In this document: positions 1 through 64,000 of the stretch, one piece after another
Numbering within the stretch: position 1 is the first letter of the stretch
Layout: every line of letters begins with the position of its first letter
Source: Bugula neritina
Taxonomy: Eukaryota; Animalia; Bryozoa
Direction of reading: 5' to 3'
Length of the DNA: 64,000 bases
NCBI GenBank assembly: GCA_964035545.1
Contig: OZ037765.1
Span: 26,287,504-26,351,503, forward strand
Position numbers and translations under genes: made by a program
Notes under the pieces: generated by a model
Seen by the model: the letters and a program-made list of their open reading frames with translations, nothing else
Databases searched by the model: none
What the model was told of the DNA's origin: nothing

Positions 1-32
1 AATAAGCATTTATAAAAACAATTATTGTAGAC

Positions 33-3000
33 TTAGTCTTCTCCGGCAAATATTTCCAAATCATCGAACAGTGAATTGGTAGCTTTTAGCATCAAATTCT
101 GCAAATACCCAATAAGAAATAACTAGTGAGAACAGAAATATCATATATACATATATATTTAAATAAAAAGCAAAGGTAGAGAACACAGGCTAGAATAGGA
201 AATCTTGCTGGTACCAAGCAAGTTTACAAAACATTTTGCAAAAGACTAGAATGGGAAATTGGTCAGATGTAATTTCGGCTAGTAGCCAAATGATGCTAGG
301 CTTTCATGAACTCAATACAGACGAACTACAAACAGCCAAGTACTACAGCTATTTCCTATTTAATCACACTGCCTGCTTAATTAAGTCAAATAAAAACTAA
401 CTTGAACTTTTAAAAAGGTTTAGAGTACAATTGCAGACAAGTTCTGCAATTATTTTAAAGTCAATTTTGTATAAATAGTAAAGTAAAAAGATTCAGCCAG
501 AGTCAAAACTACGATATATGTTGTATAAACATTAGTGAATACGCACAAGGGTGTCAACACAAATGCTAATTATTTTACTGAACTAACAAATTTTAAATGA
601 CTATTTTTTAAACTTATCCACCACATTATTAATAACCTGTCAACATACTTGCATGTGGTCTTGAAAAAAAAACAAAATGTTGACAAATAATTATATAATA
701 CCATTAGCCATGTTATTAGGTGAAGGGACTAGTGGTGATTTTACTGCCCAACCAGTCAAATTATAAATTGAGCAGAAAGAATGGGGTAGTTCACAGCTGC
801 TGGAACATTTCTGACCATCCCAGTGTTTTGTTTATTGAAAAGGTTAAGGCAAAGCTTAGACAACAATCTCTCTGCTTCATGGCTAATGGCGGCTAAATCG
901 ATTAACAAATATTTTCAATAATGTAATTTGTCACGAATCATGTAAAACCTATGTTTTTGCGACAGTCAAACTATTGAAAAGTGCTAAATGAGCGCCACAT
1001 AAAGGTGTCATTTCTATTATATATTAATGACTAGATTTCTTCGGTAGAAGTTGTAAGGCTTTGACCACTTCCTCTATACACGGATTAACAAATTTTCTAG
1101 CGAACTGCTAAAGTTTCACAAACCGGCTTCCCGAGTTCATTTTTGAGCTAACCTGTTTTAAATACGAAAAAGTTGACTTGCACTAAGTATTGCTATCATA
1201 CTTTTAGTGATGACAGCAAGATAATGCTACGAATTTATTTTGGCATTTTTTTGTGGACATGATCATATGAATGTTTACAGCATTAGCAATTACAGAGACA
1301 CCAGCACTCGGACGTCACAATTCTATTTAAAGGTCAGTCGCACAAGCTTTGCCTTTCAAGAAACCTCAAAAATCCTGCGGCGGGACAAGCTGCTCCCAGC
1401 GTCTAATCTGTTCAACTACATACACACAGAACTATCAAACATGTCCACAGTTCACAGCGAGTACCCATACTCAGGTATACGAACCTTTTCATTGCACATA
1501 TGAAGTAGTGCCACAAATGCTATAGGTGGTGAGAGATCTTTTGCTTCATATGAGGGGGAGAGGTCTGGAAGTTTCTCGTATATCAACTGAAAGGAAACTC
1601 CGCCACTTTTAACACAAACTTTTGTATTTTCATCTTCTTCGGCTTTGTTTTCCTAACAAAAAAGTAATGGAATGATGCAATATAAAATTAGCAAGTCAAA
1701 AAGTGCGATAAGTCTAGACAGAGCTGTGGACTCTATAAAATCCCTTAAATTAATTAGATGATCGCTGGCATTAGTGCATTTGAATTTATTATAGCATTTG
1801 CTTAAATTATAATTCCTAAATTTATTGTAAAGCTAAACCACAGGAAAATGGCTTAAAATCTCTAATTTTAATAAACTCAGCCAAGATTGGAATGGGCGAA
1901 GATCCTACTTAGATCAGCAATACTTAATTACATGTTATATTGTTTTAATATTTATGTATATTAATAACTTATCTAGCAATGTAAACAGGTGGTACTTGTG
2001 TTAATTTTAAATATTTCTTATGTCATAGAGAAAAAGTGAAATAGTTATGAAAAACTTAGAAAACTAAAAAATTTGAAACAAAATTGTACAGTTTGTAGTT
2101 TTACTTTGCCACTTGAAATGGTTCTAGTGCTTGCAAATAAGGAGCTGTAGCAGCAGCAGTATCTAGCTAATGTAACGGGAACTAAATGGTCACCTCACCT
2201 TATCCTTTGTGGGCTCAGTTATAAGCCCCCACATATTACGCTTGAGCCTTTTGAAATCCACTTTTTTCGGCCGCTTAGCGTACTGAAGGCTAATCTTTTC
2301 AACCTAAAAAAGCATAACTGCTTCATAATTTTGGTTTTAATTCCTACATTAGCAATTTAAGTATGCAGCTAATTATAACTGATAGCTAAAACCTTCCTAA
2401 AACTGAAGCCTGACGCCAATACTCGTTTCTCTGAACCAAACTGCCGGAGAGGCTTAGCAGTAAATCAACAATTTCTTTCTAAAAATGGAATCTCAAAAAT
2501 TTCTTACAAAAACTGTACATTTCCAAAATATCAACGACACTAGTGTGATTATCAGGTCACACAGGTTAATCAGACTTGCTTGTCCAGTACTGCTCGTCTT
2601 TGAAAAGTTTGACCTTAACACTTCTTAATGCTATAAACAACTTTGCTATAACATGTCAATAGACTAGCTAAGTTTTCGCTGAGGTAGACACAGAATGCAT
2701 TTTTTCAGCAAAAAGTTCACCTTTTTACTAAGTAAAGCAGCTGATCTAAGAACTCAAACAACAAACAAATAGACGCTTAAGCTGGTAAAATTGGAATCTT
2801 TACTAGTGGGGGTTTTACATTCAATCTACCTAGTCAAGTTAACTTGGGCGTATAATCAAGTTGCAAGTCTTAATGAAAGCCAAAAAGTAATTAAAATCAA
2901 CACCTAATTGATAAATGTAGCAGTTTTTAAATGGTATAACAGGTTTGCTATTTTTACTTTCAGTAAACTAATAGCACTTCAGTAAACTATGAATGACAGT

Positions 3001-6000
3001 ATGCCAGCTTAATAATATAAATTAAACCTTTAAAGACAGTTTTTATATGGAAATTTTTACTCAGTGCAAAACTTTAAATTTTAACGGAAAAAATGTTATG
3101 GCCAAATCTATTTTTAACCTTAAATCGTTTAGGAAAATTATGAAAGCTGCAAGAAACTTCAAGCTCAAAATTTGGTGAAACTTAATTTTTAAGGATCTTG
3201 CCAAAAATCTACCTTAAAGAAAGCTTTACTGAAATCGAAATATATAGCTGCTTAGTCAGCTTACCAAATTAGGTTGTGCTATAAGAGAATCGTCAAGGTC
3301 AAGTAGAGGTGGCTGAATGCTGATGCCAGACATCTGGTAGTCATCATTATCCTCTCCAGTTGCCCCTGAGATCTACACGACAATATTTGTTGGTTACAAA
3401 ACGTCTGTACACACAGGTTATGTAACATTAGGAACATGCCTGTGATTGATGGTGATCTAATCCTCTGAGGCAATAGACTATAAAACCTATTATAGACAAT
3501 CATAAACTAGGACACCATTGGTCTCCTTGCCTTCTTAATCAATGTCTACAAAGTTATACGTTATTAATTCGTGTTTCAATAATTTAATACTTTCTACTTT
3601 GTTTTACTTACCTTTAGTCTACATTAAACAAAAGTGTTCTAGATAGAAAAATCGCAAAGTAAGCAAAAGTGTGTAATAAAAAAAAATACTCCGAAGATAG
3701 CATTGCAGTTTATGATATGATTTTGCTTATTCATTGATGTGAAATAAAATCATAATTATGCTTCAAACTAGTTGTTAGTTGGCAGGAAATACAAACAAAA
3801 AATTGAACTCTTATTTCGTACTTAATTGCTATGTAACTTCAACACAATCAGCTAGCATATATAAGTTAGTATCTTTAAGATACACAGCTAGATTCTGGCC
3901 AACAGCAACTTGTGATGGATAAAACCAATTAATTATTTACTAAATGTTGATGCTTCAATTGCTTTTATTATTTCAAAGATTATTAAAACATTTTGTTTTG
4001 TGAATGCTTTTAATTTTCAATCCAATTGCGTAGTCTTGGAAATGAAAAAAGTATTTGGGAACCAATTCATCAAGATTTAAGAAGTAGCATTTTTATTGTT
4101 GGTGCAACAATTTATAAACACTTTTTACCAAATTTAGGAAACGCTAAATTACTAGTGTCAGCAATATTGGGAAGTTATTTTATAGAATAGCACTGAATGA
4201 TCTAGGATAAGATTTTGGGTGTCATACTGAGCATTATTATAATAAGTCTGCCCATTTTTAATTTGTGTGCAAATAATTTTCTAAGTATAGCGCTTCTCAC
4301 AGCAAGGTCAGAAATACAAAGGGCATAATATTGAGCAAAATGAATATCTTCCACGTTATTACAATAAAAATATATAAAATGGAAATAAATCATTTATAAG
4401 GAGAAGCAGAGATAAATTTATGACACATTTTACCACTAATGAAGATGATGGCATTGCACTGAAATTCAACAATATTAATGTGTTTATGAAAAGTAGAGTA
4501 GAGATATGTAAGCCAGCTGAAATTACTCTATGAGAGGGCCTAGGACGGTTTTCATGGTGTAATTTACTCCTTTGATTAAGTTTAAGTTAATTACTAATCC
4601 TGTCTTTAAATCTTGTGGTTACCAATTCAGCATTTTGATAACTTCGTGTCATTTAACAATTCATGGCAAAGTTGGCAAGGCTGGGCGTGTCCGAAATTAT
4701 TATCAAAATTATTAGCTAGCCAGACAGATAAATAATGGTATGTACTCAACATAATATAGCATCAGACTTCACAAACTTAATACAGTCACCGCAAGAATCC
4801 AGCCAATTCATTCTCACCAGGCTATTTAATAATGTGTCAAGTCTCCAAAAACAGCCCATCCAATGTAGAGGAGAAAAGGCTGAAGAAACCACATTTAAGA
4901 GTGGATAAATAAATCCCAACAGGACATTATATGGTTTAACGTTTTCTAAGCCTGAAGCCTTGCAAAAGCTTAAACAAGCTAAACCCATACATCTCACTTT
5001 TATAAACTTTTAATTGTTTTCGGTAATTTCTAGGTACGAAGCACTAAAATTTTATCTGAATAACAATTCAAAAGCTACACAGGTGCAATTTTAATCTACT
5101 TCCTGTAACACCAGGAGTCAAACAGCCCACAAACATTGCAATCAAAACCAGTTTAGTAAAACACAAAAGAAAACAACTACCAAATTTAAAGATTAAATGA
5201 AATACATGGACAAATTTTAATGTTAGGCAAGAATGACCAACCATTAAAGAATGAATTACGAAAGTGGTTTAACTAAAAACTAGCCAGTTGATCTAATTTT
5301 TGCTAAAACACAGCAAGAAGGGTGAACACCTATCTCAAGCAAAAACAGCCTCTCAAGTAATATAGTGATGTAGAGTAAACCCATTTTGTTCAGTTCACGT
5401 GTTTAAATTTGAAAGCGCAATCACTTACGTTGGGGCAAAAATTGGCTGTATCATTTTTATTGAAATAATTGTAGTCAGCTGTTGATGTATCTACGTCTCT
5501 ACCAGCATCAGGTTTCTGTTCTATTTTTATCTGAAAGAAAAAGAAAATATAAAGATAAAAATAGACCTGCACACTGTATAGAAATGCTTCTATTGCTTCT
5601 ATCATGATTATGCAACAAATTTGCAATCATTAATCTAGTGAGATTTTGAGATAATTCTTCGTATAAATTATATTTCTGGCTGCTAAAAGTCACTGCATAC
5701 AAAAACCCATGACCTATGATATATACGGCAGGTAGGCTAAAGTACAATATCATTTGCTAATATATTTACAAACTCACAAAAGGATATAAAAAACTAGCCA
5801 AACCACGACACTGCAAATGCCATACATTTGATGAAATATGGTGAATATTATTTAATATATTGATGAAGACAATTGTTGTCAATATGCAAACGTGTAGAGA
5901 ATCATAGAAGCAATGAAAGGAGTCTGGTCTTATTGTCAAAATGCCACATTTAATACAAATAAATTTGATGAATAGGTTAGATTATATCCTGGTTGATTAG

Positions 6001-9000
6001 TCACTGCTCCTTTGGGCTAAATACTAGATATCGGCTACACCGAACTTACGTTGACCTTGGGACGAGTGAACAGGCTTATAAGATCTTTGCTTTTGTAATG
6101 CAAATCTTCCGGAAGATTAAGAGACTGTTTCTTATACCTGCAAAGTCAACGAAATTTCAACTGTATGACTTTTAGCTAATAGAAGAAAAATGCCTGCTCA
6201 TGGCCAGGTCACTTACGCAGCACATTGCATGCATCCAGTAAATCAACTTAAGACGATGAACTAATCACTTTTCAAGCAGCCAGCCACGAGGTGAATACAG
6301 ATTACACCTTGTTAATTTCTAATCAGGTAAGACAGGGGTGAGTATGTCTGTACAGCGGAGGGTATTTTGAATAAGGATTACAATCCCTTCAGAAAATATA
6401 TCTACATGGTGAAGCATTTCTTACATCCTAACCTCTGGCAAGTGAAACTATTATAATTCAAATGCTCCATAAAGTGCATAAATGTAAAAAATTTGAAGTG
6501 CCAGTGTTAGCAGTCTTGCAATTTATCTGAGAAAGGCCTGGAATTAACATTATTAGCAGATAAATCTGCATATGGTAAAATGGAATTTTGCACTGTTAGG
6601 AACTCATATTTTTATGCATAAATAAAAATATTGGAAGAGTATTAAATTGAATTATATTGGCAATAAATATAAATAATAAATTGACGGCTCAATACATCAA
6701 TCTTGTATATAATATGTGACCTTTTACCAGAGAAGCAGTTCAAAACATAATTCATCACCTATAAAAGCTAAGTTGCAGAGCCACTTGGTGACAAGGATTT
6801 TATGATAGTATAAAGAGATTAATTTGCAATGGCAGCTATTAGACCTGTCAATAAGTACCCTGAAATAAGGTTTCCCAAAATTAAAATGATATATGCATTT
6901 CAGGGAACTAATATTTACATTGCAATGCCAGGTGATAACAAACAGTAACATAATAAACTGGCTAATTTTCCAACACTATTAATAATTGCACAAACAAACA
7001 GCTTTGCAATAGGCATGTCGATAATGGAAGAAAAACATTTCAGCCTTAGTATAGGCATGAGCATTTTTGTCAAGTTTTACATCTGCAAACCAATGGGAAC
7101 AGAAACTAACCACTAATACGTGACAAATGGCTAATCGTGCAACAGTAAACACTGTAAATACAATAAATTACTTATAACATTTATAGGTAATAGACCCGCT
7201 ATCCAAACAGAACATAGTGGATATAGGTGAGAACTTATACGCAATAGTGTTATAACTCATGCTATAAATGGGAAACAAATTACAAACCTCTCTAGTGTCT
7301 GCTTGGTGACAGAAATGGCAGCTCTGGTCTTTTTAAACATTTTATCAAAATCAATTTCAGCCTCAAAGTCAAAGACAAATTGCTTCTTCTCTGTTGCCAG
7401 CTTTTTAACTTTTATTGTATTTTCTTGGTCTTCACCTGAAAGGAAAGGGAAACAGGTGGCTTAACAAATTGAAAACAACTCCAATAGTTCTATTCACACA
7501 TGCAGTAGCTAAACAACACACAATAAAACTGATAGTAGGCTGTTTTCTTGGAATTGTCAACTCAATGCAAGCCTGGCATTTATCACATGATATACTACAT
7601 GTGACTCAGTGATGTGTATATATAATGAGTGCCTAGAGTGGAGAAAAGTTACACATAAATTTGTGAAGCAGATGGTTCTCAAATATTCTTCAGCAACTTA
7701 TCAGATCCAACTCACCCGCCCTTTTGCCACCTACAATAGAAAACACCCCAGAATTATAATGACGTTTGAAATTGCTTCATGAATAATCTTCAAATTTTTT
7801 GAAGAAAAAATAATGCCTTTTTTAATAATAAATATCATGAATATATCTAATACAGTACCAAGCATGTTGAGTCGCTTAGCCTTCCAGTAGCCAGGACCAG
7901 CCCACATGTTTTTCATACCACCAAAGAACGAGTAGTCGCCGCCACCACCCGTTACCAGAGCAAGCAAACTGTTGAATGTACCATCTCTAAAATATTTCAA
8001 AAGATTTTAAGACATAAAACAGTAGTTTTGTTGGAGACTCATCTCCAAAAATATCATCACCTCAATAACAATATTTATTTAAACTACCATCAGATGTTAA
8101 CAGTTCTTGGGCCACTAGAGTAGTTGGACAAACTAAAGACACCTTTTGCAATAAACATGTAATTCTTAGAGTAAAAGGGTGAATAAGTGGAGTGAAAAAA
8201 TCATCAAACAGCACGACTCTAACAGATAACATTGTCTCATACTATGTGTTTTGTATTGAGCTTCATAGAGCTGTAAGCACTAGGAGAAAGGTTGTAACTA
8301 TAGAAACAGCAAACAAAATGTTTACCAGAATCATTTTAAAATACTGGCGAAAATATTGCGTGAAGCCAATTTATTAAATTGTGTTAAACTGATGCAATTA
8401 TCACAGTGTTTATTGTTATAACTGCCCACATTATTATTTTGAAACAGGCAAGTTACAGCTGAGTAGTCAAGTAAAAAATTAACTTAGATACTTTATAGAA
8501 AACTAAATTGGACATGATAAGTTTAATAAACCATACAGTGTGATATAAATACTGAGGTACGAGAATGAATATTAGGAGTTGTCAGTCCTGCCGTTTATTT
8601 ACTGGATTATAGAGTTATCATTCCAGAGATAATGCTCTACTCACGCGGCGAATGTTGTTTTGGTATTTGTGTTGGCTGATTTACCAAAATAATTCACAAT
8701 TTCGCTTTTATCTTCTCCTTCATCCATCATGTTGACATCTACAGTTTCACACCAGCAATGATTAGGAAACAAATAATGTGGCGAAAGAGCAGACAACTGC
8801 AAGAAATGCAAATGTAAGTCACAAGATATTACTATCACCGTCATCGCCAAAAGAGTTGTTAGCAAAGTCTGCTATGTCGTCATCAGCTGGAGGTATTTCT
8901 TTGTCTCGATTAAATTTGAGCTCATCATCTTTGCAGTCTAGAGCATCAAATATAGGATGCTGCAACAATACACACAACACTACAGTATACACACAACCCT

Positions 9001-11731
9001 ACAGTATACACACAACACTACAGTACACACAACACTACAGTATACACACAACACTACAGTATACACACAACACTACAGTTACAGTAAATACACAATACTA
9101 CAGTACACATACAACACTACAGTATGCACAAAACACTACAGCTACATCATTACTCTTACAAAATAGATTTGTAATACGGGAGTAACAACTCGCATGCACC
9201 ATTCTCAAGGCATATATACAACAAAATATTACTCAACACAATTAAAATACGAAAACATTTGAACTGAAGTCTACCTGAGTTTCTTCACCAAACTGAAACT
9301 TATAGAACGTTGGGCAGATAACTTGTGTAGACAAACTAATCTGAGGGAGATCTACAAATAGAACAGCTTTATATTATCTACACACTTGCTATAGTGTACA
9401 CCATATTACATACTATATCATCTACACACTTGCTATACTGTATACCATGTTACATACTATATCATCTACACATTTGCTATAGTGTATACTGTGCACCATA
9501 TTACATACTGTATCATCTACACACTTGCTATACTGTACACCATGCTACATACTGTATCATCTACACACTTGCTATACTGTAAACCATATTATGTACTATA
9601 TCATCTATACACTTGCTATAGTGGAAAAGGTTATACGGCTGCAATCTAAAGACTACGTAGCATGAACACAAATGTTATTGCACTGAGTGAAACTCTATCA
9701 CAGCAAACATATACCTGCATGAAGAATGTAATGGTGAGAATAATTCCCTTGCTTAGTTTACTCAACTACTCACTCTTCTTGCTGCAAAATCACTCTGAAT
9801 CTGGTTAAGTCAATCAGCTAAACCCTACACTGTGAAGGTTTAAAGCTGATTAAATCACATAAAAGACTCACCATGTTCTTCAGTAGAAGTATCTTGTAAC
9901 CGGAAGCCTTCAGGAGCCTCAGTGCTACATTGCATGTCCAACATCAGGGCGGGGATGTCATACGCGCACCTCAGAGAACCTAGCAACAGGCCACCAAAAC
10001 TCGAGTCTCCTTCTTTTGATAAATTTTGAAGAAGAGGATCAATCTATCAAAATGTATCAAAGATTTAATAAGTTCACGAAGCAATGTTGAGATAAAACAA
10101 AGTAACATGTCACATTATTACACATTTGCCGTCTGTTTAATGCAATCTGTGTTCATATAATCAAAATCACACTCATATCAACTACAAGTTCTACAAACGC
10201 ACCTCATGGGCTTGGTCTATACCAGAAACATTTATCTTTTGCAAATCTGTTTCAATAATTTTCTTTTTTCTTTTATCCGAATTTTTCCGAACTCCTGGCT
10301 CCCCTCCTTCTTTACCGCCGTCTTCTGCTGATTTACTGTTTCCCGATTTATCACCTACGAGCAATCAGCCGCCATGAGTTTAAAGTTTAACAATCGGGTC
10401 GAAAGTTCGCATAAAAACATAACTGATTGTACATATATATGTATTAATCAAACAACCATATTTTAATTTTTAGAAAGTAATTTTTTACCATCTTTATCGA
10501 GCTGACTAACTTGGTCTAGAAGCTGAATAGCCTGAATGTGAAGAGCATCGACTCTGCTAGCATAGATCTTGGCTCCCGCTTCTATTGAAGAACCTGCCAT
10601 CTGCAAATCATACATATTAGAAAGCATTAGCTCCATCCATTTAACCAGGAACTCTACCGGTTATTTCAGTAATAGTCAAGTGACTACTGTGAATTAGTGC
10701 AAGAAATTGGTTGTTTAGGAGATAAGGTCACTAAAATATAAAATAAAAATTATTTATTGTTTTAATTAAATAAAGAAAATAAAATAAAAATAACCAAGTT
10801 TATGCTACGAATAGAATTTTATAAAAACAAAACAAAACTGATCCATGAAGACACAACTCAGTACCTGAAAATTAGTCTCTTTCTCTTTCCGAAGCATATC
10901 TTTCATTGTGTCTATCAGATGTAGAGAGAAAGCGTTTCTTGCAGTGATTTTCTATAAAGTATGAGACCATAAGCATTGAGCAAGTGGGCAGGTTTAGAAG
11001 CATCTTTCAGTAGCTAGATAATTATGAAAATGAGACTGCACCTAGGTCAAAAAAGCAATACCCCCCTGCAAAAAAAATCTTTTGCTAATAATTACTGTTT
11101 TGAAATTATTTGATACTAAATACCAGCATCACTATTTGCGAATGTCAATACTGTTTTTGCTGTCAGTCCTACACAATTATACACTAATTAGGTTATTGCA
11201 TATTTGCAAAGCTTACATTGTCTTTAGAAAGCTGTATACAGTTGTAAAGATGTTCGGTTATTTGAGAAGCGTTCCACCCAGCTAGATTGGAAACATTTCG
11301 TCTGAAAAATATGCAAATAATTAGCAAATGTTAAAATATTATAATACAGGTCAACAGAATCAGCAGAACATGTTTAAAAATCACAATCCCAAAATTACAT
11401 CCGAAACTAACTAACTCCAGAAATCTGAGTCAAGACACTATAAGCTTGTGCGAGAACAGTTCTGTAATAGAGGATACACATACTTCTCAGAGGCGGGACT
11501 GTTGAGATGATTTTGGGCAGCATCTGACAGCCGAGCTTTTAATCGGCGCTTCTTCTCAGAATAGTCATCATTAACCAGATGCGATAGCATGGGTGAGTTG
11601 AGTGGGCTGTTGGCAAATATCTCAACATTTTTCTTATGTGTAGCTGGAGAGAGGTTGGAAGGCGTGCTCCCCTGTGGTGATGGTTGTACACTTAGTCTAC
11701 TGGCAATTTTTAGTCGAGACTTGGAGGACAT
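33..11731 (-). CDS. NCAPH: Condensin complex subunit 2 (CAP-H/Barren kleisin), multi-exon, complete CDS
   Basis: Manually spliced GT-AG exons give family motifs in the right order: QITEHLYNCIQLSKDN/KITARNAFSLHLID (~11217-11301, 10865-10951), AGAKIYASRVDALH (~10489-10601), QVICPTFYKFQF (~9275-9351), DYSFFGGMKNMWAGPGYWK (~7858-7986), DYNYFNKNDTANFCP (~5429-5531), VEKISLQYAKRPKKVDFKRLKRNMW (~2198-2302), LSPPIAFVALLHMCNEK (~1486-1652) and last exon NLMLKATNSLFDDLEIFAGED* (stop at 33-35). ATG at 11731, just after an acceptor at ~11751. Confidence 0.95.
7716..7730 (-). other. Candidate 15-nt symmetric microexon of NCAPH (adds GGKRA)
   Basis: Minus strand reads attgtAG|gtggcaaaagggcgg|GTGAGT. It is phase 1-1, matching the flanking NCAPH exons. 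Confidence 0.6.
8966..9140. repeat. Degenerate intronic minisatellite (ACACTACAGTATACAC-type), abutting an NCAPH acceptor
   Basis: Visible tandem cacaacactacagtatacac units. It produces the low-complexity ORFs 8957..9166 and part of 8778..9185. Confidence 0.9.
9370..9622. repeat. ~47-bp minisatellite, about 5 copies, in an NCAPH intron
   Basis: Recurrent unit atcatctacacacttgctatactgtacaccatattacatactat. Confidence 0.9.
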
Positions 11732-11949
11732 TTTCACCAACAGCAGCTACCTACCGAAATATATTAATTTCAAGCATTTAAAAATGTGTAAACCTGATAG
11801 GAATTTATTTTAAAATTATCAAATAAAACAACAAAGCATAAGACAATGTTAATAAAACCGAATTTGATAGTTTAACTTTTAGTGAGTATTGTAAGTACAA
11901 TTGTAAAATTAATATAGACTTAGAAAGTGTTATTCAGACACTGATAGTC

Positions 11950-13140
11950 ACATGGAATTAGAGTAATAGACATAAGGCTAGGCAGTAGGAAAAATCTGAA
12001 GCCAGTGTTACTAAAAGTAAGACTAAAAGCAAGTCAAGTTAGTAACTAAGTGCCAAGTGCCAGTGGTATCCAATGTCATACTCATACTGATACTCTTGTG
12101 AATGTAATTGTCATTGTGATAGTCCTAGATTCGTAATGCTTTTAGTTTTTATTTTATTTTAATTGTAACTTTTCTAACAGTAAATACTAAATACCAATAG
12201 TTTATAACTTTATTTATATTAGCAATATTACTATTACTATTAGTAGTTCAAGTTAGTACAACTAGCCTACTTATAGTTATAGACTTATAGTATTTATACT
12301 ATTTACTTATAGTTATACTTTAACTTAGTCTTATATAGTAAAATGTTATACTTATACTGTTAGAGATTTACTAATACTTATTTACTAACTGTAACAGCAA
12401 CACACTAATTCTAATTCTTAGTCTAACACTAACAGTAAGAGTAAGAATAACTATAAGTATAAGTCAGTAACACAAACAGTAAGTGTAACTATAGGTGACA
12501 AAGTCAAAGTGAATGTCAGTTTCAAAGTGTAACACTAACTCTAAGTTCTAAACACTGAAGTAAAACACTGTTACTGCTAGTGTTAGACTTGAACTTAAAG
12601 TTAGTGTTACACTTATTATTAAAGCTACGCCTACGGCTACTGTGTTATATTGATTCATATTGATATTCATTTAGTTAGTCACTATTGTTACATTTTGACT
12701 TACACTTACTCTTAGTCTTACAGTTTGAGTTACACCTACTCCTAGTCTTACTCACTTTACTGTGGTGTTAACAACAAGTACAATGTCAATGAATAATAAT
12801 TATGATAACTATTAGTATTAGTATTACTATTAGTATTAGTATTACTATGTCTATTACTATTACTATTAGTATTACTATTACTATTAGTATTACTATACGT
12901 ATAAGTATAACTATTACTAATACTATAGTATTAGTATTACTATTATAATTTTAAAATAAAAATATAATAAATATAATAATATTAATTATTTTAATAATTA
13001 TATTTATATTAACGTATTTGATGTTTATCTTTTAAATTTATGATAATTGCTTTCATGGTATTAGACTAATAATAAAGCTAAGTTATTCACTACTTGCATT
13101 TACACTCATACTGATACTGATAGTGATACTGATAATCGCA
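11950..13140. repeat. Degenerate hexamer-periodic low-complexity tract (left flank of the promoter)
   Basis: Phased 6-mers, e.g. acactt actctt agtctt acagtt tgagtt acacct actcct agtctt (12702-12750), (agtatt/actatt)n (12808-12945), atactg atactg atagtg atactg (~13108-13132). Confidence 0.75.
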
Positions 13141-13380
13141 TAGTGTCTGTTGCTACAAACATGGATTAATTAGACAAATCTTGAAGGTTGAAAAAGGCGC
13201 TTTTTATAGCATGACGTTTAAATGCTACTACATATAAAATTAAGGCAACAACTCCTGGTGTTTCAATACTTACCAATATTGGTTGTAAGGCTATATTTCT
13301 TATGCTTTTATTTTGGAGACCCGATTATTTTTCCGAATCACAAATGGCTATCTGGCTCATTCCGTTTTAAAGCTGTTCTA
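13140..13380. promoter_or_regulatory. Probable bidirectional promoter / first-exon region for NCAPH and SNX13
   Basis: Less AT-rich, higher-complexity island between two divergent genes whose first coding exons are each preceded by an acceptor. Contains GGCGC (13196), TGACGT (13212), a minus-strand donor GTAAGT (13273-13268) and a plus-strand donor GTAAGG (13285). TSS positions are inferred. Confidence 0.55.
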
Positions 13381-13619
13381 GATTATTTATTTTTAAGTAA
13401 AACTTATATATATTTATTGATATATACGTGTATGATTTATAAATATGCATATTTAATTGTTTGTATATAATAATTGTTATTAATTATGTGATTATTTGTC
13501 TTTAATTTATAATTTTTATTTTATATAATATATTATTATTAAATTTAATATTTTTTAAATTTACTTTTGACTTTGTCTTTTAGTTTTAGTTTAAGAATTA
13601 TTTAAATTTTAATTAATAA

Positions 13620-14240
13620 ATTTAAGTAACTGTAACTGTAAGTAATTATAATGATAATTATTATAAATATAATAGATCAAGTTTAATACTAACACTAAGT
13701 CTAATACTAGTACAGTAGTACTAGTAGTAATACTAAAGTCTAAAAGTAAATACTAATACTAATAGTAATACTAGTAATAGTAATACTAATACTAATAGAT
13801 TCAACTTCAAGTTTAACTTTGTCTTTAGGAATCAAGTTTTAGTGTACTGTGTAGAGCTAGAAATAGACTCCACCTTGGAATTGCTATTACTATTACTATT
13901 ACTATTACTATTACTATTAGGCTTTGAGTTTGATTTTGAGTCACACTGTGACTCACGGTGACACTGAAAGTGTCCAGTCGTTTTAAAAGGAATGTTTTTT
14001 GATCTCCTTACACTTAGTTTTATAGTTAGTATTACTCATAGTGATAGTCATACTCATAGGTTTTATATTTACTAATTTAGTCAATGTCATTATTATTATT
14101 ATTAAGTTGAACGCTAGTCATTATCATGATGATTACCAATATTCTTTATCATTATGATAATGACTATAAGTATAATGAACTTGAAGACATAATCATTATA
14201 ATAATTCTTCATATTGCTATTTAGTCGTAGTGATTATTTA
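13620..14240. repeat. Degenerate hexamer-periodic low-complexity tract (right flank of the promoter)
   Basis: tactaa tactaa tagtaa tactag (13751-13800), (tattac)n (13885-13918), ttactc atagtg atagtc atactc (~14032-14056). Confidence 0.75.
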
Positions 14241-14491
14241 GTTTTACCTGTATGAGTATCCCACTTTTTTGACGATTATCACATTGACATGATGTTTCAG
14301 TTATGTCAATTTAGAAACATAAAGCTAGAGTTTGTGATTAGAGACATTTAGATTTTGTAAAATATAGGTCTTTATTATACTTATGATTGTACTAATATTT
14401 TGTTTTTAGCTTGCATGTTGATACTGATTAATTTTGAAGATATTAATTGTAAATTTTGTCATGCTCGTCATTTTTTTGTTTATTTTTAGAG

Positions 14492-17400
14492 ATGGCTACG
14501 AAGAATGTGGTTGCATGGGGTTCAGCTGGTGTTGCTATTTATTTTGGAGTGTTTGGAATACAAAATGGACTGCTCATTTTCTTTTCATTGTTATCATTTA
14601 TAATTGGGTAAATATTTCATATCCTTTTACATAAATTGTTATAGATTATTTTCAATGATGGTGGCTTTTTGATCAAAATTATGCAAACATTTTAATAACA
14701 GATATGCACATGCACATGCACATGATGTAGCTGCAACAACATGCTTTTAACTGGACATGCAAGAAATTGTTTCTAACTAAAGGACTTATTACCAAATAGT
14801 GAACTAGGCCGGTCTTTCACTTTAATCTTCTGTAGTGCTTCAATTTATTTGTGGTTACTAATTACACCACATTCTACCCAGTTTCCCAGAACCCCACTGT
14901 CCCCCCCCCATACTGTTCCATCAGTCCTGCGCTCCACCAGCCTCACAACCACCTAGGAGTAGTACTACATTACACTGAAGGTCGAAATAGCTTGTAAAAC
15001 CTTCTGACCTCACCAGGAATCGAACCTCAAATCCAACTTGCAAGCCATTGTGCTAACCAGTACGTCCCCTGATTCAACAGAAATGTCAATATGAAGTGTT
15101 CTTTGTTTTAGGGGCCGTACTGGTTGCAGCAGTCGTGTTAGCTCACAGTGGATGCTAGTTACCATGTTTTTGGTACATTATTTGAGTGTTTGCTATGGTA
15201 AAGAATGTTCACGAGAGAAATCTCAGCAAGCTCGACTTATTATTAACAAAGTAGTTGTACCCATGTACTCGATAGGAAGTCTAGATATGCCCGACACATG
15301 TCCGTTTTCTCCTGTAAATGATCAATACGCATCACAAGAAGCTATGAAGAGACGACTTGGCAGCAAATGGATGTGCTCAGTTTGTGCCAAGACTTTTCCT
15401 ACTGAGAATGATTTAGATTCGCATCTCAATGATAATCACCAGAACTTAAATCACTATGCAACTGGTGGCTGTCTAGCAGACCTCTGTGATATTTTGAGAT
15501 GTGGACCGTTTTTCGACTTACCTCAAGAGAAAACTAGTTGTGATGAAGTTGCTATGTCAGAGTTGAAATTGAAGTGCATGAACATGGTGAGAGATTCCTG
15601 CTCACCTGCACGTCTTAGCCCACAAGGGCGAGTAGAAGTTGAAGTTCGAGTTCAAGCTAGTGTGTGTTCATATCTTACATGTGATGAATATTGGACTACA
15701 CCTGATGAAGACCCATCAACTGAACATTATTATTATACAACTTATGCATTAGCTTTCTGCATACTGCTTACATTATTGGCTATATATTTCAAAATTGCCA
15801 CTTCTAACATTGATAATAGTGTGTCTATTGAGACCATGCTGGCAGAGGCGGACAACTTGCAGAGACCAGAGCCAGCCATAATATCGCCAGATAATAATGA
15901 GATGGAGATCCGTCATAGAAACCCTACAAGTCAAAGACAATGGTCTGAGAATGAATAATTGAATTGTTAATTTTGTAGCGATAACTCTCGCATTGGTCAG
16001 TATTTTGTAGACTGAGCTAGTTTATATGCTGTTATTCTTATTGTACTTTTACTTGATGTATTTTGTATGGCCTATTTGCTTTTAGCTATTCTATAGATAT
16101 GCTTACTATCTACATTACTCCTGTTTATTAAACTTGTAACCTTGTTATTCAGAATAAATTTGTAACCTGTACTAATCTGTGTAATTGTTAAAGGCAGGGC
16201 TGGTCGTTGGAGTATGGTAGCAGAGCCGTAGGTGATAGCAAACTGGCATATGTTCATGATTACTGTCATGTGACTCTGAAGGCCCTTGGGTCATGTTGAA
16301 AGCAAAAAGTTGATAGTTTACCTAAAAAAGCCAAACCATGACTCATTCTCACAAAGATTGTGACTATAAATGAATTTTAACATATGATAGATATAAAATT
16401 TTTAATTTAGATAAAATAAAACCAGGTAATTTACTTCTGCCTCGGTTATAAATGTACCCACAATATAGTATAAACTGTTTTGTATCCATTTGTTAGCTCA
16501 GGGGCTGTGTGCTTATACTATGGTAAAATTCTATCGGATGCTACCTACGGTCAAACAAAAGTCCCGTTGACACCGAGCTCTGTTGGAATACCTAAGGTAA
16601 TAGCTGTAGTCAAAGGAATTTATTTGTTGATGGATTAATATTATAGCTAATACACTTGCATGTAGTCATTATTAGTTTATAATTCCAGTATTTGCAAAAT
16701 GTATATGTTTGTGACTTAACTTATGCGTAAATAATTTTCTCAAGTTTAAATTTGCTAAGTAATTACTAACTATAAGTTTGGTAGGGTCACAAGGGCCTCA
16801 TCATTGTTTTACAGAGCTCATTTGAGGACTAATATATAAATAGATTGTATCTCTATTTTATATTATTAATGAGTTGCTGAGTTTATACTCTAACTGGATT
16901 TTACTAGTTGATTGATCAGATGGATGACATAAATCTACAAGCTAAACCTGCTAAACTAGATAGAAGACTAACTGGTGCTAGTAACATTGATGAGCAACTG
17001 CAGGAGGTTATGGACCACCTATTTAGAGATTATATTGAAGTGTGGTATCGAGAAATTAGTGATGATAATAGCTTTCCCCTAGAAATTAGAAAAATGTTTT
17101 CCATTGTGGTTTCCAAGTTTGCATCGAGGTGAGTATAGCATGTTGTGCATATACATGTATTCTAATAGCATTATTGGAGTTTTAGCTTTAATATGAAATT
17201 CAATTTCTTCTACCAGTCATTTAATATTTGCCATTTTAGCTTCCAGAAAGCTAGTGTAATAATACCACCGTTTAAAATGCTTATTTTCATTTTTAGCTGC
17301 AACTTAGACACACTTGCTCAGAGTGTTTAGAAGACTACCTAATAAAATGATTGAAGATTTGAAATCACTCAATAGGTGCAATTAGCTCAATTCACTTGGT

Positions 17401-20400
17401 TGCACAGCTCTGAAATTGTGTTTAGGTTGTAGCTTAGATATTTATGAATAATAATTGAATATTGTATGCGTATAACTAAATAAGTTTGTTTTAAACTAAT
17501 ATTTCGCCTCATACTTGTTTTAAGAGCTAAAGAAATCGATTGGACACCATTTATAACTCAGAAGCTGGTTGACGAACTGGCGTCTCATGTTAAGTTATAC
17601 AGACGGGCTGACCAAAAACTTCATGAAGAGTTTTCTGGCAACTCCACGCATGCAGAAGGTGGGTACAAGCTTCAGAGAATGAGCGGTAGGGTACCACCAT
17701 TTATATTCTTATACAAGTTGTTGTCACATGTACTCCTTTGTTGTTTTTAGAAGATGATAAGAATAATAAGCTGGAGCAGTATTTCTTTGAGTTTGAAATG
17801 GAGATGGAGGGTAATATTTGTAGAAAAGCAGTTTCTACAGAAGAAGAGCATGAAAAAAGTAGGTTGTTAATCACTGAGAGCTTACATACTCTTGCTGATA
17901 TGTAGTCATAACTATGTGCTATAGTGTCTTGCTGTAACTTGCTTTCTGTACGTTACAGATCTACCAAAGAAATTCAAAGAAATTTCTCATTTCAACAATT
18001 TTGGCATATATTGTATTTATTAAACCTCCAAATTATTCGAAGCTTTTTAAATTGATCAATAAATTATTTTCTAATGCTTTTTATATAATTCAACATTTAA
18101 ACAGTGCATTATGCATACATATGGCAAATGTCATACCAGACTAGCAATATTAATCTATATGCTACAGTTGTGTATATTCTAAGACATATATGTTACATTT
18201 AGTGCTTATGTAAGATTTATACACTACATTTACTGTGTAATGTGTATATAAGATGTATATGCCACATAAAATCTAACTCGTAGGATATTTCCAAGAACTC
18301 ACAGAATCTCTCCTTTTCTTCCTTCTGCCTGATGAAATCTTTGACCAGCGAATGTTCAGGTTTCTGATTAGAGAAGTTCTTGTAAATGGAGTCATCCTTC
18401 CTACATTTAACAAGCTGTCTCAACCTGATTATGTTAATCAGAGCATTATATGGATGGTGAGAATTAAATGTCTCTTATTGAAGGCATTTTCTGTCGAAAA
18501 ACATTCTCACTAGTCAGGTGTGATGACAGTTACACTTTCTTTATTGCCTTCTGTTTTATTACTAATGTACCTCTAAGATTTTTTTACTGTTGAGTTTTGT
18601 AAAACAGGAGGATTTTATTCAAAAGTACTTAATGTACATGCAGGTCTCGCCTTGCAACTACATCAAATATGCTGTTGCAGTTTTACCAACACTGCACACA
18701 AGAAGCTCGACCATGATTAGATCTGAATGTCCCTCTATTTGCACAACTCTAAAAAGAAGACAACTACTAGTTATTTTGTAGAGTTGCAAATATTTTGGAC
18801 ATATAGTTTAATGACAAAAAGAAGCTTTTTGTTGGTTAAAATAATATATTGCAACTGATGACATATTTTTATCAATATTTTGGCGAACTACGTGATCATT
18901 TGCGAAGTTGAAACTGTTTAAACTAGAGCATTTCAATCTCGAGCATAAAACTTCTTTAAATTTTTATCTATCAATTGTGCTCTAATATTATTAGCATTAA
19001 GTGTTTGACTCTACTGCTTTGTGATGTTACTTGTACTTGTAACTAATTGCAGAACTTTGACAGCCTCCTAAGTAGTGACGCCTTCATAACAACTGTAAAA
19101 CTAAGCAACAGCATTGATGAAGTACAGAGTATTCTAGTTAAAGTGAATGACGAGTTATCTAGAGTGAGAGCTAAAGATACAGGGGGAGTTGACGGTAAGT
19201 GAGGCTATTTGAAGAGGTTGTGTTTTTATTGCTCAAATCTAAGTCTATTTCTTGTGAATTTCCTAACTACAGATTTGATTGAACAGATTTTAGTTTGCAG
19301 GTAAAGGATCTGGCTAATGATGCACATCATTATGATTGGATAAAATTAAGTTTTTCACAGTTCTGCTTTTTAGCGCACTAATTCTCGTTTTTAATAGTGT
19401 GTAAATTATTCTTTATTTTCATCTCTACTACTAGATCTAAACTTAGTCTGTGGCTTCAATGTATTTCTAGATTCTTCCATCAAGCAGACATTAAGCAGTC
19501 TATCCTACCTGAAGAGGGTTTGTGAGACGCAAATCACGCAATTAGCCATGAGTTCATCAGCAGCTGCAGACTGCAACGATACTGTGGTGTGTATATATTG
19601 TGTATACTGTAGTGTGTACAGTGTAGTGTGTGTATACTGTAGTGTGTATAGTGTAGTGTGTATACTGTAATAGTGTGTACGCTGTAGTGTGTATACTGTA
19701 ATAGTGTGTACGCTGTAGTATGTATACTGTAGTGTGTGTACGCTGTAGTATGTATACTGTAGTGTGTGTACGCTGTAGTATGTATACTGTAGTGTGTATA
19801 CTGTACTGTGTATACTGTAGTGTGTACAGTGTAGTGTGTGTATACTGTAGTGTGTATAGTGTAGTGTGTTCACTGTGGTGTGTATATACTGTGTATAGTG
19901 TAGTGTGTGCACTGTAGTGTGTATACTGTAGTGTGTTTACTGTAATAGTGTGTATGCTGTAGTATGTAAAGTGTAGTGTGTGTATACTGTAGTGTGTATA
20001 CTGTAGTGTGTATACTGTAGTGTGTATACTGTAGTGTGTATACTGTAATAGTGTGTATACTGTAATAGTGTGTACGCTGTAGTGTGTATACTGTAATAGT
20101 GTGTACGCTGTAGTATGTAAAGTGTAGTGTGTGTACGCTGTAGTATGTATACTGTAGTGTGTGTACGCTGTAGTATGTATACTGTAGTGTGTATACTGTA
20201 CTGTGTATACTGTAGTGTGTGTATACTGTAGTGTGTATACTGTAGTAGTGTGTATACTGTAGTAGTGTGTACGCTGTAGTAGTGTGTATACTGTAGTAGT
20301 GTGTACGCTGTAGTAGTGTGTACGCTGTAGTATGTATACTGTAGTGTGTACGCTGTAGTGTGTATACTGTAGTGTGTATACTTTAGTGTGCATACTGTAG

Positions 20401-23400
20401 TGTGTATACTTTAGTTTTATGTTGCAGGATGCATTATCTGATTTGAGCCTGAAGCCCACCACCACTAGAAATCTGCCATTTGTGTTTGTGACTACAAATG
20501 ACCTTGGCATACAGTACTTCAATGGTAGGGCAACATATCTAGCGTGATTATTAGGCCCTCAATTAGCTGGTAAAGCTAACACATATTTCATAGAAATACA
20601 ATGTCATTTTGATGCTAAGTTGTGACTAACTTTATGTCAGGTTGAGTGAAGTAATACTGAATAGTTAAACACATATAGTATGGTGAGTCTGTAGATAGAC
20701 TCTACTATGGACAGCTGAGCTTAAAATCTTGCTTTGTACTTATGCATGGCTATTGGTTATTCTAATTGCTCAATTTTTTGAAGAACTGTCCCAACATCTA
20801 TTATAATAATTGATAAAGCCACTAAAACCTGATGCTCCGTGAGTTCCAACTGTTCCTACTAATGTTATGTCCATACCTAGTATACCAACTAATTTACACA
20901 CTGATTAGCAAGGACTCAACTAGTGGGAAATACACACCCATGCTTTAATACTTTTACACCTGAAGCCACAACTATGGGCTTATTTGGGATTCCTTGATAT
21001 TATTTTGAAGAGACAACTCTTAACTGCAATTAAATTAAATTAACTGAATTAAATTAGCAAACAAATTACGCTAGATAGTAGAAGTTATCTTGCCATTAAT
21101 TGGTTGCCATGCACGATTCACAATATGGCACCAAAAGGATTAATTTTAATAATCTATTGTTGTTTTACCTTTTAGATTATCTCATAACTCATGAAAAGGA
21201 GGTTTATCTGAACATCTACTTTGATCTCGAGGTACAAAATGTTGTAATACGAAATTTGTTTTACTGTAAATTGTATTGACTTTTATTTCTATTTAATGCG
21301 TGTTGCGAGTTTGGGTGCACATATACATTATAATATATTTAAATAAAATGTAAATATCTATTAAATTCAGTACTTAGAACTACCTGCTTGTTGTTGACTT
21401 TTAAGCGAGTTTCATAAAAAATTTATTTCTTTTTATTGTTTATTACACCAGCTTTCTGGAAGTTGAAATGGCAGATATTAAATAACTAGTAGAAGAAATT
21501 GAATTTCATGTTAAAGTGTGTACACTTGAAATACTCATACCATACTCAAATAATGCTATTTAAACATGCAAACATGCAACTTGGAAACCACAATGGAAAA
21601 CATGTTTTGTGTGTTTCTAGGGGAAAGCTATTATCATCACTAATTTCTTGATACCATACTTCAATATAATTTCTGAATAGGTGATATGTGACTTTTTATT
21701 GTTATTGTTTATTTCAGTTTTGTGACAAACGTGATCCCACAGCAGCTCAAAGTGGTAGACCAGAAGGTGACAAGATCTCTATTTCCATTGTCGAAGACAT
21801 CTATGAGAAGTATTTTGCTGAAACTGTACCTAATCTACAAATAAATCCATCCTGTGTGGAACCAATCACACGATGTCTGAAAGAGCGTAAAGTTATCGCC
21901 ACCGTATTTGATAGCCTCCACGACTCAGTAAGTGATATCTGCATTACCCGTTGATTTTAATCAATTATATATTTGGATTAATGCTGAAAAAATCAATTGA
22001 ATACTGCAATTAATCAGACAGCCAAAATTTTATCTGATCCATTAAAAAGTAGCTTGTGGGTTGACTTGGCTGAGTGTTGGGGCGTAGTGTAATATTTAGA
22101 AAGTTGTTAAGAAGAACATAGGCTATTCAAAAATGTATAGAAAGTATAGATTTTGCTCGTTAGTAAATATGTCTGTTTACCATTATTTTGTCCACTTTAC
22201 AGTTCATATTCATATAAGAATTGTTATACTTCAACTTTGTTTTGGATTATATTATAGCAATAGGTAGTTTATCATTTACTTGTCTTATATCTTAGGTAGT
22301 GGAGAAGTTAGAAAAGTTTTATGAAGATTTTAAAAAAGACCCGCTTTACGTCAAGATGTTAAGAGAGTTAGACTTAGACATAGGTTCCTCTCTTTCTGAC
22401 GAGTCAGAAGATGGTAGGTTCACTGTCTACATTGCATTGCTCACTACTTGTAATAGACTAATTGCTGACAATTTAGCTTCGATTGTTTAAAATGTCTGTA
22501 ATTGCTTTCGAGAGTTTTGTCTAGTATATAGTTTGAATTAAATCTGATGTATTCGTTGCTAGTATAAAGTTTTAAATTCTTTTAGTGGTTTAATACATTT
22601 CTGTAAGCATTTGTTGAAGCCAAATTATTTTATTAAAAAACATTTTAGTCATTTCTTAAATTTAAGCAAAAAATGTAGTACTATTAGATAAAATACCGAA
22701 CCTAAGCGTCCGAGTGTTGTACTAAAATAATTTTTACCTGCAACTTAGTAATTATTACAACAAAGAACTAACATGCTAGGCATAAAATATTGTATACTTG
22801 ATAAAACCCATTTAATGTCTTAAAATTTTATCAAATATTTAATCAAACTGTAAAATTAGCTGTTTTCAATGACCATTGTTTTGATGAATGTTAAATAGCA
22901 TGATACTATCAAGAATAAGGTTATTATATAATATTGTACATCTGTAGCTACCTCTATACCAGAGTCTCGAACTTTCAAACCAGGCACCAAAATAACAGCA
23001 GCCATTATCAAAACAGGTTTGCCATTAATTTTACTAAAGTTCTTATGCTAAGCTGAAGTTGTGCTGTTTTATTTTAGCTCAGTTATACTGTATTAAACAT
23101 TGATTATCTGTTTAGTATGTGCCACAGTCTTATTGTATTTTAATTTACTTTACGATTTTCTACGTGGTAAATAACATATAAATTACGTCTTTCAGCAGCG
23201 TCAGATACTGGTGAGTATGCTATTTCTATAGGTTGCAGGTTGAATATTTTCTATCCCAATGCCTACAGTATTTTTATTTGTTGTAAAATTGTTGTTGGAA
23301 AAATTTCGGTTGTATATAGTTTCAGATGTGTGTATATTTGTGGCTAGAGTTCTCACTCAACTTTAATAGATCTGTCAAAGGACAGGGCGTAGTACAGATA

Positions 23401-26400
23401 GATTTTATGTGTTAATCTTGCAAATTTTTTTTAAATTAAACATTTCTTAAAAAACTAAAACTTTGAAAACTTTTACTAACCAAACACATTTGAGCGAATG
23501 TGATCACATGATCATGCTCACTCAAATGTTAGCGTATTGTGCTTTGCCTGTAAACACACGTTCACAGGTTTCGTTGTAGTACCTATTGACACAATAAAAT
23601 TTGTTGATTTTATACAAATATTTATATTTTTCATAAAACGATTAGTTGCTGTGATCTGGTCTAAAATATTTAATAGAGATTGATGTTAATATTTTTAAAT
23701 CCAAAATAAACACAGTGCAACGGCCATGTTAGGTGGTTACTTTTGCCTTTTAATTTGTTGAGTGGACTCGTGAAGGTGTATTTAGCTCGATCATTTAAAG
23801 TCTCAGGTTTCTGCCATTTAAAGTCTATGGTTTTGTCTATTCTCCCCCAAAAGCTAGACCATCGGGATTAGACACTATTTAGGTTATATGGTATTCTAAA
23901 GTATCATGTGGTATTAAACTATTTTCATCATTGATTTAGCTGTACAAACTTGGTATACAAATAATTACATTAATTTTTTTCATGTTTTTTGCATGCTTAT
24001 CAAAGTTTAATTTTCCTCGATATTCCTGGATATGGTCACCCACCTGCCCCAGTTCAGGCTAGTTAGTGTTGTTGGCTTACTGAAACTTTTCTGCGTACCT
24101 ATCTGTCCACTATTTGACCTTAGGTTTGGTGAAGGACAGGTATGTTAGTGGAAAGACGTATGCAGTCTACTCTATCCAGGTGACTGAGCTGACAGTACAA
24201 ACTGGGGCTACTGTGAAATGGCTAACAACTAGACGGTACAGTGACTTCCATGATCTCTACATTCTGATTTCTGATAAGGTAGTTGGCAAACTTGACTCAA
24301 GAGTATGTCATGTATTTCATTCGTTATAGAATGATGTTCGGGTTTGCTTGTTTCAATACATTACGCTAATTGTGCATAGAAGTATCAACTAGAATTACTG
24401 CGTTACTGCTAGTACCTCTAGTTATCTTCTCATTGTGCCATTATTGGTGCCATGAAATGATCTCTCCGCAAATTCTCTCATACATTATCTGATAACCACT
24501 CTTTTGTCAGAATTTCTATTGAATAGTAAATTGATTTGATTTTTTAAACTATTTTGTAGTTTTCAGTATTGAGAGCTCTGTCGTTTCCCGGTAAAAGGAC
24601 TTTCAACAATACTAGTAAAGATTTTTTACGAAAAAGAGCCAATGCCCTCACAGTATACTTACAGGTGATGTACTTACAGCTTGTCTTTGTACAATTAGTA
24701 TGTTTACAGGTATGTGCTTACAGGTAGTGTGATGCAGGTGCTTATAGTCAAGTAGCAAGAAAATACTCATATGAAGTTTAGAACTGAATAAAGGTCTTTA
24801 TGTTTACAGTCCGTACTGGAGTCTGAAACGTACAATCAACTCCCAAGTTTGAAGAAGATTATGTATGACTTCCTTAACAAAGATTCCTGGGACAAGCCTA
24901 AAACAGCTGGTCATAAGAAGGTATATTATGTTTAGCTTATCTATGCATGTGCTAAGTGCTTAATAATAGTCTTTTTACTATGAGTAATTCTATAGTCACT
25001 GGTTAATTTTGCATTCTTCATTTTATAAAACTTTTTGCTTGAAACGACTCACTGGTGTAATTTGTTGCTGCTGTTTTTAATCACATTGGTTTAGTTGAAT
25101 TTTGATTTTTATGACTATAGTTTTGAAATTTCAAGGCAAGATAACTCCTATATTTTATATATCATTCAAGAAAATCGAATAAAGTCTGCATGTTCTGTTT
25201 TTCTGTAGGTTGGTGCAATCTTCAGGCAGATGGGCAGTAAGGTCGCTAATCTTGGTGACACCATCGACGGACTAAATTTGCGAAAAGTGTTCAATAAGGT
25301 ATGTTTTCGTCTTGGGTTACTAGGACTGAGTAAAGGAATATCTTTTTGCTTTTTTATAAAGGATAAATCAGAACTGTTATATTCAGAATAACCATAAATC
25401 AATCATTGTTTGCTACCATTTTTATAGTTGTACTCTCTATTTTATAGAATCTTTAGCTTCTTTGTGCCCTGGCTGTGAACTATCAGTTTTTGTTATAAGT
25501 GCAAATGATTGAGACGCATGCAACTAAACTGAAATAAAATATGTATTTATATTTTAAAATTTGATTTAAATTTTAGCCTATTCATGTTGAGCACAAAAAT
25601 GGTTGTTTTTATGTGCATCGGGAGTTGTACAATCTGAAATTCGTAAGATGTTTTGAAGTACTGTGGTGCAGCATAAGAAAGTTTTAGTGTAATCCACTTT
25701 TACTTGTTGATTTGTTATTGAAATGATTATGTACAGAAATTCCCAGTTAGTGCTAACAACTGAGTAAGTAAAGCAGATTGTTGTTAAGCCAATTATAAAG
25801 TAAATAATCGTCACTGCTCACCTTTTGTGTACCAAATTCAATCAAACCAAGCTTGTTTACAGAGGTGGCTAATATAGTATATCGTAGCAATATCGCTACT
25901 ATGTGCAAATATTTAGCTACTGTGCTAGCCTTCTAATGAAATAGAAGTGTATATTATATATCTGTTTAGCATTCTATAAATAGCAAATTCAATAAATAGT
26001 ATATTATGTGTGTGTATAAGTTTAAATATATTTATATATTTAGATTTATTGAATAAATTCAACAATATGTTACTACATAGTGACTTTATTTTTATTTTTG
26101 CTTTCTTTTCTCACTACCATTATATTGAGTTTGCCAGGACTTTATATTAATGTGCACCACCTTCATTAATAATTGAACTTGTGCTGTTGCGTAGCTGAGT
26201 TTTACACCGAGTCTGGGAAAGAACCAGCTGGATAGATACAAGGTTGGAGCCACACTAGACAGTGAGGTATGGCTACATCATATTATAACTGCCAGTTTGC
26301 TTTTCGGTTTGTTTGTTTAATATGTGAGATATTTGGTTGTTAATGTATATAGTTTCATATGTTTTAAGTGGGCGTTATGCTAATACATTAATAAAAGTTA

Positions 26401-27684
26401 TCATTTAATAAAAGCATATAATACTAAAGTTTTGATACGTAACTAGACATTGACTGATATACGATTTAGTCATTTGGGTGGATAGAGAGTTGATTGATAA
26501 GGTATCGATGTGTTATGCTTTATGTAAACACACAGGTCGAGTTATCTTTGTGCTCTGTACTTTGATAGGATGACGATAACATTCCTATGCGCATAATGCT
26601 GCTTTTACTGGACGAAGTATTTGATTTGAGAAAAAAGAATCAGTGGTTGAGGAGGCGTATTGTTGCTATTTTGAGACAGATATTGAAAGCTACGCATGGT
26701 GATAAAATCAACAGGTGTGGCCTTGTAAATCAACCTCTAACAAGTTTTAATAAGTATAAATTATTTAATTAATCAGACAAGTTGGAACAACATGTTGCTA
26801 GGCAGCCAGGTGATCATGTGACCATGTTGATAGGAATCGAGTATGTATTAGATACTGAATATGTCCCCATTATGTACAAAAAATGCCTTTATTTCTAAAA
26901 AAATTGTATTTAACTTTTGGCAACTATTTTGGTTACCTTGTGTCTATATATGCTGTTCTATAAATTGAATGGAACAAATGTTTTGGTTGGTGCCTCATTG
27001 CTGGACTTATTTTAATTAATTTTGTGAAGTAAATCCGCATAGTTTTGCCTATAAACTGGGAATATGAACACTCTGATCATATTGCTAACATTTCTAAATC
27101 ATTTGCAGACGCATAGTTGACCATGTGGAGATGCTGACATCTGCTGATCAAGTAGCAGAGTATATAAAACAAGTTAAAGATCGTTGGTGGCCATCAGGGA
27201 TGCTCGCCGAACCTAGTCCAGTCAGAGATAGAGAAACACAGCTAAGGACGTCTATGGTCTGCAAAGCTAAAATGATCGGCGCAGTACCTGGTAAGTTAAC
27301 TAAGACCATGTGAAGCAGCTAACTTCACTTTGAACTTTAAGCTGAAACTAGGTTACGGCATCACTAGCATATGTACTTGAAAGCAAAATGGCAATTTATT
27401 TTAATTTCTTAGAAATTACATATAAAAAAGTTCATCACTTCGATTAACTTGTTTTAGATGAGTTGCGTCATCTTATTGGCACAGAGACAACCAGGGCAGG
27501 TGTGCTGAGGCTGTTTTCCATGTGTCAACACCATCGACTGAACAAAAGACTTCTGCTTGTCATCATTGAAGGTGTTATGCTCACACTGTTTCCTCAAAGT
27601 TCGTATGAAAAAATATTTAGGCAGATACATAGTAGTTCCCAGCGTGGTCGCACTGACTCATCCTTCAGTCAATCCTCTAGCTAA
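14492..27684 (+). CDS. SNX13: Sorting nexin-13 (N-terminal TM hairpin, PXA, RGS, PX, Nexin_C), multi-exon, complete CDS
   Basis: Spliced exons: 14492-14607 MATKNVVAWGSAGVAIYFGVFG..., 16497-16596 ...TPSSVGIPK, LDRRLTGASNIDEQLQEV...RDYIEVWY (16908), SQPDYVNQSIIWM, PX GKTYAVYSIQV...RRYSDFHDL / FPGKRTFNN, Nexin_C DDNIPMRIMLLLLDEVFDL..NQWLRR, WWPSGMLAE, DELRHLIGTETTRAG..LFPQ. These match my recall of vertebrate SNX13 rather than SNX14/19/25. AATAAA at 27830. Confidence 0.95.
14955..15065 (-). mobile_element. tRNA-derived SINE remnant (family B)
   Basis: Reverse complement has a B-box (GAGGTTCGATTCC). It shares gtagtactac...gaaa(t/c)agcttgta...caccaggaatcg with 51886-51950. Confidence 0.55.
15152..15958 (+). 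CDS. Nested single-exon gene or alternative terminal exon: Cys-rich C2H2-like single-pass membrane protein (resembles the Arabidopsis At5g63280-type 'C2H2-like zinc finger' family)
   Basis: Intact, complex 268-aa ORF. Signal-like N-terminus (MLVTMFLVHYLSVCYG), CSREKS, CPFSPVND, W-x-C-x2-C-x12-H-x4-H, CLADLCDILRC, further paired Cys, TM YALAFCILLTLLAIYF and a polar tail. Acceptor at 15110-15111, AATAAA at 16153. Family assignment is from recalled motifs (CSRERSR...CLADLCGALHC). Confidence 0.85.
   Translation: MLVTMFLVHYLSVCYGKECSREKSQQARLIINKVVVPMYSIGSLDMPDTCPFSPVNDQYASQEAMKRRLGSKWMCSVCAKTFPTENDLDSHLNDNHQNLNHYATGGCLADLCDILRCGPFFDLPQEKTSCDEVAMSELKLKCMNMVRDSCSPARLSPQGRVEVEVRVQASVCSYLTCDEYWTTPDEDPSTEHYYYTTYALAFCILLTLLAIYFKIATSNIDNSVSIETMLAEADNLQRPEPAIISPDNNEMEIRHRNPTSQRQWSENE
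19587..20415. repeat. (GTGTATACTGTA)-type satellite filling almost an entire SNX13 intron
   Basis: About 830 nt of gtgtgtatactgta/gtgtacgctgta variants from the donor (19587) to just before the acceptor (20427). Confidence 0.95.
23196..23210 (+). other. Candidate 15-nt (or 12-nt, NAGNAG) microexon of SNX13 at the start of the PX domain (adds AASDT)
   Basis: ctttCAG|CAGcgtcagatactg|GTGAGT. It is phase 1-1 between exons ending ...IIKT-g (~23016) and starting gt-LVKDR (24124). Confidence 0.6.
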
Positions 27685-29199
27685 TTTATTTCTTTTTTAT
27701 TTACTTATTTATTTATTTATTCATTATGGAAGTTGTTGCGTATTGAAAATTGAAATGCATTCGTTGCACATGAACTAAATATTTATATTATGTAATATAT
27801 TATAAGTATTTAACTTGGTATAAATTATCAATAAAGGAGTTTATATTTTTCTATAAATATTGTAGTTATTGAACTCAGCTCCAGCACAACTGTCTATTAT
27901 TCGAATCCATACTTTGTTTTTAGCTATGAGTATAAGTTCTTACATTTGTTTATATATTTGTTAGTTCTTGAAATGATGGGTTGACAGTTTTAGTTCACAG
28001 GCTATTTAGTGAATGATGACTATAAGGAATGCAAGCAGTAAGAAAGCAAGCTACACCTTTGATTGATGCACTAGACATTTTTAGCATGTCGGTGGTGTGT
28101 CATTTAAGTGGTGTCCAGACTGCGTAGCTACAAAAGTGAGGTACTGATACCTGTACATTGCGCTGCAGGCTGCTATAATGCATGTCAACTATCTTATCAG
28201 GTTTTATAGTTAGCAAAGGCGAAATCTTCTACCCACGTAAATAGCTTATCTTCACCTACTTGTTTAAAGGGTGACGTTTAATGAAGATAATACAACCATT
28301 ATTAGTATTTTGGGTGGTAACCTTGAAGTGAATTCTCAGTGAAAATTGATAACAGGCCAGGAACTTACATGCTCACAATTATTAGGTCAACCACAAATAA
28401 GGTGTAGTTGGGTGGTTATTCGATTTTCATAGTAATAGTTAAAATTCTAATGTGATTGAGTGACCCAAGCACTCTACATTCAGCTGCTAAGGTTTACAAA
28501 TATATTGTAGACTCTTTTACCTGCACATTGCTATTGTAAAGTTCTTCTTCAAGTTTTGGTACTGGATAAGCTTTTAACATCAAATTTAAAATAATGTGAT
28601 GTTAATGAAGATATTGAAACTCTTCGTTTCTCTTTTTTATTCATACTGCTATGTTCTTGAAACACATGTCATTTACTTAATAGTTTGGCCATGATATTTT
28701 CTGATTATCCTGAAAATGCTGAACCAGATAAAAACACCTCTGCTGCTATAGATATGTGTATGTCATGTGGACAAATCATTGAAAGTTAAAAATATGCAGT
28801 ATTGGAATTTTTTTGGAAACTAATCAGTTTTATGCATTAAGCTTTCTGCAAAAACAGAAGCTTGTTGCTGGATTATATGAAAACTGGCTTAGTCATAATT
28901 GGCATTTACTCTGGCAATGTTCGTTGAGTTGTTTGATATTATGTAATGTAACAAAATTTAGGGTTCTTATTATAACGTGACATGTAAGGAAAAGCAATAA
29001 TACTTTACAGAAAAAAATTCCCCCTAATCAGTCTTGGACTCATCTTGAAATCTCATCTTATTGATCTAAGGTCAATTATGCAACGTTGAACTTTTCTGTA
29101 TTAAAAAGAAATTTTCACTAAAATAACTCAGAATAGAAAAACGGTTTCACTTGTCAGCATTCATTATTAGAATTGGCCAATTTCAGGCAGTTTCATATA

Positions 29200-32100
29200 A
29201 TGAGGCTAACTAATATTATATTTCTTGTTGGACTTCATCTAGTCTCAAGTCAAACAATCAATTTACGTAATAATGGGTATGAAAATGTGCTGATTGCTAT
29301 ATCAAACACTGTGCCATATGATGCTAGTCTGGTGCCCAGCATTAAGGTATGTTGATATTTTTTATATTTATACACGTTTTTTTTCAAGTCACCAATATAT
29401 GAAATATTGAAAAAATTACTTTTTCATGAGCATCTGAGATTTTCTCTGTTTTTAAAGAACACAATTTTTAGACTACTAGTGTCAAACTATTGGGTTACTT
29501 GATTGCTGCCCCTTAGAATGCCTGTCCTTAAAGCCTTAGCCCCTTTGTCTGTCTTTAATTTTATAGGAATTATTCAATGATGCTTCAGCCACTCTGTTTC
29601 AAGCTACCAACTTCAGAGCCTACTTCAGAAACATAACTATCCTCATTCCCTCTAGCTGGAATGTTACAGGAGTTCAGCCTGCTACATCTGAGTCATATGA
29701 TAAGGTGCAAATGTGTTTTAGTATTATATACTTGCCAAGTGTAATCGTAATTATAGGAATAAACTTTTTATGTTGTACCTACACAGGCTTTTGGATGGTG
29801 AATTTCAAGGGCTTATTAAATGCATGTAATATTTATATAATATTTAGGAGATGTACTTAACCCACTGTCTTTTGTAAATTTTTTTAGAATTTTAATAATC
29901 AAGTTGAAGGTGCTCAGTTATCTACAAATCACAAGCTGTTAATAGCAAGGAATTAAAGTCTACTGTCCCATGTTCTATAGCACACGCAATAGCATATGTA
30001 TATAGCTTATGTATATATCATATGTATATATCATATGTATATAGCGTGCAAATATAGCATATGCAGATAATGCAAAATGTCTGTGTATTTACTGGGCTAC
30101 ATTATATGTACATCACAATTATTCTAGGCTAATATACGAGTAGATGACGAAAATGACTTTGGTGATAACAGTCCATGGGTAAAGCAGATATCTGGTTGTG
30201 GTAAAGGAGGAGAATTCATGCATCTCTCTAGAAAATTCATCACCGATAAAGATTTTGCCAAGGCATACTTTGGTTACCCAGGTATGAACCCCAAGCTTAG
30301 AATTGTGTTGAAATTAGAAATTACTTGAAATATAATATAATATTACAAGAACAATGTTTATTTATTGTTTTATTTGAAGCATAAGTTTGTTGCAGTAAAA
30401 TATTATGTCTTCGAGAAGTTGCTTAGTAAATTATTGCAGTAGTTTGAAGGTGGTTTTATTTAAAGAATACTTTGGACCTAAATTGTTACATTTTCATGAC
30501 ATGCACATTATACAAATAGATGCCCGTATGGATTAATTTGTGCTTGCTGTTTGCATTAACTTATGGTTGCGGTTTTGCTTCGTTGCAACTATTTCCATGG
30601 GACAAATAAAAAATCCATTTGCATTATCCTCATCATGTAAATGTAGTGATAGTACACCTTAGAGTGGGTTGAGTTATCTTCCCTCTTCACCACAGAGGCA
30701 GCACCTAATTATGTCATAATTTTAGGAAAGACTGTGATTCACGAATGGGGACATCTGCGATGGGGTTTATTTGAAGAATATCCGATTGGTGACACAGACC
30801 ACTTCTACATCTCAGAATTGAACAGAGTAGAGCCAACCAGGTGCAATATACATGTACAAGGCAGAATGCGAAACCACAGGTCAGACAGTGAATGCATACT
30901 TGATCCTGAGACATCACTTCCTGAAGCTAACTGCAGATTCTATCCAAGTGCAAACCAGACTACGGCTACAGGTTCTATTATGAGTCACCACTTTCTTCCC
31001 ACAGTGAGTTTCTACTTTTATGTTTATATGTTTTATTGACATCTTTGCTTATAGTGATCTTATCACTGTATTGTGTGACTACAGGTAGTCTCTTTCTGTG
31101 ATGACGATGAGTACGGGTATAGTTCTGTTCACAACTATGAAGCTCCAACTATGCAGAATAAACTTTGTGCTGGAAAATCTGCCTGGGGTGTCATGAAAGA
31201 CCATGTGGACTTTAGTAACGGTTCGTTTACATTTCAACGTTTACATATAGAATAATAGAACTCTAATATAAATCTGTATTTTTTCTGCCGATTTCGTTTC
31301 ACAGAAACAGCTCGACGCTCTCTCAGATATTCTAAAAACTCTTGACTGCTACTTGTGTTGCTAGAATTTGGAACACATTCACTGCAGATATATAATAAAC
31401 CAAATGTTGGATTAAATTAGTGTTAATGTCAAACCAAACCAAAAAGATGCAGGGGCAACGTGGTTTATAGGTTCTATTAAAGGGATACAGAAGTTATGTA
31501 CTTCTAATATATCTACATGAGTGAGAAGGACAATGGGGCAAACACTAAACTCAATGATAACTAGTTTTTACAACTATTTCTATAATCTGGGAATATAAAA
31601 TTGTATTAGCATATTCTAATTTATAATTAAATAGATATCTGCCATATAAACATCTTATGAATATAATATTTAGGTAATATATATTCTACCAACTTATTTT
31701 GTATTAATGGGTTACATAAGTGTGTGCATGTATAATTTGATAGGTAATAATCAGCCTGTTGACTCTATAGACTTTGATACCAAAGTAACATTCAACGTAG
31801 TCCAAAGAAAAGAAACTAGAGTTGTTGTGGTGATGGATGTTTCTGGAAGCATGGTAAATTCACGGACCTCTTCTACCCAGTTATATCTTTAATACTTATT
31901 AATATTAGATTACTTCTAAGGTTCTCACTGTTTGTTTAGTGTCACACGGTATATAAAGATTGTAGAATATAATGTATTCAGTTACTATAGTTGATGAAAT
32001 AATTACTACAAATTGTGATCCTACGCTAAATGTTTTTAGTGGTACAATGATTACTACAAAAAGTTGAATGCCGCAGTACGCCGCTATATAATGTACACGT

Positions 32101-35100
32101 TGCCGCAGAATTCCAAGATTGGCCTGGTTAAATATAGCGGCACTGCCAGAAGGATTACCTCCCAGCTTTACCAAGTAACTTCTTTATCTGACCGAAAGTT
32201 CTTGGCAAACTTAGTTCCTCTGGAAAACGGTGGTAGCACAGCTATTGGTAAAGGACTACTAGTGGCAAAAGAGGTTATAGTCTTAGATTGTTTGTAATTT
32301 GTAATGATTTACTTCAATGCATGTAATTCTTTTTCTATTTGCATACAATTCAGTGAAATATAGGCCAATTTATAATAGAAGGAACATGTGCATTAGATGA
32401 ATGTGCTTTTTTCTATTGATTATTTGCATAGAGTTTAAGCCACATAATGTCCATCAGAAGTTTCTCACCATTTCTCACCGTTTCTCACCTTATTCGTTTT
32501 AGTTTTTTCGCATAGTGGAGTACCCATCACAAGTGCTTTATGTCTATGGTGTTTTTTTTCTAGTTGCTAGAAATGAATGACGAAGAAACAAAAGGAAGTA
32601 GAATAATTCTGCTGACTGATGGCCAAGAAAATGTTAGTCCCAGAGTAGCCGAAGTTCAGTCAGACATAGTATCGGCTGGAATTACTGTTGACACCATTCT
32701 ACTGACAGAGTCAGCAACTGATGTGCTGATATCCTTGGCAGCCAACACTGGTCTGCACAAAATGCTGTTTGTAATCATTGCTCATGGTGTATCGGATTAA
32801 TTTGCAGCCACTTGCACGCTGTTGGCTGCTGATACAAAGTTGTTGCTAGTTTGATATCAGCTTTAGCTCCAAGTATCTGCCTTGCTAATTTGGGTTTTCA
32901 AATACAAAAGAAAATATTGAAGATAATTATAGCTGACAATTTGAAAACTGGTAATATTTGATTTTTTCATGAAAATTAAAAAACATACCTGCTAAACTTT
33001 CAGTAAATAACAAAATACATTTAACTATACTATATTTCAGCCAGCAAAGAATTATTTCAAATAACAGTTGTACGATCTTTATTGTTTTAAGTTTGTAATA
33101 AAATGTAGATAAACATTTTGAAAGAAAACATTAGTGTAATTTTGATATCTTACTAGAATAATTTATGTTAACAGGCTGCTAATCAATGCTGTTTTGCATT
33201 AGGTAGCATTTTTTCTTATTCACTGTCTGTATTCTGTCTAATTCTCAGGTGGTATGTGTTTCTACTCCTCTGGAGACAGTCTGTCAACCAGTCTGGCTGA
33301 TGCCTTCACTACATCAGAGAGAACTAGAGTAAATGATCCTAAAACAATGCCCATTACAGTGAGTATAATTCCACAATATGGACTGTGTGTAGGTGTATTT
33401 ACAACATGCTCTTGATGAAAGAATGCTTAAATTTTGAAAGTTGAAATTAGTCATATATAGTTTAAAATAAGATGCCGAAATGTTTTTTACCTTTTGTTCT
33501 TATGTTTTGTTTTGAGCCAAAAGTCAAGAGCCTAAAATCTACTGCATAATGCCCTGGGATACTATTTGGTTGACTGTGAAAGTTTTTAATAATATAATAA
33601 TATTGTGAAGAAATTTCTAATTAAAATTAGAGAGCAGTTATGTACTAGTAGTTAAAGGAAGCGCTAGGACTTGAGTTCAGATCTAGAGAAGGTTATTAGT
33701 ACTTCAACCCCCCAAAAGCTCTGGTGCAAGCATAGTGATGGACTGAGTTCCTTAAAAGCCCTTGTAATCAAGGTTCTCTTAGAGATGGAAGATTCAAACG
33801 TACAAAAATGTTTTATTTTGCCATTGAATTTTTACAATCTTACTAACATACTACTAGTTACTGAATACCATATACATGCAAGCTGTATTGTTTGTCTAAT
33901 GCTTCACCATTTTTCTTTGTTAAAAATTGCTTTATATGTGATATGCAGATAGAGAGTAGAGTGATACAGGCACTACCAAGCATTCGGAAGTGTTTTAGTG
34001 TCTTGGTAGACAGTGCACTTGGCTTTCGCACAACATTTACATTCAGTTGGGTCAACACTAACCGCCTTTTTATTAGAATTACTGATAGTAATAACCAAAC
34101 CGTAACCGCCACAGTTGATGATTCTGCTACAGCTGCAGCCTTTCAGTGTGCAGCTCAATGTATGGTAAGTGTTTCAAAATGTAGAGATAGAAAACACTAA
34201 TTGCCAATTACTGTAGGATTTGCTATGTATTTGTAATATTTAGTGCGAAGTATTCTGTCAGTCTTTTACTAAATAATTCTATTTTGTTTAAAACTCTAGT
34301 TGTGAAAGTTGTATCGTAAAGGAAAAGATTTGTAAAGCGCTATTGTTGTTATTGTTTTCATATAACAATATTTCGCTGCATTAATACAAAAAGTGAAAGT
34401 AAATTTAAAGCAATTTTTTATTGTTGTGTTGGATTTAAATATAAATCTGGTTTAATTCTATTTAATACTATATTCTCACATTTTTTTCTAATTTATGATC
34501 TGGTTTTTTTTGTGTAATCAGGAACTGCTCTTGATATTGTGCTGCAATAATGTCAGCTTTATGATCTAAAAACCATTTCTATATAATTGTTGATATTTAA
34601 AAACTATTAGTGGACTCTCACACATGGCAACATTTCAATTTATTAGAATCATGTTTTTTTAATTTTTATGCTGTCTTCTAATAAGTTACTATTCCAAATT
34701 TTGTCTAATCAATTGTCTATATTGATGTCAAAATTTTATTAGCTTTCACTCAAAACTGTCAATGTGTCAAATTAAATAGCAAGATATGGCTTCATGCCAA
34801 GCCATTATAATAACATGTCTAAAAAAAGTAATATCTCCTTGTCGATATCTAACAGTTGATTGGCCAGTTTAGCTGTAGCTCTTGACCAATAATTTAGCTT
34901 GTAGTAACTTTTTTCATTTCCTTCTTTTTTCCAATTGATAATTAATTTTGTTTTAGCTTTTAAGATGCTAATGCTAAAGAGTGTAGGCTTTCAAAAACTT
35001 TGCTTAAATTTATGCAGATCTAAAGGCTGCAAAAACAGAAAGTTATAAATTTTGTTATAATTTAATTTGTTGTTTTAAATGTGGATAAGTTGTGAGCTGT

Positions 35101-37808
35101 TTTATTTACACTTCACTAGACTGGTAAATGGGATGTTTGCATTTTCAACATTGGAAACACAATGGAGAATGTCATTGTGCAAGTTGAGTCTACAGCCAGA
35201 ATTGCTTCCAGCACATCAACCAATCAAAACGGTGAAGATTTAGAAAAGCTACTGCCTATCACAGTTCGGCCTTTCATTGTCAACAAAGAACCAGATTTTA
35301 ATGACTTTGGTACGGTTTAAGTTTATGGATTTTCAAAGAATAAATCTTTTAATTTCGTTCTTGATCAAACTTTCAACTTTTTTCAAAGCTCAAGTTATTA
35401 AACAAGCAAATTATTGTTATATATTTTAAACAGATGCAGAGCCAGTGTCAGTGTTTGCTACTGTGAACCGTGGATACTCACCAGTGATTGGTGCCAAAGT
35501 AGTCGCTACTATAGAATATCCAGATTCTTATTCCAAATCAGAACTTGAGATGAGAGATGATGGAGCAGGAGCTGATATTATTAAAGGAGATGGCACATAC
35601 TCGGTGTATATTGTGAATGCTCAAATTATCGGCAAACATACAATATCTATTCATGTGATAAATTCCAATGATACGAGAATCAAGAATGTAAAAACTGTTA
35701 GTGCTGCAAGTAGAATATCTAGTAAGTGTCTAATATTTATAGAGTTTTATTAAATCAAAGTTACACGTAATATAAGATCTAATTTTCTAAGTTTCTGTAT
35801 AGCAAAAAAGTTGAATCAATCCTACAATGTAAACCAAACTCTTTTTGCCATTTTAAAGAGCCTGGAGATCCAATAGGCATCCAGAAAGTTGAACTGGAAG
35901 CAACTGGAAATTTTCAAAGGTTTTCGCTTGCTGGATTCATTGATGTAAAAAGTGTAGCCCCACCTACCAGGGATACAACTGCACCTTCAAGAATTCTTGA
36001 TCTGAAAGTGACAGAAGCATCTTATGATGAAAGTAGAGTGACATTAGAGTGGACTGCAGTTGGTGATGATTTAGATAGTGGAACAGGTACGCGCAGTTGT
36101 CCCTTTTAAATATTTTGGTCTGTAGTTACACTTAACAACTGATAAAAATTCCTATTACAGAAATGACATAAAGTTCTGTGGATTGCAGATACTAAATGCA
36201 TGGTTTGACCATTCACATATAATTCATTGTAGTTATTCTAAATATTTGAATTCTCTAAACCCTTTTTACCCTTTAGCTTCTTATTATGAACTGTGGAAAG
36301 CTGACAGTCACAAAGTATTATATAAAGCCAAAGAAAATGCCACAAAAGTTGAGGATGCTGATATCATAAGTGGGAGCTTGAGTTCTCCATCTCCAGCCTA
36401 CACCAGAGAAAAACTGGTTCTGAATATACAGGATAGAGACGACATATCTGTGTATGCTATCATTGCTAAGGATGATGCAGGAAATGCAGGACAGTTATCC
36501 AACATTGTTTCTGTTAAACTCGTCTATATACCCCCGACCACTACGCCAACTACTACACCAACCACTACACCAACCACTACACCAACCACTACGCCAACCA
36601 CTACGCCAACTACTACGCCAACCACCACGCCAACCACCATGCCAACCACCACGCCAACCACCACGCCAACCACCACGCCAACCACCACGCCAACCACTAC
36701 GCCAACCACCACGCCAACCACTACGCCAACCACCACGCCAACTACTACGCCAACCACCACGCCAACCACCACGCCAACCACCACGCCAACCACCACGCCA
36801 ACCACCACGCCAACCACCACGCCAACCACCACGCCAACCACCACGCCAACCACCACGCCAACCACCACGCCAACCACCACGCCAACCACTACGCCAACCA
36901 CCACGCCAACCACTACAACCACCACGCCAACCACTACGCCAACCACCACGCCAACTACTACGCCAACCACTACACCAACCACCACGCCAACCACTACGCC
37001 CACCACCACGCCAACCACTACACCAACCACCACGCCCACAACCACGCCAACCACTACACCAACCACCACGCCAACCACTACACCAACCACCACGCCAACA
37101 ACCACGCCAACCACTACACCAACCACCACGCCAACCACTACACCAACCACCACGCCAACAACCACACCAACCACTACACCAACCACCACTACAACCACCA
37201 CGCCAACCACCACGCCAACCACTACACCAACCACTACACCAACCACTACAACCACCACTACAACCACCACGCCAACCACTACAACCACCACGCCAACCAC
37301 TACAACCACCACGCCAACCACTACAACCACCACGCCAACAACCACACCAACCACTACACTACCATCTACTCTACTACCGACCACTACATCACCGACCACT
37401 ACATCACCAACCACTACACCATCAACCACTGTGCCACCAGCCACTACACCACCAACCATTACACCACTAACTGCTCAACCACTAGCTCCCCATCAGATTG
37501 CTAGCATCCTAACACCAACTACTAAGTCTTCAATTTTTGCTCTTAATACAGGGTATCCGTTTGGTGTTGATAATTATATTATCATTGGCATTGCAATAGG
37601 AGCTGTTATCTTAGTTCTAATTGGAGCTTTTATTTCTGTACTAGTGTGTGGCTTTAGAAAGAGAGGTTCTATGAATGTAGTTGCATTGGCTAACACTGCT
37701 ACTCACAATTCAATTTACAAATCTAACAATAAAGCCTGTTTGCAAAGTTTTGCTGTCAACAGCAACAAGCAAGTCAGCACTGTGAGTGACTTTAAATATA
37801 TTGTGTGA
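29200..37808 (+). CDS. CLCA-like protein copy 1 (calcium-activated chloride channel regulator family; metalloprotease + vWA + FN3-like + long mucin stalk + TM)
   Basis: About 14 GT-AG exons: signal peptide + LRNNGYENVLIAI, HEWGHLRWGLFEEYP, FCDD..HNYEAP..QN..C, vWA VMDVSGSM / GGSTAIGKGL / ILLTDGQEN, SPVIGAKVVATIE..MRDDGAGAD..DGTYS, APSRILDL..LEWTAVGDDLDSG, then a terminal exon with the Thr/Pro stalk and TM. Confidence 0.92.
29985..30065. repeat. Short 14-bp tandem repeat (atagcatatgtat-type) in a CLCA copy 1 intron
   Basis: Direct inspection. Confidence 0.7.
36531..37460 (+). repeat. Coding 12-bp minisatellite (CCAACCACCACG) encoding a (PTTT)n mucin-like stalk
   Basis: About 930 nt in frame within the terminal exon of CLCA copy 1. 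Confidence 0.97.
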
Positions 37809-39184
37809 TCAATTTAGCCAGAGAAAGTTTTGTTTATGGAAAACATAAATTCAAAGCAGTTAAACTTGCATTGCTCCAATTACTCTACACATTATGTTAA
37901 ATAACACTAATTTTTTATATATCTTTATCAGCTATATTGGACCACTGTTGACACAGTTTGTGATTACAGACTCATCTTTTATTTTAGCATTTTTAAAAAT
38001 TCCTTATTTTAAAACATTTACCTTTTTAACACAACTATGTTACTTTATTATAGATGTTTTTTTTCTATTTTTTATTAATAAAGCCAAGTTGAGAACCTTG
38101 AAAGTAATGAAAGCTGCATTGCTCATACATTTTGAAACTCTCAATAAGCAAAAACCATTTGTCAACTTTTTCATCATAAAATAATATCTTGCAGAATATC
38201 CACTACCAGTGTTTATTTCTAAAAAGAACAATATAAGAAATCTTGAAACTATGAAAATAATGAGACCATTAAAAATACCTTCTAATGAAACTTTCCATTA
38301 CTTTGAAATAAAGCAGTTTTTTGTTATTTTTTTGTAGTAATTTAAACAGAAAACACCCTTTCTTGAGAGCTGAAGGCAAACTGCTGAACAGTTGCTCATA
38401 GCAAATTTGTGGTTTAGATTTGCTTTAACTGTGCAGTTTTATATGATTATCAGGTGCTTTTACCAGCCAATGTGATCTAAAAATAGAAATAATTGTCACA
38501 AAGAGATAGCTTGAGGATTAACACAGAGTGTTGCATTCAAAGTATGGTATATATTCTAGCACGAATCAATAACTACTTTCAACTCTACAGCTTGTTTAAA
38601 AGTACGTTCCAAGTATACCGCGTTGATTCTTGTTTTTGAGTGCCTGCATAAAGTCATTTAAATTCGGTACATTTTAAAAGCTTTGCTTCTGTATTAGAAT
38701 ATATACGGCTTTACTAGCTTCATATTGGCACAACCTAAACAATCAGGCTTATCCTAGTTGCTTGGTTACGCAGCAGCCATTTTTTTCAGATAAAACATTA
38801 CCTTGCGCTTATATTTGCTTTTAACAAAAGTTGATCGGATTGTACTGCTGACAATTGGGGAAGGGGGAGGAGGGCTGAAATAGTGTGACAATAATTAACT
38901 GAATGCTGACATTACTATATGAAAGACTAAAATTTAAAAAAATTATTTAAAGCTACATTTTAAACTGTAAGCCTTTGGCCTTAGGATTGTTACAGTTTTT
39001 ACTAAGTTACAAGAGAAAATGTTAACAGGCCTATACAATCCCCCCCCCTTTGCTTGGAGCTCTGGTTAATAATTAATTTGAACTATACATTGTTAAAAAC
39101 ATGCCAAAGATATAATTTGAAACACTTATCAGTACAGAATTTTCTTGATTTTCTTAGTTGAATGGGTGAAGCAGAAGTAACACC

Positions 39185-42100
39185 ATGAAAGTGTTTTACG
39201 TAATTCTTTTTGGACTTCAACTAGTCTCATGTCAAAATATACAGTTAATTGATAATGGATACGAAAATGTGCTGATTGCCATATCAGATACTGTACCATA
39301 CAATGCTGATCTGGTACCCAGGATCAAGGTAAGTTATATAGTCACTTGACTTGACCCTTTAACTGTCTTAAAGATCATGTCTTGTGCGTGCCTATTTTTT
39401 GACGTAAAGGAGTTGAGGACCAATAAGTGCATAAGGATGTCATTAGCTTTAAAAAGGCTTTCATTAGATAAATAAATTCTTTCATGCCTTAAGCACTTTA
39501 GCCTTAATAATACTAGTATAGTCAAAAGTTTAAATTAAACTTTGAATTACATTATATTCACCTTTGGTGAAAATTGAAAAATGTTTATTTAGATGTGTGT
39601 TGCAAGTTTAAAAATATTGCTCAGAAATTTTTGTAACATTGCCTGGGTTTAACCCAATGTGAGAAAATACTCTATATTTACCATAAGAGTTAAATTAGCA
39701 ACATAAGCAGTAAGAAAGCTATCATTGAAGCTCGAAAATAATAAAACTAGAGAGATGATGGGTATTTTTCTTTAGGAGTTATTTAATGATGCATCAGCAA
39801 CTCTCTACAATGCCACTAGCCTCAGAGCTTTCTTCCGGAAGGTTACCATACTAGTCCCCTCTAGCTGGAACACACCAGGAGTTCATGCTGCTACCACCGA
39901 GTCCTTTACTAATGTAAATATGACCATCATTTTGTTCCCTTGGAGGTTTTTTTATAAATGAAGTGAATTTTCTGAAAAAAAAATAATTGAGAGGATTTAT
40001 TTCTCTTACTTAAAAACCTTGAAGCAAATGCTGTCCATAGATTAAGTTATATATGTTTGAATTTATAAAGAAGGGCACATGTTGAAAATTATTCAATAGT
40101 AAGATCACAAAATATTGTATCTATATATTTATGCAGTTGACAAGCATGTTATTACCTGATAATGTTGTACTTGATGAGTACAATATTGTTTAATTCTCAT
40201 TTCAAGATGTATTGTCTCTAGTGTGAACTGTTCCCTTATATCTCCAATACAGTTCAAAGCTGAATTTTAGCCTCAGGTTTTTCAAATAGAGTTTATTTTT
40301 TTAGTCTTAAGTTTTGTTTGTACTTTTGCCAAAAAATCATAGACTAACATTTCATTATGTAAGCTTATTTTATTTCGACTAAATATTTTATTCTTCAACA
40401 ATTATTGCTTTGTTTATCTACAAACAGGCTAATATTAGAATTGACAACCCATCAAGTAACTATGGTGACAACCCTTGGGTTAGACAAACAGGTGGTTGTG
40501 GTGTGCCTGGAGACTTCATGCATCTCACTCCTCGGTTTATTCTAGATAAAGCATATTCTACCAGAAAATGGGGCCCAACAGGTGAATATTTTGTTAAAAC
40601 AATGAAAGTTCCTAAAATGAAACACTGATTTTTATGCCATATAGTTACTGTTTCTATCAGCATTTCAAGCTTTTATAATGTATTTTTTACAGAGAAAGTG
40701 TTGGTTCATGAGTGGGGACATCTAAGGTGGGGTCTATTCGATGAGTATCCAATCGGTGATGAGATTACAGAACATTTCTACCAATCACCAACAACCAACA
40801 AAATTGAAGCATCTAGATGCAACATCAAAATACAAGGCAGGTTAAGAAACCGTCTAACAGGTGCTCTATGTGCACTGGACTTAGCTACATCACTTCCTGA
40901 ACCTGACTGCAGATACTTCCCAGACAGAAGGCAACCCAGAGCTTCATCTTCTCTCATGTACTACCACTACCTTTCTTCGGTAAGTTGTTAAACTGATAGT
41001 CAACTAAAGATATAAAATTCATGTTTGCTTTACAGCCACCATCTCTGATAGTGAGACTATTAAAAGTGACAATCTTTTCTACTAGTTCTGAAACTGTTCT
41101 ATTTAATAGCAACTGGAAATATATTATGTATATGCAAACATATTATATTCAATAGCATATCATATTATATGACTAATATGGTAGATTAGCACTTTCTGTG
41201 ATGACGATGAGTTTGGGTATAATTCTGTTCACAACTATGAAGCTCCAAGTCAACACAACAGACTTTGTGCTGGGAAATCTGCCTGGGGTGTCATGAGAGA
41301 CCATGTGGACTTTAAAGGTAAAGTAATGTATTTTTTGAACTAGCAAAAACTTGTGAAAATAAAAAAAATGAGCAAGTATAATATCTATCTTGCTGACTCT
41401 ATTTCTATATTTGTATTAGATAAAGGTTTTTCTTATGAAACTTTCTAAAACTGTGTTTTGCATTTAAGGTTGAAGCTTTTTTCTTTTGGTTGCAGTTAAC
41501 ACCTTGAAATGCTACAAATAGAACTCAAAATTTGTCTAATGAGCTACCAGTTTGAATATCCTATAATCTTTGCTAAGCATAAGAGTAGTTTACATTACCA
41601 AGTAACTATTAGAGCAAAAGGGTCCTAACCTGTTTATTTTTTAATTATGTTGAAATTCAACATTTCGCTGCAGCTTTTAAATTGTGCAAAGCTTTTCTCT
41701 GCACGGTTTTGTATTTAGCAGCTTTTAATAATTATAGTATGGGCAAGCTATAACATACGTACTTTCCATATATTCATTGTATATTAGGCCATGTAAAACT
41801 TAGCCTATACAAAATTTCTAATATAAACGTCAACAAAACTATAAAGATATGTTGTGACAGATTTCAACTTGTATATATTTTCATACATGTAGCTTTCAAT
41901 TTCAATTTGTAAGTGGTTAAAGCTAAAACTTTGAAAATTTGCAAAAAATACATTTTTTACTCAAGCTTGCTGAATTTTATGCAAAATATAAAGAAAGTCC
42001 ATTAGAGTTGGCACTTCTGCTAAATTAGGCTGATTTTTGCATGATTTATTTATTTACTTAAAATATTGAGTCAAATTTCTAGTAGACTTTTTGCATCAAG

Positions 42101-45100
42101 CATTAGTTTTGCAATCATGTAGCTCAATATTACAATTTCTCCAGGCTTCTCAATTTTATTTATACATTGGAAGATTAATACAAGATCATACAACTACCTG
42201 CGATGTACATAATATTTCTGCGAATGCAAATAAACTGCTTAAAATTGAGTTAAATATTCACAGGCCAGAATCCAGCTGCAGATGGAAAGACTATAAACAC
42301 AAGAGTTACATTTAATGTGGTGCAGAGACAGGAGAGTAGAGTTGTGTTGGTTATTGATGTATCTGGAAGTATGGTACGTTTATAATAAATAACTATGTTT
42401 ATAGTAGCTGTCAAATTCAACAAAAGCTAGTTTAACAATAATTTCTAAAAGCTGTTTTCTAAATTTATACGTCTTAGAAAAAATAAATAAAAAAAAATTT
42501 TTGGTCACAAGTTGGCTTAATTTTTTGCTAAACTATTAACTAACATAGTTTATGAAAAATCAATGAGCATGTACTTATATGTCATAATTTAACAAAGCAT
42601 ATCAATTGCATGTGTAAAAAAGCTAGCACAATTAGTGATTTAATTAACTAGTATGAGCAGCACTTGATTGCAGGCAGACAACAACTACTACATAAAAGTA
42701 AACGCTGCAGCTCGCAGATACCTGCTATATACTGCACCAGATGGAGCTAGTGTTGGTTTAGTTAAATACAGTAGCACTGCTACTACATTGACCAAGTCTC
42801 TTCGTAAAATTAATTCTCTGGCAGACAGGAAAGACTTGGCTAATTTAGTTCCACTTGAGAAACAAGGTGGTACTGCTATTGGCAGGGGATTACTGGCTGC
42901 TAAACAGGTGAGAAACTTTTTACTTTTAATCTAAAGTCTAATGTCCAATATTTATATACCCTAGTTATAATAAAACAGTAAGAGATGCTAAACTTCTTAA
43001 GTATATTTATTTGTTACTACCCCCCTCCCTCCCAACAGCAAATAGACATCATGATAGACTGATAACCTATAAATAAACACAGCTCATCATTTAAAACTAA
43101 TGTGAAAACAAAAGTTAAAAGCTTAGCTGTTTATTAAATATGATAGCGTAAATATATTTGCCTAAAATGGAATTAGTTTTATGAATAACATAGAATATTA
43201 GAATCTTGCATCTTGTGTCTCTATAGTCCATACTATCAAAGATTTTAATATTAACTATTCAACGGCAAAACCTCTATCGTTGTTTATTAATTTATTATAT
43301 TATAATTTCTACTTGCAAGTTGTTAACATTAAAAAATCCTTATGGATTATGCATTACTATTTTGTTAGAGATTCAATTATGAATACAAAACCAAGTTTTC
43401 AATCTTACAACTTGCAGAATAAATACTAGAACCCAGCCATTATTTGTTACAATGATTCTTTTGTTTGTCTTGTATAGTTTGAATGCATTATATGAGAACA
43501 TATCTTTGTGTCAGCTTTTGGAACAAAATGGTGGTCAGACAAAAGGCAGTCGTGTTGTTCTTCTAACTGACGGTGCAGAAACTATTGATCCAAAAGTTAG
43601 AGTTGTGAAACCCCAACTTTTAGCAGCTGGAATCAACATAGATACAGTTTTGCTGTCCAACAATGCAGATCCAGTTCTAATTTCTTTGGCAGCAAGCACA
43701 GGTAAGTAGCGATAACGTAAAACAACTTTTTGGCTACCTTCAAAGAAAAGTTTTTAATACCTAGAAACTTCTAAAATAAGTTTTATAATATCTATTCAGG
43801 TGGTTTGTCTTTCTTTGCATCTGGTGGTGATTTATCCACCAGTCTAGATGATGCTTTCACTACATCTGAGAGAGCTAGAATAAGTGATCCTAGAAAAATT
43901 CCCATCACTGTAAGTGTCTTGCTGTAATTTACTGACTAGAGTGATACAATCATTTATAGGCTATATTACACGCATTTATAATGTCTAGATTCATCATATG
44001 ATGATATCAAATTTTATAAAATTTAGATTTATTTGAGACTTAAATCTTAAATATTTTACAAGATCGAAAGTCGAGCAGTTGCTGTTGACAAGAAGTCAGA
44101 AGAATGCTATGATGTGGTAATCGACAAAAGTTTGGGTTTGCGAACAACATTTACATTTAGCTGGGTAGTTGGCAGCCAACTAAATATAAGACTGACTGAG
44201 AGTGATGGTAAAGTAAACACAGCTGTACTGGAGAATGGAAACAAAGCAGCAACTTACAGATGCCTTGGTGAATGCTCGGTAAATTTAAAACTTATATTGT
44301 TATATTTTTATTAGAGTAATTAAGGAAAAATATTATTAATTCTACTTGTACGACAGTTAGAGTATTGTGAGTTTAACTCTATTTTTACAGACAGGAAAAT
44401 GGACCACCTGCATTAAGAATCCAACAAATAAAAAAGTTGACGTTATATCTCAAGTGGAATCAACGGCTAGAAATCAGAGAGCTAAACGTAGCACCAACAG
44501 TACTGTGAACGAAGATTTGATGCCGATTACTGTTAGAACACAGATATTTAATGAAAACCCGGATTTTAACAAAAAAAGTAATATTTAGAATTACTTTGCT
44601 TTATTCAATCATTGCAGGAAAACCTACGAAAACAGGAAAAATAGTTTACATTAGGTATCACTCAAGTACAAAAAATAAACTTGTTCAAACAAGCTTTTTA
44701 ATTTTGTGAAATTTATATAATAATTATATTTAGATTAGTGTTTGCTTAAAGTTTACATCTCCTAGGAACCCCTTCTTCAAGTGAGCTAAGGGCTGTAATT
44801 GCTTTGGCACAAGAGCGATTGAGACTGGGTGATCTTCCTGAAGTCACCAAAAGTCTTTTTATTGAAAAATAGTGTTAAATGTTGCTTCATAATTTCTAAC
44901 TCAAAAATATGCAGCAAGATAAAGATTTTAAATCAACGGATACTGCATGTTAAACTTATTTTAATTACTTTATTAATATTTTGTGTCCTTATTGTATGTT
45001 GAACAGATGCAGAGCCAGTGTCAGTGTTTGCTACTGTGACCCGTGGATACTCACCAGTGATTGGTGCCAAAGTAGTCGCTACTATAGAATATCCAGGTTC

Positions 45101-46551
45101 TTATCCCAAATCAGAACTTGAGATGAGAGATAATGGAGCAGGAGCTGATATTATTGAAGGAGATGGCACATACTCCGCTTACATCATGAACTCTCAGACT
45201 AAAGGGCGACACACAATCTCTGTTAGGGTTACTGGCAGCAATGAGACTAGTGTCAAGAAAGTTTTCTCTTACAGCCCTGCTGGAGCTATATCTGGTTAGT
45301 GTGCTGGGAAACTACCATTATAATATCCCATAGCTTTGCATTATGGAATGGTGGTGAAAAACAATTGGCATTTAATTTTCAATAAGACTTTGGTTGTTGT
45401 AAAAAGTTACTGCTAAAACTCACTGTCTCAATACTACACTGTTTTATATAGAATTAACTCATAAAATGGCCACAAAAACAAGATATCACATGAAAAAAGT
45501 CGTTTGAAGTAATATGCACTGGTTCTGGTATGTTCATTAAAATAAACTGATTATGGTACATTAGGCTGTTATGGTGCAATGTGCTTCTGACTGTAGAACC
45601 GGGAGAACCAGTCAACAGTCAAGCAGTAAAACTCATACCAACAGATGAATTCCAGAGGTTCTCCCTCGCTGGACTCATTGATGTAAAGAGTGTTGCTCCG
45701 CCAAATAAAGACTTTCATGCACCATCAAGAATTCTTGATCTGAAAGTGACAGAAGCATCTTATAATGAAAGTAGAGTGGTATTAGAGTGGACGGCAGTTG
45801 GTGATGATTTAGATAGCGGAACAGGTATACAGTTTTTTCTCCAACTATTTTAGTCTGTAATTAGACTTGAGTGCTGCTAAAAAAATTTTACAGAAACAAA
45901 ATCCAGTTCTGTGAATTGGGAATACTAATTCCTATAAAAAGTTTTGTCCCTAGCTACTGGGATTCGAACCTCAGACCTCCGGGCACACTAACCATTACAC
46001 AATAGGGACCACTGGGTTATCAAAACACTGCACAATTTCACAGTTGATATAAAATTTGCTTCCAACTGTGCTATAAATAGTTCAACTTTCTAAACGGTTT
46101 TAAAATTTCAGCTTCTTATTATGAGCTGTTGAAAGCTGACAGTCACAAAGTATTCTATAAAGCCAAAGAAAATGCCACACAAGTTGATGATGCAGATGTG
46201 ATCAGTGGTAACTTGAGTTCTCCATCTCCAGCCTACACCAGAGAAAAACTGGTTCTGAATATACAGGATAGAGACGACATATCTGTGTATGCTATCATTG
46301 CTAAGGATGATGCAGGAAATGCAGGACAGTTATCCAACATTGTTTCTGTTAAACTTGTCTCTGCATCTTCAACTGGCCAACCATCAATCACTGAATCACC
46401 AACCACCCCCTCTCTTAATCCACTCCGTCAGACTGCTGTGGTCGCTGCCATTGTAATTGGTTCTGTTTGTATCAGCAGCCTCATTATTATGCTGATAATT
46501 GTGATACATAAAAATAGAACCAAGAAATCTAAGAAAAATTATGTAGCTTAA
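39185..46551 (+). CDS. CLCA-like protein copy 2 (apparently intact, short stalk + TM)
   Basis: ATG at 39185 (MKVFYVILFGLQLVSCQNIQLIDNGYENV). Same exon series and phases as copy 1, with HEWGH (40707) and IDVSGSM (~42354). TM AVVAAIVIGSVCISSLIIMLIIVI, stop at 46549-46551. Confidence 0.92.
44790..44860 (-). mobile_element. SINE body fragment (family A)
   Basis: ggcacaagagcgattgagactgggtgatcttcctgaagtcaccaa resembles 53596-53640 (ggcacaagagcaattatgactggatgctcttcctatcatcaccaa). Confidence 0.5.
45950..46000 (-). mobile_element. Truncated tRNA-like SINE head
   Basis: Reverse complement gtgtaatggttag...gaggttcgaatccc (A and B boxes) lacking an anticodon arm. Confidence 0.5.
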
Positions 46552-49500
46552 TGTCACCAATTAAATTTTAATCTGTATTTGCTTAAAATATTTATTGACC
46601 TTTTTTAAAGTGTTAATTAAATGCTATTTAATTTATACAATAATATTGTAATTTGCTAATTGAGTGCAAACAATTGCTTATGTCTGGTTTGTTTAAAGTT
46701 GTTTTATTCATAAAAAAATAATAAACTGATATTTGTTGAAATCGAAATACCGTATATATTTCTTGATAATAATTTCGTCATTTTTGCAAGTAACTTTCCA
46801 AGTTTAGCTTATTTGTAAATTTTGTAGTTTAACACTCAGTTTATAGTTTATATGACTGCCAAAGTTCTCCTCAAATTTTACATAATATACTATATTTGGG
46901 ATTTATTAGTCAAAATTTTGTGCCTGGAAAGAGAATGACTTGACTAAAACAATCATCTGACTTATAAAAAGCAGTATTTGTGGTTATATCAGATATGAAT
47001 AGCAGTAAGTCAGAAGAAAATTAAATTCAGAGCACAAACAACTAGAAGCTCCTCAAATAAGCAAATATGATAACTGGGTAGGTTAGCTTCCTCAGTGAGA
47101 GAGAGTTTCTTTCATACTTTGTAGTTGTTATGTGACAGTTTTATAACTTTCAGCTACTGCAAGATGTTAAAAGAAAACTGTTCAGTCAAAATGCAATCAT
47201 ATGGAGTGTATATGAATAGCTTCTAAGCTTATTAACCTGAATAGCACATTCTAAATAGTACAGCATGCCTGTGCAGCATCTACAGGCATTAGATAGCGGA
47301 GAGTAAAGCACCTTATCTATATGGTTTTACTTTCTAACTTATCACTAAAAAGGGGATGAGAGAGTCATTAGTGAGATAACTGATGCCTTACCAAGTTGGC
47401 GGATCAACAAAAATGTAGCCGTCATATAACCAGTTTTAAACTCACCATCAGTACAAGTTGCATAAAGATATACTTAGAAAATTGAAAAGCTACTAGTCAA
47501 AGCTTCAAAAAAATAACCTCCTTTATATATAAATTTTATACTTCAGAATTAGCATCAAATCTAAATATAATATAATGTAGTATAATATACACATTATGCT
47601 AATAACATTTACCGGTTTTTGTGTGCATTAAAACACACACTAATGCATTCTTTGATACAGCCTTGAAAACTGCTAGTCATGGTATTGTCTCATTGGACAA
47701 ATTTACATGAGGATGATAATCTGACACGATTCAAGGGTGCTGATACTGGATCCACCACTGAAGGTAGGCTTGTTATCTAACAGCCATTGACAGTATTTGG
47801 CGACAGTTGAAGTCTATTGCTTTACCGGAGTGGATTGGTATATGCAACTGGCTGCAATGAAGCTCATAATTATTAGTCTAGCACTTTTTGTTGGACATTT
47901 TGTCTCAAGTCAGAAAATACAGCTTGTCAACAATGGATATGAAAATATTTTAGTGTCAATTTCAGACACCATACCATATGATCCTGATCTGGTGCCCAGA
48001 CTTAAGGTAGGCAAGCTTTCTGCAGAATAATCACATGTCAGGTATTTTATTTTAAAAACCTTAGCAGAATTTTCTAGAACTGTTGACATATTTTACTATT
48101 TTTATTATTTAAATACTTTATTTTAACTGCAAAACACTAAATTGCTTTCTTAGCAAGAAATAAATAATTTAAGGTCTTTATCGATTTTGCTTTTAAAACA
48201 TAGTTTGATGCAACATTGTCAAACTTAAACCTGATTTTTGGAAAGTTTTAAATTTTTTTATTTACTCATACTCTAGTGCATCATTAAAATTGGCAGCAAT
48301 TTAAAAATAAAGCTGCACCAAATTGTAAAGTCCAAGCTTAACTACCAACAAAATTGTTTATATATAACTCGGCAGGCAAATTATTCTACAATGCAATCAT
48401 GTACGACATCATTAAATTTTCCTACTAAAACTTATATATATTGCATGGTTATTATTGTAGTTATTGCAAAATAAATATAAAATATTATATTCTATAAATA
48501 CGGTAGTTACGTGAATAGAGCAAACGGCTAAAAATACAATTATGGCTGGTTTAAAAACACAAATGAACTAATTTTCCTATTGAAGGTGAAAGAATCTATT
48601 TATGTCTATCAGTATTGGAAAAATTATAAAAAAGTACACAAATTAAAAATATTTTGAATAAAGTCAGAGTAATACGTTAACATAAATGAAAACACTCAAG
48701 TAATAGTATTTGTTCCGGAGGTTATATTGCCTAATGTATATTAAAGCAATACAGCACCTTTCTTAATTTTAAAAGCTATTAAAACCAACTTTGAAAATAA
48801 CTAGAGTTCTAATAATTTGTATGGCATTGTACTAGTACTACAAAATTCAATAGAACATTGATAAAAACAGGGAATAAGGAAAGTGAATAAATAAAAACTG
48901 CTATCGGAACACGGAAGAACTATTCACCTGGCTTATCAATTAAAATGACTATCAAATATTTGATGCTATACCAAAACTAACAGTACCATATCAAGTATTC
49001 AAATTTCTACTTTTGTTGGGTTTCTAAGTTGTTGTTTGCTTTTGGAATTTGGTGCCTTTATTCTTTACTTGATATAAACACATTCTCATGCGACAAATAA
49101 ATAATAAAACTAATGTTGAAGTTAACACTTAACAGCAGTAAGCATATCATGGTTATCAGAGATAATATATACAACCAAAACTTTCATTTTTATGCATTAA
49201 TATAAAAGAAAGTATGTTATTACTAAAAAAAACTAGTTACTGAAATTTCTGTTAGACAAACTTTAGGTTTGCTTTCTATTTTGTAGGAAATCTTTAATGC
49301 AGGTTCTGCTACACTATTTCAAGCAACTGGATTCAGAGCTTACTTCAAGAGCGTGACTATTCTCGTACCAACCAGCTGGAATGTTACTGGGGCAAAGGCA
49401 GCCACAACAGAGTCATTTGATAAGGTCTGACAATATTATAATTATTAGTGCTGGTTTTATATGTATATGTTCCAACCTAAAAATATACGAACCCTGTTGC

Positions 49501-49900
49501 TTTATTTTATAATGAGTGACATACATGTATGCAACAATAATTTAGGCCTATGTATTATTTTAAAAGCAGTTTTAACATTTTGATAAAATGGGTCAAAAAT
49601 AACTGTGATTATCAATTTTTACTTTTATTCTTAAAAATTTAGAGCTTTAATTAATCTACTCGCTAACAACCTGGAAATTTAAATTAAAGCTGATTAAGTT
49701 ATTAAAAATTTGTTAAGTTCTTATAATGTTTTGCGATAAAATTAGAAAGGGCAAATTTTTCAGACTGCTTTCAAATCTTTTTAAAGTATTGCATGTGTTT
49801 TTTATCTGCAACGTATGATGGTAACACTTTTTTAAAGTGTACAAAGTGCCAATTATATAATTTAAACTTGGTTGCAGTATAAATTTAGCAGCTTGTGCAT

Positions 49901-49905
<5 letters not shown>

Positions 49906-49982
<77 letters not shown>
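49906..49982. repeat. (TA)n microsatellite
   Basis: Direct inspection; lies about 25 nt before the acceptor of CLCA copy 3 exon 3. Confidence 0.98.
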
Positions 49983-49985
<3 letters not shown>

Positions 49986-51162
49986 GCTTTTTATCTTGCA
50001 AACAGGCTAATATTAGAATTGACAACCCATCAAGTAACTATGGTGACAACCCTTGGGTTAGACAAACAGGTGGTTGTGGGGTGCCTGGAGACTTCATGCA
50101 TCTCACTCCTCGGTTTATTCTAGATAAAGCATATTCTACCAGAAAATGGGGCCCAACAGGTGAATATATATTATGTCTACAACTAGAAATATGGTTTTAG
50201 AGCACAGCAAATTAATTTTAGTTTAAATTATTACTCGGGTAGATTAATTGTAGCATAATGTATTTGTTACAGAGAAAGTGTTGGTTCATGAGTGGGGACA
50301 TCTAAGGTGGGGTTTGTTTGATGAGTATCCAATCGGTGATGAGATTACAGAACATTTCTACCAATCACCAACAACCAACAAAATTGAACCATCTCGATGC
50401 AATATAAATGTGAAGGGTAGAATGCGACACCGAATGACAGGTGCTCCTTGCAATATGGATCCAGTGACATCACTTCCTGAACCTGACTGCAGATACTACC
50501 CAGACAGAAGGCAAACCAAGGCTTCATCTTCTCTCATGTATTACCATTTCCTTCCTTCGGTAAGCACGGAGCATTAAAGAATTCATGAGACTTTACTCAT
50601 AATTATTCAGTATACAATGGAGTTGTCTACTCTAGTTTATATAGGCAGTGTGATGTCATCATGTAGAACGTCCTTGCTAAATATTATAACCATAATAGCG
50701 ATGCAGGTCTTTATTTGAGTACCACAGCAATGGTTTAGACTTTAAACATACAAGCAGTTGATAAAATTCAGGTAAATTCTCTAGTTGGTTTGTTCAAGAA
50801 GCGGGAGTTGCAAAAACAATTATTTGAAAGCAAAATTTTCTTTTTTATGTACTATATTCTATAATATAGTATAATACAATGTAATATAATATAATATGTT
50901 ATATCGCATTACATTTTTATATAAAATAATAATATAATAAATACAATGAAATATATTGTTAGATAATATAATATTATATAGCCTATAATGTAATTGCAAT
51001 ACAATATATATAAATTTCAAGACAGCATCAAATTGCTGAACTGTCCTCACATTTATGCTATAAAAGTGTGTTACACATACAAGCTTGAAATGCTGCACCA
51101 TTTTTGCATGTATTGTATTATAATAGTTTTCTAAAGTTGTTGCATTGTGGTCTTATAGAGAG

Positions 51163-51240
51163 CAGAAGTGGTCTAGTGGTTAGAGCGCTGACCTAGTAAG
51201 TGCTAGGTCAAGGGTTCGAATCCTAGCAGGGCCACTTGCA
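51163..51240 (+). mobile_element. tRNA-Thr(AGT)-like pseudogene / SINE head (family A)
   Basis: GTGGTCTAGTGGTTAGAGCG..CTAGTAA..GGTTCGAATCC. A and B boxes are intact, but the acceptor and anticodon stems do not pair. Confidence 0.65.
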
Positions 51241-51842
51241 ATATCAAACGTTATTATAATAGTATAAGTTCTAAAACAAAAAGTTGGTGAGGGGCAGTGC
51301 TTAGTCTGGTTAAATATACTTACCAACAGGGGTTCTCACAGAGATAGGGACTTTAGGCAAATGAGAGTTATTTCAACATATTAGTGTTATACTTTTTGTA
51401 GTGTTATATGCTATATAAGTTAATATTAAAACACATATATTATAATAAATTTCCAGATTAGCACTTTTTGTGATGACGATGAGTTTGGAATAGATTCTGT
51501 TCACAACTATGAAGCTCCAAGTCAACATAACAGACTTTGTGCTGGAAAATCCTCCTGGGGGGTTATGAGAGACCATGTAGACTTTAAAGGTAATATTATT
51601 TGTTTTTTTTATATAAATATTTTAGCCACATTGCAAAAATTATAATTCTAATGAGCCTGGTTATGATAGACTTAATAAAAAAATATTATGGTTATTTTTT
51701 TAGGAATCTTAGTTTTTTCAATAGCTATTGTATATGTGTTGTAATAACAGATTCTAGTTATATGCATGTATGGCTCTTATGATTATCATGTTGATTATGA
51801 TAGTAAGTGGATACAGTTAGTACCGAGTTGTGTAAAACAACT

Positions 51843-51955
51843 GCCCCTACCGGGAATTGAACCTCAGACTTCCTCCACTCTTAAGGGTAGTACTACGCAA
51901 CCCTCAGGGCCGAAACAGCTTGTATAGTAACTAACCCCACCAGGAATCGTGCTAC
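51843..51955 (-). mobile_element. tRNA-derived SINE fragments (family B)
   Basis: Reverse B-box gggaattgaacctc plus a body shared with 14955-15025. Confidence 0.5.
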
Positions 51956-53524
51956 CCTTACATCATAAGGGGCTACTGGGGAATCTAAACAGTGTCATAA
52001 TTGTAAGCAGAAAATAAAATTTAATCTGTATATACATACTGTAATAATAATAATAAAAATATACTTGAGTCAGTTTTATGATGCTAGCATAATAGTTTGT
52101 TGCTCTAATACTAACACTATGAGACTGGCTGAGATGCATATAGTAGTTGTAGAGTTTTATTTTACAGTTTCGATTTAGATTTAATTCTAAGGTTTCACTT
52201 TAGAGTTTGTGGCTACTGCTATAGTCCACATTAGCAGATTTATTTTAAGGTTCAATTATCTTGTATTATAGATTATAGATTTAGCCAACAATTTTGTTTT
52301 TAGCAACTTTTGTCTAGTTCAATCTACTTTTAAATTCAACTGTGAAACCTACAGTAAAATAAATAACATCAAATCTAATATATAAATCAAGTGAGAGTGG
52401 TATGAAACAAAATACAAGAAAATCATATGTTTAAATTAAAGTTGCAGCACAGTAGAAATTATTTAAAAACACATAATATAGTTAAGCTAAAAAACTACTT
52501 TCATACTCAATAGTGTCTTACTGCTGTGGAGGAATTATACTTCGTATTGTAAGGTCTCTACTTTCATTGCTTATATTTAGAAAAGCTTAGTCAAGATGGT
52601 TATTTAGATTAATAATTAAAAGTTGTTTTGCTAGAGAGCTTGATGCTGGACTTAGGATGGTATAATTTATATTATTTTGGATATCGCTAGTATACAGTGG
52701 GCTGACTATAAACCCTGAATGATTGTTATGCAACAGAGCTTATGTGAATACAAAGAAACTGCATAAAATTGTGTTAAATATTCACAGGTCAGAATCCAGC
52801 TGCAGATGGAAAGACTATAAACACAAGTGTTACATTTAATGTGGTGCAGAGACAGGAGAGTAGAGTTGTGTTGGTTATTGATGTATCTGGAAGTATGGTA
52901 TGTTTATTTTTATAGTAGCTGTCAGATTCTCTTTTAATAACACATACTACTAACAATTTTCAAACTTCATTTTTCCAAACATAGTAAGTGAATAAAATTT
53001 TTAGCTTTAATTTTATTTATTTAATCACAAGTTGGCTCAATTTTTTGCTGAAATATTAAGTAACATTATTTAAAAAAACATTAACCAACATGCACTTCTA
53101 TGCCATGATGATAGCAACTGTGTAAAGATAATTAACCTGTTTTTAGTGATTTAATTAACTAGTATGAGCTGTACTTCATTACAGGCAAACAACAACTACT
53201 ACATAAAAGTAAACGCTGCAGCTCGCAGATACCTACTATATACTGCACCAGATGGAGCTAGTGTTGGTTTAGTTAAATACAGCAGCACTGCTACTATATT
53301 GACCACGTCCCTTCGTAAAATTAATTCTCTGGCAGACAGGAAGGACTTGGCTAATTTAGTTCCACTTGAGAAAGATGGTGGTACTGCTATTGGCAGGGGA
53401 TTACTGGCTGCTAAACGGGTGAGATATCTTTACTTTTAGTTTAGACACTATTCTTGAAGATGCCTAATATTTACACTTTAATTATAATAAAGAGAGCATA
53501 AAAAAACTCACACAAGTTTATAGT

Positions 53525-53715
53525 TGCTATCCCCGTGAGAAAACCCCTGATGGACGGGGTTTTTGTTAAAACGGGCTATGGACTTATTAAGATGAGGCAC
53601 AAGAGCAATTATGACTGGATGCTCTTCCTATCATCACCAATGGCCTTTGTATGGGATCTAACCCATGACTTTCGTGCTTACTAGGCAAACGCTCTAACTC
53701 CTAGACCACGCCGTA
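53525..53715 (-). mobile_element. Near full-length tRNA-Thr-derived SINE (family A)
   Basis: Reverse complement GGCGTGGTCTAGGAGTTAGAGCGTTTGCCTAGTAAGCACG..GGGTTAGATCCC, followed by a body with the hairpin aaaacccc-tgatggac-ggggtttt. No equivalent seen in the corresponding intron of copy 2. Confidence 0.65.
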
Positions 53716-56700
53716 TAACAAAGAGAGCATAATAAATGATTAAATTGCAATATTTCTTTGTTACCTACTCCCCCTCCCCTCAAAAAACGCAAATAGACAC
53801 TATGGCTGTATAAATTTCTGAAAATCACTGCTAGGTGAATACTTCCCATGCATGAGTTAAAACTAATACGAAACACAACAAGTAAAACCTTGGCTTCTTG
53901 TTGATTATGGTTTAAAAACTGCCCTATTTATTGTCCATCAATAGATAATCCATTATTGTTACCTGAATAGCTTTCTGTGTGGGTTCTTAATGAGTATTAT
54001 TTTGTTATAAATTGAATGTTGAATAACTCACTATTACTAAAATACACTCAGAGTTTTGAATCACACAATTTGCAGGAATAAATACTGGAACCCTGCCATT
54101 ATTTGTTACAATGATCTCTTTTGTTTGTCATGTAAAGTTTGCATGCATTATATGAGAACATATCTTTGTGTCAGCTTTTGGAAGAAAATGGTGGTCAGAC
54201 AAAAGGCAGCCGTGTTGTTCTGTTAACTGATGGTGAAGAAACTATTAGTCCAAAAGTTGCAGAAGTGAAACCCGAACTTTTAGCAGCCGGAATCAATGTG
54301 GATACAGTTTTGCTGTCCAACAAAGCAGATCCAGTTCTAATTTCTTTAGCAGCAAGCACTGGTGGGTAGTTTTCTACTAGTTATTCATCATGAAATACTC
54401 AATTGAATACCTCTAAGGCATAAATGTTTTAAAGAAATATCTTTAATAGAAACCTCTAATATATGTTTTAATATCTATTCAGGTGGTCTGTCTTTCTTTG
54501 CATCTGGTGGAAATCTATCCACCAGTTTAGATGATGCTTTTACTACATCCGAGAGAGCCAGAATAAGTGATCCTAGAAAGATTCCAATCACTGTAAGTGT
54601 CTTGCTGTGACTTCTTGATTTGGATAATACAGCCATCTATTTCTTTAAATGTTTTTATAATGTCTAGATTCATCATGTTGGCTGCAAGTTAATATATGAT
54701 GATGCTTGATTTTAGTACATGCAAATTTATTTGAGACTTAATGTCCTAAATATTTTACAAGATCGAAAGTCGAGCAGTTGCCGTTGACATGAAGTCAGAA
54801 GAATGCTATGATGTGATAATCGACAAAAGTTTGGGTTTGCAAACGACATTTACATTTAGCTGGGTAATCGGCAGCCAACTAAATATAAGTCTCACTGAGA
54901 GTGATGGTAAAGTAAACACAGCTGTGCTGGAGAACGAGAATAAAGCAGCAGCATTTAGATGCTCTGGTGAATGCTCTGTAAGTTTCTACAAGGTGTTCAA
55001 TCATTTACATGTTATTTTAATGGCTCACTACAAATGTTCAAAATATGTTTCTATAACTTTCATAATGTTCAGTCAATCTAGTGCTCAAGCTGGGAGTACA
55101 ATTTCTTTAAAACCTCCCCTCATGACTAAATAAAGATTAAGCATGCCATATATTGCTATCAAAAATAATCTTTCCGGTCAATTTGATTTCAGCAAGTTTC
55201 AGTGAAGCTATAAAGGAATGCTTTAAAGTCTAAACATTGAATTAAAGTGAGATTTGGTATATTTTTTAAAAGAGTTTGAATATGCCTTCAAAGAAGGAAC
55301 TAGATGTCCTTAGCATGTTATTTATATAAATACAATCTGGTAATAGGCTTGGCATTGAAGCATTGACTTGGTCATTACTTCAATAAATATGCGTCTACAA
55401 TACTACTTTTTACAATGTCACCAAATGATCTAATTTAAGCTCTATGTAAAAGATATATAGCTAGAAATTATTTTGAATTTAAAAAAAACTTATCTAGATA
55501 TTATTGTGGTCAAGCCACTGAAAATAGTTTTGCCCAGAAACATTTTCCAAAATAATACAAGAAACAATAATCTATTAATCTAATTTTTTTTAGAAACCTT
55601 TCACAAATTAAACTTTTTGTAGCCTATTGGTAATATTATTTTTTTATAATTTTATTTAGTTTTTTATCCTTAAATGCAATATTGATAGACTGTATATAAT
55701 TATTTGCTATGCAAATATCTTTTGGAGGTAGGTGCAGTAATGGAGGAATTGAGAAAAGTTTGCGTGCTAGAGAAAAAATTTAGCAAAAGAAGAAATATTC
55801 TTGCAATAATTTCAACTCCTGACCCAATATAGATTTTATTAAGAAAATTAGAAATATTGGCTATTAGAATTTCTTTATTACTTCACATAAGTTTCAACTT
55901 TCTCAATAGCTAATTTGCATTAGCATTCCATAGCGTTATGTAATTATTAACGAGCTGTGAGATTTACTAATCAGGCTTTCATATTGCAACTACTTGATAC
56001 CATTGAACTATAATAATTATAGTTTCAGTTCAGTGCTTGATACGGTTTTAGTTTCCAACTGCTTTTGTGCGTTGGTACCTTTAGCTTCTATGCAAATCTT
56101 TAGTTAACTACAAATGTTGGAACTTTTATAGACAGGAAAATGGAAGGTCTGTATCCAAAATCCAACAAATAAGATAGTGGATGTAATATCCCAAGTTGAA
56201 TCAACGGCTAGAGTAGTCAATACACCAACCCAAGGCAGCTCTTCAAACGCTAATAGTGACGATGAAGACATGCTGCCAATTACAGTTAGAACCCTTATAG
56301 TCAATGAAGAACCTGATTTCGATACTCAAGGTAAAAAATGACAGTTAAAAAACACTTAGTTTTACTTTTGCCATATGTCAGTATATTGCTATAGCTTGAA
56401 TAGATTGGTTTTCAGAGAGAAAAGCTGATAATAAATGCAAAATTTTGCAAAATGGCATCTGTATCAGGATAGGAAAAATACGCGTACTGAAGTATAGTTT
56501 TTGTTGTGCTCAGTGACACAAAAATGCATGCTGTACTATTTTGTTATTTACTTAAATCTTTTCTTTTTTACCAATTGTACACCTGAAATAATAAATTGTA
56601 GCCACAGTAAAGTTATATTTTAAACCTTAATAGCTAATTGCTAGATTATGTGGGCAATAAATTATGCACCTCACAGCTGGTAAAAATAATATAAATGCTG

Positions 56701-58971
56701 AGAAAAATATTAATGAGCAAATGTTACTTAAACACACTGAAGGTAAAATGAGACAGAAAGAACATCATTGTCCATTGAATGTATGCAGAAATATTGAGGG
56801 CTATTTTGTCTATTTAATATAGATATATAGTTGTTCAATCAGAGCTGCAAAACCATTTGCTGCAGCACTTTACAAGCTTGAATTTAAATATTCAACACTA
56901 TGTTAATCAACAGAAAATTCTTCAGCAAATTTAATGGTTATGCTTCACTGTATTTAAACAAGTAAAACCAGTAAGTTAATGTATATCCGAGAAATCTGTT
57001 CAGTTAGTTAAGAAAATAGGGTAAATTTGGAAACGTTTTTTTCATGTCACCTCTCAAGCTTTATTATAAGTAAACTTTTACAAGCTGTTAAACTTATTCT
57101 AATTACTTTATTAATATTTTTCGTCATTATTGTATTTTAAACAGATGCACAGCCAGTGTCAGTGTTTGCTACTGTGAACCGTGGATACTCACCAGTGATT
57201 GGTGCCAAAGTAGTCGCTACTATAGAATATCCAGGTTCTTATTCCAAATCAGAACTTGAGATGAGAGATGATGGAGCAGGAGCTGATATTGTTAAAGGAG
57301 ATGGCACATACTCGGCTTACATCATGAACTCTCAGACTAAAGGGCGTCACACAATCTCTGTTAATGTGGTCAACACAAATGACACAAATGTTAAAAAGGT
57401 CACAGTTTACAGTTCAGCTGGAGCAATATCAGGTATTCTTCTTTAACAGCGCAGACTTTTCTATGCTTTTTGCTTGTCTATTTTTATTTCAAAGTAATGG
57501 CTGTTATAGTAAAAACCTTCTGACTGTAGAACCAGGGGAACCAGTCAACAGTCAAGCAGTAAAACTCATACCAACAGATGAATTCCAGAGGTTCTCCCTC
57601 GCTGGACTCATTGATTGATGTAAAGAGTGTGGCTCCACCAAATAAAGACTTTCATGCACCATCAAGAATTCTTGATTTGGAAGTGACAGAGGCATCTTAT
57701 AATGAAAGTAGAGTGACATTAGAGTGGACTGCAGTTGGTGATGATTTAGATAGTGGAACAGGTATGCACAGTTGTTTCTGCAAGTGCCTGTCAACTATTT
57801 TGCAAGCAGTTAAAGTCAAATATGGCTAAGTCCGCTTTTAACTTTTTAAAATTCTTCAGACAATTTTGCAAAACTTCAATACTAGTTGCATGTGTGTGCT
57901 TTCTTCCTGCATATAAGAAAGAAATACTACTTTTTTGCATTGTAGCTTCTTATTATGAGCTGTGGAAAGCTGACAGTCACAAAGTATTCTATAAAGCCAA
58001 AGAAAATGCCACACAAGTTGAGGATGCAGATATGATCAGTGGTAACTTGAGTTCTCCATCGCCTACACCAGAGAAAAACTGGTTCTGAATATACAGGATA
58101 GAGACGACATATCTGTGTATGCTATCATTGCTAAGGATGATGCAGGAAATGCAGGACAGTTATCCAACATTGTTTCTGTTAAACTCGTCTATGTACCCCC
58201 AACCACTCAGCCCCCAACCACTACGCCAACCACTACGCCCCCAACCACTCAACCCCCAACCACTCAACCCCCAACCACTCAACCCCCTACTGAACAAAAT
58301 TCATCCAATACTGGAGTAATTGTTGGTGCAGTGTTAGGATCAGTAGGAGCTGTCATAATTATTGTCACATTGATATATTGTGCTTGTAAAGGTGTTGGTT
58401 GTTTTAAATCAAGAGGTAAAAAGAGGTATCATGTATAATTTGGTTAATTCTTTAAAATGTGTCAATCAAACTGTGCAAATTTTTTCATATATAACTTTTC
58501 ATTTTTATACAATTATTCAATTTTCCAAGAAGCGACAATGGAATATTTTTAATGGTAATCTAAGAAAATAGTAATTTTATAATTTCTAACTCATGACAAT
58601 CTTGCAGCTATTAGTCCCAAAAGTAACAGTGTGAAGCTGAGGTGGTTGTTGGAGCTCATATGCAGTCAAGTGTTTTGTAGTTTTATTTAGTTACATAACG
58701 CATTGAAAGAGTTCATTCAACGAAAGCTTTTTGAAGCAGCCATATCAAAATAGTTAAACAATGTAAGAAAGTTTCAGCTACTTCTACTATAGCAGCACAA
58801 TAGCACTTTGCCTGCTAGGCATTTAAATAAAAGAATAACTGTTAAGTTTTTTTATTTGGTAACAATAAAAATAAATTAATCTTTAAACTTTTAAATTTGA
58901 TTTCTATTGTTTAAAAGCAATGAGAATAATTGGTTTTGTCTTTGTTGGTTATATTTTGTCAATGAGCTTTG

Positions 58972-59131
58972 ATATATATATATATATATATATATAAATA
59001 TGAATGAAAACCCACTTTCACTTTGGAAATTTTTACGGTACTAATATATACTTGATTATAAATCAAACTATTTATAGGAAGAATATTGTGGTAGGTAGAT
59101 CACTCAAAGTATATTCTTACAAAGCTCAACA

Positions 59132-59193
<62 letters not shown>
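58972..59193. repeat. Two (TA)n microsatellites (58972-58996 and 59135-59193)
   Basis: Direct inspection. Confidence 0.95.
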
Positions 59194-59197
<4 letters not shown>

Positions 59198-59946
59198 TCA
59201 ACCTGTGTACAGCAGCTGTTTTGGGATTTGTCCCCCTCATCAGCTCAGAATAGAACACCATGGGCTACACAATAACATCAAGCTGTCATAGCAGTCACTC
59301 TATATGAATTCTTAAGGAAATTGAACAAGCTTCAGCATATTAGCAGAAATATATATGTCAGCACAACATAACTAATTTTGGAAAATTATAATCTAGACAA
59401 AACATTTCATTATTTGTTATACTTGTTCAGTGTGTTACTTTGATTACTTTCTCTATTAACATTACAATATTTTATTATAAAACAGTATATATCTACAAAA
59501 TATACTGTTCATGCACTTGTAAATAGTTTGGTCATTTTCTTGACAACCTTGATCAAATTTTTGTCACTACCATAATCTTTGAACACATTACTGACTCTGC
59601 TTGAACACAATATTGCTTTTCTACTGGTAGTGATGTTTCATGCAGACATCGTGCAACAAACAGCACTACTGCAATTAAGAAAAAATGTTTTATTTGTAAT
59701 CAAACATCAGATATACTTCAAGCCGTAAGGTAACCTCCATATCCAATGCTTTCATTCTAATTTCAAAACAAGGATGCGCAAGTTAGAGCTACGCCAAATA
59801 TTTATCTACTTTGCATACCATCGGAATTTTTGTTTTACTCTAACCGCTATAAAAACATGATTTACTTTTTGTGCCAACAAATTCCTGCAGTAAGCAAGAT
59901 AAACCATTTGCTAAAAGCCTGGTAGATAACTGTAGGTAGCCATAGT

Positions 59947-60306
<360 letters not shown>

Positions 60307-60615
60307 AGTGTGTGTTTTCAGTTTTTCCTTAACCTTAAAAGTTACACATATACGCAAATTATTAACCTTATTAACCAACGTAAATGTACTATTTTATCAG
60401 ACAGTATCTACCCTGCAAAAAGCACCAGTTGTTATTTGATCTGACAACTTTACTTTCCAACTTATCACTAGAAAGGGATGAGAGAGTCATAGAGTAATAA
60501 AGGGTAATAATATTTGATCTACTGCTGCTGGTAGGTTTGTTATCTAACAGTATGCAGTGACAATTAGAGTCATTTGCTTTAGCAGAGCAGATTGGTATTT
60601 ACAGCCTGCTGTATA

Positions 60616-63600
60616 ATGAAGCTCATAATTATTAGTCTAGCACTTTTTCTTAGGCATTTTGTCTCAAGTCAGAAAGTACAGCTTGTCAACAATGGCTATG
60701 AAAATATTTTAGTGTCAATTTCAGACACCATTTCGTATGATCCTGATCTGGTGCCCAGACTTAAGGTAAGCAAGCTTTTTGCAGAATAATCACATGTCAG
60801 TTATCTTATTCTTAGATAAATATTAGCAAAACTTTTTATACCTGTTTATATATTTACTACTTTTATTATTTAAATCACTTTTCAGCAGTAAAGCACTAAA
60901 ATGCTATTGTATAAAGGTGTAGGTTTTTAAGCTCCCCTCTCTATTTTTTTCTGAAAGATAACTAAGAGACTATGACAATTCCATATATTTAATGCTACCA
61001 TAACTCACATAATTAAGGGTGGACGTTTTTACATTTATCAGTTTTGAGTTTTAAAGCTTTTGTTTGCTTTTAGAATGTGGTGCGTTATTTATTTTATTTT
61101 ATTCGTTACTTATTATAAACATGTCCTCATCCTACAAATAAATGATGAAACAAATTTTGAAGTTTGCACCTACCTCAGTTAACAGCAGTAAGCAAACCGT
61201 AGCTAACAGAAGTCTGATATATGACCACATGAGTAGTAGCCTATTTATTCCTTGTTCAGGAATAGTTTGGTCTTCTCCATTTCAAAAGACAATATGATAT
61301 ATTATTTCTCTGATGATTGTATTTCTCTAGTGCGTTTTGAAGAAAGAAAATAAATTGATTAGGTTTCAAGACAATTTTGTATAATAATATGGCAGGTGTA
61401 TAAAATGCAAAGAAGTTTACGGTGTGATATATACGTATTATGGGTTTCTAGCATGGAAATGCTATCAGCTCTAATATAATAGAGACTCCACATATAGATA
61501 CATGCAAAGACAATAAGCAAAATAAATACAACACATATACTGGGACACATAGATATATAGATATATAGAAATATAGCAAAACTTGTGTTATTAACAAAAC
61601 CTACTGTAGTAAGTACAAATATTTAATTTCTGTTAAACAAACTTCAGGTTTGCTTTTTATTTTGTAGGAGATCTTCAATGCAGGTTCTGCTACACTATTT
61701 CAAGCAACTGGATTCAGAGCTTACTTCAAGAATGTGACTATTCTCGTACCAACCAGCTGGAATGTTACTGGGGCAGAGGCAGCCACAACAGAGTCATTTG
61801 ATAAGGTCTGACAATATTATTATTTTTAATGCTGGTTTTATATGTATATGTTCCAACCTAAAAATATATGAACCGATAGGTTTTTAATGATTGTTATCAT
61901 ATAAACATATATGGCAATAGCTTATTTTGAAATATTAGTGTTTGAAAGTAAGTTTGCATTTGGAAAAATGGAATAAAAAGATTTTGAATATATCAATTTG
62001 TACCTTTATTCCTAAAACATTAGAAATTTAATAAACCTAATCACCAATAACCTTGAAAATATGAATTTAAAATTGAAGCTATTCAAATTTCTTATGATGT
62101 TTTGTGATCCAAGTACAAAGTTTACTGTTTTTATATTGCTTTCAAAAATCATTTTTTCAAGTATTACATTTACTCTTTTTATGGCCTATAGCAGTAATAT
62201 TTTCTTGGAGTGTAGGTATAACCTAAACTTGGTGTTTTATAAATGTAGCAGCATGTGAGCTTCTCTGCAACATATATAACACACACGCACACACACACAC
62301 ATATATATAATGCCAGATAATAACTGCTAAATTTTCAAGCTTGTAAACTGGTTTCATTCATCACCCTATATGCAAACCAACAAATGCCTAACGTTTTGAT
62401 ATATACAAGTAGTATGCCTATCTTATTTTTATACAGGCTAATATTAGAATTGACAACCCATCAAGTAACTATGGTGACAACCCTTGGGTTAGACAAACAG
62501 GTGGTTGTGGTGTGCCTGGAGACTTCATGCATCTCACTCCTCGGTTTATTCTAGATAAAGCTTATTCTACCAGAAAATGGGGCCTAACAGGTGAATATTG
62601 TGTTAAAACAATTAAGGTTCCTAAAATGAAACACATGTTTTTTACAATACAGTTACTGTTTCTATCAACATTTCAAGCCTAAATAATGTATTTGTTACAG
62701 AGAAAGTGTTGGTTCATGAGTGGGGACATCTAAGGTGGGGTCTATTTGATGAGTATCCAATCGGTGATGAGATTACAGAACACTTCTACCAATCACCAAC
62801 AGCCAACAAAATTGAACCATCTCGATGCAATATAAATGTGAAGGGTAGAATGCAACACCAAATGACAGGTGCTCCTTGCAATATGGATCCAGTGACATCA
62901 CTTCCTGAACCTGACTGCAGATACTACCCAGACAGAAGACAAACCAAAGCTTCATCTTCTTTTATGTATATACAGTTTCTTCCTTCGGTAAGTGCTAAGC
63001 AGTAAGCCTGTCTGAGAAACCAATGAACTAGGACTTCTTATAGTACAATGTGAGAAACATTGTAAATATAGAAGTGTAAATATATCTATTGAGTATGCAT
63101 TGGAGTTGTCAACTCTAAATTTTATAGGCTCAGTGCAGTGTAAGATTACCATGTAGAATATTTACAAAATATAACCTAAAAAGTGAAGCAGGTCTTTATC
63201 TTGATGAAAATCTAATAAATTATGTAGTTGGTTGGTTTTAGAAGCTGGAGTTGCAAAAACAATTATTTGAAAGTAAAATTCTTCTAACAATAATATATTA
63301 CAATATAGTATTATTATATATTATATAACAGGGATGGGCAAAAGATGGCGCATCAGGTCCTCCTACTGTTTTAATCAGGCCCTCAGCTAATCACTAATAA
63401 CTTCATTGGTTTCTTAAGCATTCACAGAAAGTGTGTACTAAGCAACATTGGTCAATCATAAACATGACTCATGAGAAGATTCTGGCCAATGTATAGTTGC
63501 TGAAACTAATAATGACGTTACGCTTCAGTGAGCATAAGTATAGCAATATTACAACTTGAGTTACGTGATGTTGCTGCAACAACTGTTAGCTTCTACATTT

Positions 63601-64000
63601 CACCAGTAACCAGTAAGAAGTATCCTACACTAGCTAAACTGGGACTAAAAGCACTGAGCATATTTGGTTATAATTATAAATTTGAATGCATGTTTTCTAG
63701 CATGAACCATAAAAAATAGTAATAGAACGCACTCACCAATGACCGTCTGCAAGATTTGCTTCGAGTAGCCACACATGAACCCATTACTAGCAGTGACATT
63801 AGTGCTATTATGGCTACTAAAAGTCTTTTTCGTACTTCTCACTATAATTATAGTACTATGAGTTTATCCAATCAAAGTTTTTGCTGTTTTCTTGCTTAGT
63901 GAACTATATACAACTTGTTGTTAAATTAATAAACTGTCATATGTTTTGTAATATACATCCACATTCTGCAATTTATACTTACAACCCAGGAAACATAAAA
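60616..64000 (+). CDS. CLCA-like protein copy 4, 5' part only (4 exons, presumably continues beyond the window)
   Basis: ATG at 60616. Exons ~60616-60765, 61669-61805, 62438-62591 and 62701-62988, with HEWGHLRWGLFDEYP. Near-identical to copy 3. Confidence 0.88.
63329..63800 (+). mobile_element. Decayed, internally deleted hAT (Charlie/Buster/SPIN-like) DNA transposon
   Basis: Starts with TIR-like CAGGGATGGGCAA..GTTTTAATCAGGCCC. Translation KYPTLAKLGLKALSIFGYNYKFECMFSSMN..K followed, after frameshifts, by LTNDRLQDLLRVAT matches the hAT C-terminal dimerisation motif pattern. Confidence 0.75.

What the first reader, a model, noticed from the sequence alone, without database searches (positions are those of the whole stretch)
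14492..16596. An unrelated zinc-finger membrane-protein ORF inside SNX13 is in frame with SNX13's first coding exon: one locus, two proteins
Seen in sequence: the SNX13 exon 14492-14607 (116 nt, hydrophobic N-terminus) ends in phase 2 (ATT GG|gtaaat) and normally joins 16497. Within this intron, a good acceptor (ttctttgttttAG, 15110-15111) opens an exon at 15112. The join GG+G then reads GRTGCSSRVSSQW without stops into the ATG at 15152 and the 268-aa ORF, giving a predicted 320-aa fusion. An AATAAA (16153) lies between the stop and the next SNX13 acceptor. Inference: the ORF is an alternative terminal exon selected by intronic polyadenylation. The SNX13 promoter, and possibly its ER membrane anchor, would then produce two unrelated proteins in a mutually exclusive way. 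The in-frame join has a 1-in-3 chance prior, and the ORF also has its own signal-like N-terminus, so sharing only the 5' UTR/promoter is also possible.
Basis: partly seen in the sequence, partly recalled or inferred. Interest (0 to 1): 0.85.

Follow-up and report, generated by a model that had tools for sequence, protein, structure and literature searches.

The report
Gene hitchhiking on SNX13's first exon
In moss animals (bryozoans), an old membrane-protein gene has lost its introns, moved into the first coding intron of the lipid-transfer gene SNX13 and shares that gene's start codon and membrane-anchor exon, so one locus yields mRNAs for two unrelated proteins, an arrangement known from a few other genes but not found reported for this one.

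Summary
Confirmed, with RNA. SNX13 coding exon 14492-14607 splices either to 16497 (SNX13) or to 15112 (a cysteine-rich, single-zinc-finger membrane-protein exon; 320-aa in-frame product). Both joints appear in all four RNA-like runs laid (three studies), at similar contig depth; no joint runs from the nested exon on to SNX13. The phase-2 acceptor and open linker are kept in eight bryozoan-type lineages, six of them with SNX13 exons on both sides; three have no ATG before the signal-like stretch, so the ORF cannot start alone. NCBI's Watersipora model is the same fusion. In annelid, oyster and hemichordate the gene is free-standing with 7-9 coding exons; here it is intronless and single-copy. 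Best reading: an orphan retrogene captured as an alternative terminal exon of SNX13, of the Su(var)3-9/eIF2gamma kind known from insects, with the twist that the shared exon is a membrane anchor. Not shown: poly(A) site, translation, regulation, whether the anchor stays on the mature protein.

The parts
14488..14489 (+). Splice acceptor in front of SNX13 coding exon 1; RNA contigs carry a 12-15 nt loose 5' end here (cis UTR exon or spliced leader, unresolved)
14490..14607 (+). Shared first coding exon (ATG 14492; 38 codons + 2 nt; two hydrophobic stretches = SNX13 N-terminal membrane anchor); phase-2 donor GTAAAT
   Evidence: single copy in genome
14608..15111 (+). 504-nt intron removed in the nested-protein isoform; GT..AG; low-depth unspliced contigs also cover it
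15112..15151 (+). Start of the alternative terminal exon: basic linker read in frame (G-R-x-G-C motif kept in most lineages)
15152..15958 (+). Intronless ORF (268 aa): signal-like hydrophobic stretch, cysteine-rich domain with one C2H2-like finger, one transmembrane helix, short tail; the genome's only member of an ancient eukaryotic family
15959..16170 (+). Probable 3' UTR with ATTAAA (16127) and AATAAA (16153); cleavage site not shown
16497..16596 (+). SNX13 exon 2, the competing acceptor (joint 14607->16497)
16908..17128 (+). SNX13 exon 3, start of the PXA domain

Best explanation
A processed (intronless) copy of an ancient single-pass membrane-protein gene landed in the first coding intron of SNX13 in an ancestor of these bryozoans; a phase-2 acceptor near its old start made it an alternative terminal exon, and the parent gene was lost. 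One pre-mRNA now gives two mRNAs: donor 14607 joins 15112 and the transcript ends in the intron (320-aa protein), or it skips to 16497 (SNX13). Both start at the SNX13 AUG. Shown: both splices in RNA, conservation, intron loss, single copy. Inferred: retroposition as the route, intronic polyadenylation near 16150-16180, translation, and topology: anchor hairpin, basic cytosolic linker, then the old signal sequence acting as an internal signal, probably cleaved before the first conserved cysteine, so that the mature protein resembles the ancestral type I protein and the SNX13 piece mainly supplies promoter, start codon and ER targeting.
For:: joints 14607->15112 (depth 22, 22, 31, 16.5) and 14607->16497 (26, 25, 37, 30) in four runs, three studies; exon-1 contig depth near their sum in three of four; no joint from the nested exon to 16497. 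NCBI Watersipora subatra protein (317 aa) is this fusion, two exons, upstream of PXA-RGS-PX-Nexin_C; same acceptor and phase in eight lineages; linker length varies only by whole codons; no ATG before the hydrophobic stretch in L010, L014, L023. Owenia, Saccostrea, Glandiceps orthologs are free-standing, 9, 7 and 8 coding exons with shared intron positions, own N-terminal signal, other neighbours; no second copy or parent in the genome; these ORFs form one clade (100) among animal homologs; separate hydrophobic segment after the linker in all five fusions tested.
Against: RNA evidence is assembled contigs from a related strain (about 96% identical), run type 'RNA' is a guess by the tool, and contigs show neither 5' nor 3' ends nor true levels. 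No poly(A) remnant or target-site duplication was sought or expected at this age, so retroposition rests on the loss of all introns and the move. No protein-level evidence. A very diverged multi-exon parent could be missed by the genome search. Cleavage of the internal signal is inferred from hydropathy only.
Confidence: 0.85

Rival explanations
1. The shared exon is spliced on, but protein is made mostly from the ORF's own ATG (15152) by leaky scanning or re-initiation; only promoter and 5' leader are shared.
For: ATG 15152 opens a signal-like N-terminus of the ancestral kind; five of eight lineages keep a Met in that stretch.
Against: The SNX13 AUG lies upstream, in frame, with G at +4; the Met position drifts between lineages and is absent before the hydrophobic stretch in L010, L014, L023; the linker frame is never broken.
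Confidence: 0.06
2. The fusion keeps the SNX13 hairpin: the internal hydrophobic stretch is not cleaved, giving a new multi-pass ER protein whose location or function depends on the SNX13 anchor. (Same gene structure as the best explanation, different product.)
For: Linker motif G-R-x-G-C and the hydrophobic segment are conserved; the bryozoan clade sits on a long stem (1.22), compatible with changed function; arthropod homologs also have a conserved, long N-terminal hydrophobic region.
Against: The segment ends in small residues just ahead of the first conserved cysteine, as in free-standing orthologs with ordinary signal peptides; exon-1 conservation is explained by SNX13 alone.
Confidence: 0.25
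3. An ordinary nested gene with its own promoter in the intron; the joint to exon 1 is minor splicing noise.
For: Low-depth contigs cover the intron 14579-15140; contigs cannot exclude an internal start.
Against: The joint's contig depth is close to that of the SNX13 joint in all four runs; the intron contigs are continuous with exon 1 (unspliced RNA) and four- to seven-fold shallower; three lineages lack a usable ATG.
Confidence: 0.03
4. The gene reached the intron by DNA-level rearrangement and lost its introns one by one or by mRNA-templated recombination, not by retroposition.
For: No retroposition scars identified; timing of intron loss and move cannot be ordered with these samples.
Against: All six or more ancestral introns are missing in every lineage while SNX13 around it stays intron-rich.
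Confidence: 0.1

Closest known systems
Su(var)3-9/eIF2gamma fusion of insects (PMC1435931)
   Same: One large exon of an unrelated gene inside a conserved host intron, spliced alternatively to the host's first coding exon(s); proposed retrotransposition; free-standing genes in outgroups; kept over a long time.
   Different: Here the shared piece is a membrane anchor of two secretory-pathway proteins; the guest splice seems about as common as the host splice (contig depth, rough), whereas Su(var)3-9 is described as weakly expressed; no read-through product with both exons was seen here.
Chimeric and orphan retrogenes of mammals, e.g. Taf9/Ak6 (PMC4772013)
   Same: Retrocopy in a host intron expressed with the host's upstream exons; orphan retrogenes replace a lost parent.
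   Different: Here both features coincide and the shared exon is coding and in frame.
ChAT/VAChT cholinergic locus (PMC3053374; details from own knowledge)
   Same: Intronless gene in the first intron of another gene on the same strand, shared 5' exon.
   Different: There the shared exon is non-coding and the two genes act in one pathway; no link between SNX13 and this protein is known.
Eukaryotic single-C2H2, cysteine-rich type I membrane protein family (plant 'C2H2-type domain-containing protein'; recalled as At5g63280-like, PMC9237531)
   Same: Signal, cysteine-rich domain with one finger, C-terminal transmembrane helix; atlas feature score 0.96-0.97 and TM 0.61-0.62 to plant and arthropod clusters.
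   Different: Bryozoan member has an added SNX13-derived N-terminus. Identity of the atlas clusters with At5g63280 itself was not tested; the family's function is unknown.

Membership tests
Su(var)3-9/eIF2gamma-type chimeric orphan retrogene | Guest coding region is one exon inside a host intron, same strand | tested here: met
   exon 1 upstream and SNX13 exon 2 or PXA downstream in window, L001, L002/L004, L007, L014, L023
Su(var)3-9/eIF2gamma-type chimeric orphan retrogene | Spliced in frame to a host coding exon while the host mRNA is still made | tested here: met
   both joints in four runs; NCBI Watersipora model
Su(var)3-9/eIF2gamma-type chimeric orphan retrogene | Outgroups have a free-standing, intron-bearing gene | tested here: met
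   (annelid, oyster, hemichordate); brachiopods, phoronids and freshwater bryozoans not sampled
Su(var)3-9/eIF2gamma-type chimeric orphan retrogene | Parent gene lost | tested here: met
   one full match; other hits are weak and confined to the finger. This genome only.
Su(var)3-9/eIF2gamma-type chimeric orphan retrogene | Retroposition scars (poly(A) remnant, target-site duplication) | not testable with these tools
   flanks are too diverged between lineages
Alternative terminal exon by intronic polyadenylation | Cleavage and poly(A) addition inside the host intron | tested here: inconclusive
   hexamers 116-260 nt after the stop in window, L007, L014, L023 (560 in L001); RNA contigs fade at 15960-15990 with no onward joint, but contigs cannot show ends
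Ordinary nested gene | Own start codon ahead of its signal sequence | tested here: not met
   absent in L010, L014, L023; present in the window
Ordinary nested gene | Own transcription start | not testable with these tools
   only contigs available
C2H2 zinc-finger DNA-binding proteins | Cys2-His2 finger motif and fold | tested here: met
   Pfam zf-C2H2_jaz and zf-met just above cut-off; C, C, H, H conserved in 121 sequences; two strands plus helix in the model
C2H2 zinc-finger DNA-binding proteins | Nuclear or cytosolic location, nucleic-acid binding | not testable with these tools
   predicted topology puts the finger in the ER lumen between a signal and a transmembrane helix; not filed as a transcription factor
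SNX-RGS sorting nexins (SNX13) | N-terminal membrane anchor, PXA, RGS, PX, PXC | tested here: met
   PXA in window exons; PXA, RGS, PX, Nexin_C in the Watersipora ortholog; hydrophobic exon 1; architecture per PMC8864675
SNX-RGS sorting nexins (SNX13) | SNX13 rather than SNX14/19/25 | not tested
   rests on recalled similarity of exons 1-3 to SNX13; no tree built

The most novel reading that the evidence does not exclude
The splice choice is a regulated switch at the ER: the SNX13 anchor stays on the fusion (or its cleaved hairpin persists), placing an uncharacterised luminal zinc-finger protein at SNX13's ER-lipid droplet/lysosome contact sites and trading SNX13 output against it; the long conservation would then point to the function of a pan-eukaryotic orphan family in lipid or ER biology.
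Probability: 0.12. Interest if true: 0.8.

Novelty: new member of a known kind. Interest (0 to 1): 0.57.

Why it matters
Long-lived cases of two unrelated proteins sharing a first coding exon are rare (the textbook one is Su(var)3-9/eIF2gamma). This one is RNA-supported, conserved across distant bryozoans and shares a membrane-targeting module, so it tests how an N-terminal anchor and an internal signal peptide combine after gene capture. It is also a rare genomic change usable as a phylogenetic marker within Bryozoa, a warning for annotation (the NCBI Watersipora fusion model holds SNX13's first exon) and for knock-downs of exon 1, which would hit both proteins.

Tried and rejected
Independent nested gene and chance phase match: rejected on RNA joints and conservation. 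Read-through product containing both exons: no such joint. Parent or second copy: none with own protein, a 121-sequence profile and two outgroup proteins. Function from structure: model pLDDT 88 but no PDB fold beyond the finger (Foldseek none at E<=0.001; best VIA Z 6.0 to ARS2 over 66 residues). L002-L006 are genomic contigs of a sibling strain, not transcripts. Literature searches for SNX13 with nesting/intronic polyadenylation, SNX13 in bryozoans, and trans-splicing in bryozoans found nothing on this locus. The 12-15 nt loose 5' end has no reference: it was compared once in a script with the window and fetched loci (no convincing match) and left out of genome-wide searches. The careful tree did not finish; the quick tree is cited.

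Full report
Observation. The exon with ATG at 14492 has 116 coding bases and ends in phase 2 at 14607 (TTGG|GTAAAT). An acceptor AG at 15110-15111 follows a pyrimidine tract; joining it gives an open frame through ATG 15152 to the stop at 15958, 320 aa in all. Joining instead to 16497 continues SNX13 in frame. ATTAAA (16127) and AATAAA (16153) lie between the stop and the next SNX13 acceptor. Downstream exons encode a PXA domain. The organism is a bryozoan: the nearest named homolog is from Watersipora subatra, and an earlier scan note names this genome as Bugula neritina (unchecked).

RNA. Contigs of four RNA-like runs from three studies (a related strain, about 96% identical) were laid on 13950-18500. 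All four hold both joints: 14607->15112 at contig depth 22, 22, 31 and 16.5, and 14607->16497 at 26, 25, 37 and 30. The exon-1 contig has depth 56, 19.5, 74 and 49, near the sum of the two branches in three runs. No joint leads from the nested exon on to SNX13; its contigs end at 15960-15990. Shallow contigs (depth 4-5) run from exon 1 through the intron and read as unspliced RNA. Contig depths are rough and contigs cannot show starts or ends, so equal abundance and the poly(A) site are not established; the existence of both splices is.

Conservation. The NCBI protein of Watersipora (317 aa) is this same fusion: a 116-nt exon in phase 2 plus one long exon, upstream of a PXA-RGS-PX-Nexin_C gene. 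A phase-2 acceptor at the matching place, followed by an open linker, is present in eight lineages: the window with its sibling strain, L001, L007, L010, L014, L016, L017/L020 and L023. Where flanks reach, SNX13 exon 1 lies upstream and SNX13 exon 2 lies 326-1299 nt after the stop. Linker lengths differ only by whole codons and most start G-R-x-G-C. In L010, L014 and L023 there is no ATG between the acceptor and the signal-like hydrophobic stretch, so there the ORF can enter the secretory pathway only through exon 1. These proteins are 50-63% identical to the window ORF and form one clade (support 100, quick tree). Species of the metagenomic loci are unknown; one record name suggests a plastic-debris metagenome, which by my recollection is rich in membraniporid bryozoans (not tested).

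Origin. A profile search found hundreds of relatives across eukaryotes, named in annelid, molluscs, echinoderms, hemichordate, cnidarian, flatworm, arthropods and protists and plants. None but the Watersipora protein carries the SNX13 exon-1 peptide. In Owenia, Saccostrea and Glandiceps the gene is free-standing with other neighbours and has 9, 7 and 8 coding exons with shared intron positions. The bryozoan copy has none of these introns although SNX13 around it is intron-rich, and it is the only copy in the genome. That is the pattern of a retrocopy that replaced its parent; the route is inferred, since scars are not recoverable.

The protein. After the linker come a hydrophobic stretch (fusion residues 53-66), a domain with about twelve conserved cysteines and one C2H2-like finger, a transmembrane helix (248-269) and a short tail. 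The model is confident (pLDDT 88) but matches no solved fold beyond the finger; it matches plant and arthropod family members (TM 0.61-0.62). A review lists Arabidopsis At5g63280, which I recall as a family member, with a secretory prediction and an N-glycosylation site between finger and transmembrane helix (PMC9237531), consistent with a luminal domain. Function is unknown; it should not be filed as a transcription factor.

How it works. Shown: one donor, two acceptors, two mRNAs with a common AUG. Inferred: the proximal choice is coupled to cleavage near 16150-16180. In SNX13 the N-terminal hydrophobic region anchors the protein in the ER (PMC8864675). In the fusion the same hairpin is followed by a basic linker and the old signal sequence. 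The simplest topology has the linker in the cytosol and the signal acting internally, with cleavage before the first conserved cysteine releasing a mature protein like the ancestral one (my estimate about 70%); retention of the anchor in a new multi-pass protein is the alternative (about 25-30%).

Comparison. The architecture is that of the insect Su(var)3-9/eIF2gamma fusion, a single large guest exon in a conserved host intron, alternatively spliced, attributed to retrotransposition (PMC1435931), and of chimeric and orphan retrogenes such as Taf9/Ak6 (PMC4772013). It differs in sharing a membrane anchor and in the guest splice not appearing minor. Paper searches found no report of this locus; the scan's notes had none near it.

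Limits and steps left out. The joined model was not sent to search tools; exons were searched apart by reference. The short loose 5' end seen before 14488 has no reference and was left out of genome-wide searches; together with the six-base-periodic tract upstream it is compatible with the trans-splicing proposed in note s1-481163. No protein-level, 5'-end or 3'-end data; no brachiopod, phoronid or freshwater bryozoan sampled; SNX13 versus its paralogs rests on recalled similarity.

Verdict. Real, expressed, conserved; a new member of a rare known kind. Interest 0.57.

Noticed in passing
   Followed up: partly
window 21440-21683 (- strand): Inverted, frameshifted copy (80% identical) of window 17016-17262, i.e. 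the 3' half of SNX13 exon 3 and the start of the next intron, inside the SNX13 gene; could pair with the pre-mRNA.
   Followed up: partly
window about 8100-11760 (- strand): Multi-exon gene head-to-head with SNX13 that looks like condensin subunit NCAPH/barren (recalled from sequence, not tested). Upstream neighbours differ in L007 (C2-WW-HECT ligase).
   Followed up: no
L001 10001-21668: In the Watersipora annotation the SNX13 product on record starts about 7.7 kb downstream, at the PXA exon, while SNX13's first exon is assigned to the nested protein's model and exon 2 (12967) lies between them.
   Followed up: partly
window 15152-15958 homologs (P0021, P0034, P0038, P0043): Arthropod members of the family have a conserved long N-terminal hydrophobic region and a long insertion splitting the domain in two.
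   Followed up: no
window 14950-15080: Short repeated element in the shared intron with tRNA-like/SINE-like wording; RNA contigs from elsewhere in the genome lie on it.
   Followed up: no
window 19579-20415 and 36537-37471: Long tandem arrays (14-nt unit x57; 12- and 15-nt units) that create the spurious long ORFs.
   Followed up: no
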